Shown here one piece after another: positions 1 through 64,000 of a stretch of DNA of 64,000 nt. Below the pieces are notes generated by a model. The model was not told the origin of the DNA and made no database searches. It saw nothing but the letters and a program-made list of their open reading frames with translations. Made by a program: the position numbers and the translations under genes. How positions within the stretch are numbered: the stretch's first letter is position 1; each line of letters opens with the position of its first letter. Where the stretch lies: IMG/VR virus record IMGVR_UViG_3300036766_002289, positions 248,001 to 312,000 of that record, one strand, 5' to 3'.

Positions 1-372
1 ATCTGCAATTCCATCAACCGATACTTCCCCAGAGAAGGCTTTTGACGCCATTTTAGGTATTTTTGCAAAAGTTACGGTCGTCTTGGTTACTGGATTTGTC
101 TTGCATTTCTTTATTTAAGGGGATGTAATGACTGACGAACAAATTGATTTCTTGTACAAAGTTCTGAGTCTAACCAAGATGAAGGTATTTCTCAGGGATG
201 ATGGCGTGTTTATCCCCGTTACTGCCATTTCCATGAATTTCGTGGATAAGGATTCAGAGTTTGCCGAACCAGTTGCATGGTTGGGTGGTCTACCTGGCTC
301 GGGCCGTTGTGCTGCATTAAGTTGTGTTGAGCCTAGTGATTTCCAAATTATGAGTAGTGGGGAGTGTTTCTA

Positions 373-1332
373 ATGGGACTTAGTAACGAAGAACGCTATA
401 ACAAAATCATTTATAGCATCAATAATATCGTTGAACTTTCAGATTCCTTAAGCCAAGATACAGCTAAGCTTAAGAAGCTTGCTGGAAGTCTTTGGTATGC
501 TTTCCTGAAAAAGGATTCCAACGGGGCATTCTGGATTTTTGGGTCTGAACTTTCTAATGACTATATGCCAGCAGGTTCCCTTGTTGGGGCAGCTTTTGAG
601 GCCCATAAGCCACATAAAGAGGCTTTTGAAGCCGACAGTGAAGAAGACACGTATTACGATCATTATAAGGTTTTGAAGCACTTTGTTGATATTGAACAAT
701 TACTTGATAAGGAAAAGCGTGCAGTATTGCTGATTCATCTTCATACGCAGAATATCGCGTATGCCCTATGTCGATATAAAGATGAATTCATGGATAGGTT
801 TGAAGACCTGAATTTTCTCATTAGAACCATGCAGGGTGAATGCTTCAATTTAATGAAGGAAGACAATGATTATGTTCATGCCTGGATGCTGCATAATCTC
901 TGCGATAAAGTCTACACCATGAAGGAAGATGATATCGTAAATCAATGGTGGACCAATGATTGTAATTCCCACGATATCCGTATCCATCATGATAAGTTTG
1001 ATGAAGTGTTCAATCTTTTCAAGAAGTATCAGTTTCGCACGTTGACAGTGCAAGACCGTATTGACATAACTCTTGTCTTAATGGGTGCAAAATATGGTGA
1101 GTTTGAACACCAACACAAGAAGTTCGTTGAAACGGTAAATGCTTACAATGAAAAGCATGTCTCTCGCGGAGAAGACTCCGTTCCATTGGTTAATGTCCAA
1201 GCCATTGAAGATGCTTTCAAGGCTGGCAAGGAAGCAAAGGCTAAGAAATTGGATGAGCCTTATGAGCGTGAATGTAGTTTCACTCATAACTATGTTAATC
1301 GTAAGGGCGAAGTGGAGAATTACTTTGAATAA
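373..1332 (+). CDS. hypothetical protein (~319 aa)
   Basis: Long ORF whose ATG overlaps the upstream stop (TAATG at 371-375); no recognisable motif. Confidence 0.75.
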   Translation: MGLSNEERYNKIIYSINNIVELSDSLSQDTAKLKKLAGSLWYAFLKKDSNGAFWIFGSELSNDYMPAGSLVGAAFEAHKPHKEAFEADSEEDTYYDHYKVLKHFVDIEQLLDKEKRAVLLIHLHTQNIAYALCRYKDEFMDRFEDLNFLIRTMQGECFNLMKEDNDYVHAWMLHNLCDKVYTMKEDDIVNQWWTNDCNSHDIRIHHDKFDEVFNLFKKYQFRTLTVQDRIDITLVLMGAKYGEFEHQHKKFVETVNAYNEKHVSRGEDSVPLVNVQAIEDAFKAGKEAKAKKLDEPYERECSFTHNYVNRKGEVENYFE

Positions 1333-1801
1333 GTTACCAGCACAATTTGCTCATATTGGAGATGAAGCTGAATTTCAACAAACATTGATGAGCAATGCCG
1401 TTGTAATTTATGAATCGGTCAAGGAAAATCCAGGCATTAAACTCCTTGATGGGACGGATCATCTTACAGCTTTAACCTTCAGGCGGCTGGTCTATTAGAG
1501 GAAAAAGATAGTAAATGGTCCGTTACAGGCAGGGACGCTTTGCAAGTTGCCTATCCTAAAATTATGCCAATCCAAGGTGGTTTATACCATATTTGGTCAC
1601 GCAACTTTAATTTAGGCGTTTTTAGGAAAGGTAGATTCATAGGCATTCGTGAAAAGTTTGGTAGTATGCGTTTGGATTGTGAGCATAATTTTAATGTAAA
1701 GGAATTTCTTGAGCAATGTCCCACAGAAGTTCTAGAAAGCGCTCAATTCAATCTTGAGAACATAGCTTTATTTAATTGGTTGTCGCAGAAAGTAATTCAA
1801 T

Positions 1802-3154
1802 ATGGGAGCAAAATCCAATAAGATGAAGAAAAAGGAACTTCAAGAAAAGAAGTTCCGTTTAGAACAACAACAGGTGGTTCCACCCCCACCTGTTGTTCAT
1901 GTTTTTAAGACCAAAGTGCGTAATATCGCAAAAGCAATTGAAGAGATTTTTGCTGGCACGACTAAATTTGAGTATGGAGAGCAAAAACTACGTAATATTG
2001 CAAATGCTGTTTCATATGGGACTGGTCTTAAAAGAATTCTATTACACTTCCATGCCCAAAAAGTTGAATTTGCTGAAAAAGCGATTACTCTGGGGGCTGT
2101 TAATGCTGAAAAAATATCATTAAATGCATTAGCCAGTTTATCCAAACATTTGGGCCAAGCCATTCGTCCAATCGAAGACTGGAAATCCCCTAGCCACAAT
2201 ACCCATCGCTGTATTTCTAGTTTTGCACGGCATCTATATTGCAAATATCATGTTCCAGCATTCATGGATTATGCATGGTATGGACTTGACAGTATCAGCG
2301 ATTTACACCGTTCTTGGTTTATCCACATTGGACAAGGCCAAAATATCAGAACCGCACCAAGTCTTCCTGTCCCATTGACCAAAAGAGAAGCTCATTTCTT
2401 TCTACAATCACCCAAGGACTTTAGCCCACTGGAAGCCATTCGTTATGGTCAAATTGCCAATATGGGTGGTAATGAATCCTTTGTTCGGCAGATTCTTAAG
2501 ACTAGAATCTCTACTGATTTCAATAAAGATCGTGCTGCATTCTGGCAAAGTATATTCGTTTGGCTTATGGCCAATCCTATGTTAGATACCTGTCATTATG
2601 CACCCATTCTTGACTATATTCATAACCAAAAGTATGTTGGTTATAGACTTAATGACGAAGGGTTTATGATTGCACGTCAACCTAATTTTAGCATGAAAGG
2701 TCGTGATCCTGAAGCATTACTCCGTCAAGTAGAAATTTGGCATCGACAAACGGGTAAGGAAGGCCGTACTAATATTCCTAGCTGGTCTTCATGTGGACTT
2801 AAGGGCCTCTATCATAAGTCTGGTAAGGGCGGATTTGAGACTCTTCATACAATTCGTGAGATTTGTACTCAAAAGGAATTGGGCGAAGAAGGTCGTAAAA
2901 TGCACCATTGCGTTGGCTCATACGCTGGAAGTTGTGCCCGTGGGGATATCTCTATTTGGACTTATGAAGTCATGGACTCCGAAGGAACTAATAAGAAACT
3001 AACCTTAGAAGTAGATTGCCACAACAAATCATTGCCAAAGGTATTACGTCAAGCTCGTGGTAAATATAATGCAATGCCTACATCTAGTGATATGCACTTT
3101 GTCAATGTTTGGGTAAAAGAAGCTGGCTTAACTGTTTCCAAATACTTAATCTAA
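1802..3154 (+). CDS. PcfJ domain-containing protein
   Basis: C-terminal ELGEEGRKMHHCVGSY...SIW...LTLEV...QARGKYNAMP matches the PcfJ-like signature. Confidence 0.8.
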   Translation: MGAKSNKMKKKELQEKKFRLEQQQVVPPPPVVHVFKTKVRNIAKAIEEIFAGTTKFEYGEQKLRNIANAVSYGTGLKRILLHFHAQKVEFAEKAITLGAVNAEKISLNALASLSKHLGQAIRPIEDWKSPSHNTHRCISSFARHLYCKYHVPAFMDYAWYGLDSISDLHRSWFIHIGQGQNIRTAPSLPVPLTKREAHFFLQSPKDFSPLEAIRYGQIANMGGNESFVRQILKTRISTDFNKDRAAFWQSIFVWLMANPMLDTCHYAPILDYIHNQKYVGYRLNDEGFMIARQPNFSMKGRDPEALLRQVEIWHRQTGKEGRTNIPSWSSCGLKGLYHKSGKGGFETLHTIREICTQKELGEEGRKMHHCVGSYAGSCARGDISIWTYEVMDSEGTNKKLTLEVDCHNKSLPKVLRQARGKYNAMPTSSDMHFVNVWVKEAGLTVSKYLI

Positions 3155-4107
3155 ATAGTACCCAAATCCTTGACGTTTTGAGTGATATCAAATATGAATT
3201 GATTTGCCCTCTGCAAAGTTGCTGCTTGTTGTTCTGCCGCACTTGCAAGTAAAGACAAAGTTGATAATTCCTTGATTTTATACTTAATAGGCTCGTCATT
3301 CAGTATAGGAGAATAAGTTAGCCCTAAGTCTTTGCCCCGCATGTAGACTTCTCTGACAGCATTCATGGCTTGTTCTTCCGTTATGTCGTCCTTAAGCAGA
3401 TCAAACAAGTTTTTCCAGTGATGTTCAGTAGGAATTTTACCATTTTGTAATTTACCAGATTTATGCAGGGGATTGGCCAACTTAGAAAGCCAGTTTATAA
3501 GGATTTTTTTCTTTATTTGTTCTAGACTTCTAGCAGGAAAATGTGCTAAATGAACCGATGATATAAGTCCATATGGTGCAGGAATCATGTTTTCATAGTA
3601 TATCTCATGACCGCCTAAAGGAACGTGACTGCTAGGGTTTGTATATATCTTGTTTGGCACCAAGGCTTTATGTTGATTGGAGTCTATTGGAGTTAATTTA
3701 TATTTGATCCGTTTAAGGACGTTTAGTTCCTTTTTATCATCGGAGTTTTGTGGTAGATAATTGTGCCAGTTTATAAGGGAAACTTTGTCAGTCGGCAGAT
3801 TAATTAAGCTATCTTTGAAGTTGTCTGATATCAGGAATTCGTCAGCATCTATGAATGTGATGAAGTCAGCATCGACGTGTCGGATGAAATCATTGAATAC
3901 TTCAGCTTGTATGTGGCGTGATGATGAATTAGTGGAGATTTCTAGGTTATGGCCTTCTTGCTTTAATTGATGTAATATTTCTAGGGTATTATCTTGACTT
4001 AGATGGTCTACGATGTAGAGTTTGTCTAGGAATTTTAGATTATGTCTTATGAAGATTTCAATAATATCGGATTCGTTTTTAACTACGGATATTCCTACGC
4101 ATTTCAT
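3151..4107 (-). CDS. glycosyltransferase family 2 protein
   Basis: VVKNESDIIE...YIVDHLSQDNT...FIDADEFL (DxD motif) is a GT-A fold pattern. Confidence 0.85.
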   Translation of the reverse strand: MKCVGISVVKNESDIIEIFIRHNLKFLDKLYIVDHLSQDNTLEILHQLKQEGHNLEISTNSSSRHIQAEVFNDFIRHVDADFITFIDADEFLISDNFKDSLINLPTDKVSLINWHNYLPQNSDDKKELNVLKRIKYKLTPIDSNQHKALVPNKIYTNPSSHVPLGGHEIYYENMIPAPYGLISSVHLAHFPARSLEQIKKKILINWLSKLANPLHKSGKLQNGKIPTEHHWKNLFDLLKDDITEEQAMNAVREVYMRGKDLGLTYSPILNDEPIKYKIKELSTLSLLASAAEQQAATLQRANQFIFDITQNVKDLGTI

Positions 4108-4130
4108 TCGCCTCCTTGCGACAATTTTGT

Positions 4131-5168
4131 TTAACTAAAACATGGCAAACCGAGTGAGAATATCATGTCTAAAGTCGTGTCTACACCATTACCAGCAAAA
4201 GCTAATTTTGTTATGGGTAGATTTTTCAATACTTGTATGGAACCGCCTTTTAGTATTAATATTGCGGTTGGTGAGTCATTAATTTGTATACTTGCATCCT
4301 GAACACCTGTATTACTAATTTGAACAAAATTAGAAACGCAAGTATTGATAAAGTTAGTATCAAATGTGTCTGCACCTAAGACTGTATATCCAGTAAGTGC
4401 ATAAGGGGACTTGGTTTCCTCGACAATATCAATGAATCTTGTTTCGACTGGTTCTGTAAACCTGTCCCAATAGTCGCAATCTTGGAAGAGAAAGCCATCA
4501 GCGGTTTCACGATAAAGAAGGTTCTTTCCAGTATTTAACATGGTCCTTTGTTTACTAGGCTGCATTGGTTCGCCAGTTAATGGATTAAGGTCTAAATAAC
4601 CCTGCTGAGTAGGATAATTCAAAAGCACTTTGAATAGTTTGCAAAGTATATTTGGAGTCGGTGCCTGATAATAAACCGTGATCTTGACTGTATCTACATT
4701 AATAAGAGGAGATTGTGCGACTGTAACACGTCTTGCTTGTGGTGTAAAACTAAAGTTAGGATCGTTTACGTCGGCAGGAGCTAGAGCTAACCCCCATAGT
4801 TCATTAGGTCCGCCATAGGTTGATATTCCGAATGTGGTTGGCCATTTGATAGTAAAGTCAGATAAGTCGTCACCACCTATAGTAATTAGATTATCACCTA
4901 CTTGATTAGGGAGGGTAGACTTCTTTCTAACGTCTACTTGAATACCAACGATGGTGGCGGTGTCAGGGATGGTAAATCCACAATTACTAGCAATCAATAA
5001 ATCGGTTTGGGTATGTCCAGTTCCACCTATAGTAAATGCACAAGATGCCCCAACATTATCTTGTGCGTTAAGGTTTGCGGGATTGGCCCAGAAGCCACCT
5101 CTTGAAGCACCATTTATAATAATAGTAGTACCCATAGAAGGGTAGGCAATTTGTGAGAGCGTTGTCAT
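4131..5168 (-). CDS. putative virion-associated/tail-type protein
   Basis: Beta-rich Thr/Gly/Asn composition; GFTIPxxATIxGI...TYGG..LWG pattern of the kind seen in phage tail proteins; TAAATATAT box just upstream of the ATG. Confidence 0.45.
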   Translation of the reverse strand: MTTLSQIAYPSMGTTIIINGASRGGFWANPANLNAQDNVGASCAFTIGGTGHTQTDLLIASNCGFTIPDTATIVGIQVDVRKKSTLPNQVGDNLITIGGDDLSDFTIKWPTTFGISTYGGPNELWGLALAPADVNDPNFSFTPQARRVTVAQSPLINVDTVKITVYYQAPTPNILCKLFKVLLNYPTQQGYLDLNPLTGEPMQPSKQRTMLNTGKNLLYRETADGFLFQDCDYWDRFTEPVETRFIDIVEETKSPYALTGYTVLGADTFDTNFINTCVSNFVQISNTGVQDASIQINDSPTAILILKGGSIQVLKNLPITKLAFAGNGVDTTLDMIFSLGLPCFS

Positions 5169-5196
5169 GCATATATTTAGATGTGTTGCTTAAAAA

Positions 5197-5562
5197 TTAT
5201 TGTTGATAACGTTTCCAGCCTGGTTGATTACCGTATTGACCGAAAGCAAATGGAGCATTTTGGACATGTCCTGGGTTGCGTTCTGGACTCATTGCTCGCT
5301 TCCAACCTGCTATTTGTCTGGCAGCTGGCCGTTCTTGATTGTAAGTCTGGAGAGCATTAGCTAACGTAACTCCTTTAGCTTGTTTGAGTTGCGCAGCATA
5401 TTTTCTGACTTCGGGGTTTTGGTCATAAAGGTCTTTGAGTTCTTGGGGTAATTGCCAATATTCGTCGTCGTAATTTACTTTACTAAGATAATTGCCGACG
5501 CCCCTAATCATGTTTCCTAAGCCTTCATTTATGCAAAATTCTTTGAAACTGTCCATGAGCAT
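5197..5562 (-). CDS. putative internal head protein with capsid-targeting-like N-terminus (likely start 5556)
   Basis: MDSFKEFCINE resembles the T4 internal-protein capsid targeting sequence MKTYQEFIAE; TATATAT lies just upstream. Confidence 0.45.
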   Translation of the reverse strand: MLMDSFKEFCINEGLGNMIRGVGNYLSKVNYDDEYWQLPQELKDLYDQNPEVRKYAAQLKQAKGVTLANALQTYNQERPAARQIAGWKRAMSPERNPGHVQNAPFAFGQYGNQPGWKRYQQ

Positions 5563-5581
5563 ATATATGCGGGAAATCAGG

Positions 5582-5610
5582 TTTACAAACAGCTATTTTT
5601 GTAGTATGAT
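5582..5610 (+). promoter_or_regulatory. sigma70-type promoter
   Basis: TTTACA-17 nt-TATGAT, then an AAGGAG RBS and ATG 5635, at the divergence point of the two strands. Confidence 0.75.
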
Positions 5611-5634
5611 AGACTGTCATCTAAAGGAGATAAA

Positions 5635-5973
5635 ATGGACCGAGAAATTTACGAACGTGATTTGAAGCGACGCCAGTATGAACACCTTAAAAATGTAAAA
5701 AGGAATGTGCGGGAATGGCAACCTTGTGCGCATAACAGTTGCTCTGAATGTCACGGCACTGGCGTTAAAGCAAATGGAAGTGCATGTATTCACATGCTAC
5801 ATTGCAGTTGTCCTAAATGTTCACCATGTATGCTTTCGATGGGAACACAATTAAAACAGGTTGAAGAAGACTTTAACAATTATAGCAATTATATTTCTAG
5901 GCGAGGACCAAATGAAACCACACTACGCCATCAAGGAACACCAGCCACCTTTTCAAGCATTTTGGAACGGTAA
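5635..5973 (+). CDS. Cys-rich putative zinc-finger protein
   Basis: CSECHGTG and CSCPKC motifs; strong RBS. Confidence 0.7.
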   Translation: MDREIYERDLKRRQYEHLKNVKRNVREWQPCAHNSCSECHGTGVKANGSACIHMLHCSCPKCSPCMLSMGTQLKQVEEDFNNYSNYISRRGPNETTLRHQGTPATFSSILER

Positions 5974-6123
5974 TCGAGTAACCGTGACCCATGCCATCTT
6001 GACTTGGGACGGTAAAAATCGTAGTCAAGTGACTTTTAGTAATGGTGAGACTAAATTAGTTTCCACCAATCGTCTAAAATTTAGCGTTAAGGACTTATTT
6101 CCTTGGGATAAGGCGGAAGTCTA

Positions 6124-6462
6124 ATGGGACTTGGACGATTACCAGTTGGTACTCCAATTCGCCGTGTAACTGAGCAAGTTGCTGGCGGTGCAGAATTTGC
6201 CTGAAACCCACATTCATTTGGCCGCACGGTCAGTGTGCCAGAAAAAATGAGATTTGAGGTTATGGATGGCCCTTCAGGGATTTGCGTGGACCTTCATTGT
6301 AAGTGCATGACTTCTGGGCAAAAGCCTTGGAAGTTAGGCGTGTTGAAACCTTGGTATAAAGGCGAGTATGAAGTTCTGACCGAAAGGGAATTCCAGCTTC
6401 TTGCCCGTTATCACGATGAGACTTGTTGCCATGACCGACAAAGAACTAATTCAAAAACTTGA
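6124..6462 (+). CDS. hypothetical protein with in-frame TGA at 6202 (candidate selenoprotein or nonsense allele)
   Basis: ATG coupled by a TAATG overlap; same frame as ORF 6235-6462; SECIS-like hairpin at 6217-6242. Confidence 0.4.
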
Positions 6463-6546
6463 TGATGCACCTGATTACATTGCTAAATTATCTATATTAT
6501 TAGCTATCTTAATACTTGTAATATATGGCTGCGTGAAGAGGTTAAT

Positions 6547-7161
6547 ATGGAGATGACAGATATAGAATACTTTAGGGCCACTTATGGACTTAGGGAATGC
6601 GACGTTACGCTTATTCCTTATGGTTCAAGGGTATACGGTACGCATAATGATAAGTCAGACCATGATTTCATTGCCTTAGTCCCACCTAATCGGATGGTTG
6701 ACACAGGCACTGAATATCATTGGAATTCACTGAACGTCCATATTTACAATCGGTTTGCTTTTCAGAAACAATTAGAAAAGCATAAGGTTCATACTCTGGA
6801 AGCATATTACTTGGCTGATAGTTGTGTGCCAAAGGAATTTAAGTTTGAATTGAGTTTGCCTCTTCTTAGGGAGTCTATCGCAGAAAAGGCGTCTCATAGT
6901 TTTGTAAAGGCTAAGAAGAAGATTGAAAAGGAAAATGATTTTTATATCGGGTGGAAGTCATTGTTCCATTCACTAAGAATTTTGAATTTCGGTATTCAGA
7001 TTGCGAGTAAGGGTAAGATTTACGACTATTCGGCAGCGAATAATCATTGGTTTGAAATTAGGGATGCACAGCAATACAATTGGGATTACTTCAAGACTAA
7101 GTATCAACCTATTTACAATGAACTTGCTACTGAGTTCAGGAAGTTAGCTCCAAAGGAATAA
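6547..7161 (+). CDS. nucleotidyltransferase (pol-beta superfamily, RlaP/YcgL-like)
   Basis: YGSRVYGT...SDHDF is the GS-x-DxD catalytic signature. Confidence 0.8.
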   Translation: MEMTDIEYFRATYGLRECDVTLIPYGSRVYGTHNDKSDHDFIALVPPNRMVDTGTEYHWNSLNVHIYNRFAFQKQLEKHKVHTLEAYYLADSCVPKEFKFELSLPLLRESIAEKASHSFVKAKKKIEKENDFYIGWKSLFHSLRILNFGIQIASKGKIYDYSAANNHWFEIRDAQQYNWDYFKTKYQPIYNELATEFRKLAPKE

Positions 7162-7627
7162 AAATGGAAGATTCATTTAGTACAACCGCAATGTTAAGGA
7201 CTATTCTGTTGCATACAAAGGATGGTTTATGGACCGTCTTAAAACGGGGTGATAGTATTTGTATTGTTGATAATTATGGTCGTTGTCGGCACCAGAGTAA
7301 AGGGCACGCTGCAACTGCCGTATCCCTGGCGGGGATGCTTGCAGAACGACCCCTGGATCAAATTGAGAATGCGGATGGTGCGTTGTACTTGGCGGCAGAA
7401 AGATTTATTAAAGGAGAATAAAATGACTATTAACCGTCCTTCTTTAGAACGTCTGTTAAAGGCAGTCGATGAAGCTGTCCTTTACAAAACTGTGGGCAAA
7501 TTACAGGAATTGAGACAGATTAGGGAAGATTTCCGTATGGCAGAATTGGCATCATTGGTTACTGATGTTGTCGAAGCATTTGCACCTGAGAACATTAACC
7601 AAGTAGCATATCGAGGGCTATTCAGAG

Positions 7628-8038
7628 ATGATTACTAATCTTCTTAACCAAGATGTGATTTATGAAGACGTGACTTCCACGCGGGTCACTAGTGGCAAGG
7701 AATATAAAATTTGTGCTATTTATCAGTACGAAGATGAAGTTATGTTGGGTATTGTAGATGATGCAGGTAAGATGATTTTCGGAGTTGCTCCAGCCTTCGT
7801 AAGAATTAACAATAATCATAGTTATACGGTGTTCTTGTATTACAGTTTGAACAAGAAGATTATGGCAATTAAGGCTGCAAGAGAAATCACTGGTATTGAC
7901 CTTAAAGAAGCCAAAGACTTAGTTGAAGCACACCCAGAAGGGGTTAGGGTCAAAAAGAACTTAACTCACTCAGAGGCTAGAGAAGTATTAAACATTATTG
8001 AGGCCAATGGTTTAGAAGGCCGAATCGTTAAGGAGTAA
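7628..8038 (+). CDS. protein with C-terminal ribosomal protein bL12 (L7/L12) CTD
   Basis: KKIMAIKAAREITGIDLKEAKDLVE...VKKNL...EA closely matches the bL12 CTD; the N-terminal ~65 aa are unrelated. Confidence 0.85.
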   Translation: MITNLLNQDVIYEDVTSTRVTSGKEYKICAIYQYEDEVMLGIVDDAGKMIFGVAPAFVRINNNHSYTVFLYYSLNKKIMAIKAAREITGIDLKEAKDLVEAHPEGVRVKKNLTHSEAREVLNIIEANGLEGRIVKE

Positions 8039-8040
8039 AC

Positions 8041-8472
8041 ATGGATTGTCCCACATGTGGAAGTGATGAAAAAGACATGCCTTACGTAGGACATGGTGCC
8101 ACCATTGATGAATGGCAAAGATGCGATGAATGCGGTGATGTATTGTGTCCTGATTCATGGCACAAAATGGAAAAAGTGTATTGTCTTGTTTGCGATAAAG
8201 AATTGGACTATAACGCATGTCCGAGTCATCGTGGCGGCGTGAACGACGGTGGTTTTATGTTAGTTAGTTTCCACTATGGAAGTTGCCACGATCAATGTCA
8301 TGGTTTTCATGGAAGAAAATCCCATAGAGATGCGCCGCCTATGCATCCTTATACTAAACTGCTTACCTGCGATGAAATTGAAGCCTTTATTTGCGATAAT
8401 TGTTTTGAGAAAAAGTTTGACAAGATGAAGGGTTATGATATCGAAAAAAATGACAGAGTTAAAATAGTATAA
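8041..8472 (+). CDS. Cys/His-rich hypothetical protein
   Basis: Several CxxC motifs; AAGGAG RBS. Confidence 0.65.
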   Translation: MDCPTCGSDEKDMPYVGHGATIDEWQRCDECGDVLCPDSWHKMEKVYCLVCDKELDYNACPSHRGGVNDGGFMLVSFHYGSCHDQCHGFHGRKSHRDAPPMHPYTKLLTCDEIEAFICDNCFEKKFDKMKGYDIEKNDRVKIV

Positions 8473-8853
8473 ATTACTAAGGAATAAACATGGACTTATC
8501 ATTACAAATTACAGTATTAACTGTAGCGGGCCTGATTAGTGCCCTTTTAATAGGACTTGGTGCGTTTCTTGGCACAAGAGACGGCAACCCCGAACAAAAA
8601 GAGGCTAATAAGGTATTAGCTGGCCTATTTGGGTTCGCTGGTGTCGGCCTTCTAATATTCGCAATTGTAGTTGCAACAGGTTGGAAACCGCCCCGATAGC
8701 TTAGTTGTACCATCAGTGTCATGATTACCTACAAGCAAATCGAATGTTTACCACCAAATCATCCATTGGTCAAGCAGTATTACAGAGAACTGCAAGACTT
8801 TGAGATGTACGAAAAGCGTGTAGGTGACAATAATCCAGCGAACGGAGAAGAAG

Positions 8854-9478
8854 ATGCTACCCAAATGGCCCGCAATCCTGGTTGTCGGTAAGAAAGTTAC
8901 CGAACAGCAAGCTGCGCAAATTATTATTCGTACTTGTGGCATGTCTTTCTATACAAATGACCATAAGTACGAGAAGCAATTGTATGAAGCTGCTGGTATT
9001 AAGTTCAGCAAAGAACCTTTTCTTGACTATGACAGCGTAGATGCCGCCATTCTTAAGTATGGTTGCTGCAAGAAGCTTGATTATCTACAGAATCATCGCG
9101 TTGTTTCTAGCTGGATTGGTGGTTCTCATGGCTGGTGCGATTGGGACGGCAGCATTGGCTGCGATAATTATAATATCGGTAAATGGCCAAATGAAGAAGA
9201 AGTCTTGCAAGAATGGCAAACCATTGCCGAAGCCTTTCCTTATCTTGATCTTCGCTGCTCAATTAATGAGCGGTGAAAGTTGCGAAGAAAGCACGTATCC
9301 CCTTGTGGAATACAGTGTTAGCGAAGGGGAAGCGTTTATGTTTGAGCCTGGTGATAAGCTAATCGAACCAGTTGGGATTACTGATGAAGTCCTTTTGAAC
9401 AGGCTTAACAATCCATTGGCTGAACGTGGGTGTGATTTAGACCGATTTAAGTGGGCATTGAAAATTTGTGAGGTATAA
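8854..9478 (+). pseudogene. frameshifted hypothetical gene
   Basis: Removing one T near 9259 joins ...YLDLRC to QLMSGESCEE...; could be a sequencing error. Confidence 0.55.
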
Positions 9479-10115
9479 AATGTCTATTCAGTATGATGTA
9501 AAAAACAATCGCGTTAAGCACAAGCTTGATTATTTGTCCAACTATGACTTAGAAGGGGAGTTCGGCAAGGTAATTAAGTCCCTTGAAAAGAAATTTGAAG
9601 ACGAAAAGACTTATTATTCAACCGCCCGTAAGGTAAGTGAGACTAACTATAATGGCGGTGCTTATGCCGATGGTACCAGCACAAAAATGGTCACTTTTGA
9701 TAAGTTTTCTATTGAAATTGGCTATTTGGATGGCGACCATAAAGAACTCCAAATTTGGGGCGAACGTGATATCCTTCCCGAAGAGAATGAAGCCTTAATT
9801 AAAAAGGCACTTGAGGACAAGAAGAAGCATGATGAGTATAAGCGGGCACAGTATGAAGCATTAAAGAAGGAACTTGGCGAATGAATATTGAGAGTGGATT
9901 GCAGGTAATGGCAGACAAATACCCTAAGCACTTTGCAGATTTCATGAGTGAAGAAGATGATTGCGTTACTGCTGACGTTTTCCTTCAATGCTGTTTGTTT
10001 GGTGACATTATCTATGGCTAATTCCAAGGTTTGCAGAATAGTTATCCAAAGACTATTAAGCACAATCATTGTGCCAATTCTTGGCATAATTAGTTTTAAC
10101 ATGAGGTAAATTGTA

Positions 10116-10598
10116 GTGAGTGCGGATAAAGAAAGACGGCGAGAATATAACAGAAAATACTATTTAGATAACAAAAAAGAATTGGCGGTTAAAAAGCGAC
10201 AGCACTACCTGGCCAACCGAGAGTATTATGATGAAAAAACGCGGCAATGGAATAGGAATAATCCAGAAAAGCATCTAATAATCAGTAGACGGCAACGAAA
10301 AAAGTTAAGAGATAAATATGTTCCACGATTAGCTAAACTAGATGCAATCAAACTGAAATATGGCTGTTGTAATCCAGAATGTAAGTGGTGTGGGTCTTTT
10401 AAGTCGGTACAACTAGACTTTCATCATGTTGATCCTTCGACTAAGTTGTTTACTATTGGTGGTCGTAGGTTGGCTTTGGGTAATGATAAGATCGTGGCTG
10501 AAATAAACAAATGCACTGTCCTTTGTGCTGTTTGCCATAGAGATGTTGACAATTTGGATTGTAGCAAGTTTATAATTTGCACCGTTAGAGAATTTTAG
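10116..10598 (+). CDS. HNH homing endonuclease-like protein
   Basis: Basic helical N-terminus, CxxxxC, LDFHHVDP...EINKCTVLCAVCHR. Confidence 0.85.
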   Translation: MSADKERRREYNRKYYLDNKKELAVKKRQHYLANREYYDEKTRQWNRNNPEKHLIISRRQRKKLRDKYVPRLAKLDAIKLKYGCCNPECKWCGSFKSVQLDFHHVDPSTKLFTIGGRRLALGNDKIVAEINKCTVLCAVCHRDVDNLDCSKFIICTVREF

Positions 10599-10611
10599 CT
10601 TAGTTGTACCA

Positions 10612-10818
10612 TTAAGGGCACATCAAGTCTAACACGGCTGTAAAGCCAGCTAGGACTGATTTCCATTTTGCTGGAAAGAATGGGAATGCCGCTACCAATA
10701 CGATGATTGGTTTGGCCGCTTTGTAATATACACAAAGTTGGGCTGCTGGGTTTGCCGCATTGACTTGCGGGAGTGGTGCGAACGACGTAACGTGTTGGTC
10801 TACTGCTTCAAAATCCAT
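10612..10818 (-). CDS. small hypothetical protein (possibly membrane)
   Basis: AAGGAG RBS and TATATAAT upstream; hydrophobic C-terminal half. Confidence 0.65.
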   Translation of the reverse strand: MDFEAVDQHVTSFAPLPQVNAANPAAQLCVYYKAAKPIIVLVAAFPFFPAKWKSVLAGFTAVLDLMCP

Positions 10819-10849
10819 ATGAATCTCCTTTTGATTATATAGAAGCCAA

Positions 10850-10975
10850 GGTCAAATAAAAGCGTAGTTTAATGGCGTGCTGAAGGGCACTCTTAGAACA
10901 TCGGGCATGACAGCCCGAAGGTGCAGGGTGAGAACGACTCGCAAAGCGTTTATGCCTAATCCCTGCCGTTTGATT
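10850..10975 (+). ncRNA. tRNA-like RNA (initiator-tRNA-derived) with insertions in D and T loops
   Basis: TA-GTTT-AATGG..TA-GAAC D arm; TCGGG/CCCGA anticodon stem followed by AGGT; GCAGGG/CCCTGC T stem; GTCAAA/TTTGAT terminal pairing. Confidence 0.6.
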
Positions 10976-11186
10976 AAACAATGGGGAATTATTAATGAAA
11001 TACAAGTATGTGTCTATAACCTATTCTAACGAAGACAATATGATGGTAGAGTTAAACATTTTAGGCAAGTTTGGATGGGAACTTGTTTCAGTTTGTTATT
11101 GCGAGAGTCGTTTTGTCGCATTTTTAATGCAAAAGGAAGTCGATGAGCCTATTGCTTAGTTGTACCAGTAAATCAAAGGGGACAAA

Positions 11187-11381
11187 ATGACGAACTACAT
11201 CCCGTGTATGAAGTGTGCCCAACGATTTACTAAAGACTGGAATTGGTATATTTGCGACGAATGCGGCTATCGAGTATGTCAGAGTTGTTTTCCAAGGCAA
11301 ACTGGTCCTTATAATAACTCTGGCGGATTTAAGTGTTCACAGTGCCAATACGGACACCTCGAACAGGAGGATGATGACTAA
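11187..11381 (+). CDS. small zinc-finger protein
   Basis: Four CxxC motifs in 64 aa; RBS downstream of a motif copy. Confidence 0.7.
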   Translation: MTNYIPCMKCAQRFTKDWNWYICDECGYRVCQSCFPRQTGPYNNSGGFKCSQCQYGHLEQEDDD

Positions 11382-12042
11382 TGGAAATCCTGAATAAGCT
11401 TCTCAAGATGCAAGCTAAAGCTTTCACAGTTGAAGAACTTAAGTTCCTGATTAATTTGGATATTAAGTTGTTCCCGCATGATTATCTTCTTGGGAAGGAA
11501 GTTGAAAAGATTTACAATAGGCTCAGGGGTCTTCCGATGGAACAAGGTGGCATCGAAGGCGGGTATCAATTCTAATGAACGTTAGAACTATCCTAGAAAA
11601 TGCCAGGAATCTCTTGCCATTAGAGGTAAGAAGCGTCGAAACTAAGCCAATACCGCTTGGTCCTTTAACGGGCACCTTAGACGAATTTGATGAGTTTATG
11701 TCTCATAATGAATATGAATTAGCCTTTGATGCAATTGAGGTAGTGGGCTTTAAGGCAAAGGCTAGTTTGGAATTTTGGAGGACTTTGGCTCAAGCTGGAA
11801 TCGTAATGGGCCTTTTTAAGGAAATTAAAAATGGAAGCTATCAAGAATCAGTTGAACGATATCCTGAAGGATATGGAAATTCCCGCGATGAGACGGGAAT
11901 TAACCCCTCATAACCTTCGTTGGCTTGCTCGTAATCTTCATTTTAATAATCGAACGAAGCCTGAATTCGGCACTGCAATTCATTTTATCCAACATCTTTT
12001 ATGGTCCCAAGATGATAGTTCCTTAATCATTGGAGAATAACT

Positions 12043-12552
12043 ATGTCTACTTCGACTGACGGCCAGATTTGTTATGGTATCCCTTTTGAGAACTTGGACT
12101 TTCCTTGGGAAGGGAAGTATGAAGGTGACATTGAAAAATGGTGGCAAGACGTTAATGGATTTAAGCATTCTGTTGAGATTTATTCAGACACCGATAAAAG
12201 TGGTTATATTGACGGGCAAAAGCCTAAGCAGTCAGTGATTGATACATATTATAAGGAAGAAAGGGAGTGGCTGAAGACTAATCCACTGCCAGTTGAATTG
12301 GTGAATTATTGCAGTGGTGGAGCCCCACTTTATATTTTGGCAGTCCCCGAGTCTTTCAAAAGTAACAGCCGTGGGTTTCCGCTTGAATTCAACCCTGCCG
12401 AACTTCAGGTGACTCCAGAACAGAGACAGAATCTTATTGATTTCTGCGAGAAATATCTGGGAGAAAAGATTGCAAAACACAACGACGAAGAATACAATGA
12501 TGTTAAGATTACGCTGGAACCGAAATGGTATTTGACCAGCTATTGGGGGTAA
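12043..12552 (+). CDS. hypothetical protein
   Basis: GGAG RBS; 169-aa ORF. Confidence 0.7.
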   Translation: MSTSTDGQICYGIPFENLDFPWEGKYEGDIEKWWQDVNGFKHSVEIYSDTDKSGYIDGQKPKQSVIDTYYKEEREWLKTNPLPVELVNYCSGGAPLYILAVPESFKSNSRGFPLEFNPAELQVTPEQRQNLIDFCEKYLGEKIAKHNDEEYNDVKITLEPKWYLTSYWG

Positions 12553-13554
12553 GATGGATATTCATTTAACGAATGAACAAGCTAAATGGCTTGTTGCTCA
12601 TTTGGATGCTTTGCTTGAGGACCGAGATTGGGGCCGAGTCAAAATGGAAGCCGATCAACGGGAACATGCTCAAACTATTCACGATAAAATTGACAAAGTA
12701 TTAATTTCCAGGCAATGGTAATGTATAAAATACCAGAAGTTTTGTATGATGGCTGTATCTCCGATTGCTACATTGGAAAAGTAGTGAAAGTCCATAAAAA
12801 CAATCAATATAAGTTCTATACTTTCTGTGATTTGGAATTAGTGAAGCAATTACATGGCGACTGCAATTATTTGCATTTAGATGAGTATGCATTTACTACT
12901 ACCGTATATGATAATTGCCTATATTCTTGCGAACGATATAGTGATCTGCGTATTCCAGCAATTGGCTCCCTAATTCAGGTATTGACAGTAGGAATGGGTT
13001 ACGGTTGCCATCATTATCTTGAATTTCTTGAGAACATTGGAGATGCAGTGCCAGTCCCAGGCATGTATCATGAATTGGTTGCTAAACGAGTAGACAATTA
13101 TCAAATATAGGATTATACCCTAGTTGTACCTATGAAAAAGTCCAAGAAAATGTATCGGCTAGCGTTCCTTGTTGGGCTAATTCTTGCGCCATACATTATC
13201 ATGACAAATTTGAGAGACCTATGGAGTCTTTCAGGCATTATTATAGGCGTCTTATTTGTTACTATGCTCAGTTTAACTTTCTATGCTTCTAATCTTGAAG
13301 AACGAGGAGAATGAAATGCAATATATTGAAGGTTACTGGTGGGTTTGGCTCATTGGCATGGTCGTTACTTTCCTTTATGGCGGCTGGAATCAGACTTCAC
13401 GTATGAATCGAATGATGGCCCTTCAGCTAGAAACTAATTTCTTCCAAGGCGTTTATGCTTTGTTTGCCGCTGCCCTTCTTTATGTTGGATTCATGGTTCT
13501 GCTGATTACTTCTATCGTTCTCAATGTAATTCATTACGTAAAAGAGATTCAATA

Positions 13555-14109
13555 ATGTATCAGTATGTATTAGCATTGTCCTTATTGGCGTCTACTGACC
13601 CAATTCCTACTGGAATTGATGGCGAAAATTTATTCAATCATCTAAAAGCCAGTCTTATACAAATTTCCATTGAGAAAGAGATTCTTGACCCAAGAGAATC
13701 CAGATACATACTGACCTCCTTTTACAATTGCTTTTATCTTGATATGGAGTTATTGAGAAAAAGGTATCATGAATTCAAGGACGCCCCGCCTGTTGAAGAT
13801 GCAATGCGTTTCCCTGATCGGAAATATATTAATGAATTAATGGCTTTCAACGGGGAATATAGAAGTAATATGGATAGGATGGGGGAAGCATACAACCATA
13901 GAAGGGATGAATATAAAGAAGTAATAAAAGAAACAGATAAAATCAGATTGATTTTAGATGCTGCTTGGGATGCCAGTTGCGACTATTATTACGTGTCTGT
14001 CAGAAGGAATGCACTGCTTAAGCTAAAGTCGCTGATTGGTAATAACGCTTATTATTCTGGGGAATTGCCCCCACCAGTACCAGTATGGAGATTAAGGGAG
14101 ATTAAATGA
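13555..14109 (+). CDS. hypothetical protein with signal-peptide-like N-terminus
   Basis: Hydrophobic N-terminus VLALSLLAS; TAATG coupling to the upstream gene. Confidence 0.65.
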   Translation: MYQYVLALSLLASTDPIPTGIDGENLFNHLKASLIQISIEKEILDPRESRYILTSFYNCFYLDMELLRKRYHEFKDAPPVEDAMRFPDRKYINELMAFNGEYRSNMDRMGEAYNHRRDEYKEVIKETDKIRLILDAAWDASCDYYYVSVRRNALLKLKSLIGNNAYYSGELPPPVPVWRLREIK

Positions 14110-14524
14110 AAGTCTTAATGTACGGCAATCGTAAGGAGGGAAGTACTTATTGGGATATTAGTAATCCTGAAAAGGAAGTCGCTGGACTTAGGCGATTATT
14201 CCAGCACCTTGACGAAGACTGGCAAATGTTTGAAGTGGAAGAACACACCTTTGAAGAAGAAAAAGAAATCAAGGAATTAGAGGGCCTCAAGGAATTACTG
14301 GATAACAATAAGATTCCAGATATTCTATTGGAAATTTCCAAAAAGAAAGTGGCCCGCTTAGCGGAGATTCAGAAGGAAAAGCAAAATAACACAAAGCAAA
14401 TTGAATTGGCTAAAAGGGCACGGGCTGGTGATGCTTACGCCATTGGCAAGTTACTCCGTGCTGTTCAGCACACTGACTATGGTGAATGGTCAATCATTAA
14501 TGTAGCCAATCCGTTGGAGTAAAT

Positions 14525-14719
14525 GTGAAAACTCTTGAAGACATTACCAATATGCTCGCCAGTCATATGGGGTCTAAGGAAGCAGCAGAACTTTGGCTCA
14601 ATACCGTTGATCCTGTTGTTTCTAATGAAACCCCAAAAGAAACCATTGACAGAGGCAGAATCGACATTATTATTGCCTATCTAGAAGATCATTGGGGACC
14701 AGGCCCGAGTTATAGCTGA
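14525..14719 (+). CDS. antitoxin Xre/MbcA/ParS toxin-binding-domain-like protein
   Basis: GSKEAAELWLNT...ETP.E.I..GR pattern; no cognate RES toxin nearby. Confidence 0.5.
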   Translation: MKTLEDITNMLASHMGSKEAAELWLNTVDPVVSNETPKETIDRGRIDIIIAYLEDHWGPGPSYS

Positions 14720-14726
14720 GGTAACA

Positions 14727-15659
14727 ATGACCGATTGTTTAATCTGTCATAATCCTATCATTAGGCGTGCCCATCGTTCACCAAAATACCAACAGAAATA
14801 CTGTGGTATTGCTTGCCGCGATGAAGCCCTAAAGATATACAGCATCCAACCTTGCAAAGTGTGCAAAAGACTTTTTAAGAAACGTAGAAAAGGCACAGTT
14901 TGCTGCTCAGTGGAATGCTTCAATGCTAACAAAAAGAAACCATTAGACAAAGATGCTCTTATAGCTGCCATGCTTGAATGCAGATTTGGCCCGTTACCCA
15001 ATTGGACAAATATCTCCAAGAAACTTAAATGCTCCCATCATACAGCAGTTGATACAGCAAAGGAATTTAGCCTGATTGATTCCAAAAGACAAGGACCAAT
15101 CGTCGATGGACAATATTTACCTATCCCAGAAAAACCACCGCTTTCCATTGACCCTAACCTAACTTCTAAAGAAACCCTTGAAAAAGATTTAGTTGCCAAT
15201 AGAACCATAAATGGTTGCTGGCTATGGACTTGCAGAACTAACAGGCAAGGTTACGGGCTTATTTATTTGAATAGACCATATGACCGTGAGTTTTTGGTTA
15301 AGGCGGTTGCTCTTTATGTTTGGAAGGATTTACCATTAGATCAAAATAAGTTAATTTTCAATAAATGTGGTTTTAAGAATTGTTTTAATCCAAAGCATCT
15401 TAGGGTATGTAAGTCTAGGCGAGAAATGTCGAATTGTCTAGCTAAGGCGGGCAAACTTAGGGTGCCACTTGGTAAGCAGCATCCACGATGGAAGATTGAT
15501 TTGCCGATGGCTCTTGATATCAGGGACGGTATTAATATGGGCGAAACTAATAAGCAAATAGTTAAAAGACTTAAGGTGTCGTCGCTTATTGTCAATAATA
15601 TTCGTAAAAAGAGGACGTGGAAGTATATTTGGAAACTGAAGTCTGAATACATAGCTTAG
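14727..15659 (+). CDS. HNH endonuclease with N-terminal zinc fingers and C-terminal HTH
   Basis: YCGIAC/CCSVEC repeats; GCWLWT...GYG...CGFKNCFNPKHL. Confidence 0.75.
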   Translation: MTDCLICHNPIIRRAHRSPKYQQKYCGIACRDEALKIYSIQPCKVCKRLFKKRRKGTVCCSVECFNANKKKPLDKDALIAAMLECRFGPLPNWTNISKKLKCSHHTAVDTAKEFSLIDSKRQGPIVDGQYLPIPEKPPLSIDPNLTSKETLEKDLVANRTINGCWLWTCRTNRQGYGLIYLNRPYDREFLVKAVALYVWKDLPLDQNKLIFNKCGFKNCFNPKHLRVCKSRREMSNCLAKAGKLRVPLGKQHPRWKIDLPMALDIRDGINMGETNKQIVKRLKVSSLIVNNIRKKRTWKYIWKLKSEYIA

Positions 15660-16843
15660 TTGTACCAAAGGAGTTGAATATGATTGGCTGTATTATTATT
15701 GCTGAAGAGGAATGCAACGGCGAAGTATTTGAGTTTGAGACTCAAAAAGAAGCTGCCGCCTTTTGCACTGGAGTCCATGAAGGGGCAGGGCTTTATGGTT
15801 GCGGTTCTTGCAAAGCATATACGCTTGCAGATTTAGAGCAATTAGACTCAGAAGACGATGCCGAAGATATTGCATTTATTGAACAGTATTTGAGGTCTTA
15901 ATGGAACCATTCAATAAGTTACAACGCCATGTCCAACGGGCACATGGTTTTCTTGAACTTTATCAAATGACTGATTCTGAAGTAATGCGTCAGCGTTATG
16001 TCGATGAAATCAAGAATGCCTTGAACGACAAAGAAATTGAAGAGATGTTTGACCGCATGGCTTGGGAACACGAACAAGAACGAAGGCGAAATGAAACTTC
16101 CCATTGAATTAGATATTGAGTTAGACACAATCTGGACTGAGTATAAGTCTCAGCTTGAGAAGGTGCAAACTCCTGCCGAATTAACAGAATTTGTCAATCG
16201 TTGGCGGGAGATTTTCCTCATTGAGATGAAGGAAGTAAATCAGCAAACTTTGGATGATATTCGTACAGCAAATATGAATTTGTCCCCTCCCCGCACAATG
16301 GATAATTTGGTTGCTGAATTAATTCTTCCACGCAAGATTATGATGGCAATGATAAATGCACAAAGATACATTGTGCCACTTAATTGTGCTTTTATTCAGG
16401 GCAATGGTGGTTTAGGAGCTTTTTATGATGACTGAACGCGAAAAAGACCTTCATTTGAAGATTGTCTGTATTACTGCTCGCTTGATGAGCAATACCAAGT
16501 TTGATTCTTCTCAAACTAGGGCTGAATATCGCTCCAGTTTGGACGATCAAATCGAAAGCCTTGATGATTATGTTATTGACTTGCTTGCTGAACACTTAAA
16601 GGTTGCTGAACTTTATGACATTGTGGACCTTAATCACGATGATGGCCCAGAGACGGATGGACTGACATTCGTTGGGTCATATAAAGGTTACGGCATTCAT
16701 TCTGAAGACACTGGTTTTATGATTTCTAAAGGTATGGATTTTTTTCAAACTTCATTCGCTTCTGTTGAGATTTGTAAGTGGTTCATTGATGATGATATCG
16801 AGATTCAAGCATTAAAGAACACCGACCATCGTGGGCCACAACA

Positions 16844-17380
16844 CTAAGTAGCATACATCGTGGGCCACAAATCGCTGCAAGTCCTTTTGTTCTTAGTATT
16901 TACGCCAGCGTTTTTGGCTATTTTTCTGTCATAATCATTAGGAATAAGACCGCGTGAGACTAGTTTAGTTTCTTCATCTCTCCACTCTTGCATCTTGGCT
17001 TGAAGCCATTGGTCATTAGCAGTGGTGGCGTCATTGATCCAGCTTTCAGGAACTAAGTGGTTAATAACGTCCTGAACATATTCGTGGGTTTCACGGGTAC
17101 GAATCGCTCTATTTTTTAATTTTTCGCAGCCTGGTGGCTGAAATGTATACAGATTCATTTCTTGGTCATAAGTGGTGAATTCGTGTCTAATTAGGGCAAT
17201 AAGGGCGTTACCAGAGAATGGTTTGCCGCTCATTGCTTCCATGATATGTTCACCTAATTTTTGTTTTTGCTCAGCGGATAAGAGGGCAATACGTCCAGGT
17301 GCAGGCCAGCCACGATGGGCAGGATTCCTTGGTTTGTAAATGATCTTGCCTTCTGTTAATAACCACTCTCTAAAGTTCAT
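16844..17380 (-). CDS. putative internal head protein with capsid-targeting-like N-terminus
   Basis: MNFREWLLTE N-terminus; TATATAA just upstream of the ATG. Confidence 0.5.
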   Translation of the reverse strand: MNFREWLLTEGKIIYKPRNPAHRGWPAPGRIALLSAEQKQKLGEHIMEAMSGKPFSGNALIALIRHEFTTYDQEMNLYTFQPPGCEKLKNRAIRTRETHEYVQDVINHLVPESWINDATTANDQWLQAKMQEWRDEETKLVSRGLIPNDYDRKIAKNAGVNTKNKRTCSDLWPTMYAT

Positions 17381-17389
17381 GAGTTATAT

Positions 17390-17866
17390 ATGTTTATCAA
17401 TAATAACAAACTCGCTAAAACCAAACATCTTCCGCCTGGACATGTTGACAAGGCCAAAGCAGAAAAAGCCATCAAGAAGGAATATGAAAAGTGCTTTAAC
17501 ATTGAGAGAAAATGGTGCAAACGATTCCATTACAGATTTTGCACAGTGGCCAATGCTCTGCAATTTTGCAATGAGATTTGCTATTCCCTTGGTGAAAGGC
17601 GATTAAAAGGATTAGTAATTAATTCACCTGAAGTGGGAGAGTTTGCTGCTGCGCATTATTACAATCGTTGCATTCATTTCAAATACGGATTTCCTATCTA
17701 TATCGGTACTCTAATGCATGAGTTAGCTCATCATTTTGAGTGTTATTCTCACGGAGAAAAATTTTGCGAAGTGTTGGACTTTTTATTCCAGATGGCTTAT
17801 ACTAAGGTGACGGGAAAGCGGCCTAAGAAGGATTGGAGTTATGAACGAAATCAGATTGTGGCTTGA
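17390..17866 (+). CDS. HExxH zinc metallopeptidase-like protein
   Basis: TLMHELAHH...HGEKF. Confidence 0.65.
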   Translation: MFINNNKLAKTKHLPPGHVDKAKAEKAIKKEYEKCFNIERKWCKRFHYRFCTVANALQFCNEICYSLGERRLKGLVINSPEVGEFAAAHYYNRCIHFKYGFPIYIGTLMHELAHHFECYSHGEKFCEVLDFLFQMAYTKVTGKRPKKDWSYERNQIVA

Positions 17867-18143
17867 TGATGTGCGTGCAATGCCCCCGAGATATACTCAT
17901 TGGGCAAAAACTGCAAGTCAAGCTATTAAGCTTCTCGAAACTGGAAAAGTAACAGAGTGTTCATTAGATCATGACTTAGGCAATCAGGTTGAAACGGGTT
18001 ATGATGTTGCTAAATGGATTGAGTACCATGCCCATGATGGCACACTTCCTAAAATCCGTTGCAAGGTTCATAGTCAAAATGTCGTAGGTGCAAAAAACAT
18101 CAAGATGGCTTTGCAAAGTGCCTATAGAGCTTGGGGAACTTAG
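17841..18143 (+). CDS. cyclic-phosphate-processing receiver domain protein
   Basis: LWLDDVR...SLDHDLG...TGYDVAKWI...VHSQNVVG signature. Confidence 0.8.
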   Translation: MNEIRLWLDDVRAMPPRYTHWAKTASQAIKLLETGKVTECSLDHDLGNQVETGYDVAKWIEYHAHDGTLPKIRCKVHSQNVVGAKNIKMALQSAYRAWGT

Positions 18144-19281
18144 CTTAGTTGTACCGAGTGTATCATGGAGAGAAAATTGACTAAGGTTTTGGAAACTTTT
18201 GATGGATTCGTCGATAAAATCGTTGGTGAAATTGCGTACATTACTCTGACCAGTGAACATGGAGACGTTCTTTGGGGTGAATATGATAGTGTGAAGCTTG
18301 CTGAAAAAGGCATCAAGGAACGTAGACGATTCAAATGCCAGACTGTGGAAGTGAAGGAAGGCAAGTGGAGTATTGAGGCTGATAAACCGCCAATCGGTTA
18401 TCATGTTGTCCGAATTGATATTCAGGCTATTCCTGATATTGAATTGACTCCAGAGCGTGAACAGGAGATCAGTGAAGAAATTGACCGACTTCTTGGAGAT
18501 TAAATTATGCCAGATATTCAAAGAATTGAGGAAGGTAACTGGAAAGTGTTTTACAACGGCAAGATTTACGCTATGATAAATGATGGACAATGCTGGAATT
18601 TGCACTATAGCCATGTCCAGAACCCTGTTCTTGCCCGCGAGGTTCTTCCTGAAGAAGTGCTAGATTGGTTAATGGAACATGCCAAAAATTAATTTCTATA
18701 TCAAAGGTAAGATTGACGGTGCTACCGTTGAATGGGCAATTGACAAGCAAGGCAATGCTGTTGACGTGCGGAATATGTCCGTATACGACCTTCTTGAGAA
18801 ACTTCAAAAAAGAGAACTAGTTCTTGATCCATACGTTTTTCTGAGTGGCAAGTGCGAACAGGAAAATCTTGAGGCTCATCTTTTTGAGAGGAATAGAGGC
18901 GAGAATGGATGCTAATTACGAAGCCTTTATCCTATATTATACCGCTTTCCATGAATTTGAAATCAGTGTTAAAGAATTTAAGGATATGTTGATTTCCGAC
19001 ATTGGGGAGGATGGCTTTGCTCAGGCTATTGCCATTTTTAAGCAGGACCGAGAAAAGAGAGAATCCGTTGGTGATAAGCGTACAATGTATGAGGCGACAC
19101 ATGAAATTAAAGGAAATGCTTAGGAATATGCCGACGTTTGCTGGTATAATCAACCTAATCAGCAACGATTTTGTTTTAATACCGAAGCAGAACGAAATTT
19201 GTTTCACATCCGTCTTTGGGAATTAAATGCTGAATTTGTCCTTTACGGTGATGGACACCTTTTCAAAGTAGATGTTATGCT

Positions 19282-20034
19282 ATGAATGTAATTAAAAATT
19301 GCCGTCATGGTTTGATGTTATACAATACCAATGATATTTGGATTGGCCGCTCACTTACCCAATATGGCGAATTTTCCCAAGGTGAAGTTGAACTTTTTCA
19401 AGAGCTAATCAAGCCAGGTATGCTAGTCATCGACATAGGGGCCAATATCGGCACGCATACCGTTCCTTTTGCTAAGTTAGTTGGCCATAAAGGATTAGTA
19501 TTCGCCTATGAACCGCAAAGAATAGTATATTATTGTCTATGCGCTAATGTTGCGTTAAATAACCTAACGAATGTTCATTGTTTACGTCAAGCAGTCGGTA
19601 ATGCGGAAGGTAGCATTGATGTTCCTGAACTTGACTTCAGGAAGCCTAATAATTTTGGTGGACTTGAGCTAGGCAAGGTAAGTGGCACCCCTGTTAAACT
19701 AACCAAACTTGATAATTTGAAGTTACCAAGACTTGATTTCATCAAAATTGATGTTGAAGGTATGGAGTTAGACGTGATTAAGGGGGCAGAATCATTGATT
19801 TCTAAATATAGGCCCTTAATCTACATGGAAGTTGATAGACCCGATAGCGTAGAAACATTAACTGAGATGATGCAGTCACTTGATTATGAAACTTACTCTC
19901 ATAAACCCCCTTTATTTAATCCAGATAATTATATCGGCAATGAGCAAAACGTGTTTGGCAATATAGTTTCCATTAATATGTTATGTCATCCAAAAGAATT
20001 AGAATTTAACTCTGCTAAGTTAGGATTAACATGA
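19282..20034 (+). CDS. FkbM family methyltransferase
   Basis: IDIGANIGTHT...AYEP...FIKIDVEGME. Confidence 0.9.
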   Translation: MNVIKNCRHGLMLYNTNDIWIGRSLTQYGEFSQGEVELFQELIKPGMLVIDIGANIGTHTVPFAKLVGHKGLVFAYEPQRIVYYCLCANVALNNLTNVHCLRQAVGNAEGSIDVPELDFRKPNNFGGLELGKVSGTPVKLTKLDNLKLPRLDFIKIDVEGMELDVIKGAESLISKYRPLIYMEVDRPDSVETLTEMMQSLDYETYSHKPPLFNPDNYIGNEQNVFGNIVSINMLCHPKELEFNSAKLGLT

Positions 20035-20212
20035 CAATTCAACCAGGAATAGTAGTCAAAGATTACTATGGTAATAAGACTACGATTTACCCCACGGGGG
20101 CTGAGTGGATACTAGCCTTTGCATTAAAAGGTTGTCAGTGGGCGATTGATGAAATTGAGTCGGGCAGGCTACAGCAGGCCCAAGACTCTTTATGGGAAGG
20201 GGAGAATATCTA

Positions 20213-20479
20213 ATGGGCTGTTTAATTACTATTTGTGCGTTGATTGCTCCTAGAGTGACCATGTTTGTCATTCTACTCTCTACTGATTGGTTCTCAAGGG
20301 CGTATGAAACTACCGTTTACCCAGTTTTGGGTTTCATTTTCCTGCCTTATACAACTTTAGTATACATGGCCGCTATGCTCAATGCAGGCGGGGTAATGGG
20401 CATTTGGACTTTGCTAATGGTTCTTGCTGTCCTTACCGATTTGGGCAATTATAAGATTGAATACAAGAGAGCATTATGA
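20213..20479 (+). CDS. small membrane protein
   Basis: Three hydrophobic segments; PR...W.SRAY...P.LGFIFLPYTTL pattern typical of a bacterial small membrane family. Confidence 0.65.
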   Translation: MGCLITICALIAPRVTMFVILLSTDWFSRAYETTVYPVLGFIFLPYTTLVYMAAMLNAGGVMGIWTLLMVLAVLTDLGNYKIEYKRAL

Positions 20480-22681
20480 ACGTTATCAAGGAAATTGAAG
20501 AAACATACATGCCATTAAACAAAGAGTGGTATCATCGTAGTATTGTAATGATTCTGCTTGAAGAAGCAATTAAAGCAGAACGTAAGGCATGTGCCGAACT
20601 GGCCTTTCTGAATGCTGCGCAGTCTCATAGTGACAATACAAGTCTAGAACGCAAATGAAAATCCAAGAACTTGAAAATTGGGTAATTCATGACGGCAAAT
20701 TACAAACGCCTTGGGGCTTACACTATATTCAATGTAACAAAAAAATTGAAGTGTGTAAAAGCTTATTCGGTTATGTTTTTGGCTACAATTATGCCGAAAT
20801 AACTTTTGATTTGCTGAACAAGAAACCTGAAAATCCATTTACTGACGATGATGGATTCTATCATATTCCTGGTTGGTCTGATAGACAAATGAACGACACT
20901 TTAAGTTATCATTTTTGGCTTAGTTGGAGTTGGGAAAGAAACTTAAAAGCATTCCGTTTATTCTGTGTAAATTCTGAGAACTTTCCTACAGTAGTCAGAG
21001 ATTAGAGGTAATTAATGGACGCTAATCCCGCATTTTGGACGCCGCAAGTCCTTGAAGAAAAAGAACTTAACGACATTTGCACTTGGCTATTTAGTTGGCA
21101 AAAGGCATGTGTTACTAGTGATAGTCTATCTACTGATTTCCTTGAAGAAGGTGAGAAGTCACCAAGTCAGCAACTTGATCCTAATTTCAAGGTGGCGATG
21201 GGACATATTGAGGCATTGATTCGGCATATTAGGGCAACAAAAGGAAGTAAATTTAAGCGTGGTGATATTTTAGTGTGTAGTGGCATTGATATGGCTTTTC
21301 ATACTTTAGGTGAACGTCCATTGCTTGGTAATACTTATAATGCTTGTTGTGATTCTTATATCACCCCACATAGAGAAGTAGTGGAAGTATTTGGGTTGGT
21401 GGGGGCGTATCCAGTCAGTTGGTTTAGGAAATATTGGGACTTACCTTAGTTGTACCAGAGAAGACATGGTTATTTGCATTGACTACTCCGAGAAAGGTTG
21501 TTGGATTGCATGGGACAAGGAAAGGGGAGTAAATTCTTTTCCTCGTTTAGAAGTCTGTGGTAATCCAGTCAGGCTACAAGTTGTAATGCAACGTAAATAT
21601 CCTGATGCCATTATTGAAATTAGTGAAGCCGCGTCTATGGTGGCACTTCCGATGATGGACGATTATATTGATAAATACGTTGGAAGCAGCCTTCATAAGC
21701 ATGATAGGGGACAATAATGCTACGCAATGACGGCAAATACGAAATTTGTACCATCGAAGCTAAGCCAGTTGACGACAAATACAATTCTGGTTGGTTTGGG
21801 ATTAGCTTTGATGGTAGTTTTAAGTGGGGCAAACGCTGGTATCCAGATTACAGCGGCAAGGAATATGAGCCTTATGAATCTTTTAGTGCAAGTGGAAAAT
21901 GCTGGCAAGAAACTGGCATACACGGCACTTATGATGTTGAAAAAGCAATTAAGCTTTACCTTATTCTCATTGAACTCAATCCTGAATATATGTTCAGGGT
22001 GAATAAGAAAACTATTTTGCAGGAAAGTGAAATCCTTTGGTGCGGCTCAAAAAAGAAGAAGCAACTGGTGAAGTCTTGAAAGGCCGATGCACGTAGGAGT
22101 TTTAGCTTAGTTGTACCAGAGGTCGTATGGAAAGAATCATCCAACCCGATGCGTGGCTCGTTACCAAACGAAACGGACAATACGAATATTCCCCATTCTA
22201 TGGGAAGATCGAAAATTTTGTCCCTGAGTTTGGTGAAGAACTAATGGAAATCTGTGGCACCGAAGAAGCCGCAATTCGTTCCATGCACGCTTGCTACAAG
22301 CTTTACAATTCGTAAAAAGTGTGCTAGGATAGGAATATGCGGCCTGGTTGTGGTAACATAACCGTGTGAGTACACAAAGTCTGAAAAACCGTGATTACGA
22401 TTGTTAGTTGTTATCGGTTCAACATTTATTACGTGGAAAGCACACCAAGAATTGACTTGGGGGCCGCTCCATTTTTGGAGAAAAGTCATGGCTCAGTTAG
22501 TTGCAGACGTGGATAATTTGCAGGTTCAATGGTTTTACAAGGATGGCAAGAAGCTTGCTCATTTGGTGGCATGGAATGCCGAGATGACGGAAATTGTGGA
22601 ATCTGTTCATATTTCAAATAAGGTTGCTGAAATCTTATCTGATTATGGTGTAAATTCAGGTAGTTAATACAGGAGAAAATC

Positions 22682-23011
22682 ATGGCAATGAAGATCGAAC
22701 ATCCGTATGGCAACAAGGGCGAAACCTACAAGTTCCCGAGCTATTTCGGCTCTCATGCTAGTATGATCGACCAGCCTCTTACCGATGCTGTCAAGCAATT
22801 GCAATCTGGTGAAGCTCCTGACGTTCCAAAGGAACAGATGGCACTGCTTAATAAGCTTGCAAGCCTTATGAAGGATGATTGCGTGGTTATTAAGGACGAA
22901 CACAAGGAACCCTACGTCACTAGTCGTAAGGCCCTTGATAATGGCCTGGCAGACCCGAACCGCTATGCCACATGCCGTGTTGAGTACCTTTGTAATCAGA
23001 AGAAGGATTAA
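22682..23011 (+). CDS. hypothetical protein, probably highly expressed
   Basis: AGGAG RBS, biased codon use, strong downstream hairpin. Confidence 0.7.
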   Translation: MAMKIEHPYGNKGETYKFPSYFGSHASMIDQPLTDAVKQLQSGEAPDVPKEQMALLNKLASLMKDDCVVIKDEHKEPYVTSRKALDNGLADPNRYATCRVEYLCNQKKD

Positions 23012-23016
23012 TAACA

Positions 23017-23053
23017 TCTGCACAAAGGGATATTTTCTATCCCTTTGTGCAGA
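23017..23053. terminator. 16-bp perfect inverted repeat (terminator or stabilising hairpin)
   Basis: TCTGCACAAAGGGATA / TATCCCTTTGTGCAGA; no U-tract. Confidence 0.55.
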
Positions 23054-25083
23054 ATAGTGGTAATAAGAGCATTTTTTAGTCCAACCGAAATCCTAATTGG
23101 AGTAATAAATGATCCGAGAACCCAATGGCGGGAATTACCGCAAAGGTAAGGCTTTGACTTACCAAGGTGTATTAGATGAAATTGCATCTAACCTTGAGAA
23201 CGCAAATGCATGGGCGGTTCATAAAAATTGGAGCAATGCAGCTAAGTACAGTCTTAAAGCAGAAGCTTTAATTGAATTACTTGAAGTCCATAATTGTGGT
23301 TCTATTGGTGGGTTTGATAATGGCCAAAAACCGAATTCAACTTTAGAAGAACGGTGGGAGTGGCTAGACGGCGGCAATCCAAACTAGGGTAAATATAATG
23401 AATGTCCTTGGTAAATTAGATAAAGTCCTTGAAAAGAAATGGGCAGAGATTAATGAAAAATGGGAAGAAATTGAGGCAAAGGATGGAAACCCTTACGAAT
23501 TATGGTATAGTTTCCTTGAAACTCTAGGACATTATAAGACCGTAACTTATGAATCTCATTGGCATCCCGAATATGGTGTTCCTGCCCTTATTAAGGCTCT
23601 TTTTGACGTAGTGAATAGTGACAAACTAGTATATGCTATTGATTTTGATACTGGTAGTAATGCGAGTGAGGTACTATTCTTTGACCGTGAGGAACTACAT
23701 GAAGCCCTTAAATGTGTTTAATCAAACTGATGAAGAATTAGAACAAAGACTCAAGGACCATAAGCGCAAGATGTGGCAAATGCTCTTGGTTTTTATTGTC
23801 GTAATGACTCTTAATGTTCTATTTGTTTTAGGCATTGCTTGCTATGGTCCCGCCTTACCTAGTGTGCAGATTCTCATTTCTACTCCCCTTTGCGTTATTA
23901 ATTGCTTGTCTATTTGGTGGTTAGGCTTAGGCGGGAGATGGCAATGAAATGGGAATTGCCTTGGAGATATCCTGAATGGCTTTATATTGCAATGGCAATT
24001 GCTTTCATGATTGGTTGGTATTTAGGAGGCACTAAATGATTCAGCCTAATTTTGGATATTTTGATATCAGCGGTGGAAGATTGGTAATTAGTTTCTATTA
24101 TCCAGATGAAACTGGTGCTACCAAAAGAGAAGAATTAACGGTACTTAAGAATCATATTGAAGTCACTGAACTTTGTATTAAATTGAACGCAATGCTTCCT
24201 TTGATGGCTCAAGCGTCGGCGCGATTTGAAAAGGGTGCATAATGGACGATATTGCTCTTTATGAAATTCTTGTTCCAACCGTTATGAATAAGAAGCCTGT
24301 TAGGACACGGCACCACAGGCAATGGGATAAATACGTTCAAAATATAAGTGGTGGTTTAACCATCCTTAAACCAAATAAGGGGAAATGGGTTTCTCCTAAA
24401 TCTAAAGAGTTGTATGAAGAACGGAGTATCCCCGTTCGTATTGCCTGCACCAGACAGGAAATTGACAAGATTATTGATTTCACTATTAAGCATTACAATC
24501 AGCTTGCGGTCATGGCCTACAAGCTTAGCACCGAGGTAATTATCAAACATAGGGACTAAGATGAAAGATTGGTTAAATACTTTTGAATATTTGGGAAGCC
24601 ATTCTGCAAATGGGCAGATTATATCTTCTTGGCAAAAGGTTTTCCCTAATGAATATCGTATTTGTTATCACACTTATGAAAATGAATACGGCGGGAAGTC
24701 GATAATCGCGGTAGATGTATTACCTGAAATTGGTGAATCAGAAGGGATTTATCACAAACGGTCCCCAAGTTTGAGTTTTTTTGCCACTGGCTTCGAGGAA
24801 TTTGAAGAACTAGAAAACAAGATTAAAAGGGAGATTGTTCCAACTCTGAAAAAGTGGGCAATTAAAACACTATGAGAAAGAAATATTGGAATGATTGAAC
24901 CAACAGAATTTGATGCAGAGAACCCATTTTTTCGCATTAAAGAGTGGAAATTTGCGGAAGATTGTGTTGCCCAAATCGTGGAAGATAAATTCGGTCGTCT
25001 TGGCACTGATTATAGGCTTTTTGACGGTAATCGTTGGCTATATGTTCCCATTGAAGTATTCAATCTTTTCCTAAAACTTGGCA

Positions 25084-25551
25084 ATGCACGAAAACCATAA
25101 AAAAGAACAATACTTCTTTAATGATGAAACCATCCAAAAGCTAGCAGACTTTGCTAGTCAATTCGAGAATCCGTGCTGTCTCTGCACCCCCACCGTTGGC
25201 GTTGAACTAGAAAAACGTGGCATCCAAGTCACCACTTTAGATACCGACGAACGCTTTTCTAATCTAAAAGGCTTTATCAAATACGACCTCTACAGACCTA
25301 TTGCACTAGACAAGAAATTTGGTATAATTCTCTGCGACCCACCGTTCAACATCGTCAAACTGTCCCAATTGTTCACTGCAATACGTATGTTAAGTGCAGG
25401 GTTTGAACAGCCACTATGGATCAGTCACCCAGAAGAACGAAAATACGATGTAATGGCGACTTTTTTCTGGTTTAAGCTGAAAGAAACAGGATTCTTCCCA
25501 CAATACCAGATACCCCAAGAACATATTCAATTTTATGGAAATATTTTGTGA
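25084..25551 (+). CDS. N6-adenine-MTase-like (EEF1AKMT1/Efm5-type) methyltransferase
   Basis: QYFF..ET...CLCTPTV...LDTDERF...FIKYDLYRP...LCDPPF. Confidence 0.7.
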   Translation: MHENHKKEQYFFNDETIQKLADFASQFENPCCLCTPTVGVELEKRGIQVTTLDTDERFSNLKGFIKYDLYRPIALDKKFGIILCDPPFNIVKLSQLFTAIRMLSAGFEQPLWISHPEERKYDVMATFFWFKLKETGFFPQYQIPQEHIQFYGNIL

Positions 25552-26786
25552 AAATTGAATTTCTAAAACTATATAATTATGCCAAACAATGTTGCAAGCA
25601 TAAATGATACATTATACTTATAAATTCAGGTTATATCCAAACGCTGACCAGCAGAAACGTCTCAGCCAGCACTTCGGCTGTTGCCGTTTTGTGTATAACC
25701 ACTTCCTTGCTCAACGTAAAGATGCTTACCTTGCTAACGAGAAATCACCGAATTATTATCAACAGGCTGGTGATTTAACTAAGTTGAAGAATGAAAAAGA
25801 ATGGTTGTATGATGCCAACAGTCAAGTTCTACAATTTGAATTAAAATGTCTGCAAGCCGCGTATAATAATTTCTTTGAGAGAAGGGCGAAGTTGCCAAAG
25901 TTTCATAATAAAAAGAACAAACAGAGTTTTACAATACCACAGCATGTGGGCATTAAGAACGATAGACTTTACTTCCCTAAATTCAAGGACGGCATAAAGA
26001 TTAAACTTCATCGTGAGATAGAAGGAGTGATTAAACATGCTACATTAAGTAGAAATTGTGCGGGTCAATATTTTGTGGCTGTTCTTGTTAAACGAGACAT
26101 TGAACAATTGTTAGGAAATAATAAAGAAATTGGTCTGGATTTAGGTATTAATGCACTCGTTACTTGTTCGGATGGAAAATCCTACAAAAACATTCGTCCA
26201 TATAGGAATTTGGAACACCGATTGCGAACATTAAGTAAGAATCTCCACCGAAAAAAATTGGGTAGCAAGAATCGTGAGCGAGCTAGGAAGATATTGGCTA
26301 AGTGCCATACAAAGATAGTAAATATTCGTAATAACCATTTGCACAAAGTATCCAAAAATATCATTGGCGATAACCAAGTCATCGTTTTGGAGAATTTGAA
26401 TATAGATGGAATGTTGCGAAACCACTGTCTTGCTAAATCTATTGCTGATGTATCATTTTCTGAATTGGTTAGACAAATTGAATATAAGGCAAATTGGTAT
26501 GGCAGGACAATAATTAAAATAGACAGATGGTTCCCATCTAGTAAAACTTGTTCAGAGTGTGGTTATGTTATGGATAACTTGCCTTTGAGTGTTAGAGAAT
26601 GGGAGTGTCCTCAGTGTCAAATAAAACATGATCGTGATAAGAATGCGTCCATCAATATATTGAATGAAGGAAAAAGAACTGTAGGAATTACAGGGATAGC
26701 GTCTGGACTTAATGTAAGACCTAAGAGTGATCTTGGGCAATCAAGGACGAAGGACGAAGCCACGCCATCTTAGGGCGGCAATTCAC
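25537..26786 (+). mobile_element. solo tnpB element (IS200/IS605 family, no tnpA)
   Basis: Follows TTTAT (25532-25536). Right end GAAGCCACGCC-ATCTTAG-GGCGGCAATTCAC has a subterminal hairpin and ends in TCAC. Confidence 0.75.
25604..26773 (+). CDS. tnpB: RNA-guided endonuclease TnpB
   Basis: YKFRLYP HTH; RuvC residues IGLDLG, VLENL, HDRDKNA intact; zinc ribbon CSECG/CPQC. Confidence 0.95.
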   Translation: MIHYTYKFRLYPNADQQKRLSQHFGCCRFVYNHFLAQRKDAYLANEKSPNYYQQAGDLTKLKNEKEWLYDANSQVLQFELKCLQAAYNNFFERRAKLPKFHNKKNKQSFTIPQHVGIKNDRLYFPKFKDGIKIKLHREIEGVIKHATLSRNCAGQYFVAVLVKRDIEQLLGNNKEIGLDLGINALVTCSDGKSYKNIRPYRNLEHRLRTLSKNLHRKKLGSKNRERARKILAKCHTKIVNIRNNHLHKVSKNIIGDNQVIVLENLNIDGMLRNHCLAKSIADVSFSELVRQIEYKANWYGRTIIKIDRWFPSSKTCSECGYVMDNLPLSVREWECPQCQIKHDRDKNASINILNEGKRTVGITGIASGLNVRPKSDLGQSRTKDEATPS

Positions 26787-26797
26787 GGAAATACACA

Positions 26798-27511
26798 ATG
26801 AGCGCAACCGCATATAAACTGACCCACCATTTCACTGAGAAACACCTTACAATGTTAAGGGAATTCTTATCCTATGAGGTAAGATACCCAAAAGAATTCC
26901 CAATCCAAAAAGATTCTAATGGCTTCCTAATCCAAGCTGGCCCCTTCTCCACCCTACACTGGAGTCGCCAGGTGGAATGGCCTTGGGCTGTTCTTAATGC
27001 AGACCTTAAAAAGTCCCACGTTGCTCTTGATATCGGCAGTGGTCAATCAGTTTTCAAGTTCTTGGTTGCAGATAAGTGTAAGCGGTTAACCACTTTAGAT
27101 CATGACTCTAAGACTGTAATTGAAACAGGTTTTTCAGCTAGGCAATTAGGATTTAAGAATATTATTCCTGTGGATGGGGATGCTAGGAAGTTGCCTTTTA
27201 AGGATAATACATTTGATCGTGTATTCCTGATATCGGTCATGGAGCATATGCCTAGTGGTCATATTAAGGCGGTAAAAGAGTTAAAAAGGGTATTGAAGCC
27301 AGGTGGTATTGGGTCGATATCGTTTGATATTGCGGTGAGTGGGCATAGTGATATTGACTTCCATGTAAATATCAAACAGGCATGGAATATCATGAAGGAA
27401 TTAGGGGTGGAACGAGATGATAACCTATTAACGAATAGTGCTACAGTAACACTGAGAGATTTAGGTGGTTTGTCCATTACAGCGGTATTGGTTTCATATA
27501 AGAAGGATTAA
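26798..27511 (+). CDS. class I SAM-dependent methyltransferase
   Basis: ALDIGSG...GDARKLPFKDNTFD...SVMEH...RVLKPGG. Confidence 0.9.
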   Translation: MSATAYKLTHHFTEKHLTMLREFLSYEVRYPKEFPIQKDSNGFLIQAGPFSTLHWSRQVEWPWAVLNADLKKSHVALDIGSGQSVFKFLVADKCKRLTTLDHDSKTVIETGFSARQLGFKNIIPVDGDARKLPFKDNTFDRVFLISVMEHMPSGHIKAVKELKRVLKPGGIGSISFDIAVSGHSDIDFHVNIKQAWNIMKELGVERDDNLLTNSATVTLRDLGGLSITAVLVSYKKD

Positions 27512-29462
27512 ATCATGGACACAGTAACGTTTACTAAGGACGAAGTTAAAGAAATTTACGAGTGGATTGATGCTATGTCAGGTGGCAATCCAGAAAATGG
27601 TTTTATGTGGGATGGGACTGATGATCCTAAACACCCACAGATTTCTGCATTGGTTAAAGTATTTAAGTGTATTGGGCGACGTATCCCAGAAAGTTGCGAA
27701 CCATGCAAAAAATAAGAATTGAACCTAGTGTATATGCTGGGTTTTTGGATATATTTGTGAATGATGAATTTTTCGCTAATTACGGAAATGAAAAATTTTC
27801 TTTTGCTCCTGATTCTGACCTTATTGAACTTGATACTCTTAAAGAAATCATTAAACAACTAGGAGATTGATATGCAAGGTATCCGTATTCGTCATGGAAT
27901 GCTCTTAAAAACCTTAGCTGAAAAGCTAAATCGGTTTCCATCGTCTGTCCGTCGCTCCCTAAAGCGTATGGGATATAGCGTCATTAGAGGTAAAGTTTGG
28001 CTACGAGGACAATTCATAAGGAGATACTAATGGAGATTTCTATTGGTGATTATGGTCGCATGATGTTTGAAGAGATGACTTCCGCAAAAAGTGGCTGTCT
28101 TCATTGGGATAGTATCCGCGATGAAGCTAAACCATTGGTGCATAAGCTTTTAGAACTTAACAATAAGATGAAGAATGCACCATATCAAATCGTAGGCATT
28201 AAAGAAAATGGGAAGAAGGTATTATCGAAAGCCAAGCGTATAGAAAAGGCTCAAGTTCAAATGTGGGGATATAAGGCTTGCGTGCTTAAGGAAGGCGATT
28301 ATGTGTGGTTGAATGACAATAATGACCATGAGATGTATATTCGTCAAGATGACCCTGTAAAAGTTATTGATATCACCAAGAAAGGTATTTACTTGGCGAT
28401 GCATGACATTATTGAGCGAATTAACATAGATGAAAACATATTGCTGGCACCTGCTGATTTTCATGGAAAAGAAGAATCTTACACATCTGATGAATATTGG
28501 CTGAAACAAGCAGATGCTCTTGGAATATAGGAGTCATTATGTGGGATTGTCACGAACACCGAGACGAATTGTGGATTAGTAACAGCTGCACAGTTTACCA
28601 TAAAGAACATGGTCAATTGTGTTGGTGGGAAGTTCATTGGGACTGTATTATTTATCATCCTATTCAGTTTAAGGACAAAACGGCAGCAGCAAAGTGGATC
28701 GGTGAAGGGTGTATTGCGGATATTCAAGAAGGTTTGTCACGTCTTCAGGTTGGGTTTTCTTGCGAAGGGTTTAGCAAACGTGAATATTATCGCGGATAGC
28801 TTAGTTGTACCGAGGTTGACATGAACACCAAATATCCAGAACTTGATAAGGCAGTTGACTATGTTCTCCGTGTGACTCTTGGCAAAATTGCTGAGTCAGC
28901 GGAATTTGCTGACCAGCCAGAGATGCCATATAAGGCTCAGTATATTCTGGAAGAACTCATTAAGAAGTTAAAGGAGCGCGTATGATCCAGATATCCATAC
29001 ATGAAAATGACAGTATGAGCGCAGATAAGTTAAAGCCAGGTCAGTGGGGAGTCTTGACGGAAGGACATGACGGTGTTCCATCAGGGACTCTTTGCTATAT
29101 GGCTTGGGGTGGTTTTGCAGCCCCAGATAAGGGAAGTTTGCAATTCCCTTTCAGGGGAACTTGGGCATGTAAAACAGAGGTGTATATGGTACGTCATTTA
29201 AGGACTGGCGAAGTTATTAGTGGACGAATGGAATGATTAAGGGAGAACAAATGCACATTAGGATCAATCTTAATGAAGACGGCACGGCTACATACTTTAG
29301 GTGGCTAGACGATGAAGAGGACTATGACTTCAGGAATCCCCTTCCATCGTATCTTGCCTTGAAAGCTATTAGCCAAGGTGCTACTGCTGATATTACTGCT
29401 TTAGACCCCGATGACAGTGACCGAGTTTTTGAAGGTAGCATTAAATTCTATGGAGGCTAAAA

Positions 29463-29770
29463 ATGGGTTACATGGGATTAAGTTGCGTTTGTGATAGTGA
29501 TGCCGCATCTGACCTTGCTGGTAATGTATTTAGTGGCATGGTGAAGACACTGCGAGCGGGCTTGAAAGAACGGGGTAACGAATATAATACTGATGGCCCT
29601 GTCAATGTGGCTTTGTTTATTGAAGAATATCTTAATCCCGATTAGAAGCACTTATGGTCAAGTCTAATAAAGCAGAATGGGATAATGAGCGAAATAAGAA
29701 AGATCATTTGACTGCATACAAGCGAATGCTCAAGAGTCTTGATGGATTCTTGGACAACGTGAGGTTATAG
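29463..29770 (+). pseudogene. frameshifted hypothetical gene
   Basis: Coding-like sequence continues in another frame after ~29641 (LEALMVKSNKAEW...) and stops in the motif. Confidence 0.45.
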
Positions 29771-31232
29771 CTTAGTTGTACTAACAAGGGAGACTAACAT
29801 GGATTTCAAAGTTCAAAGAGCTAGTTTGGTTGCGGGTGAGTGGAAGACTGTTTGCACCAATAGCAAGGAAGACTATGTGCGAGAAATCTATAAGAAACAG
29901 CTTCAACTCTACTCTGTTGGGCGTTTTCGTCTCTTAGACCCTGATGGAAAGGTGCTTGCTGAAGATAAAGCTGCACCATTATTCAGCAATAACTAAGGTG
30001 AAAAATGGCACTTACTTGGGGCGAAGAATACGACCTGAAGAAGCTGCTTGAAAAAAACAAAGCTAAAGAAGAAAAATCACCTGGATTAGGTGGTTGTTTT
30101 ACTGTATTGCTTGCTCTTGCCCTTACCTATCTTTCCTATTATCTAATAATTAATTGGGTTGAGAAGGTCAATAACCACATGAAATCGGCGAATTCTCGCT
30201 TAGAAAGGCTTGAGAAACATGAAGGGCCGTGATATGCCAATGTGTTTCGGTGATAACCATAAGTGGACCCCCGCTGGTGGTTGTAAAGAAAATCCTGGGT
30301 ATTATGGCGTTGGTGGTTCAGCCATTATGTATTCTGAAGTCTGCGAGCATTGTAAGACTGAACGTAGCAGGATTTTTGGTGATAAGAGCGCAAGTGGCAA
30401 TAGGAACCGTGGCTGGCGTTATGACGCCTACGGTGAATATAATTATGCTTAAACCAGCAGAAACAATCAAGGAAGCTACCGATGCATTGAATGATGCTTG
30501 GACTGATTTTAAGCATAAATCCTCATTCTATTATCGTGTAATGCATGGTTCCGAAGACGCTAAGGATGCCCACGAAGAATTTAGAATGACGTGTCAGCAA
30601 GTTTCTGGTTGGCTTGAGTATGGCGAACTTGGTGAAGGCACAATTTTTGTTGATGAGTATGTGGGGAAGAAATCGCCCTTATGGATTGAGACAAAACAAC
30701 TCCTGAATATGGCAGAATTTGTTCTAATTAAGTATCGACAATATAGCCGTAGGGATTTGCATTATAAGCCTAAATCCATGACTGAATTAAGTAAATTCAT
30801 GAATTGGATATTTTGGCGATACTCATAGCTTAGTTGTACCAGTAGAGCAAAGGGAGAACAGACTTTATGGACCAAGATATAGTTAAGTTGAAATCTGCTA
30901 AGGCTACGAAAGATGGCCGTATCTGTTTAACCATGTGGATGCCACCGAATTTGCATGGCTGGTATGAGATTTCTTTTTCACCTTCCGAGAGTGAGTTGTT
31001 ATCGTTGGTACCAGCAGAATATCAAGATATAACCAACATCAGATTAGTGATAAATGAAGTAGGTTTGCGAAGTAGCATAGCTGAAATTCAAAATCGTGGG
31101 TTACTAAAATTTGGAAAATCTTATGAATATAATTTTTGTCAAAAAATTCGTAAGCAAATGCAAAAAGAATTGTCGATAGTTGCGGATTGCCGAACCTATG
31201 AAGGTCAACCTAGTCGCAATATGGTCCAACAA

Positions 31233-32042
31233 TTAGATTAAGACAGCTAATCTAAATGCCTTTAATCCTTTATATCCTGATTTTTTAAGTACAAAACTGA
31301 CAGTGCTGTGGTGAATGTGCCGTAATTGACAAATCTCGTTAATTGTCTTGCCTGTCGTCAATAATTTGAGTATCTCCTGATGGAGACGTGTTGCTCGCTC
31401 GAAACGATTGAGATGACTTAGGTTTATTCTTGACCATTTACGTTCCAAATAAGGAAGATGAAGGGCTATGCCAGTTTGTTTTAGGAATTTGACTGCTATG
31501 CTATTAGCAAAATTGACGACTGCATAACCTTTAGTGTTAATTTTGGCCACAGGGCATTTAATACCCAAATGAGAATGTAATCTATGACTCATAAGGTTCA
31601 AGTTGGAAAGCCAACTACTATGAATTTTAATTGTTATAAAGGAATCTGGTCGTCCGCCTGATTGGGCACGGATAGAGCCGTCACCATCTATAAATCCAAT
31701 TAAAAGAGGCCAAAATAAGTCTTTGTTGATTTTACTAAGGTCAGGCGGCTCATAAGTTTTACGGCAAGACATATTGAATTTTTTAGATATATTGGTAACT
31801 AATGGGTCTGAGAAGGCAGCACTAATTTGAGGATACGATTTACCATTGCACTTAATAGTTCTATAATGAAAACTATTATCATACCCGACGTATTTGAGGA
31901 AGGTTTTTAGGTGGGCTTCATCCTTGATAGACAATGAAACGCAAAGACGATTGCCTTTGAAATGGCCGTCTGCCAATAAGAAACCTATCCAATAGTAAGA
32001 TATTGGGGACTCGTTTAACAGTGAATGTAATTTTGATTTCAT
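31233..32042 (-). CDS. LAGLIDADG homing endonuclease
   Basis: Two motifs, YWIGFLLADG and LIGFIDGDG; C-terminal HTH. Confidence 0.9.
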   Translation of the reverse strand: MKSKLHSLLNESPISYYWIGFLLADGHFKGNRLCVSLSIKDEAHLKTFLKYVGYDNSFHYRTIKCNGKSYPQISAAFSDPLVTNISKKFNMSCRKTYEPPDLSKINKDLFWPLLIGFIDGDGSIRAQSGGRPDSFITIKIHSSWLSNLNLMSHRLHSHLGIKCPVAKINTKGYAVVNFANSIAVKFLKQTGIALHLPYLERKWSRINLSHLNRFERATRLHQEILKLLTTGKTINEICQLRHIHHSTVSFVLKKSGYKGLKAFRLAVLI

Positions 32043-33983
32043 ACTCTATATGAGTATCAGCAATAATTATTTGTGTCGTGTTTATTAAATTCTCAAGAAC
32101 TTTTAGGAGGTTGAAATGGACGCTAATCAGCAGGACAAGTTAGTGACGTTTGTTGCCACACTCATTGGCGTGGTTGCCGTGGCCGTTATTGTTGCGTGTG
32201 TTCTGGCACTTCCAGTTATGTTTCTCTGGAATGCTATTATCCCCGATATCACCAAGAATGCATTGGAACCGATTGGTTTCTGGCAGGCACTTGCTCTTAA
32301 CGTCCTTTGTTGCATTCTTTTCAAGAGTAGTTCCAGTAGCAAGAAGGGGTAAATGCAAAAACTAGCTTATAAATGGAGCAAACGCCATAAGGATTATCTA
32401 ATCCATTTCCCCACAAGACCTGATGGGCGTTTGCTCTATGGCTTTTTTGAGAGTGATTCAGCTAAAGAATTCCTAAAAGAACTAGAAGCCCGTGGCTACG
32501 ATCTAACTACCCTTAAATTTGAGGTAAAACTGAAATGACTCTTCCTTTGGTGCCTATGAGGAAGCTTGTTGAGGAAGCAAACAATCTTCCTGTTGAGCCT
32601 TATGAACGTGACTACGTTCCACGGGACGTTGTTGTTTTAGTAATTGATAGGGCAAGTATAGAGTTTCAAGATGAAGATGCTTCCTGTTTAGATTATGAAA
32701 GGATTAGGATTAAGCCTAACCCCCATATTCTTGCTGTTGCTTCTACCGATGGAGTACGAAATTCTTATAGAATTTTGGCTCATTTCCCTCAGCGTATTCA
32801 GCAGAAAGCATTGCTTGCTTTTAGGTTACTAATTGGCTCGTTTGGCATTTACCCATTTAAGCGTATTTGGGCATTAACCGTCCCTGAATCGTGGCGTGGA
32901 GAAGATGGCATTGACCAAACTATCGGAAACGTCAGATAGCCTAGTTGTACCAGAGAGCCTAATGAAAAACTTCATCCATGACCCACATGACTCTGACCCC
33001 AATTCGCCTATCCACGTCCTTAAAGAGGACAATATGAGTTGGTGTGGCTTACTCTATGCTTTTTGGGAAGAAGTCCCAGATGAAAAGCTGCAAGCTACAG
33101 CCAGACATTGTGTTAAGTGCCACCAGAATTGGCAAGCTTCTACTGGACTTGCCGAGGCGTTACTTGGATGTAGTCCAGAATTACCCAAAGATAAGTTTGT
33201 ACTAGTGTCGTCTAAGGGCTTAGTAAACGAAGCTAATCAACCTGTTGATTGGTCATATGTCAGTCCAGACTTCATGTTATGCCGTGTCGCTGGCACTATG
33301 CGATATGATGAGGTCAAGTATTTCTTAGAGACTTCTGAAATTGGTAGCTTTATTCCAGTGGACAATGACCTACTCTTCAAGGTAACTCCAAAATGACTAC
33401 AAAACAACTTAAGCAAATCAAGTCTTTACTATTAAAGATTCAAAATAAAAAGGAAGAATTGGCAGTGAAGCGGGATGAACTGCGCACTCATCTATACGAT
33501 TTTGAAGACTTAATCAATAGTCTTGAAGCTGGCATTGAAGATATTGAAGCGGGCATTGGTAACATTGAAACTGGCATTGATACTATTAGTGGCTTAATTT
33601 GAGGTGAAAAATGAAGATTAAGTATGTGATAATGAATTGCGGACGTGGTGTAACTGTGAGTGGGGACCGTGAAATTAAGCGGTTTGATACCGAACAGGAA
33701 GCCGAATTGGTCCGTGGACTTGGTAAATTGGATGTTACAAAGAACCCTAACATTATCACGGTTAAAACTTTATTTCTTAAGCTGCGTAAGGCTAACATTC
33801 CTGAGAATGAAGCAGTACAAATCGTCGGCAATCTTCTTGTAGAAGTGAACGACGAATTTGTTGAAAAATATCTTGATGAGACTACAGATATTTATGTTGA
33901 TGTTATCTTGAGAATGAAATCGGAATTCGATAAGATTTCGCCTTTGTTGTTTCTCAAATATATTGAAAGTAATAAGCTGACGA

Positions 33984-34178
33984 TTAAATTCTCTCTCTAG
34001 TGTGTAGCCAAAGAGCAAAGGATTCAGTCTGGCCAGTGACTTCAGCATGGCATTTTTTGCACATGCCGTGAGTTACTTGGTCAGTTGGCTTAGGCACATA
34101 TGGTTCTCCAGCAGAATTGTCGGGTTTTAGTAAACGTTGGCACCAAGCACAAACTCTTGTTAAATCACTTTTCTCCAT
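33984..34178 (-). CDS. small zinc-binding protein
   Basis: VCAWC...THGMCKKC; ATAAATA box just upstream of the ATG. Confidence 0.65.
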   Translation of the reverse strand: MEKSDLTRVCAWCQRLLKPDNSAGEPYVPKPTDQVTHGMCKKCHAEVTGQTESFALWLHTRERI

Positions 34179-34188
34179 AGGTTTATTT

Positions 34189-34836
34189 ATGGATATCAAA
34201 GAAACTATTAGGACAATTCGCAAGAAATACCGCGAACTAGCCGATGCTGAATGCAATACGGTTTTTAGTGATTATTATTGCAAGCAATTTGATACACAAT
34301 ATGTTGGCAAATCCACCGACAAAATTCAAATTGACCAATACGAAGTAACTGATATTGTAATCGACCACTACAATAATATGAATTGTAAGTGTGGTTTCAT
34401 GCCTGTTGAATATCTGCGTCCTTTTCGTGTTATTTTCAATTCTCACTTCGATAAAGAAGACCATTCTTATTACTTGCGAGTAGGTTCCCATTTCTTCATC
34501 AATTACTTTCGTCAGAATCGTGACAAAATTGATGACGATTATCTCGCCGTAATGCTCCAGATGGATGACCATATGCCCAAAGAAACTGGCGGTAATCACT
34601 TCCGCGAATGGCTCTTAGGTCGTAACAATAATGGTTGTGGGGAACTACGTTACAACCCTAAGCCCAAGCTATTAAAGAACTTAGTTCAAACCAAGGAAGG
34701 TTGGACATGGGAGCGGCCAAAGGATAATTGTGAGATTTGTCATGGCGAATCTGGCGGCGTTAAGGGCAATGAGAGCATCGTTAATGGGAAAGTAGTATGC
34801 GACTATTGTTCAGTTAAAATGCAGGAGATGTCATGA
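34189..34836 (+). CDS. hypothetical protein with C-terminal zinc ribbon
   Basis: CEIC...GVKGNE...VCDYC. Confidence 0.6.
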   Translation: MDIKETIRTIRKKYRELADAECNTVFSDYYCKQFDTQYVGKSTDKIQIDQYEVTDIVIDHYNNMNCKCGFMPVEYLRPFRVIFNSHFDKEDHSYYLRVGSHFFINYFRQNRDKIDDDYLAVMLQMDDHMPKETGGNHFREWLLGRNNNGCGELRYNPKPKLLKNLVQTKEGWTWERPKDNCEICHGESGGVKGNESIVNGKVVCDYCSVKMQEMS

Positions 34837-35829
34837 GCGAACCTTATTTAGGCATTACTGTTGACTTGCACCTTTTTGGACGATATGTTTCTATTGCTAG
34901 TCCAAATATTTGATCCCTAATCAAGCTTATGACACAGAAGGTATGTGGGACGATGACTTACCTTAGTTGTACCATTGAAACCATGAATACTTGCACTGGT
35001 AGTGGAACTCTTGGCTACGTCTCAGACTACAATAAGCTGTTCAAGTCAGCAAAGTGTCCAGTCTGTGGCACCAAGGTTAAAGTGTCGTTCCCTGATAAGA
35101 TGCACGAAAATCGTGCTAAGTTTAGCAGGCATAAAAATGAACCAAATTCGCATTCTTAAACGCTGTCCTATTTGCCGCGCTGTTAGAGTCGAAGGCTCTG
35201 GCGGTTGGTCTACTGACTATGTTTGCGGCACCCGCCGTGGCAATGTCAGTGAAGAAATCCACTGGCAAGGGAAACTCTGCTTCGACCGAAAAGAAAAGTC
35301 TGAAGATAGAAAGGCTAAGAAAGCGGAGAAAACTAATGCAATATAACGCACCCAATGTCCCTAATGGCTATTACACATACCATCTTCCTCATTGGGAAAA
35401 TAAGGAACTCGCTAGAGTTTTTGAAGTTGATGGGGAACGATTCGTAGATTTCATTAATATGGACTCCCCACGAAGACTTAACAGTTTCCCCGCTAATGGG
35501 ATTTTTGAATCTTCGGAACCGACCGATAATCTTAATCTGTCCCCAGAAGAAATTAAGGGCCGTGTTCAAGAATTAACCAAACACATTAAGGAATTAACCA
35601 AACACATTAAGGAATTGTTAGGCGGTCTTAGAAATCTTACTGGCATCCGTTGTACTTGCGACGAAAAGACTCTATGCGTATCTGTCCCAGATAAGCTAAA
35701 TGTTAGCTTGCCCACAAAGACACTCGGCAGACGATTCTATTTCCTTCTTGACGTGAAACTAGAATCTATTGAATACACTAATGATGATATCGGTCGCGTA
35801 GAGTAAACCTTAGTTGTACCGAGATAACC

Positions 35830-36291
35830 ATGCACACATATGAAGCATCATCGCTGGCACGTCAACTCATGAACAGTCATGGCCTTGGTCAGTGGATTTT
35901 TTCCTTTGACCGTGCCAAACGCCGCGCTGGTCAATGCCGATATAGGGCTAAAACCATTTCCCTTAGTGAAAACTACGTGCGTCGAAATACGGAAGATGAC
36001 GTGCGTAATACCATTTTGCATGAAATTGCTCATGCCCTTGTTGGTCCAGGCCACGGGCATGGTCACGTCTGGAAACAAATGGCTATCCTGGTCGGTGCAA
36101 AACCCACTCGTTGCTACGGCGAACATATTGATATGCCAAAAGGCCGCTATCATGCCAAGTGCAATGGCTGTAATCTGGAATGGAATTTCCACCGTAGACC
36201 CAGGAAGACTAAGGGTCGTTATTGTCGTAAGTGTGGCCCTGTCATTGGCTTACTACAATGGAGTCCAAATTGTATTTCGATATTCTCGTAA
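35830..36291 (+). CDS. SprT-like zinc metalloprotease
   Basis: AGQC...I.LS...TILHEIAHA...HGHVWK plus CxxC pairs; ATG at motif+10. Confidence 0.9.
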   Translation: MHTYEASSLARQLMNSHGLGQWIFSFDRAKRRAGQCRYRAKTISLSENYVRRNTEDDVRNTILHEIAHALVGPGHGHGHVWKQMAILVGAKPTRCYGEHIDMPKGRYHAKCNGCNLEWNFHRRPRKTKGRYCRKCGPVIGLLQWSPNCISIFS

Positions 36292-38975
36292 CTCATCCAC
36301 GATTTACTAACCAATATATTGAAGTCCTATTAGATGCCCCCGAAGGACTATCTGAGAAAGTCTATCAGGAATTGGCTAGAGAATACCTCTACCGAACCAA
36401 TTACGAAGCATATTGCTTTGTAACCGAAAATCCAAGGAAGAAATCATGAAATGGAAAGTTGAATTAGAAAAGACGTGGCGAAGACAACACGTTTCAGTCG
36501 TGTTTGCTAATGCAAATGATCCCTATGACCGCACTACACTTGAGGTTATTTGTCCTAATGCTAACGACGCCAGCGAGTTACAACTTGCCATGACCTTATG
36601 CAAAGTCCTTAATAAGGCTTGTGCGGAAGGCAAGGCTACACTTAGCTTAGTTGTACCAAAGTAAGGAGAGCTAGTCATGACCATTCGAGAATATCTCAAG
36701 GGCCTTACTGAGAAGTTAAATGGCCTTTACTTTGAAAATGACCTTGATCTTCGCATGACCACTTTTGATGTAGCTACGTTCCAATTAGCAGCTATTGAAT
36801 ACACCGAAAGCTGCAAAGACCAAATAGGAGAATTCAATGGAATCTGAAACTTTTAATTTCACCGTCATCAATCCCGATACCCAACGGGAAACGGTTATCC
36901 ATGTTTATTCTAATCCTAATAGCAAGCGATTTGCTATTAATGGCACCATTATTGATGGCCAGCAATTAGCTGAATTGGGTATGCTTATGTTCGCTCTTGC
37001 TTGCCAGCATGATTCCCCCGACGTTGATTCTTGCGATGCATTGCTGGAAGGCTTTGAAATCCCTGTCCCCGTTCAAGAACTAATTGAGGTGGCTTATGGT
37101 AAAGCTTGATCCCCGCTTCTCCAAGACTGAATTTGCTGTGGAAGGCGATTCTTTCGTCTACCATGCCCTTTGGGGGAAGTATTCAACGGAAACACTGTAT
37201 AAGACCCCAATGAGTGTAGTTCGTTGGGAAGAAGATTGTATGGGAACAGTAACCCAGATTGGCTACCTGGACACTATTGGCGAAGTGGGTGGCCGAATGA
37301 GAGGTCGTCCAATCAATATTAATTTTCGTTGGGCTAAACTCAATGGCCATTCAATTATGTTTTATGATCCCTGTTCCCAATTAGTGGATTATAAGATGGT
37401 TGAAGACTGGCTGGACAAGTATACTAAATTCCGCCGTTGTGATGCCAATAACTTCCATAATGTTTTGGAACTAATCAAGGCATTCCCGAGGTAAAACTAT
37501 GAATGATAGAGGAAATCAGCCAGCCTTCCCAAACACGGAAACCGATATGTTCCAAAAATGGATGTTCCAAAAATGGCAAGGCATAACTTTAAGAGAGTAT
37601 TACGCTGGTTTGGCGTTACAGGGTTTACTCGCTCGTGAATATACCGCTGACGCTGCACAAAAAGCAGTAGAACTTGCAGAAACCTTGTTGGATGAATTGG
37701 AGAAACCATGAAAATTGAAATCAATTTCAAGACTCCTGATGCTGTCTATGATGCAATCGAGCGAAGTTTTTCCAATACATTTCCTTTGCACATGACCCCG
37801 CTCGATAAACGCGCCACAATCGACCATTATAAGAACAAACTGGACAAGTGGATTGAGTATGGCGAAAGCGTCACCCTTGTCTATGACACACTGAGGCCGA
37901 TACCTTAGTTGTACAGTAGGAGCTATGTCAATGATCTTTGAAATGGTCGTCTACTGCGGAGCATTGAAAGTCTTCCGCATCCTGAATAGCACATCCCGAA
38001 GAATTGAAGTATCGGCGTCCACCGAGTTTTAACTTTGATCCTAGTGGTGATGCAGGCAGTGCAAAACACTTGCGACGTAAGGCTAAGGCTAAGAGAATTA
38101 AGCAGCGGAATCCCCGAAATAGGATTAAGAACAATGGCGAAGAAGAAACTAACTCCAGCACAGGAACGTAAACAAATACAAGATTACATTATGTTCTTGG
38201 AAAAGCGCCTCGCATCCAAGAATTATAAGGCTAACGTCTCAACCGAAGAATATCAGAAGACAAAAGAAAAATTGGACAAAGCTCGTTTTCGTCTTAAAAT
38301 CTTGAAATAAGATTGACCAATCGTATTATTAAAGCTTTGATTATCGTCGCTTTTCCGATATGATTGGGGGAGAACTAAAATGAAGAAACAAGGTTTATCT
38401 CAACTGATCGAAGCCCTGCAAATCTTCCTCAAGTATGGAGATATTGCATATCCTACTCATTGCGAACACGATGAAATGACCGTCTGCGTTGACCCCGCTA
38501 AAGTGTCCGATGAAGATAAGAAAAAGCTGGATGAACTTGGATTCTTTGAAAGCGACGAAGATTGCTTCAAATCATTCAAATATGGTTCTGCATAACATGA
38601 AGAAAATAGGCTCTATATTCACCGATGTTGCTGCCATTGTCGTTGCCGACCCATGCAAGATCATGAGTCCCGAAAAATATAAGGAATTCATGAAATTGGT
38701 AGCGGAACGTAATAGAACATTTACTCTCGAAGAATTCAAAATGCTTGCTGAAGCCAAAACTAAAAAAGCCAAGGAAGCGATTAAAAAGAAAATAGTCAAA
38801 GCCCTTCCGCACCCTGGCGGTATCTATAAGATGGAAGATTGCATTATCTTTACCACCCTCGGCCCCGCTGATGGTTGGCTCAACGTTAGTACAAAGAAAG
38901 ACGCCAAGGGTAATCATACAAAAATCATTATTGACCTAAATCCAAAGACGATAGCTTAGTTGTACCAGAATAGCT

Positions 38976-39650
38976 ATGTATAAGATTTTACTAGACGAAC
39001 AGAAGCTTGACGAATTCATCAATTTTCTCCCTGATTTGGAAGAAAATGAAGTGTATTATCTCGCCCTCTTCGCCCGCCACAAATACTCCACCATTATGCC
39101 CAACCTGAAAGACAACCAACTTAATCGCTTTACTTCCAAGAAGGAAGAAATCAAAGAGAAAATCCTACGCCTTGAATGCCCCATCGGTGCCTACAAACGC
39201 GATGGCATCGACATTCCACAAGAAGCCCTTGCAGTCTATATCGCCCCCAATCCCCGTAACCTTATCAAAGCCAATAAGGAACTGTTAGTCGAACTGGCCA
39301 AGTGCTTCGCTGAAGGTAGAGCTAACTTTAACCCACTCTCCCTTGCTCGCACCGCTGTTCATAACGCTACTAATCGTAAAGTATTTGTAGACTTCGACTT
39401 CGATCATATTGAACCTGAAATTCATTTGCCTAAGATTAAGGAAAATCTGCCAGATAATGCATATAGAATCCTTAAGACTAGGGGTGGATTTCATGTTCTA
39501 GTGCTGTTGGCCAATGCGCCTAAAGCTAATTGGTTCAAGGCTATTGCTTCCCTTGAAGGCTGCGATGTTAAAGGTAGCAATACTCTATTCCCCGTGGCTG
39601 GTTGTAGTCAAGGTAATTTCTGCCCTTATTTCAGGAGCCAATATGAATAA
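38976..39650 (+). CDS. putative AEP-fold (primase-like) protein
   Basis: FVDFDFD and KTRGGFHV resemble AEP motifs I and II; ATG at motif+10. Confidence 0.45.
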   Translation: MYKILLDEQKLDEFINFLPDLEENEVYYLALFARHKYSTIMPNLKDNQLNRFTSKKEEIKEKILRLECPIGAYKRDGIDIPQEALAVYIAPNPRNLIKANKELLVELAKCFAEGRANFNPLSLARTAVHNATNRKVFVDFDFDHIEPEIHLPKIKENLPDNAYRILKTRGGFHVLVLLANAPKANWFKAIASLEGCDVKGSNTLFPVAGCSQGNFCPYFRSQYE

Positions 39651-39682
39651 GATTGTTTTTGAATAACCTGTGGGATTAGCAA

Positions 39683-40099
39683 ATGACCATCAAACAAGAA
39701 ATAAAGAAGATAGCCAAGCATTATGGCGTGAAATATAGAATGAGAAATCTCGTATATGCAGGTTCTTATGATTTACGAAATCCTCTCATAGAAATAAACA
39801 AAAAATTAAAAACTAGAAATGACATATTTTCTACTTTGTTCCATGAATTAGGGCATCATTACTGTAAGATGAATGATAAGTTTGTTGTTTTTCACACCGA
39901 CACCACGGATAAACCTAATAAACATATGCGTAAACATATGCGTGATATGATAAAAACAGCCAATCGGGCAGAATTGTATGTTGACAAATGGGGCGAAAAA
40001 GAGTTCTATAAATGGTATCCAAAATTGAAATATATTCAATCATACAGAACGAAAAAAGAGAAACGAGAGTTGAAAAATGGGTTGCTGTGCTTGTTTTGA
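39683..40099 (+). CDS. ImmA/IrrE-like HExxH protein
   Basis: IEIN..L...TLFHELGHH followed by a distal Glu (AE). Confidence 0.55.
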   Translation: MTIKQEIKKIAKHYGVKYRMRNLVYAGSYDLRNPLIEINKKLKTRNDIFSTLFHELGHHYCKMNDKFVVFHTDTTDKPNKHMRKHMRDMIKTANRAELYVDKWGEKEFYKWYPKLKYIQSYRTKKEKRELKNGLLCLF

Positions 40100-43000
40100 A
40101 AACAAGTGGAAACTTAGCTTAGTTGTACCAAAGAAACCATGAACGCATTACTTGAAACTGATAACATCTGGACAGCAATTGGAATCCTTACCAATGCCCA
40201 CGGCATGAAAGTAGGTCAACACCTAGAAACCCTACTTTGTAAGGAAATTCAAGGGCACCGTAAAATGGACCTGGAACTTGTGGCCAAGGATATCCAGAAG
40301 CAAATCAAGAGATGCATTGGAGAATAAATGAAAATTCATTGCCGAAGTAACATCGACCTCCGACAAGAACAATGGCCAGAAATGGTGGAAGCTCGCCCAC
40401 AAGTTGGCGACATTATCGAATCTAAGACCGCTTGGGGTCCAAATAAGATTCACCTTGAATTGGCGGTTGTTGGCGTGAAGTATCGTTGGTTTCCTTATTC
40501 TGGTGGGCCTCTCGGTGAGTGGGGACTTATTGTTGAATTGCATTTGCCCCCGCATACTTTTGAACACTTTACAGCTTTCCAACAATGGTATAAGGATATT
40601 TTGCGATAATGGACACAATCAAAATCGAACTTACAATTAAGAAGTCTGCATGGCTCTCCGAAGATGCCCTAATCAATCGTATCAAAAAGGAACTTGAATG
40701 GGCATTAGCCACTGGTGGTTGTGAACTCGTTGATGCCAAAATTGTACTTCCTTGGCAGTGTAATTCACATAACCCAAACGAAGCCCCATTTCCCGATAGC
40801 CTAGTTGTACCAACAGGATCATGACAAACTTCAAACAATTACTTGAAAAAGTCACCTTCCCTGGCTATACTTTCGAGCTAGGTGAAGAAAATGGCGTCCG
40901 ATTTGTCCGTATTTATTACAATGAACCCGATACCGCAACTGGCATCGACGAAACCCAATATGGCCGCAAATGGTGGCTTGAACCCACTGACTCAGAAATG
41001 GGCTTCCTGCAATCCTGCTTCAAAGCCCTATTAACGTCCCTTGAACACCGCGCCCGTGAATGCTTCAAATACGATGGCTACCCCCTTATGTTCCCCCATA
41101 GGAGTCTGGCAGAAGCCATTGAACAAGCAAAACGTGAAAAATCTATTATTCAAATGCCTAAGATTGGATTCAAATGAACCATAAACATGATTGGGATGCA
41201 TACCGCATCTGCACCCTTCAGGAATTTATTATGAATTCCTGAAGGACAAACGCGAACAAATTGCCCGCTTGTTCGGCGCTGCCCAAATTATGGCCCAAAA
41301 AGGCTGCTGGGAAGCCGTGGCTGAATACTGCGAAACTATCGCTAATATCGCCTTCAACAAAAAGAAAATTGGGAAGAATATGCCCATGAACTAGATTCGC
41401 CCTATCAGTGAGGTTTAATCATGTGCCTTGAAAGCATCCGTGATGAATTTCTAGCGATATCGCATCCTGGCAATGGCATCTATTCCATTTTTGCCTATAA
41501 GATTATCCAGCGTGACCTCCGCTCTATGCATAATCACCATATTTGGGCACCTGGACACTATTTCATCGAACATAAAGCCAAATATCACCCAATTCACCGT
41601 CGAATTTATAATATTGATAAGAGTTTTCATGCCTATCGCTATCTGAAAGATGCTAAGGAATCAATATACAACCTTAAAGAAGAAATTCTAATTAAAATTG
41701 AAATTTCAAGGGATGATATCACTGGAGCAAATCTCACCCAAGTCTCTGCCCGTAAAGTAACTTGGAATGGCGATTATCTCTGCCCCAAAACCAATCGCTG
41801 GAAGAAACTGAAGATCAACTGGTAAACCTTAGTTGTACCAAGAGGAACCTATGAAATACGAATTTGCTAGCCTACGTGGTGATAACTTCATCGCTGAGGG
41901 TAATACCCCAGAAGATGCCTACAAAAACCTTGTCGAACAAGAAAAAGACGAAGGAACCCTCTGGCGTCTATCTGACCCCTATTTGGTCGAACACTGCATC
42001 CGCCGTGGCTGGTCTAGGTTAGGCCAAAACCCAGGCGTAGCTTACCGTGTGGTAAATCCTAACCAATCCGAGATTATTGCTGCCCTAAAAGGCCAATTAG
42101 AATCATTGCTTGAAATTGGCTCAGTAGTCCAAACTGATGATGAAATCCTAGAAAATAACAAACGTCGCCAGAAAGCTAGAGAACTACTCAATGAATTGGA
42201 ATGAAGCTAGAACTAATTCCCTTGATCGAAGAAAATTTGGCCAAGATGTTATTATCGTCAATCTTCACCCTGTTCCTGGCGCACCAGCATTAAATTGTAC
42301 CTATTTTGAAGTAATTGACCGTATCCCACATCTCCAAAGATGCAAGGAAATCGGCCAAAAAGAAGCATTCGATGAACTAATTAAAGAGTATCAAAATGCA
42401 TGACGACCTTGAAAGAGAATTAGAAGATGAACGAATACTCCATTATGCTGCTGCCAACGCACATAAAGTCTTATCTGAAGGCATTAAGAAAGCATTGCAA
42501 CTCGAAAATTGGCCAGATTTCTATAAAATGTATGGGCCTGGCATGTTCGCTGAAGGCGTTGCCCGTTTCCTGAACGAAGAAGTAAATAAACTGAGGAACA
42601 AACCATGATCGACAAAACCCCCACTAATAAACAAGCAATTAACCAACACTGCCATGCAGTCCGCAATGAATCTTCACAAATTCTTGCTTGGATTCCTGAA
42701 GCAATTTACACAAATAATGAGAAAATGCAACAACTCCGCGAAGCCCTTATCGAATGGGATACCTTAGTTGTACCAGAGGAACGATAATGAACCCCAATGA
42801 ATATAAACAGTACATCCAGCAGCGTAATGCAATCGAAGAGGAAATCGTTTCCCTAGCTATTGAATATGCCAAGCTTTTTTCAAAACTTAGCGAAACTGAT
42901 CCTCTCAACCAGTTGAGTTATGATGATGTTAAAATGACTGAGGATTTAATAAGCATTGGCTGGACATACTACGGCTCCTATCAATCCGAAGACAAAGGCG

Positions 43001-43421
43001 TCATTACAGTAGACCCTGAAATTCTCCTCGGCACAAAAGAAAACTGGAAGCCAGCTATCGAAAAGTGCATCAAAGAAGAACAAGAAAAATTAGCCGAAGA
43101 AAAGAAAATCCAAAAAGAGAAAGAAAAACAAGAAGAAATTACCAAAGCAATGGTAATCCTCAAAAAACATAAATTCAAATTTATTGGAGAATAATCATGC
43201 GTTTTGCCGATAACCACTGCACCTATACCGAAGATTATAAGAACCATACCTATACCTTCATCGGTAATTGCGTCGTCACTGGCAAACCCTACTCCGTTAC
43301 CGTCCCCGCTCAGGGCCTGTTCGCCTATCGTCAAGGCGCTCATATCCAAGACGCCTTCCCTAAACTCTCTACAGACGACCGCGAATTCCTTATGTCTGGT
43401 ATCTCCCCAAAAGGCTGGAAT

Positions 43422-43809
43422 CTAACCTTTAATAGCTTCTTGTAATTCAGCTTTACCAGCACGCGAGACTAGTTTAAGTTCCAGGCATTGGTTGTTATAG
43501 AAGCTATAATCATTCCATGCTTTAATCATGGCTTCATTGCGGTTATTGGCTTTAATAAGACCAATAACTTTGCGTTGGGTCATGGATTGATTGTAGTCAT
43601 AGCGGATTACGATATAGTTAATCACTTTTAATGATAAGGACTTCGGGGATATCGAGTCCATCCTCCTTATAATTTGACATATAGGCCCAAACGGGGTGTT
43701 CTTCGCCTACGCAGTCAACGCCTACAACTTTGGTATCTTTTGGGTAATTTTGGAGAAGATTGATTAGGTCTTCGATGGTATTAATCATCATTTTCATCAT
43801 CCTTACCAT
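43422..43809 (-). other. two small minus-strand ORFs (probable local inversion)
   Basis: MMINTIEDLINLL... and MTQRKVIG...; base composition flips relative to the C-rich flanks. Confidence 0.5.
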
Positions 43810-43878
43810 GCAATCCGCCCATGATGCACAAGAAGCCTGTGATCGAGCTTGGTACGACTGGTATTTGGGAGAACAAGC

Positions 43879-44144
43879 ATGATTAACATCACTACGGCTA
43901 TACAGCCTATATCTTCCCCCAAGAATATGAACTTGTTGCTGAAGTCGATAGCGATGATATCGACGAAGCTTTCAGACTCACCAACCATATCAACCACCCT
44001 TGGTGGATGAACGAAGAAGTTAAAGCCATCAAACAAGCCCGCTCTACCTCCGTGGGCGATGTTATCGAAATTGGCGATAAGTCCTTTCTCTGTGCCCCTT
44101 TAGGCTGGACTGAATTGGATAATAACCTTATTAATAGGGATTAA
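43879..44144 (+). pseudogene. YodL-like domain protein, frameshifted just after the start
   Basis: RSTSVGDVI...GW motif is out of frame with the GGAG-preceded ATG 43879. Confidence 0.55.
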
Positions 44145-45289
44145 TAATGGACCCAATTAGCTTAGATGGCCAATTTTCCAAGTGGGCCACACTACACCGC
44201 AAGGAAATGGGCCAAGAATATGAAGAGAAATATGACCTTGCCCGCGCCGCTTTTGAAGCTGGCTATAAATTAGCTGTAAAAGATATTAATTTCTTCGATA
44301 CCTTAGTTGTACCAACCAAACCATGATCTATACTCGTTTTTGGTGTGCAGCTTGGGTCTATGTCACCGACCCCGATGCCGCTTCATTAGGCTGTGGTTCC
44401 AGCGTAGGCGAATATATTGCCGCTGATACATTAATTGGGTAAAGGAGTTCTAAATGGAAATTGTTAGCGTTACCATCGCTGTCCTAGCTAAATGCAATTG
44501 TGGCCAATTCGTCCAGCAGTATTTCAATGAAGATTATAGCCCCGATGAAGCCAGTATCGACACCCTAATCGCTGGCTGTAACCATTGCCGTGCCCGCTTG
44601 ACACCAGTTCAAGCTATGCACAAAATTCTGGGCGATTAACCTTAGTTGTACCATTATCTGCGGAGGAACTCATGATTAGTCGAGAAAATTGCCGCATCGG
44701 TATGAAAGTCTATTTTGGCCGTCCTAATGGTGCGAAAACCCTTGGCGTTATTACCAAACTTAATTCCAAAGCCAAAGTCAAAACCCTTGAAATTCGTGGC
44801 TCTGGTCGTGGCTCCATTATCGGCACTGAATGGGGTGTCCCCTATTCCATGCTAACCCCCGCTGATACCGTTGTGCCGTTGATAACCCCAACACCCCAAA
44901 GCAGTTACGGCGAAGATAAACACATTATGCAAGCTATCCGTGCCCTTTATAATAACCTTAGCCCCGAAAATCTTACCTGCGATGGCGAGATTTCAGGCAA
45001 CGAAGTCGCCCAACGAAGTGCTACCTATCATCGTAAATTAAACGCCCTTTTCACCGCCCTTGGTCGCCATGTCAGCGAAGAAGAAGCATATAGCACCCTA
45101 TAACCACGGAGCAAATTATGATTTTTTTCTATTTCCTATATTGCCTTGTTAGCGGCGGTATTGTCGGTATCCTAATAAGTCGGTTCAGTAACCGACCACT
45201 AATCGCCATCATCCTATGGGTAAGCATCATACTCATCGACGGCTCTTTAGGATTGCTTATACTGCCTAAGTAAGCCCTATAACCGCGCC

Positions 45290-46030
45290 AATTTAACCAA
45301 TTGTGATACGCTTGTGATACTCACACAAAACCCATCACAAACCTGTGACGAAGGAAATTATATGTGGCTCCGAACCAGAACTAAAAGCTATTCAATTTGT
45401 AACTCAGACCTACTCGGCATCCCCGCTAAGTCTGTGAATGAAGCCTATTGCCCTAAATGCAGGGATATCTTTCAACTTAATAAACCCAATAATGTCCATA
45501 AAGACGCCAGCAATGAAGACGTGTATAACTGGGAATATACCCATAGCTGCGGAGCTAGATTGTTGATAATTAACGATTAATTGGTCACAAATCCTGTGAT
45601 GCACACTACTTATAGCCAATTTCTAATGTCGAGCGCAAATAGTGGGAGAAAATGGGACTTAGTGGGGACTTAGTTTGTGATGGGTGGGAATTTGATAGGC
45701 AGGGGTCTAGCCCGTTCTCTATTGTGTCCTATTTCAATTGTAAAATGCATTCTAATTGAATTAGAATGAAATAATTCAAAAAGGCCATCTGGGTCGCTGA
45801 AACGAATTTCGATATAAAAATAGCCACAAACCCAGTTGTTCCCGAAAGGGTTTGTGGCTTCAAATCTCAAGTGGATCAGTTTGACTTGAGACACTCTCAT
45901 CATAACACTTTTTTGACCAATGTAAACCCCAATCTTGTACAACTAAGGTATTTTTGTTAAAACAAATCCATAACCATTATCCATATAGGCTTCACCTTTA
46001 TAGCCTAGTTGTACAATGTTTGTGATGGTT
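45290..46030. other. candidate replication origin / regulatory switch region
   Basis: Mostly non-coding; TGTGA/TCACA repeats; 13-bp and 12-bp inverted repeats; divergent motif pair; C-rich to G-rich switch seen by eye. Confidence 0.45.
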
Positions 46031-46091
46031 AAATCCTACTACTACAAAGGTTGGATGGTTCATTATTACACTCTCGGAGAAGAACAATTTA

Positions 46092-46561
46092 TTGCTTGTC
46101 AAGAGCATCGGGTGTTACGGGCAGCAAGAGATTAAGCAATTGATTTTAGATAGTATTCCTGTTGGGGCCACAAAGATTCGTGTTCATAGCAATGGGGATT
46201 TCTTTTCTGTAAAATACTTCCAAGCATGGATGTTGGTAGCGAAAGAGCATCCTGAAATACTGTTTTATTCTTACACAAAGTCGCTTCCAATCTGGATTAG
46301 ATATAAACATTTGGTGCCTAAGAATTATGTATTGACGGCATCATATGGTGGCAAATGGGATTATCTAATCCGTAAGCATCGTCTTAAATACGCAGAGGTG
46401 GTATTTACACCGAATACCGAGCTTCCTATAGACATGCTTGTGATCCTAAAAACAAAAGATTTGCTTTATTGCTTCATGGCATTCAACCTGCTAATACGGA
46501 AGCTAGTTTAGCTTTGAGTCAATTGCGAAAACAGGGTTTCAAGGGATATTCTAAACCTTAG
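46092..46561 (+). pseudogene. GP88-family protein remnant
   Basis: IRVHSNGDFF...W...FYSYTKS; N-terminus missing; C-terminal FALLLHGIQP shifted out of frame near 46432. Confidence 0.6.
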
Positions 46562-46602
46562 TTGTACCAAATGGCTTGAACGAAATCTAACTGGAGAAAA
46601 AC

Positions 46603-46983
46603 ATGGCGACTTGGACTTGCAGTTGCGAACGGTATTTCCCCGAAACTCAGGAATTGACCAAAAAGGGCGTCAAGAAGAGGATGATGGTGGATGTCCGCAA
46701 GATGAAGATTGAGGGTGATTTCATCGGCACTACCAGCTATGAAGTCAATTACCTCAAGCGTAATGGCGAATTCAAGTTCTATGTCAAGCAGTTAGTCCCG
46801 CCTAAGAAGGAAAAGTGGCCTACCCTAAAACTGAAGGCCGTCATTCTGCTGGACAAGTGGATACGGGAAGTGGCCTATACCCGTGAACAGTTCAAGCAAT
46901 GGTTGGACAAGCGTATTGGGACTGGTGCAGAATCGGCCATTGTCGATTTGATGACGATGCCACCGCAAAACCTTGCTGCATAG
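46603..46983 (+). CDS. hypothetical protein ending -LAA
   Basis: GGAG RBS after a motif copy; terminator follows. Confidence 0.75.
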   Translation: MATWTCSCERYFPETQELTKKGVKKRMMVDVRKMKIEGDFIGTTSYEVNYLKRNGEFKFYVKQLVPPKKEKWPTLKLKAVILLDKWIREVAYTREQFKQWLDKRIGTGAESAIVDLMTMPPQNLAA

Positions 46984-46989
46984 GCAGTT

Positions 46990-47009
46990 AGGGCAATCGC
47001 CCTTTTTTT
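46990..47009 (+). terminator. intrinsic terminator
   Basis: AGGGC-AATC-GCCCT followed by a T-tract. Confidence 0.65.
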
Positions 47010-47034
47010 CTTGTCTAGAAATACTGAAATCAGA

Positions 47035-47062
47035 TTTACAAAACGGAAAGCTAGGCTAGAAT
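47035..47062 (+). promoter_or_regulatory. possible sigma70-type promoter abutting a motif copy
   Basis: TTTACA-16 nt-TAGAAT. Confidence 0.45.
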
Positions 47063-47125
47063 AAGCTTAGTTGTACCTTGAAAATTGCTGCCACGCACAC
47101 TACCATATAACAACGGGGGTGTGAC

Positions 47126-47743
47126 ATGGCAACTAAAGAATGTCTTGGTTGTGGGCCGAAAGAAGAAAATGAATTTGCGGCTGACAAATCGCGTGCAGAT
47201 GGCAAATGTCCATACTGTAAAGCGTGCAGGGCAAAACAAGAAAAAGAAAGACGGAAGGAGCGCGCCGCACTACCTACGCGGATTTGTTATCGGTGTGGGT
47301 TGGAGAAATTAAAGACAGAATTTTCTCCTAAAGAACGGCGTTATAGTAGGTCATTGCTTTGTTTGGACTGCCAGCAATTGGCGGGTGATAAAGCTTATCC
47401 TTTACATTTAGCGGCGTGCAAACGGACTTACGATAAAAGAAAAACAAAGATAAGTCAGCAGAAAAAAGACAAACGAATCGAGTTTAAGTTAGAGTTAATT
47501 CAGTTGGGCGGCGGTAAATGTTTGGATTGCGGGCTAGAATCAAATGAAGAGAATCCGCCAGCTTGTTTTGATTTCCACCATAAAGACCCTAAAGAAAAGA
47601 AATTTTCTGTTGGCAGGGCATTAGGGCACCATGCAAACAAGGATTTGAGTCTCGAAGAAATCAAGAAATGCGATCTTGTGTGTGCGACGTGCCACCGTAG
47701 AAGGCATGTAAACCTTAGTTGTACTAAGGTGGATGAACAATAA
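47126..47743 (+). CDS. HNH homing endonuclease-like protein
   Basis: Zinc-finger repeats; FDFHHKDP...EIKKCDLVCATCHR. Confidence 0.85.
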   Translation: MATKECLGCGPKEENEFAADKSRADGKCPYCKACRAKQEKERRKERAALPTRICYRCGLEKLKTEFSPKERRYSRSLLCLDCQQLAGDKAYPLHLAACKRTYDKRKTKISQQKKDKRIEFKLELIQLGGGKCLDCGLESNEENPPACFDFHHKDPKEKKFSVGRALGHHANKDLSLEEIKKCDLVCATCHRRRHVNLSCTKVDEQ

Positions 47744-47765
47744 CACTTTTTTCAAGGAGTTAGAC

Positions 47766-48755
47766 ATGGTTGCAGCTTTGGAATTGCGTGAAGATGGTAC
47801 TGCCTCAATGGCCTACACTGGTGAAACGCCTTGGCATCGTTTGGGTTCGGCGGTTGATGAGAACATGGCATATGATGCTGAGGGTTTCATCAAGGCGGCT
47901 GGATTGGATTGGGAAGCGGAAAAGGTTCGGTTGCAGACGATGGACACGTTGGAGCCAGTGGACGCATACATGGTGCGTCGGTTGAGTGACAAGAAGAAGC
48001 TGGCGGATTCGGTTGGCCCACGGTATACCATTTTGCAGAACCGTGATGCCTTCAAGTGGTTCCAACCGTGGTTGGATACTAAGGAAGCGGCTTTGCATAC
48101 TGCTGGTGCGTTGTTTGAGGGGAGTCGCATTTGGATTCTGGCCAAGTTGAACCGTGATCCGATGGAGATTGCGGCGGGTGACATTGTGGAGAAGTACGTT
48201 CTCCTAAGTCATTCCCACGATGGGACTTTGGCAATTCGTTGTGGATTTACGCCGATTCGGGTTGTTTGTTGGAACACGTTGAGCATGGCGCACCATGACA
48301 CGGCGAGCAAGTTGATTCGGGTGAAGCATAGCAAGAACGTTATCACGAATATCGAAAACATTCGTGACACGATGAACATGGTGAATGCGGAATTTGAAGC
48401 GACTGCGGAGCAGTATCGGTTGCTTGCTTCTAAGTCCATCAATCAGAAGGACTTGCAGAAGTACATTAAGATGGTATTCGAGCTTGATGGGGTGGACGAT
48501 AAGGATGTGTCCACGCGGAGCAAGAATATCATGGATGAGGTGATCGGTCTTTGTGAAAGTGGCAAGGGGAATAACTTGCCGAGTGTTAAGGGCACGCTAT
48601 GGTCAAGTTACAACGGAGTATCGGAATATCTCAGCTACGTTTCGGGGCGAAATGAATCCAATCGTATGGATTCGCTCTGGTTCGGCAAGGCCAACGGCAC
48701 CAATAAGCGGGCACTGCAAGTCGCTGTGGATATGGCCAATGGAGTGGCTGTATAA
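47766..48755 (+). CDS. DUF932 / LGT_TIGR03299 family phage-plasmid protein
   Basis: MAYTGETPWHRLG...Y.ILQN..AF...TAGAL..G...SHDG...TPIRVVCWNTL...GTLWSSYN. Confidence 0.9.
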   Translation: MVAALELREDGTASMAYTGETPWHRLGSAVDENMAYDAEGFIKAAGLDWEAEKVRLQTMDTLEPVDAYMVRRLSDKKKLADSVGPRYTILQNRDAFKWFQPWLDTKEAALHTAGALFEGSRIWILAKLNRDPMEIAAGDIVEKYVLLSHSHDGTLAIRCGFTPIRVVCWNTLSMAHHDTASKLIRVKHSKNVITNIENIRDTMNMVNAEFEATAEQYRLLASKSINQKDLQKYIKMVFELDGVDDKDVSTRSKNIMDEVIGLCESGKGNNLPSVKGTLWSSYNGVSEYLSYVSGRNESNRMDSLWFGKANGTNKRALQVAVDMANGVAV

Positions 48756-48818
48756 ATAATTTCCAAATATATAACATAATGGGTTGATTTATTTAGCCCA
48801 TTATGTTATATATAGTTT

Positions 48819-49529
48819 ATGGAACATTATTACGTTGAAAGCAAGAAGTGCCCACGTTGCGGCGAAACAAAAGGTAGAGATGAATTTCATAAAGATTCAT
48901 CCAGAAAAGATGGCTTACAAGCCATTTGCGCTGAATGTTCAAGAAAGAAACGACGGGAACAGAGTCGGAAAAACGCTGCACAAATAGAATACCCTTACAT
49001 TGAGTTTAGGGTATGTTCCACTTGTCAAGAAAAAAAGCATCGGTCGGAGTTCGGTAAAGACCGTTACGACAAATATGGTATACGTTGCATTTGCCTTAGT
49101 TGTACAAGAATAAGGAACAGGAAAAACTATGTAAAATATGATCGCCCTGGAGAAGAAGACTCTAGGTCACGCCTATACAAGGCGACTGTCAACGGTAGGC
49201 TTGTGAGCTTGTTAGGTAACGCTAAACGGCGGGCAAAGCTAAAGGGTTTAGATTATGATTTAGACCTACAATGGCTTCTAAATCTGTATCAGATACAAAA
49301 CGGTTCTTGTGTATTGACGGGGTTGCCGTTTTCTTTTGAATTTAATAAGGAATTCAAAAGACAGTTTATGCCGTTTTCGCCTTCACTGGACCGTATTGAC
49401 TCAAGTAAAGGTTACACAAAAGAAAACACGCGATTAGTATGCACGGCAATAAACATTGCTATGAACCATTACGGGGAGAAGACATTTGCGGAAGTGGCGA
49501 CGGCATATTTACAGCGGGTTAAACGGTGA
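48819..49529 (+). CDS. HNH-like homing endonuclease
   Basis: CxxC repeats; CVLTG...SLDRIDSSKGYTKEN..LVC..IN. Confidence 0.8.
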   Translation: MEHYYVESKKCPRCGETKGRDEFHKDSSRKDGLQAICAECSRKKRREQSRKNAAQIEYPYIEFRVCSTCQEKKHRSEFGKDRYDKYGIRCICLSCTRIRNRKNYVKYDRPGEEDSRSRLYKATVNGRLVSLLGNAKRRAKLKGLDYDLDLQWLLNLYQIQNGSCVLTGLPFSFEFNKEFKRQFMPFSPSLDRIDSSKGYTKENTRLVCTAINIAMNHYGEKTFAEVATAYLQRVKR

Positions 49530-50655
49530 TGGAATCTTTTCCCTATCCCCTTTTTTTGTACCTTATAACTTATATGTTAGTTGTACATTGAATTGTGATA
49601 AAGGAAAAGATTTCAAGGGGACAAAATGAAATACAAACTACGATTTCGTGGGACTGACCACATCCTTAATTGGATGGGTCATGAAGTAGCTTTCTCTGAG
49701 TCGGTGGCGGACATGCTGATATGGGATTCGGGTGGGGAGTTGGAGATTGTGTGGCCGCACGATTATCAGATTTAGCTTAGTTGTACCAAATCAAGGTAGA
49801 ATTCCTTACAAAGGAGATGTGATGCAGCTTCCTTCATTCAGCAATTACGGTGGTTATGCGTCGGATAACTATGGGGCGCATACACTTAGGTTCAATCTGG
49901 GGGCGATTTCGGTTTGGTATAGTTATCAGACTGTGGTTGCGTTCAGGGCGGGCCAGAGTGGGGAGTTGCGGGTATTGGACTATAAGGATTCGCAGACTAC
50001 CCGCAAGCATTTGAACAAGATTGATGGCGGTGCGGTGGCATGTCGTCTGAGTAAGGATGAGTTTCAGACGTTGTGGGACAAGGAAGTGAAACCTTACCTT
50101 AAAGCTTAGTTGTACCAAAATTCCCATGAATACATTAGCATGGTGTTTGTTGTTTTTGAATCCGCCCGACCGAACAACTGAGTTTGTCGGTTTAATTACT
50201 GACAAGAATGGGCAACAGGTCCACATTGAACTTGAAGTGAATCAGGTTGCGGTGGGCTATGACATTGTGCAGAATATCATAGTCAAGGTGGACAGGGAAG
50301 ACACTAGCGATTTTCGGGTGCAGTGGGGCCAATATGAATTGTGTACTGACTGCTTCATGGAATACGATGGTTCAGGTTTTGGTTGGGAGCGGCAAGATGA
50401 GTGGGTTGAACTAATCCATGACGGCGAAGTAATTTTCAGAATGTATGTAGCTCACTGGAGATAAAATGATTACTGAGAAGGACATTGCGGATCAGTGCGA
50501 GTTAATTCAGGATGATTTGGCTTGCATTCTGGATGGGGTAGATAATGAAACTTTGAACGCGGTTTGTCAGGTGATCGTGGACAGGCTGGCAATTTTGAAG
50601 GGCAAGATAGCTTAGTTGTACCAATCCCATTGTGATTTAACATAAAGGGGAAAAC

Positions 50656-51390
50656 ATGGCAAAGAAGAGTGACCGTCCGACGTTTGGGGTGCCCGATGAC
50701 ATTCTGCCGTCGTTCAAGCGGTATGTGGTGGCTAAGCAGATTTTCGAGATTGCACAATCCCGAATGGAAGCGGAGAATGGGGCAATCAAGGCCAAGATGA
50801 TTGATAGTTTCACGGATAGTCTGGTGCGTATCAAGCGCCGTCCTGCTAATCCACGTTTGACGTTGGCGGATGCTGGCAAGCCCGACATTGAGGGCCTGTT
50901 TCAGGTGCAGGAAAAGTTTTCTCCGCAAGCTGTGGAGGGTGATGGGCCAGTAGCCGAGCGGTTGAAGACTGCCTTTGTTTCCGCTGGTGTTTCGGCGGAT
51001 ACGGCGGATAAGATCGTGGCGAATGAGGTGGTTTGTGAAGACAAGACTACCTTAAAGCCTTTCAGTGAAATGATTAACGGTGCGCCTATTGAGCAAGAGT
51101 TGGCGGGCCGTTTGATGAAGCTTTTGCTTGATAGCTTCACGGATGATGAGCGGAAGTTGATGATTCAACCCGCGTCGAAGATTGAAGTTAAGGAAGGATT
51201 CTTTGAGCGGTTGGGCATTTACGTGAAGGATAAGGCCGAGGCGATTGGGGCAATTCGTGTGATGAAGCCTGTTCACTTCATGTCGCATATGAAGTTAGGG
51301 CTGAGTGATACACCGCAAGGGCGGTTGAATCGGCTCTATGAGTATAGTAAGGAAATGATTACTGGAGAGGTGCCCCCTTCCAAGGGCTAG
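50656..51390 (+). CDS. hypothetical protein (244 aa)
   Basis: AAGGGG RBS after a motif copy; strong terminator follows. Confidence 0.8.
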   Translation: MAKKSDRPTFGVPDDILPSFKRYVVAKQIFEIAQSRMEAENGAIKAKMIDSFTDSLVRIKRRPANPRLTLADAGKPDIEGLFQVQEKFSPQAVEGDGPVAERLKTAFVSAGVSADTADKIVANEVVCEDKTTLKPFSEMINGAPIEQELAGRLMKLLLDSFTDDERKLMIQPASKIEVKEGFFERLGIYVKDKAEAIGAIRVMKPVHFMSHMKLGLSDTPQGRLNRLYEYSKEMITGEVPPSKG

Positions 51391-51408
51391 GGCCAATCGG
51401 TCTTAGTC

Positions 51409-51440
51409 AACCCTAGTGCTTTCTGCACTAGGGTTTTTTT
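51409..51440 (+). terminator. intrinsic terminator
   Basis: AACCCTAGTGC/GCACTAGGGTT followed by a T-tract. Confidence 0.85.
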
Positions 51441-52359
51441 ATTGTTATAAATTTATAGCTTAGTTGTACTAAAAACCATATGAAACACATTACTGAAGAT
51501 TGTGAAGTTACTGTGGTTGATGGCGAAATTAGTGTGGATTATCGCCATGAGCGGGAAGTGACCATTACTGATAGTAATGGGATTCAACGGTTGCCCGCGT
51601 CGAGTGTTATTCCAGGGCTATCCCGCAATTGGTGGACTGCCAATTGGTCAGGGAGCCAGTGGAACTTGGACCTTGACTGTGGTTGTCAGAGGTTCAATGG
51701 TGTTACAACGACACGTCGCATCAATGAAGCGTTAAAGGTGGCGGGTTTGGACGCTGCTAAGGTTAAGGCAGTGGTGAGTGCAGCTAAGAAAAGGACGCAT
51801 TTTTCGGTAGGTAGGAAAGCTTAGTTGTACCAAATTGAACATGCCGCATTCGACTTCTGGCGAGGTCAGTGGTCCTTCACACCACTTAGACGGGATCGAA
51901 ACCCGTATGCGGTACTAAGGAGTAAACCTATGCCAGTTGAAGCTGTTGAAGGGGTTGATGGGAATTGGACCCTATATGAAAAGGGTGGCTTGCGAGCAAC
52001 GGCACGGGAATTCAAATCGAAGGAATTGGCCTTAGCTTGGGCTGTGAAAAAGGGCTGGAAGATAACTTAGTTGTACCAATTGAAAGGAATGAAGATGCTT
52101 TTCAAAAAGGTTACTGAGGGTTACGTTGAACAGACGTTCAATGATGCTGGGGAGTGTATTGCCCAGCGATTTGTGGCGGGTGAAGTGGAGTACGAGACGG
52201 AAGACGGTGATCCTATCAACGTGATGGATATGCCATTTGGCGGGAGGGAATACTTCCCCTTCGATATGAAGCAGCCTTCCGATGAGTGTTATAAGGAAGG
52301 CTAACTTAGCTTAGTTGTACCAAATCAATTGTGATTTCCTTTACTCAGGAGAATGGACA

Positions 52360-52860
52360 ATGCGGAATTCTTCTTCGTTCGCTGATTCGCTGGTTGAACT
52401 CATTGGCGGGCAGGTTCAGGAGGCCATCAACGATATGGACCTCAGTGACCAGATTGAGAAGGCAATCAGCAATTCCAACGAAATCGAGAAGCAGGTCGAG
52501 AAGCAGGTCGAGAGTGCGATGGATGACCTCGACATTGACGACAAGGTGAAAGATTCGGTGGCGGATTACGACATGAGCGAAGCCATCGAAAGCGTAATCA
52601 AGGACAATTACGATTTCCCCGAAATCTGCAAGGAAGCAATGGATGAGTTGCTGGGACAGCGTGTCAAGGATGAGTTGGAAGAAATCTACAAGTCAGCGGG
52701 TTTCATCGACGTGGTTGATGCGATTGTGCAGCATCGCCTTCATTGGATTGCCGCTGCAAAGCGTGCCAAGTTGGTGGATTATGTCAAGTTTGGCCCGCTG
52801 GTGCGATTTGTGAAGGGCAAGTATGCTGCTCTGGTGCAGTGGGTTGTCAAGAGTCGCTAA
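52360..52860 (+). CDS. acidic helical-repeat hypothetical protein
   Basis: AGGAG RBS; D/E-rich quasi-repeats. Confidence 0.7.
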   Translation: MRNSSSFADSLVELIGGQVQEAINDMDLSDQIEKAISNSNEIEKQVEKQVESAMDDLDIDDKVKDSVADYDMSEAIESVIKDNYDFPEICKEAMDELLGQRVKDELEEIYKSAGFIDVVDAIVQHRLHWIAAAKRAKLVDYVKFGPLVRFVKGKYAALVQWVVKSR

Positions 52861-53153
52861 TTCTTATAAGGGGAATCGCCCATCCCCTTATAACCTGGAT
52901 AGCTTAGTTGTACCAAACATGGAGATGAACATGGAAAGCAAGACACTTTCGCTGGAAGAAGTGGTTGAACGAATTGCTGAGTCACTTCGCCATTCAGAAG
53001 GCGACTTAGTTGCGGAAGTTTACAACGAGGTGATTGGAGGGAATCTGACCTATATGGGTGATTCCTACTTTAATGGGGATGGATAGCTTAGTTGTACCAA
53101 AGTGTGAGTAAGAAACAAGTTTTTCTCTTCTCTTTTTTGAAAGGGTTTTCGCA

Positions 53154-53465
53154 ATGGTCAAGAACGAACAGGTTCACGTCTGCGGTTCCGAGACTTCCAA
53201 GGGCTTCAAGGTGCTGCCGCTTCAGGTTCGGCATCGCAAGGTCAAGGAAGTCAAGGTTGTGAAGGCAAAGGGCAAGGTGGGTCGGCCCCGTGTCTACAAC
53301 GGCACCCATCGTCGCATCGTCGCGGCGGCTCTGAAGAATCACGGCCTTACCAAGGGTCTGGAGTTCCTCGCCAAGGAACGCAAGCTCAAGGTGTCCATGA
53401 CTCTGGCGCTCGCCGTCGCCAAGGAAAACGGGATTGAGTTCAAGCGTGGTCGGCCCGCCGCGTAA
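53154..53465 (+). CDS. highly basic putative nucleic-acid-binding protein ending -PAA
   Basis: K/R-rich; GRPR and RGRP AT-hook-like motifs; GC-rich codon bias. Confidence 0.65.
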   Translation: MVKNEQVHVCGSETSKGFKVLPLQVRHRKVKEVKVVKAKGKVGRPRVYNGTHRRIVAAALKNHGLTKGLEFLAKERKLKVSMTLALAVAKENGIEFKRGRPAA

Positions 53466-53633
53466 AGGAATGGGGGAATCGCCCATCCCCCTTCCCTGGA
53501 GTTAGACTCGGCCCTTCTTGGCTTGTGCCATTAAACGGGAGGCCCGTGGTGGGGCGGAAAAATTTACGGTAGTCTAACTTAGCTTAGTTGTACCAATTAG
53601 ATTGTGATTTCTTTTCTTTATGGAGGGCCAAAC

Positions 53634-53876
53634 ATGGCTCAGTCCGAATTGACCGAGGGTTTCGAGGTGTTTGAACTGCCGACGTATCAGACTTCGGCCA
53701 AAGAGTTTGCGGAGAAGGAAGGCGTTGACTACGCTGTGGCGCAGGGCTTCATCAAGCTGCTTGTGAAGCGTGGCGTGGCCGTTCAGCTTGCTTCCCGCAA
53801 GATTGAAGGGCAGAAGGGCAAGCCGACGAACATTTACGAGTTGCCCACCAATGTCTCTCTGAAGTTGGCTGCGTAG
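53634..53876 (+). CDS. putative winged-helix DNA-binding protein ending -LAA
   Basis: GGAGG RBS; ...L.KRG...GKPTNIY wing-like motif. Confidence 0.55.
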   Translation: MAQSELTEGFEVFELPTYQTSAKEFAEKEGVDYAVAQGFIKLLVKRGVAVQLASRKIEGQKGKPTNIYELPTNVSLKLAA

Positions 53877-53966
53877 TCGGGCATGGTGGTCTGGTGGCAG
53901 GGAGCCATCAGCGTAAGGTAGGCATACACTCCTACGCCACCTTAGCCTAGTTGTACCAGTCACTTT

Positions 53967-54006
53967 GGCTGAGTGGTGGAATGGCAGACACAAACCTTAG
54001 AAAATT
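53967..54006 (+). pseudogene. 5' half of a tRNA-Leu-like gene
   Basis: GGCTGAG-TG-GTG-GAATGGCAGA-CAC D arm nearly identical to that of the downstream tRNA-Leu; no 3' half; starts at motif+10. Confidence 0.65.
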
Positions 54007-54030
54007 TCATATCCTTTACTCTAATAGGAT

Positions 54031-54465
54031 ATGAAAACTTGCCCTATATGTTCTAAGGTGTTTAACTGGACTAAGAATGACGTATGTTCTTCTTGTCGTG
54101 TAGCTTGGTTACGGTATAAACAGCGCTCTAAAGCATACGAAATTCTTGGTAACGAGTGTGTTAAGTGCGGGAACAATGACCAAGACGTATTAACGTGCCA
54201 TCATCGCAAACCAAAAGAAAAATCGTTCATGCTTTGCTCTGCATGGGGTAGTATCGCATGGGAATTGATTGTAGACGAACTGAAAAAGTGCGAACTACTT
54301 TGTGCCAATTGCCATTTGAAATTCCATGCCAACGAGAATCAGAAAAGATTTAAGTTGGTTGAGAATTACTATCGGCCTCATGGTGGAATGGCATACACAG
54401 CAGACTTAAAATCTGCCGCCTATAACGGGCTTGTGGGTTCGAGTCCCACTGAGGCTATTCCTTAG
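54031..54465 (+). CDS. HNH endonuclease (ORF reads through tRNA-Leu)
   Basis: CVKCG...LTCHHRKP...ELKKCELLCANCH. Confidence 0.85.
   Translation: MKTCPICSKVFNWTKNDVCSSCRVAWLRYKQRSKAYEILGNECVKCGNNDQDVLTCHHRKPKEKSFMLCSAWGSIAWELIVDELKKCELLCANCHLKFHANENQKRFKLVENYYRPHGGMAYTADLKSAAYNGLVGSSPTEAIP
54374..54457 (+). tRNA. trnL: tRNA-Leu (anticodon TAA), CCA not encoded
   Basis: Acceptor GGCCTCA/TGAGGCT; D arm GTG/CAC; anticodon arm GCAGA-CTTAAAA-TCTGC; long variable arm; T arm GTGGG-TTCGAGT-CCCAC; discriminator A. Confidence 0.92.
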
Positions 54466-54510
54466 TTGTACCAAAAAGAGCATCAAACCTTTCGCCAGTA
54501 GGAGAGTAGA

Positions 54511-55143
54511 ATGCTTGTGACTGATTGCGAATCGAAACAGATGAAGCACGTTCTTGTACGCTGGTTTCGTCACCTTTTCGGGAAAACTTCTTGGAATGAG
54601 ATTTTTCCTAATCATGATGAGGGATGCGTCACAACGCAAAATAAAGGACGTGACAAATACCATCTCTATGAAAAATGGTTGAAGCGAGTTACGGCTTTTT
54701 TCGTTTCTTCTGATGCAACCTATGAACAAGCGGAGAGTTATTTCATCAAAAAACTACCATCTGAGTGGTGGTATGGTTGTCGGTCGGAATTGGTTGCTAT
54801 CTTGAGCGTGAGTCACAATGCCGCGAAGTGGGTAGCTGCAAATAAAGAGTTGGTTGCCAAGGAAGAGAAAACGTATTTTGATTGTCCCCATTGCGGCGGT
54901 TGTCACGGTTACAAGATTCCCGCAGACACCGATGAAGGCGAAATTACGGTGAAGTGTAAGCAAGAAAATGGCCAATTATTCAAGGTGCAATATGAAAATG
55001 CCAATGACCTTGGATTGACGCCAAACAAGGCAGATATGCCCACGATCATTAAAATCAAGAATTCAAATCGTGCTAGTCAGATTAAGACTGCCTTAGAGCA
55101 TTTGGGATTGGGATTGGGATTGGCACTAACGCCAGCGGCTTAA
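54511..55143 (+). CDS. hypothetical protein with zinc ribbon, ending -PAA
   Basis: AGGAG RBS; CPHC motif. Confidence 0.7.
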   Translation: MLVTDCESKQMKHVLVRWFRHLFGKTSWNEIFPNHDEGCVTTQNKGRDKYHLYEKWLKRVTAFFVSSDATYEQAESYFIKKLPSEWWYGCRSELVAILSVSHNAAKWVAANKELVAKEEKTYFDCPHCGGCHGYKIPADTDEGEITVKCKQENGQLFKVQYENANDLGLTPNKADMPTIIKIKNSNRASQIKTALEHLGLGLGLALTPAA

Positions 55144-55998
55144 CTTAGTTGTACCAAAGGGGGCAATGATGTACCGCGTAGTAACCAGAAACGCATTTGG
55201 TCATGAATTTTCTGTGATGAAAGAAGGAACAAGGGCCGAGTGCAAGCGGTTCATTCTTGGACGGTGGGGACATTGGCCCCCGTTTGCTGTCATTACGCAA
55301 CGGACTGAAAACTTTGAACGGTGTTTCTAACGGAGGAATCCCATGTTTGTGTTGAATGGTTTTTGTCGAAAAGAAGGCGATATGGAGCAGAATTTTAGTT
55401 CAGGCGAGACTGAACTGGCGCTTCATGTGGCCAAAATCTGGCAGAAGTTAGGCTGGCAACCGCGTCTCAAGCATTATGACGGCAGCGGTGTTCATTTCGT
55501 TAATTTCAATCCTCCGCTCCGTAAGGCAGCTTGATGCCAAGGGTTCGCCCACCCTGGTTTTACCTTAGTTGTACCAATCCCTTTAGGAGGCTGTTCATGA
55601 AGACTTGGAAATTTTATGGGTGGGGTGGGGGAAATGTCACTTGTCAAGGTGACACTGTTGTTGATGCACTAAAAGCAAGTGGTGGCTTATTTGAATTTGT
55701 GCGATATGAAGAAGTTGGCAAGGAGCCACAAACAACCGACGATGTTGATTTCTTGCTATATATTGCTGAGCGATTTTCTCGCCAGCTTAGTGGACAAGAC
55801 CAGCGTGAATTTGTGCGGATTTACGATAAATACGCGCCTAATTCAAAGCGAACTATTCTGAAAGAATTGAACAAAGTTGTTATTCACGCGGCATGGGATG
55901 CAAGGAACAACGCCGCCTAATCAGGGTTCTCGCCCACCCTGGTTTTACCTTAGTTGTACCAATTCAAGCAGATTACTCTTCTCTTTCTGGAGTTAGTC

Positions 55999-56508
55999 AT
56001 GCTGACTAAGGACTTCTTGACCGCTGGCAAGGCCATCTTCACCCTCGAAATCCCCCATGACTTCGCCAACAGGAACAACACCAAACCCCATTACACTTGG
56101 AAAGTGTCCAAACCCAAAAACCCTTCCTCATTTCTTTTTGTTTCTCTTCTCACTGGTCCCGATAACACCAACGACTATAAGTATTTGGGTCTTCTCTTCC
56201 CCCGTAATGGCATTGTAAATCTCACGGCCAAAAGCAATTTCGACGCTAAGTCATGGCCTGTCTTGCTCTTGCATCGTATTTGTGCCAACCTTTGGGGCAC
56301 GAACAAGATTGAGGCTAGTGGCTTCAAGCTGCACCATGAGGGTTATTGCTGCAAGTGTGGTCGGCTCTTGACGGTGCCAAGTTCCATTGAAAGTGGAATT
56401 GGTCCAGAATGCGGCAAGAAGGCTGTTTTCTATGGTGCCCCTGTTGTGACGGCAATGGATATTGCCAGCAATGGTGGTATCTATGAAGATGTATATGGGG
56501 GCGATTAG
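55999..56508 (+). CDS. DUF6011 domain protein
   Basis: HEGYCCKCGRLLTVPSSIESGIGPEC. Confidence 0.8.
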   Translation: MLTKDFLTAGKAIFTLEIPHDFANRNNTKPHYTWKVSKPKNPSSFLFVSLLTGPDNTNDYKYLGLLFPRNGIVNLTAKSNFDAKSWPVLLLHRICANLWGTNKIEASGFKLHHEGYCCKCGRLLTVPSSIESGIGPECGKKAVFYGAPVVTAMDIASNGGIYEDVYGGD

Positions 56509-57101
56509 CCCTTATAATAACATACCTTAGTTGTACATTATAAGAAAAGGAGAAACATATGACCTGGCGTGACGTGCTGCGTGGTTTACAGAATATGGGC
56601 AATAGCAAGCTGGATAGTGAAGCATTGCTTTATCTTCCAGCCGCGTTCTACAAGGACAAGGGCGAAATCGTTGCCTTCTCAAGGTTTACGACGATTGACG
56701 GTGACGTAGCTGAGGAGCATGACTGTACTGAGGGTGATCCTATTCTTTTGCGGTATTAGGGATTGCCTAGTTGTACCGAATGTGCTATACTCAAAAGGGG
56801 ATTGTGATGAAAGCGTTTGTATATGAATTCAGGGATGGACAGGCAAAGTGTGGTACGGGCCGTGTTACGCCGAATTATAAGAATTTGGCTAACATGAAGC
56901 GCTATTTCATCCAGAATCTTCCTGCTGGTTGTTACCAAATTCTTGCTTTTTTTGATTGGGACAATCGGTATAAGGATGCTGACATAACCGAAGTGGTTAC
57001 TGTGTATGGTTATCCGCCCGAAGTGACACGGATTTCCGTTCATAAGGGCAAATTGCTTTTGGGCAACGGGTGGATGATACCTTAGTTGTACGGAGAATCA
57101 T

Positions 57102-57521
57102 ATGACTATTCTACTCTTGATGCAAGGTGCTTCTGGTTCGGGTAAGTCCACCAAGGCCGAGGAATTGGCTGTGGAGCTTGATGCCGTCATTTACTCCACC
57201 GACGATATTTTCGCTGAAAGTGGCACGTACATTTTCAATCCGAAGTTGTTGGGTGTGAACCACAAGAAGAACTTGGACCGCACCATTGAGGCATTGAAGG
57301 CGGGCAAGAACGTCATTGTGGACAATACCAATACTCAGCGGTGGGAATGCAAGGGCTACGTTGAAGCGGCTCTGGAGTTAGGGGTAGAGGTTCGCTTCCA
57401 TCGTTGTGTTGGCAATTACCAGAACATTCATGGCGTGCCGAGCTACAAGGTTCAGCAAATGCGTGACCGTCTTGAGGATTTGACGGTTGAAAGCGTCATG
57501 GCGAGCAAGAAGCCTTTTTAG
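57102..57521 (+). CDS. P-loop polynucleotide-kinase-like protein (AAA_33)
   Basis: GASGSGKST, STDD, VIVDNTN, HGVP; ATG at motif+10. Confidence 0.85.
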   Translation: MTILLLMQGASGSGKSTKAEELAVELDAVIYSTDDIFAESGTYIFNPKLLGVNHKKNLDRTIEALKAGKNVIVDNTNTQRWECKGYVEAALELGVEVRFHRCVGNYQNIHGVPSYKVQQMRDRLEDLTVESVMASKKPF

Positions 57522-58848
57522 CTTAGTTGTACCAATTAGGGTATGATTACCTCTAATAGGAGAACGGCGATGAAGATTATCTGGACGGATGCGACGGAGG
57601 CCCAATTGCTCAAAGACACGCCGAAGTTGCTGGAGATTCATGAAAGGGCTTTGAAGTCGGACCCCACATGGGCATTCTTCGGGGGCACAATCACTATCGG
57701 TGAGCATAGCTATCAGATAGCTTAGTTGTACCAATTAGGTTGTAATTCCTTTAACTGGAGAAAGCCATGAAGACTTGCGATTTGAAGTTGGGCGACATTG
57801 TTCACTACAAGGGCAACACTGGCTTCTACATGGACATGACTGTGGTGAGCATTTTCGATGATGAAGTCGTGGTGTGGCGTCCTTATATTTGGATGACACA
57901 AGATGGTCCAGAGTTGAAGACGGAAAAAATTGTCTTCAGCGTAGAATACTCCAAGATGGAGTGGGAAGTCAAGAGTCGCCGCGCCGATTTGAATGCCAAC
58001 CGCGATTGGTACAATTGCGGACATGAGGTACCGAAAAAGGCGGAAATCAGTTGGTGTGGCATAGCCTAGTTGTACCAAATTAGATAACTCTTACTGGAGT
58101 CCAAAATGGACACATTTGAATCAGATGAAGAAGTTGGGCACGAAGAAGAAGTCAAAGAGGCTACGCACAAGGGCGTAATTTTGGCTGAGGATGATTTTGA
58201 GCTTGACCAGCTTGTGGTGGTGCATAGTCTCAAGGGCACGCTTGATACGGCCCCAATTATGGGGCAACCGCTCAAGTTCAAGGCGATTTGTCTGCCCTTC
58301 ATTATTGCCACAATTGTCCTTGAAAATCGGCCAATCACGCTGGACGCACGGTATCTACACTTCATGAAAATCAGTGAAGAGTTTGTGCGGGCGCAAATGT
58401 CCTTGCCGAACCAGCAGCAACAGCAGAAGAAGGGACCGCAAGCATAGCTTAGTTGTACCAACCAAGACGTAACTTAACTCAGTGGAGAGTAGAGATGCGT
58501 TACTTTCTGAAGTTGTCAACGAAGGATGGCTGGTACGAAGAGGTGGACGAATACACCTACAAGAATGCGCCCTACGCTATGGACGAAGGGGGAAATGATC
58601 CCCGTTATTGTGTGGGTGGTATCACCACTGATGGCGTCACAGTGGACGCTGATTTGCGTGGGGTTCCGCTCCGTGACATAGCTATTTTCGCAAGGGCATT
58701 GCAAGCCTTGGAACCAGCAAAGGTTGATGGCGGCTTCATTCGTCCAATGCCCGCGATCATCTTCAAAAAGGGCCGTTCAAACTTCATGCGAACAGCAGAT
58801 GGCAAGGTGTGGAAATCGGTGGCTTAGCCTAGTTGTACCAAAACATTT

Positions 58849-58986
58849 GCCCCTGTAGTGTAAACGGTAGCATACCTAATCACGGTTCTAAGGTAACGGG
58901 AATTCACGTTATGCTTATCATCTGGGAAGTACAACTAGATGCTGCGTGGTTGGTGGAGCAGAAAATCGAAAACTGCCAGGGGCACC
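58849..58986 (+). ncRNA. tRNA-like RNA with anticodon loop replaced by a two-hairpin domain
   Basis: Acceptor GCCCCTG/CAGGGGC + ACC; D arm GTGT-AAACGGTA-GCAT; extended stem 58875-84/58945-53; T-like arm GCAG/CTGC; starts at motif+10. Confidence 0.7.
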
Positions 58987-59098
58987 CTAATCTAATTGAA
59001 ATTTATGACAGAAATAACCTTATACTCGGTCTGATAGTTGGGCGGTAAGCTGAAAAATGCTTATCGCCTCCCATAAAAAGAAACAATGATTTATATTG

Positions 59099-59128
59099 AA
59101 CCGCTATACAGCGTTGTATAGCGGTTTT
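59099..59128 (+). terminator. hairpin/terminator
   Basis: AACCGCTATACA/TGTATAGCGGTT followed by TT. Confidence 0.65.
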
Positions 59129-59510
59129 ATCTATATCTTAGTTGTACAAGGATTGTTATGATTGAAATACTTGACCTTAGCTGTGTGCCAGTTGATGAAA
59201 AGTGCGAGCAGTTGGGAGTCAATTATGACCCCACCAAGGCAATCAAGGAATGCCGTGCCTTCATCCGCCAATTGCGTCGGCAATTCGGTGAGGAACCATT
59301 CGGGGCGCAGTTGAAGATTACGTCCAATCCACATGACTTCGGCACCTATCATGAGGTGGCCGTCAAGTTCCATGACCAATTTGAGGAAGCAGTTGAATAC
59401 GCTTTCAAGTTGGAATCGGAATTGCCCGAAAAGTGGGACGATGGTGCGCTGCGAGAGTTGGGCCTATTTGACCGATTAGTTTCCTAAACCTTAGTTGTAC
59501 CAAAATCCCC

Positions 59511-60608
59511 ATGAACGTACAAGACTATCTTCGCTCTGGCAAGACTCTGGAAAACTTGACTTCCGAGCTTGCTATCAGCGTAACCAAGCATGACTCTCTG
59601 CCGCTGGTCATTCTCAATTATGACCAGATTGATTCGCCTAAGACCAATCCCATCGTGCGGGAATGTCGCGGTCTGGTTCTCCAGTCTGAGAACTATTCGC
59701 TGGTGGCCCGTGCTTTCGGTCGCTTCTTCAATTGGGGCGAAGTGGCTGACGAAATGCCCTTGTTCGACTGGAACACTTGCATTGCCGACGAAAAGGCCGA
59801 TGGTTCCCTTGTCCTCATCTATAACTTTGAAGGCCAGTGGCTTGCCAATACCCGTGGCTCTTTCGCTGGTTGGCCTATCTTCAATGATGAATACAAGGCA
59901 AAGTATTTCGGCGTTGACCCGTCAATGCGCTGGTCCGATGCCTTCCTAAAGGCGCTGAACGTCAACAGCCTTGATGAGTTAAACCTTGACCCGTCCATTA
60001 CTTACGTCTGTGAGTTCTGTTCGCTGTGGAACAAGGTTGTACGGGAGTATCCTACTCCGTGCATGTATCTGTTGACGCGGTTTGCTGGTGAGCAAGAGAT
60101 TGGCCCTTTGACTCATCCCGCATTCCGAACGTTGCAGCGATTTCCCTTGACGAATGTTCAGGAAGTGCAGAACTTTTGCACGGATCATCCCGAAGCAACC
60201 TTTGAGGGGGTGGTTGTGAAGGACTCCAGCTATCGCCGCTGGAAGCTGAAGAATCCGCGATACGTGTCTCTGCACCACATGAAGGGCAATGGGGATGGCA
60301 TGTGGCGTCCTAAGTATATGCTGCCCTATATCCTCAAGAATGAAGGCGATGAACTGTTGACCTACTTCCCCGAAATCACCGAACTCTATAATGAGTATAG
60401 GGATAAGGTGAATGCAGAGTATGTCATGCTGGAGGCGCTCTGGCTGAAGAACAAGGACATTGTGAACCAAAAGGAATTCGCTTTGTCCATTGTGGGGAAG
60501 ACTCCGTTCACTGGTGTTTTGTTCAATCTCCGTAGGGATGGTGGGGATTTGAAGCGGTCGTGGTTGAACCATGAGGATGGAATCTTAAAGGTGCTGTTCA
60601 AAGCTTAG
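59511..60608 (+). CDS. T4 Rnl1-like RNA ligase
   Basis: RECRGLVL, FFNWGE, EKADGSL (motif I Lys), TRGS, EGVVV, KLKN; ATG at motif+10. Confidence 0.9.
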   Translation: MNVQDYLRSGKTLENLTSELAISVTKHDSLPLVILNYDQIDSPKTNPIVRECRGLVLQSENYSLVARAFGRFFNWGEVADEMPLFDWNTCIADEKADGSLVLIYNFEGQWLANTRGSFAGWPIFNDEYKAKYFGVDPSMRWSDAFLKALNVNSLDELNLDPSITYVCEFCSLWNKVVREYPTPCMYLLTRFAGEQEIGPLTHPAFRTLQRFPLTNVQEVQNFCTDHPEATFEGVVVKDSSYRRWKLKNPRYVSLHHMKGNGDGMWRPKYMLPYILKNEGDELLTYFPEITELYNEYRDKVNAEYVMLEALWLKNKDIVNQKEFALSIVGKTPFTGVLFNLRRDGGDLKRSWLNHEDGILKVLFKA

Positions 60609-60615
60609 TTGTACC

Positions 60616-60744
60616 AATTTGGTCTGATGACTCCCACTGATTACCTATGGGGCAGTGCGGTGGAGTTAGGGTGAGCAAGCCCTAGCGAAAAAGGTATAAA
60701 GAGCAACCGTCATTCCGTGGATTTGCTGCACGGATTCTTTTTTC
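60616..60744 (+). ncRNA. candidate small structured RNA with its own terminator
   Basis: Lies between two motif copies with only a 15-codon ORF; stems GACTCC/GGAGTT, CACTG/CAGTG, TAGGG/CCCTA; terminator TCCGTG/CACGGA + T-tract. Confidence 0.55.
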
Positions 60745-61407
60745 CTTAGTTGTACCGAGTTCATCATGGCTGAACTTTTGGTTTGCATCGACAAAGACTT
60801 GATTGAAATTAACGTCACGCATGAACGTGATGGTGGTTTCCCTAATCCAGGGTGGGAATCAGCGGGATGGTTCCCTTCTATTCATGACGCTTTGACCGAA
60901 GGCAAGCTGTGGCTGGACATGGGCAAGGACATGGGCCTCAAACGTGGGGCTAGAAGTCGTCCTCGTTACTGGTTGCAAGCGGCCTAAACCTTAGTTGTAC
61001 CAATTCAATCATGAAACAATTCTACATTGAAGTGATGATGCCGCCCTTCCCGATCAAAGGGAAGAAGTTCAAAGTCTGGTCAACCTATCCTGGCGATGCG
61101 TTGTCGCCTGATTTGACCATGTTGTTCAGCGTATGGGCGTTGGACAAGGAAGATGCAATTTCCAAGACGCTTTCGGGTGAAGCACATACGTTGCTTTCCC
61201 CCAATGCGAAGAAGCTTCAACTAGCATAAGGGGATACGATGATGGGTTGGCAGCGAAAACAAGATGAAAAGCGGAAGCTGAACGGTCAGAAGGACTGGAC
61301 ACGCGAACAGAAGGAGCAAATGAGGTTGTTTCTGAAGCAGTATCCACAAGGAGGGGAGCATGACCGAGAACGGCGAAAAGCTGGATGACCTTTGGATTGA
61401 TTTGGGC

Positions 61408-61439
61408 GGGGAAGGCTAAAAGGGGCCTTCCCCTTTTTT
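61408..61439 (+). terminator. intrinsic terminator
   Basis: GGGGAAGGC/GCCTTCCCC followed by T7. Confidence 0.85.
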
Positions 61440-62089
61440 GTTCCTATAATTAGCTTAGTTGTACTAATTAGGCTGTGATTCCTAAAACAGGAGCAGAACA
61501 TGAACGAACGACATGCGGGAATTCCGTGGATACCTGAAGCAATGCACGGATAAGCAGGTGCAAGGCGTCTACGATAAGGAAAACGAAGCTGACCGCGACA
61601 ATTACGCAGAATTGGCGATTGCGGAAGCAGAACGTCGTGGCATTATGCTGGACCTTAAACCTTAGTTGTACCAATTAGGCTGTGATTTAACCCTTGCGGA
61701 GGATCGTCATGGGTAACATCGAAGCCTTGGAAATGGTCGCCGTTCTTGCCAATTCGGCCCGCGAACAACTCTTGAAGGGCGAAAAGCCCTGCATCAGCAA
61801 TCTCAACCGTATCATCCACCTTGCCGTGACCGTCGAACGGGAATTCGATGAACAATGGCAAGCGGAAGGAGAGAAGAATGAGAATTGCAGTTGATTACGT
61901 AGACGGGGACTATAGGGAATATAATAGCCTCGAAGCTGCCGTCGAATTCATCATGGACCATGAGGCCGAAGTAGAACGCATCTATGAGGTTGACGTGGGC
62001 CAAGCTAAAATCAAAGAATACGGGTGCGAATGGAGTTTGAAGCTGGTAGAATTATAGCTTAGTTGTACCAATTAGGTTGTAATTAACCC

Positions 62090-62181
62090 CAAACAGGAGC
62101 AAGGTCATGCGTTATTGGATTCGTCACGAAGACCTCAAACAGGAGCAAGGTCATGCGTTATTGGATTCGTCACGAAGACCT
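62090..62181 (+). repeat. perfect 46-bp tandem duplication of RBS plus first codons
   Basis: 62090-62135 is identical to 62136-62181; CAAA microhomology at the junctions. Confidence 0.9.
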
Positions 62182-62398
62182 CAAAACGGCAAATTATTGT
62201 GACAACTATGATTGCCCGCTTGCACGGGCCGTCAAGCGGAAACATCCCCTCGTCCATGTCCAAGTCAATTCCCGCTATGTTTTCATGAACGGCAAGGCTT
62301 ACCACATTGCCACGCCGTCCGCTGACAAGCTGCTGTCATGGTCATGCAAAGAAATCATTCTCGACAAGGGCTTCCATGTCCGTCTCAGTGCGGCCTAG
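62153..62398 (+). CDS. hypothetical protein ending -SAA (paralog of 62919-63215)
   Basis: Shares MRxWIRxxDLxTANY...DCxLARAxKRK...KGFHVRL. Confidence 0.75.
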   Translation: MRYWIRHEDLKTANYCDNYDCPLARAVKRKHPLVHVQVNSRYVFMNGKAYHIATPSADKLLSWSCKEIILDKGFHVRLSAA

Positions 62399-62918
62399 TT
62401 TCAGGGTTCGCCCAACCCTGGCTTTACCTTAGTTGTACCAATTAGGTTGTGATTTCTTACCCTTTACCTGGAGTCTTGACAATGGGCAATGCTTTCCGTC
62501 TGGCCAAGCTGCTGGTGATCGAGAATCCCAATCGTTCCGCCAAGTCCATCCGAGAGGAAATCGAGAAGATGACGGGCATCAACCTCGATGGCCGCGTGAT
62601 CGGCGGCGAGAAGCGCATCCTCATCTATCGCAAGGGCAAAGCGGCCTAAGCCAAGGGGTCGCCCACCCTGGCTTAACCTTAATGGAGAAATCCCATGAAT
62701 GAAGAACTCAAAATCAAGCTCCACGAAATGCTCGAATCGTATTCAAGTCAACTTGATACGATTTGGTATAACTCTGATTCGGGTTCGCACATGGATTGGT
62801 GCCGTAGGCAACAAGCTGAGATTGCCGAACTCATTGCCGAACTCGAAGCTGTTGACGCGATTTGCTGGTAGGCATAACTTAGTTGTACCAATTAGGTTGC
62901 CCAAAACAGGAGAATACA

Positions 62919-63215
62919 ATGCGTTTTTGGATTCGTCTGGCTGACCTCCGAACGGCGAACTACAGTAGCAATACGGACTGCTTTTTGGCCCGCGCCATCA
63001 AGCGTAAAATCCCAAAGGCTAAGGTTCTGGTCCATCCCGATTTTGTCGAGGTGGGTAAAACTCACTACGCGATTGTCGGCAATGGAGTGGACCGACTCAA
63101 AGAGGACCATGACACCAAGGAAAAAGGCTTCCACGTCCGACTCCGTAAAGTGAGTGGCTGGCTAGAGTGTAACCAAGCGAAAGCCGCAATTGACCACATC
63201 AGGACGTTCAATTAG
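62919..63215 (+). CDS. hypothetical protein (paralog of 62153-62398)
   Basis: AGGAG RBS; shared motifs as above. Confidence 0.75.
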   Translation: MRFWIRLADLRTANYSSNTDCFLARAIKRKIPKAKVLVHPDFVEVGKTHYAIVGNGVDRLKEDHDTKEKGFHVRLRKVSGWLECNQAKAAIDHIRTFN

Positions 63216-63264
63216 CTTAGTTGTACCAATTAGGTTGTGATTCAACCCAAACAGGAGAACGGCC

Positions 63265-63393
63265 ATGTTTGAAGTCATTCGCAACGGCAAGGTTCTGTTC
63301 CGCAATGCTTCCTATCAGCGTTGTCTCCAATTCAAGGCCCGCCACAAGCTCAATGCCATCATTCGGCCCATGCCCCAAATGCTCGCGGCCTAA
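63265..63393 (+). CDS. 42-aa basic protein ending -LAA (absent from the ORF track)
   Basis: AGGAG RBS; MFEVIRNGKVLFRNASYQRCLQFKARHKLNAIIRPMPQMLAA. Confidence 0.7.
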   Translation: MFEVIRNGKVLFRNASYQRCLQFKARHKLNAIIRPMPQMLAA

Positions 63394-63671
63394 GCCAAGG
63401 GGTCGCCCACCCCTGGTTCTATACCCTAGTTGTACCGAGGTTCACATGCTTATTCCCCGCGCCGTAGTGTTTGATTCAAAAGGCAAAGCTCTTTGTGCTG
63501 GCAATCCCTGCAATGGTTACTCTCATCGCACCGACTGCCGCCATACGACCATGCACCTACCATCGGAACATTTCGATTTTATCGACGTGAACGTGGAAGG
63601 CAAGACTGAGGCCGAAATCATGTATGAAATCACGGCGGAATACCACATCTAAGGGCCATTCAGGTCTGAGT

Positions 63672-63810
63672 TGAGAGTGGCTTAAAATAGGAGCAAACCT
63701 ATCCGTGGCCGCATTAACTTCGGTTAGTGCCCGCCCAAGAAAGTAACGGGAGCCAACGGGAAACACCCTCCAAAAGTGGATTACCAATGACTCATCAATA
63801 ACCGCTCTTA
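63672..63810 (+). ncRNA. candidate multi-hairpin structured RNA
   Basis: Closing stem TGAGAGTGG/CCGCTCTTA; ATAGG/CCTAT; GCATTAAC-TTCG-GTTAGTGC; GGG/CCC; TCCA/TGGA. Confidence 0.6.
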
Positions 63811-64000
63811 CCTTAGTTGTACCAATTAGGTTGTGATTCCACCCCAACAGGAGCAAAGTCATGCTGGTTCTCGACAATCCCAAAGACATTGCCGCCTTCC
63901 GTAAGTTGGCACTACGTAGTGCTTTAGGGCTGGAAATGAAGGGCTTCAAACGGCATGGACCGTCTTGCTTCTCCATCATCAAGGCCGAATTCGGGCTGAA

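What the first reader, a model, noticed from the sequence alone, without database searches (positions are those of the whole stretch)
52864..63416. Family of 3' hairpins with covarying stems and a conserved UCGCCC loop, linked to -AA genes
Seen: seven hairpins just after stop codons (52864-93, 53472-91, 55537-57, 55921-42, 62401-21, 62651-71, 63395-416). Stems vary (GGGGA/TCCCC versus AGGGT/ACCCT) while TCGCCC is constant, and most lack a real U-tract. Six follow genes ending in -AA. Inference: a binding site for a protein or RNA that coordinates mRNA end formation or decay for the same gene class.
Basis: partly seen in the sequence, partly recalled or inferred. Interest (0 to 1): 0.6.

Follow-up and report, generated by a model that had tools for sequence, protein, structure and literature searches.

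The report
Terminator-like hairpins between huge-phage gene cassettes
The seven hairpins are real: they are the stem-loop half of repeated "stem-loop plus promoter-like motif" cassettes that separate tiny genes of unknown function in a roughly 390-kb phage, much like the PeSL terminator/promoter cassettes of T4-type phages, and not a special signal for genes ending in Ala-Ala.

Summary
Observation confirmed. All seven hairpins lie at the stated coordinates. An eighth lies 71 bases past the window end. All are on the coding strand, 1-9 nt after a stop codon, inside an 11-kb stretch of a 390-kb phage genome; none occur elsewhere in it.

The same hairpin (GGG..TCGCCC..CCC) occurs 13 times in a 373-kb relative and in two further metagenomic relatives. 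Compensatory and G·U changes support an RNA stem. Most copies sit just upstream of a roughly 100-copy promoter-like motif (YTAGTTGTACC) that precedes almost every small gene.

This architecture matches the PeSL cassettes of T4-type phages: a G-run/C-run stem-loop, then a conserved promoter, in a shuffled block of ORFan genes.

The loop is not fixed at a given junction. One orthologous junction carries three different loops in three phages. In a more distant relative the equivalent positions hold canonical U-tract terminators with related loops.

Ala-Ala C-termini are strongly enriched across the whole gene block (15-22% of genes in four lineages) and are a protein-level feature. Their link to hairpins is significant only in this phage and, more weakly, in its closest relative.

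Best reading: weak terminator/attenuator or 3'-end stem-loops of recombining gene cassettes. A new variant of a known kind.

The parts
52864..52893 (+). Hairpin 1: 11-bp stem TTATAAGGGGA/TCCCCTTATAA, loop AUCGCCCA. Starts 3 nt after the stop of ORF 52315-52860 (ends ...KSR, not AA). The motif follows 10 nt later.
   Evidence: (-14.9 kcal/mol, z -4.3)
53472..53491 (+). Hairpin 2: stem GGGGGA/TCCCCC, loop AUCGCCCA. Starts 6 nt after the stop of ORF 53154-53465 (ends RGRPAA). The next motif is 92 nt downstream.
   Evidence: the orthologous junction in G001 and L229 carries other loops
55537..55557 (+). Hairpin 3: CCA(A)GGGU/ACCCUGG, loop UCGCCC. Follows ORF 55343-55534 (ends LRKAA). Followed by UUUUACC and then the motif.
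   Evidence: the ortholog in G001 also has the hairpin, the one in L229 does not
55921..55942 (+). Hairpin 4: CAGGGU/ACCCUG, loop UCUCGCCC. Starts 1 nt after the stop of ORF 55597-55920 (ends NNAA).
62401..62421 (+). Hairpin 5: CAGGGUU/AACCCUG, loop CGCCC. Follows ORF 62153-62398 (ends LSAA).
62651..62671 (+). Hairpin 6: lower stem UAAGCCA/UGGCUUA encloses the stop codon; upper stem has a G·U pair; loop GUCGCCCA. Follows ORF 62482-62649 (ends GKAA). No motif follows: the next gene's ribosome-binding site comes directly.
63395..63416 (+). Hairpin 7: CCA(A)GGGGU/ACCCCUGG, loop CGCCC. Follows ORF 63265-63393 (ends MLAA). The ortholog in G001 also has the hairpin.
52904..52913 (+). One example of the promoter-like motif YTAGTTGTAC(C) that follows most hairpins. 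Other copies after hairpins are at 55565, 55950, 62429 and 63426. There are 66 copies on the + strand of the window and 101 in the genome.
61408..61433 (+). Canonical intrinsic terminator (10-bp stem followed by TTTTTT) in the same block, for contrast with the hairpin family.
51409..51435 (+). Canonical intrinsic terminator (11-bp stem followed by TTTTTTT) just upstream of the block, for contrast.

Best explanation
The hairpins are the stem-loop half of composite 'stem-loop + promoter-like motif + Shine-Dalgarno' cassettes. These cassettes punctuate a block of small ORFan genes in a huge phage with a T4-type terminase.

Each hairpin is transcribed as the 3' end of the upstream gene. It folds into a 5-11-bp stem (G-run 5' arm, C-run 3' arm) that begins 1-9 nt after the stop codon. 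It most likely acts as a weak intrinsic terminator or attenuator, and as a 3'-end-protecting structure, insulating one single-gene cassette from the next.

Because hairpin plus motif is about 40-50 bp repeated dozens of times, the cassettes also serve as homology for gene shuffling and for exchange of hairpin variants. That would explain both the near-identity of the copies and the discrete loop 'alleles'.

Shown: existence, strandedness, position, covariation, conservation in relatives, cassette architecture, shuffled gene order, loop exchange at one orthologous junction, and canonical terminators at equivalent sites in a relative.

Inferred: termination or attenuation activity, promoter function of the motif, and recombination as the homogenising force.
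For: Where they lie.
- 8 copies, all on the + strand, all in genome 300.8-312.1 kb, with 0 in controls.
- The stem starts 1-9 nt after a stop codon (the GGG core 3-9 nt), whereas the distance to the motif varies from 5 to 92 nt and the motif is absent once.

RNA structure.
- The pair outside GGG/CCC is A-T x14, G-C x4 and G·T x2. The next pair out is C-G x12, A-T x3 and G-C x1.
- At one orthologous junction the closing pair is A-T in G000, G001 and L229 but T-A in L298.

Relatives.
- The family occurs 13 times in the 373-kb relative G001, whose orthologs average about 60% amino-acid identity, and also in L229 and L298.

Context.
- The motif has 101 copies in G000. G001 has the variant TTAGCTGTACC (96 copies), and L299, L300 and L301 carry lineage-specific variants.
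- Sigma-70-type promoters are not enriched in the block. The phage encodes two sigma-like proteins.
- Upstream genes are ORFans, and gene order between G000 and G001 shows many single-gene relocations.

Link to terminators.
- In L299 the equivalent positions hold canonical U-tract terminators with loops GAAA, GACAGC(C/A)AA and GAAAGCAAA. One further hairpin there has a CGCCC loop but no U-tract.
- G001 321875 has loop GACTGCCAA followed by TTTTT.
- G000 294983 is AGGGCaatcGCCCTttttttc, where the G001 ortholog has CAGGGTcgcccACCCTG.

Published precedent.
- PeSL cassettes of T4-type phages have a GGGG...CCCC stem-loop just upstream of a conserved early promoter in ORFan-rich hyperplastic regions. 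A stem-loop was cloned into a lacZ reporter to test terminator function, the abstract calls the stem-loops effective terminators, and recombination crossovers were mapped within the loop (PMC2839356, PMC4122927).
Against: - No transcript data could be obtained, so termination is not shown.
- U-tracts are weak: a mean of 3.0 T in the 8 nt after the stem in G000 and 2.2 in G001. Only 2 of 7 pass a lenient terminator scan, and terminator-like sites are not enriched over shuffles.
- Canonical U-tract terminators exist in the same block, so the hairpins may do something different.
- TCGCCC is retained in lineages that differ by about 40% in protein sequence, and even in L300 and L299. That is more conservation than a generic terminator loop needs.
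- The promoter-like motif is not sigma-70-like, so the PeSL definition is not fully met.
- The hairpin/-AA association in G000 (p = 3e-4; p = 0.02 among genes with free ends) remains unexplained.
Confidence: 0.55

Rival explanations
1. One reading: the loop UCGCCC(A), presented on a variable stem, is a specific binding site for a phage or host protein (or an RNA). That factor controls 3'-end formation, antitermination or decay of a regulon that includes the -AA genes.
For: TCGCCC is invariant in 22 copies across four genomes while stem positions covary. It also appears in the more distant L300 and L299. Other loops form discrete recurring types (GAAAGCCAA, GACTGC(C)AA) rather than a random spread, as expected for recognition classes. 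Strand bias is 21:0. The hairpin/-AA association is significant in G000 and G001.
Against: The loop differs at the same orthologous junction in three phages, while the gene and its -AA end are kept. Hairpins occur without -AA (9 of 13 in G001) and -AA without hairpins. There is no association in L299 or L300. No candidate binding protein was identified and no Rfam family matches. The invariance is partly ascertainment, since the family was defined by the loop.
Confidence: 0.15
2. A pure mRNA stabiliser: the hairpins do not terminate transcription but block 3'-to-5' exonucleases after read-through transcripts are processed, as REP-type or other 3' stem-loops do.
For: The stem lies directly after the stop codon and often encloses it. 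U-tracts are absent. Canonical terminators are used elsewhere in the block. The motif between genes could be a processing site rather than a promoter.
Against: Relatives have true terminators at equivalent sites. No evidence of processing is available. Most genes of the block have no hairpin at all.
Confidence: 0.15
3. A DNA-level element: a palindrome or cruciform recognised by a recombinase, nuclease or repressor. It would mobilise or regulate ORFan cassettes, as the PeSL authors speculated for GGGG...CCCC.
For: Gene order is shuffled and hairpins are gained or lost at orthologous junctions. Each genome has its own flank: CCCTGG in G000 and CCCTGC in G001. In RB49 a PeSL crossover was mapped within the loop.
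Against: G·T pairs would be A·C mismatches on the other strand. The asymmetric loop is always in one orientation. Spacing is fixed relative to the stop codon, not to the motif. No Y1 transposase/RAYT is present, and the TnpB gene lies 27 kb away.
Confidence: 0.1
4. Decaying relics of duplicated terminators with no present function.
For: U-tracts are weak. Degenerate copies exist (G001 13934; L133 5660).
Against: Stems are maintained by compensatory changes, and the family is retained in lineages with saturated synonymous divergence.
Confidence: 0.05

Closest known systems
PeSL (promoter-early stem-loop) cassettes of T4-type phages (Arbiol, Comeau & Krisch 2010, PMC2839356; Comeau et al. 2014, PMC4122927)
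   Same: An intergenic stem-loop with a G-run/C-run stem lies just upstream of a highly conserved promoter element, followed by a Shine-Dalgarno sequence and a start codon. The cassettes are repeated between small ORFan genes in a plastic genome block. Consensus sequences are lineage-specific. Cassettes are linked to indels and relocations between related phages. The phage has a T4 gp17-like terminase and an rIIA gene.
   Different: The promoter-like element (ATAGCTTAGTTGTACC, core YTGTACY) is not sigma-70-like or Mot-box-like. The host and temporal class are unknown. The hairpins have 5-9-nt loops of a few discrete conserved types and mostly lack a T-tract. The genome is 390 kb or more and only distantly T4-like (terminase about 29% identical). 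No mini-circles or terminator assays exist.
Canonical intrinsic (Rho-independent) terminators
   Same: A GC-rich stem-loop directly after a stop codon. Related phages have hairpins with similar loops plus U-tracts at equivalent sites.
   Different: The tail holds 1-4 T in 8 nt instead of 5 or more. The loop sequence is conserved. Canonical terminators coexist in the same block.
Lambda-type boxB / nut hairpins (N-dependent antitermination)
   Same: A short stem with a sequence-conserved loop on early transcripts. One loop type begins GAAA.
   Different: There are 8-13 copies per genome, placed at gene ends rather than one per early operon. There is no boxA-like partner, and no N-like protein was identified. 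This is a resemblance recalled from knowledge and was not tested.
REP/BIME elements with RAYT transposases
   Same: Repeated extragenic palindromes after stop codons that can stabilise upstream mRNA.
   Different: These lie in a phage, all in one orientation. No Y1/RAYT gene is present, and there is no conserved GTAG-type 5' tetranucleotide.

Membership tests
PeSL composite terminator/promoter cassettes | Stem-loop located intergenically, just upstream of a conserved promoter element followed by SD and start codon | tested here: met
   6 of 8 hairpins in G000 and 10 of 13 in G001 are followed within 5-14 nt by the motif, then by an SD and ATG.
PeSL composite terminator/promoter cassettes | Stem built from a G tract followed by a C tract (GGGG...CCCC) | tested here: met
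   GGG/CCC is invariant and GGGG/CCCC occurs in several copies.
PeSL composite terminator/promoter cassettes | Promoter part is sigma-70-like (-35/N17/-10) or a T4 Mot-box middle promoter | tested here: not met
   The sigma-70 scan found 11 sites against 17 expected from shuffles, and none coincide with the motif. The motif logo ATAgCTTAGTTGTACCAa has no -35/-10 spacing.
PeSL composite terminator/promoter cassettes | Concentrated in hyperplastic ORFan regions and associated with indels or rearrangements between related phages | tested here: met
   The motif is densest at 280-320 kb. Genes are ORFans. Among 49 ortholog pairs there are many single-gene relocations, and hairpins are gained or lost at junctions.
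PeSL composite terminator/promoter cassettes | Stem-loop terminates or attenuates transcription; promoter is active early | not testable with these tools
No transcript data are available.
PeSL composite terminator/promoter cassettes | Host genome is a T4-like myovirus | tested here: inconclusive
   The terminase hits T4 gp17 homologs at about 29% identity. A portal protein and RIIA are present. The genome is 390 kb and most large ORFs have no family.
Canonical intrinsic terminator | GC-rich hairpin immediately followed by a U-tract (5 or more U in 8 nt) | tested here: not met
   The tail holds 1-4 T, with a mean of 3.0. 2 of 7 pass a lenient scan.
REP/RAYT or IS200/IS605 end hairpins | Cognate Y1 (HUH) transposase in the genome | tested here: not met
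   PF01797 has no hit in G000, while the control genomes do.
Any curated RNA family (Rfam 15) | Covariance-model match | tested here: not met
   Only tRNA-Leu matched in 50,000-64,000 at E <= 1.

The most novel reading that the evidence does not exclude
The discrete, cross-lineage loop types (UCGCCCA, GAAAGCCAA, GACUGCCAA) are address labels read by phage-encoded RNA-binding factors. Together with an ssrA-like Ala-Ala C-terminal degron on about 20% of the block's proteins, they would form a two-level timer (mRNA 3'-end control plus programmed proteolysis) for transient early proteins of huge phages.
Probability: 0.08. Interest if true: 0.75.

Novelty: new variant of a known kind. Interest (0 to 1): 0.4.

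Why it matters
It extends the PeSL idea (mobile terminator/promoter cassettes that insulate and shuffle accessory genes) from T4-type phages to a clade of huge phages on contigs of 373-623 kb. These phages use an unrelated, lineage-specific promoter-like motif with core YTGTACY.

It also gives a concrete, testable set of elements for studying how huge phages organise and exchange their many ORFans:
- about 100 motif copies and 8-13 hairpins per genome;
- a few recurring loop types.

Separately, the strong enrichment of Ala-Ala C-termini in these proteins suggests programmed instability and deserves its own test.

Tried and rejected
No direct 3'-end data exist.
- Phage database (megablast) found only a tRNA match.
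- IMG/VR pattern scans for the motif and the hairpin gave only the one relative; other hits were single chance matches in high-GC contigs.
- The metagenome scan was mostly chance hits and yielded one true relative, L229.
- LR756511 (595 kb; terminase 67% identical) has neither motif nor hairpin.
- The covariance-model alignment stayed ungapped, so its columns mix registers. Pair counts were therefore made by script, anchored on GGG/CCC.
- tRNA T-arm mimic: rejected by inspection. The loop is 5-8 nt and lacks the conserved A58 position.
- Cyanobacterial HIP1 relation: rejected. GCGATCGC is absent from the genome.
- REP/RAYT: rejected.
- Idea that '-AA is encoded by a repeated DNA cassette': rejected, because the Ala codons differ among copies (GCG GCC, GCC GCC, GCA GCT, GCC GCG, GCT GCG, GCA GCG), the proteins are unrelated, and 56 of 58 homologs of one family keep -AA.
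- Host identification through TnpB gave only a MAG fragment labelled Proteobacteria. The host remains unknown.
- No phage RNA polymerase was found with Pfam models. The T7-type model rang nowhere, not even in the controls, so that negative result is weak.
Full report
**Setting.**
The window is bases 248,001-312,000 of a single 390,039-bp virus record (GC 39%). The record encodes:
- a portal protein and RIIA;
- a T4 gp17-type large terminase;
- two sigma-like proteins;
- no RNA polymerase detectable with Pfam models.

The finding lies in a GC-richer block (47-50%) of very small + strand genes. None of those tested matches Pfam or an annotated PHROG family.

**Checking the observation.**
- The pattern GGG-N0-4-TCGCCC-N0-2-CCC hits 8 distinct sites in the whole genome. 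All are on the + strand between 300,870 and 312,087, with none on the reverse strand and none for a reversed control pattern. The eighth copy is 71 bases beyond the window end.
- A covariance model built from the copies recovers exactly these eight.
- Predicted RNA stems have free energies of -10 to -16 kcal/mol. Seven of eight fold better than shuffles, with z-scores of -1.9 to -4.3.
- The GGG core starts 3-9 nt after the stop codon of an ORF (the full stem 1-9 nt), and in several copies the lower stem encloses the stop codon.
- The 8-nt tail holds only 1-4 T, and just two copies pass a lenient terminator scan.
- Six of the eight upstream ORFs end in Ala-Ala.

**What surrounds them.**
The dominant feature of the region is a motif, YTAGTTGTAC(C).
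- It occurs 66 times on the + strand of the window and 101 times in the genome, against 3.5 expected in the window. It is densest at 280-320 kb.
- Its logo is ATAgCTTAGTTGTACCAa.
- It sits in almost every intergenic gap, either about 10 nt or about 35-40 nt upstream of an SD-ATG.
- Its TAG often serves as the stop codon of the upstream gene, which is why many proteins end in IA, IP or KA.
- Sigma-70-type promoters are not enriched in the block (11 found, 17 expected).

Six of the eight hairpins lie 5-11 nt upstream of a motif copy. One has a 92-nt spacer, and one has no motif after it. The hairpin is therefore positioned relative to the upstream stop codon, not the downstream motif.

Canonical terminators with long T-tracts also occur in the block.

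**Relatives.**
- *G001.* The block's RNA ligase (window 59511-60608) led to a 373-kb IMG/VR contig, G001 (locus L133), with a 74% identical ligase.
  - It carries 96 copies of a one-base variant of the motif (TTAGCTGTACC) and 13 hairpins with the same GGG..TCGCCC..CCC core. All are on the + strand, in the corresponding block.
  - A 596-kb metagenome contig is 100% identical to it over 12,958 bp.
- *L229 and L298.* Two further metagenomic fragments carry both the motif and the hairpins.
- *More distant relatives.* These were found through homologs of the 103-aa protein at 53154-53465. Each has its own motif variant around a shared core YTGTACY:
  - TAATTGCAATTGTACC in L299, on a 623-kb contig;
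  - WAGCTGTACT in L300;
  - AAGGTTGTACCT in L301.
- LR756511 (595 kb; terminase 67% identical) has neither element.

**Structure and covariation.**
I anchored 22 copies on the invariant GGG/CCC core.
- The next pair outward is A-T in 14 copies, G-C in 4 and G·T in 2.
- The pair beyond that is C-G in 12, A-T in 3 and G-C in 1.
- At the junction orthologous to hairpin 1, the loop-closing pair is A-T in G000, G001 and L229 but T-A in L298, and the lower stem differs through compensated changes.

The G·T pairs, the asymmetric loop and the 21:0 strand bias argue for an RNA hairpin on the sense transcript rather than a DNA palindrome.

**Is the loop special?**
TCGCCC is the commonest loop of this positional class and recurs even in L300 (AAAGGGCatcgcccGCCCTTT) and L299 (AGGGAGTcgcccACTCCCT). 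But it is not required at a given site.

After the RGRP(K)AA gene the three lineages carry:
- G000: GGGGGA-atcgccca-TCCCCC
- G001: CAAGGGGG-gactgcaa-CCCCCTTG
- L229: GGGGA-gaaagccaa-TCCCC

These other loops are themselves recurrent types:
- GAAAGCCAA occurs after the RNA ligase in both G001 and L298.
- GACTGC(C)AA occurs in G000 at genome 315,213 and in G001 at 321,875. The G001 copy has a TTTTT tail and is a canonical terminator.

In L299 the equivalent positions are mostly canonical U-tract terminators with loops GAAA, GACAGC(C/A)AA and GAAAGCAAA. In G000 itself, the NLAA gene at genome 294,603 is followed by AGGGCaatcGCCCTttttttc, where its G001 ortholog has CAGGGTcgcccACCCTG.

The hairpin family therefore grades into ordinary terminators, and its variants are exchanged between sites.

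**Gene shuffling.**
Forty-nine ortholog pairs between the G000 and G001 blocks average 60% amino-acid identity. They are broadly collinear but show many single-gene relocations. Hairpins are present at three orthologous junctions in both phages, at two only in G000 and at three only in G001.

**Comparison with known systems.**
This is the architecture described as PeSL (promoter-early stem-loop) in T4-type phages. Those cassettes have:
- a stem-loop, usually GGGG...CCCC, just upstream of a conserved early promoter, SD and start codon;
- repetition between ORFans of the hyperplastic regions;
- lineage-specific consensus sequences;
- stem-loops reported as effective transcription terminators (lacZ reporter constructs were built to test this);
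- recombination between cassettes, with a crossover mapped within the loop (PMC2839356 and PMC4122927).

Differences here:
- the promoter-like element is not sigma-70-like;
- the hairpins mostly lack T-tracts;
- the loops fall into a few conserved types;
- the phage is a huge phage only distantly related to T4.

I therefore file the finding as working like a PeSL cassette, and as a new variant rather than a member in the strict sense.

**The -AA link.**
Ala-Ala termini are strikingly enriched in the block.
- In G000, 10 of 50 gene ends at 298-320 kb are -AA, against about 1% in the rest of the genome and about 0.5% expected from composition.
- Rates are similar in L299 (6 of 29) and L300 (6 of 27).
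- The Ala codons differ among copies, and the eleven G000 proteins are unrelated to each other.
- Orthologs keep -AA while the preceding residue changes.
- 56 of 58 homologs of one family end in RGRP(K)AA.

So -AA is a protein-level property of this gene class. An ssrA-like ClpX degron is an obvious hypothesis, drawn from general knowledge and untested.

Its association with hairpins:
- G000: 6 of 8 against 4 of 42, p = 3e-4. Among genes whose stop is free of the motif, 6 of 8 against 2 of 11, p = 0.02.
- G001: weaker, 4 of 13 against 1 of 33, p = 0.02. Two of these are orthologs of G000 cases.
- L299 and L300: absent (p = 0.36 and p = 1).

Both -AA without a hairpin and a hairpin without -AA are common. 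I conclude that the link is not mechanistic, although its cause in G000 is unexplained.

**Mechanism and confidence.**
Most likely (about 0.55): the hairpins are weak terminator/attenuator and 3'-end stem-loops that insulate single-gene cassettes. They are kept similar by selection on the stem and by exchange among cassettes.

Rivals:
- a loop-specific factor-binding site (0.15);
- a pure mRNA stabiliser (0.15);
- a DNA-level recombination or operator site (0.10);
- functionless relics (0.05).

All translations used genetic code 11. 

Noticed in passing
window, 66 sites on the + strand (e.g. 52904, 55565, 57082, 62429); genome-wide 101; relatives L133, L298, L299, L300, L301: A promoter-like motif ATAGCTTAGTTGTACC precedes almost every small gene. 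Its TAG is often the stop codon of the upstream gene, giving IA, IP or KA C-termini. Each related phage has its own variant around a shared core YTGTACY: TTAGCTGTACC, TAATTGCAATTGTACC, WAGCTGTACT, AAGGTTGTACCT. It is not sigma-70-like. The phage encodes two sigma-like proteins. Whether it is a promoter or an RNA processing site is unknown.
   Followed up: partly
window 53154-53465, 53604-53876, 54511-55143, 55343-55534, 55597-55920, 60766-60987, 62153-62398, 62482-62649, 63265-63393; also L133, L299, L300: Ala-Ala C-termini occur on 15-22% of the block's proteins in four phage lineages, against about 1% in the rest of the genome. The proteins are unrelated ORFans, the Ala codons vary, and orthologs keep -AA. 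56 of 58 homologs of the 103-aa protein end in RGRP(K)AA, an AT-hook-like tail. This is a possible ssrA-like degron; untested.
   Followed up: partly
window 62091-62182: A 46-bp perfect tandem duplication (62091-62136 and 62137-62182) duplicates the Shine-Dalgarno sequence and the first codons of gene 62153-62398. It creates a second short ORF at 62107-62202.
   Followed up: no
window 53975-54465: An HNH-like ORF (54031-54465; CxxC...HH...CANCH) runs into tRNA-Leu(UAA) at 54374-54457. A partial copy of the tRNA's 5' part (GGTGGAATGGCAGACAC) lies just upstream of the ORF. This may be the footprint of a homing-endonuclease insertion.
   Followed up: no
window about 53877-53946; L133 about 16944-17029; L299 about 17280-17330: A structured intergenic element with the conserved core AGCGTAAGGTAGGCAWAC..CTACRCC is shared by three lineages. 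Predicted free energy is -26 to -50 kcal/mol. It is a candidate small RNA with no Rfam match.
   Followed up: no
window 58829-58995: An inverted copy of the motif (58929-58938, - strand) faces the + strand copy at 58829-58838, within a segment whose ends look like tRNA acceptor halves (GCCCCTG...CAGGGGC). ARAGORN and Rfam call no tRNA there.
   Followed up: no
window 25604-26773: A TnpB (IS605 OrfB / Cas12f-like TNB) gene lies in the phage with no Y1 TnpA anywhere in the genome. Its closest genomic relative (68% identity) is a short contig of a MAG labelled Proteobacteria.
   Followed up: partly
L296 versus L133 (G001): The 373-kb IMG/VR 'provirus' record G001 is 100% identical over 12,958 bp to a 596,394-bp metagenome contig (Ga0071082_100015). 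The IMG/VR record may therefore be a cut of a roughly 600-kb phage genome, and the same may apply to the 390-kb G000 record.
   Followed up: no
whole genome G000: GATC is under-represented: 557 observed against about 1363 expected from base composition. This suggests avoidance of a GATC-specific restriction system in the unknown host.
   Followed up: no
window 51843-51915: ARAGORN calls a tRNA-Glu(UUC) 13 nt after a motif copy, but the Rfam tRNA model did not report it at E <= 1.
   Followed up: no
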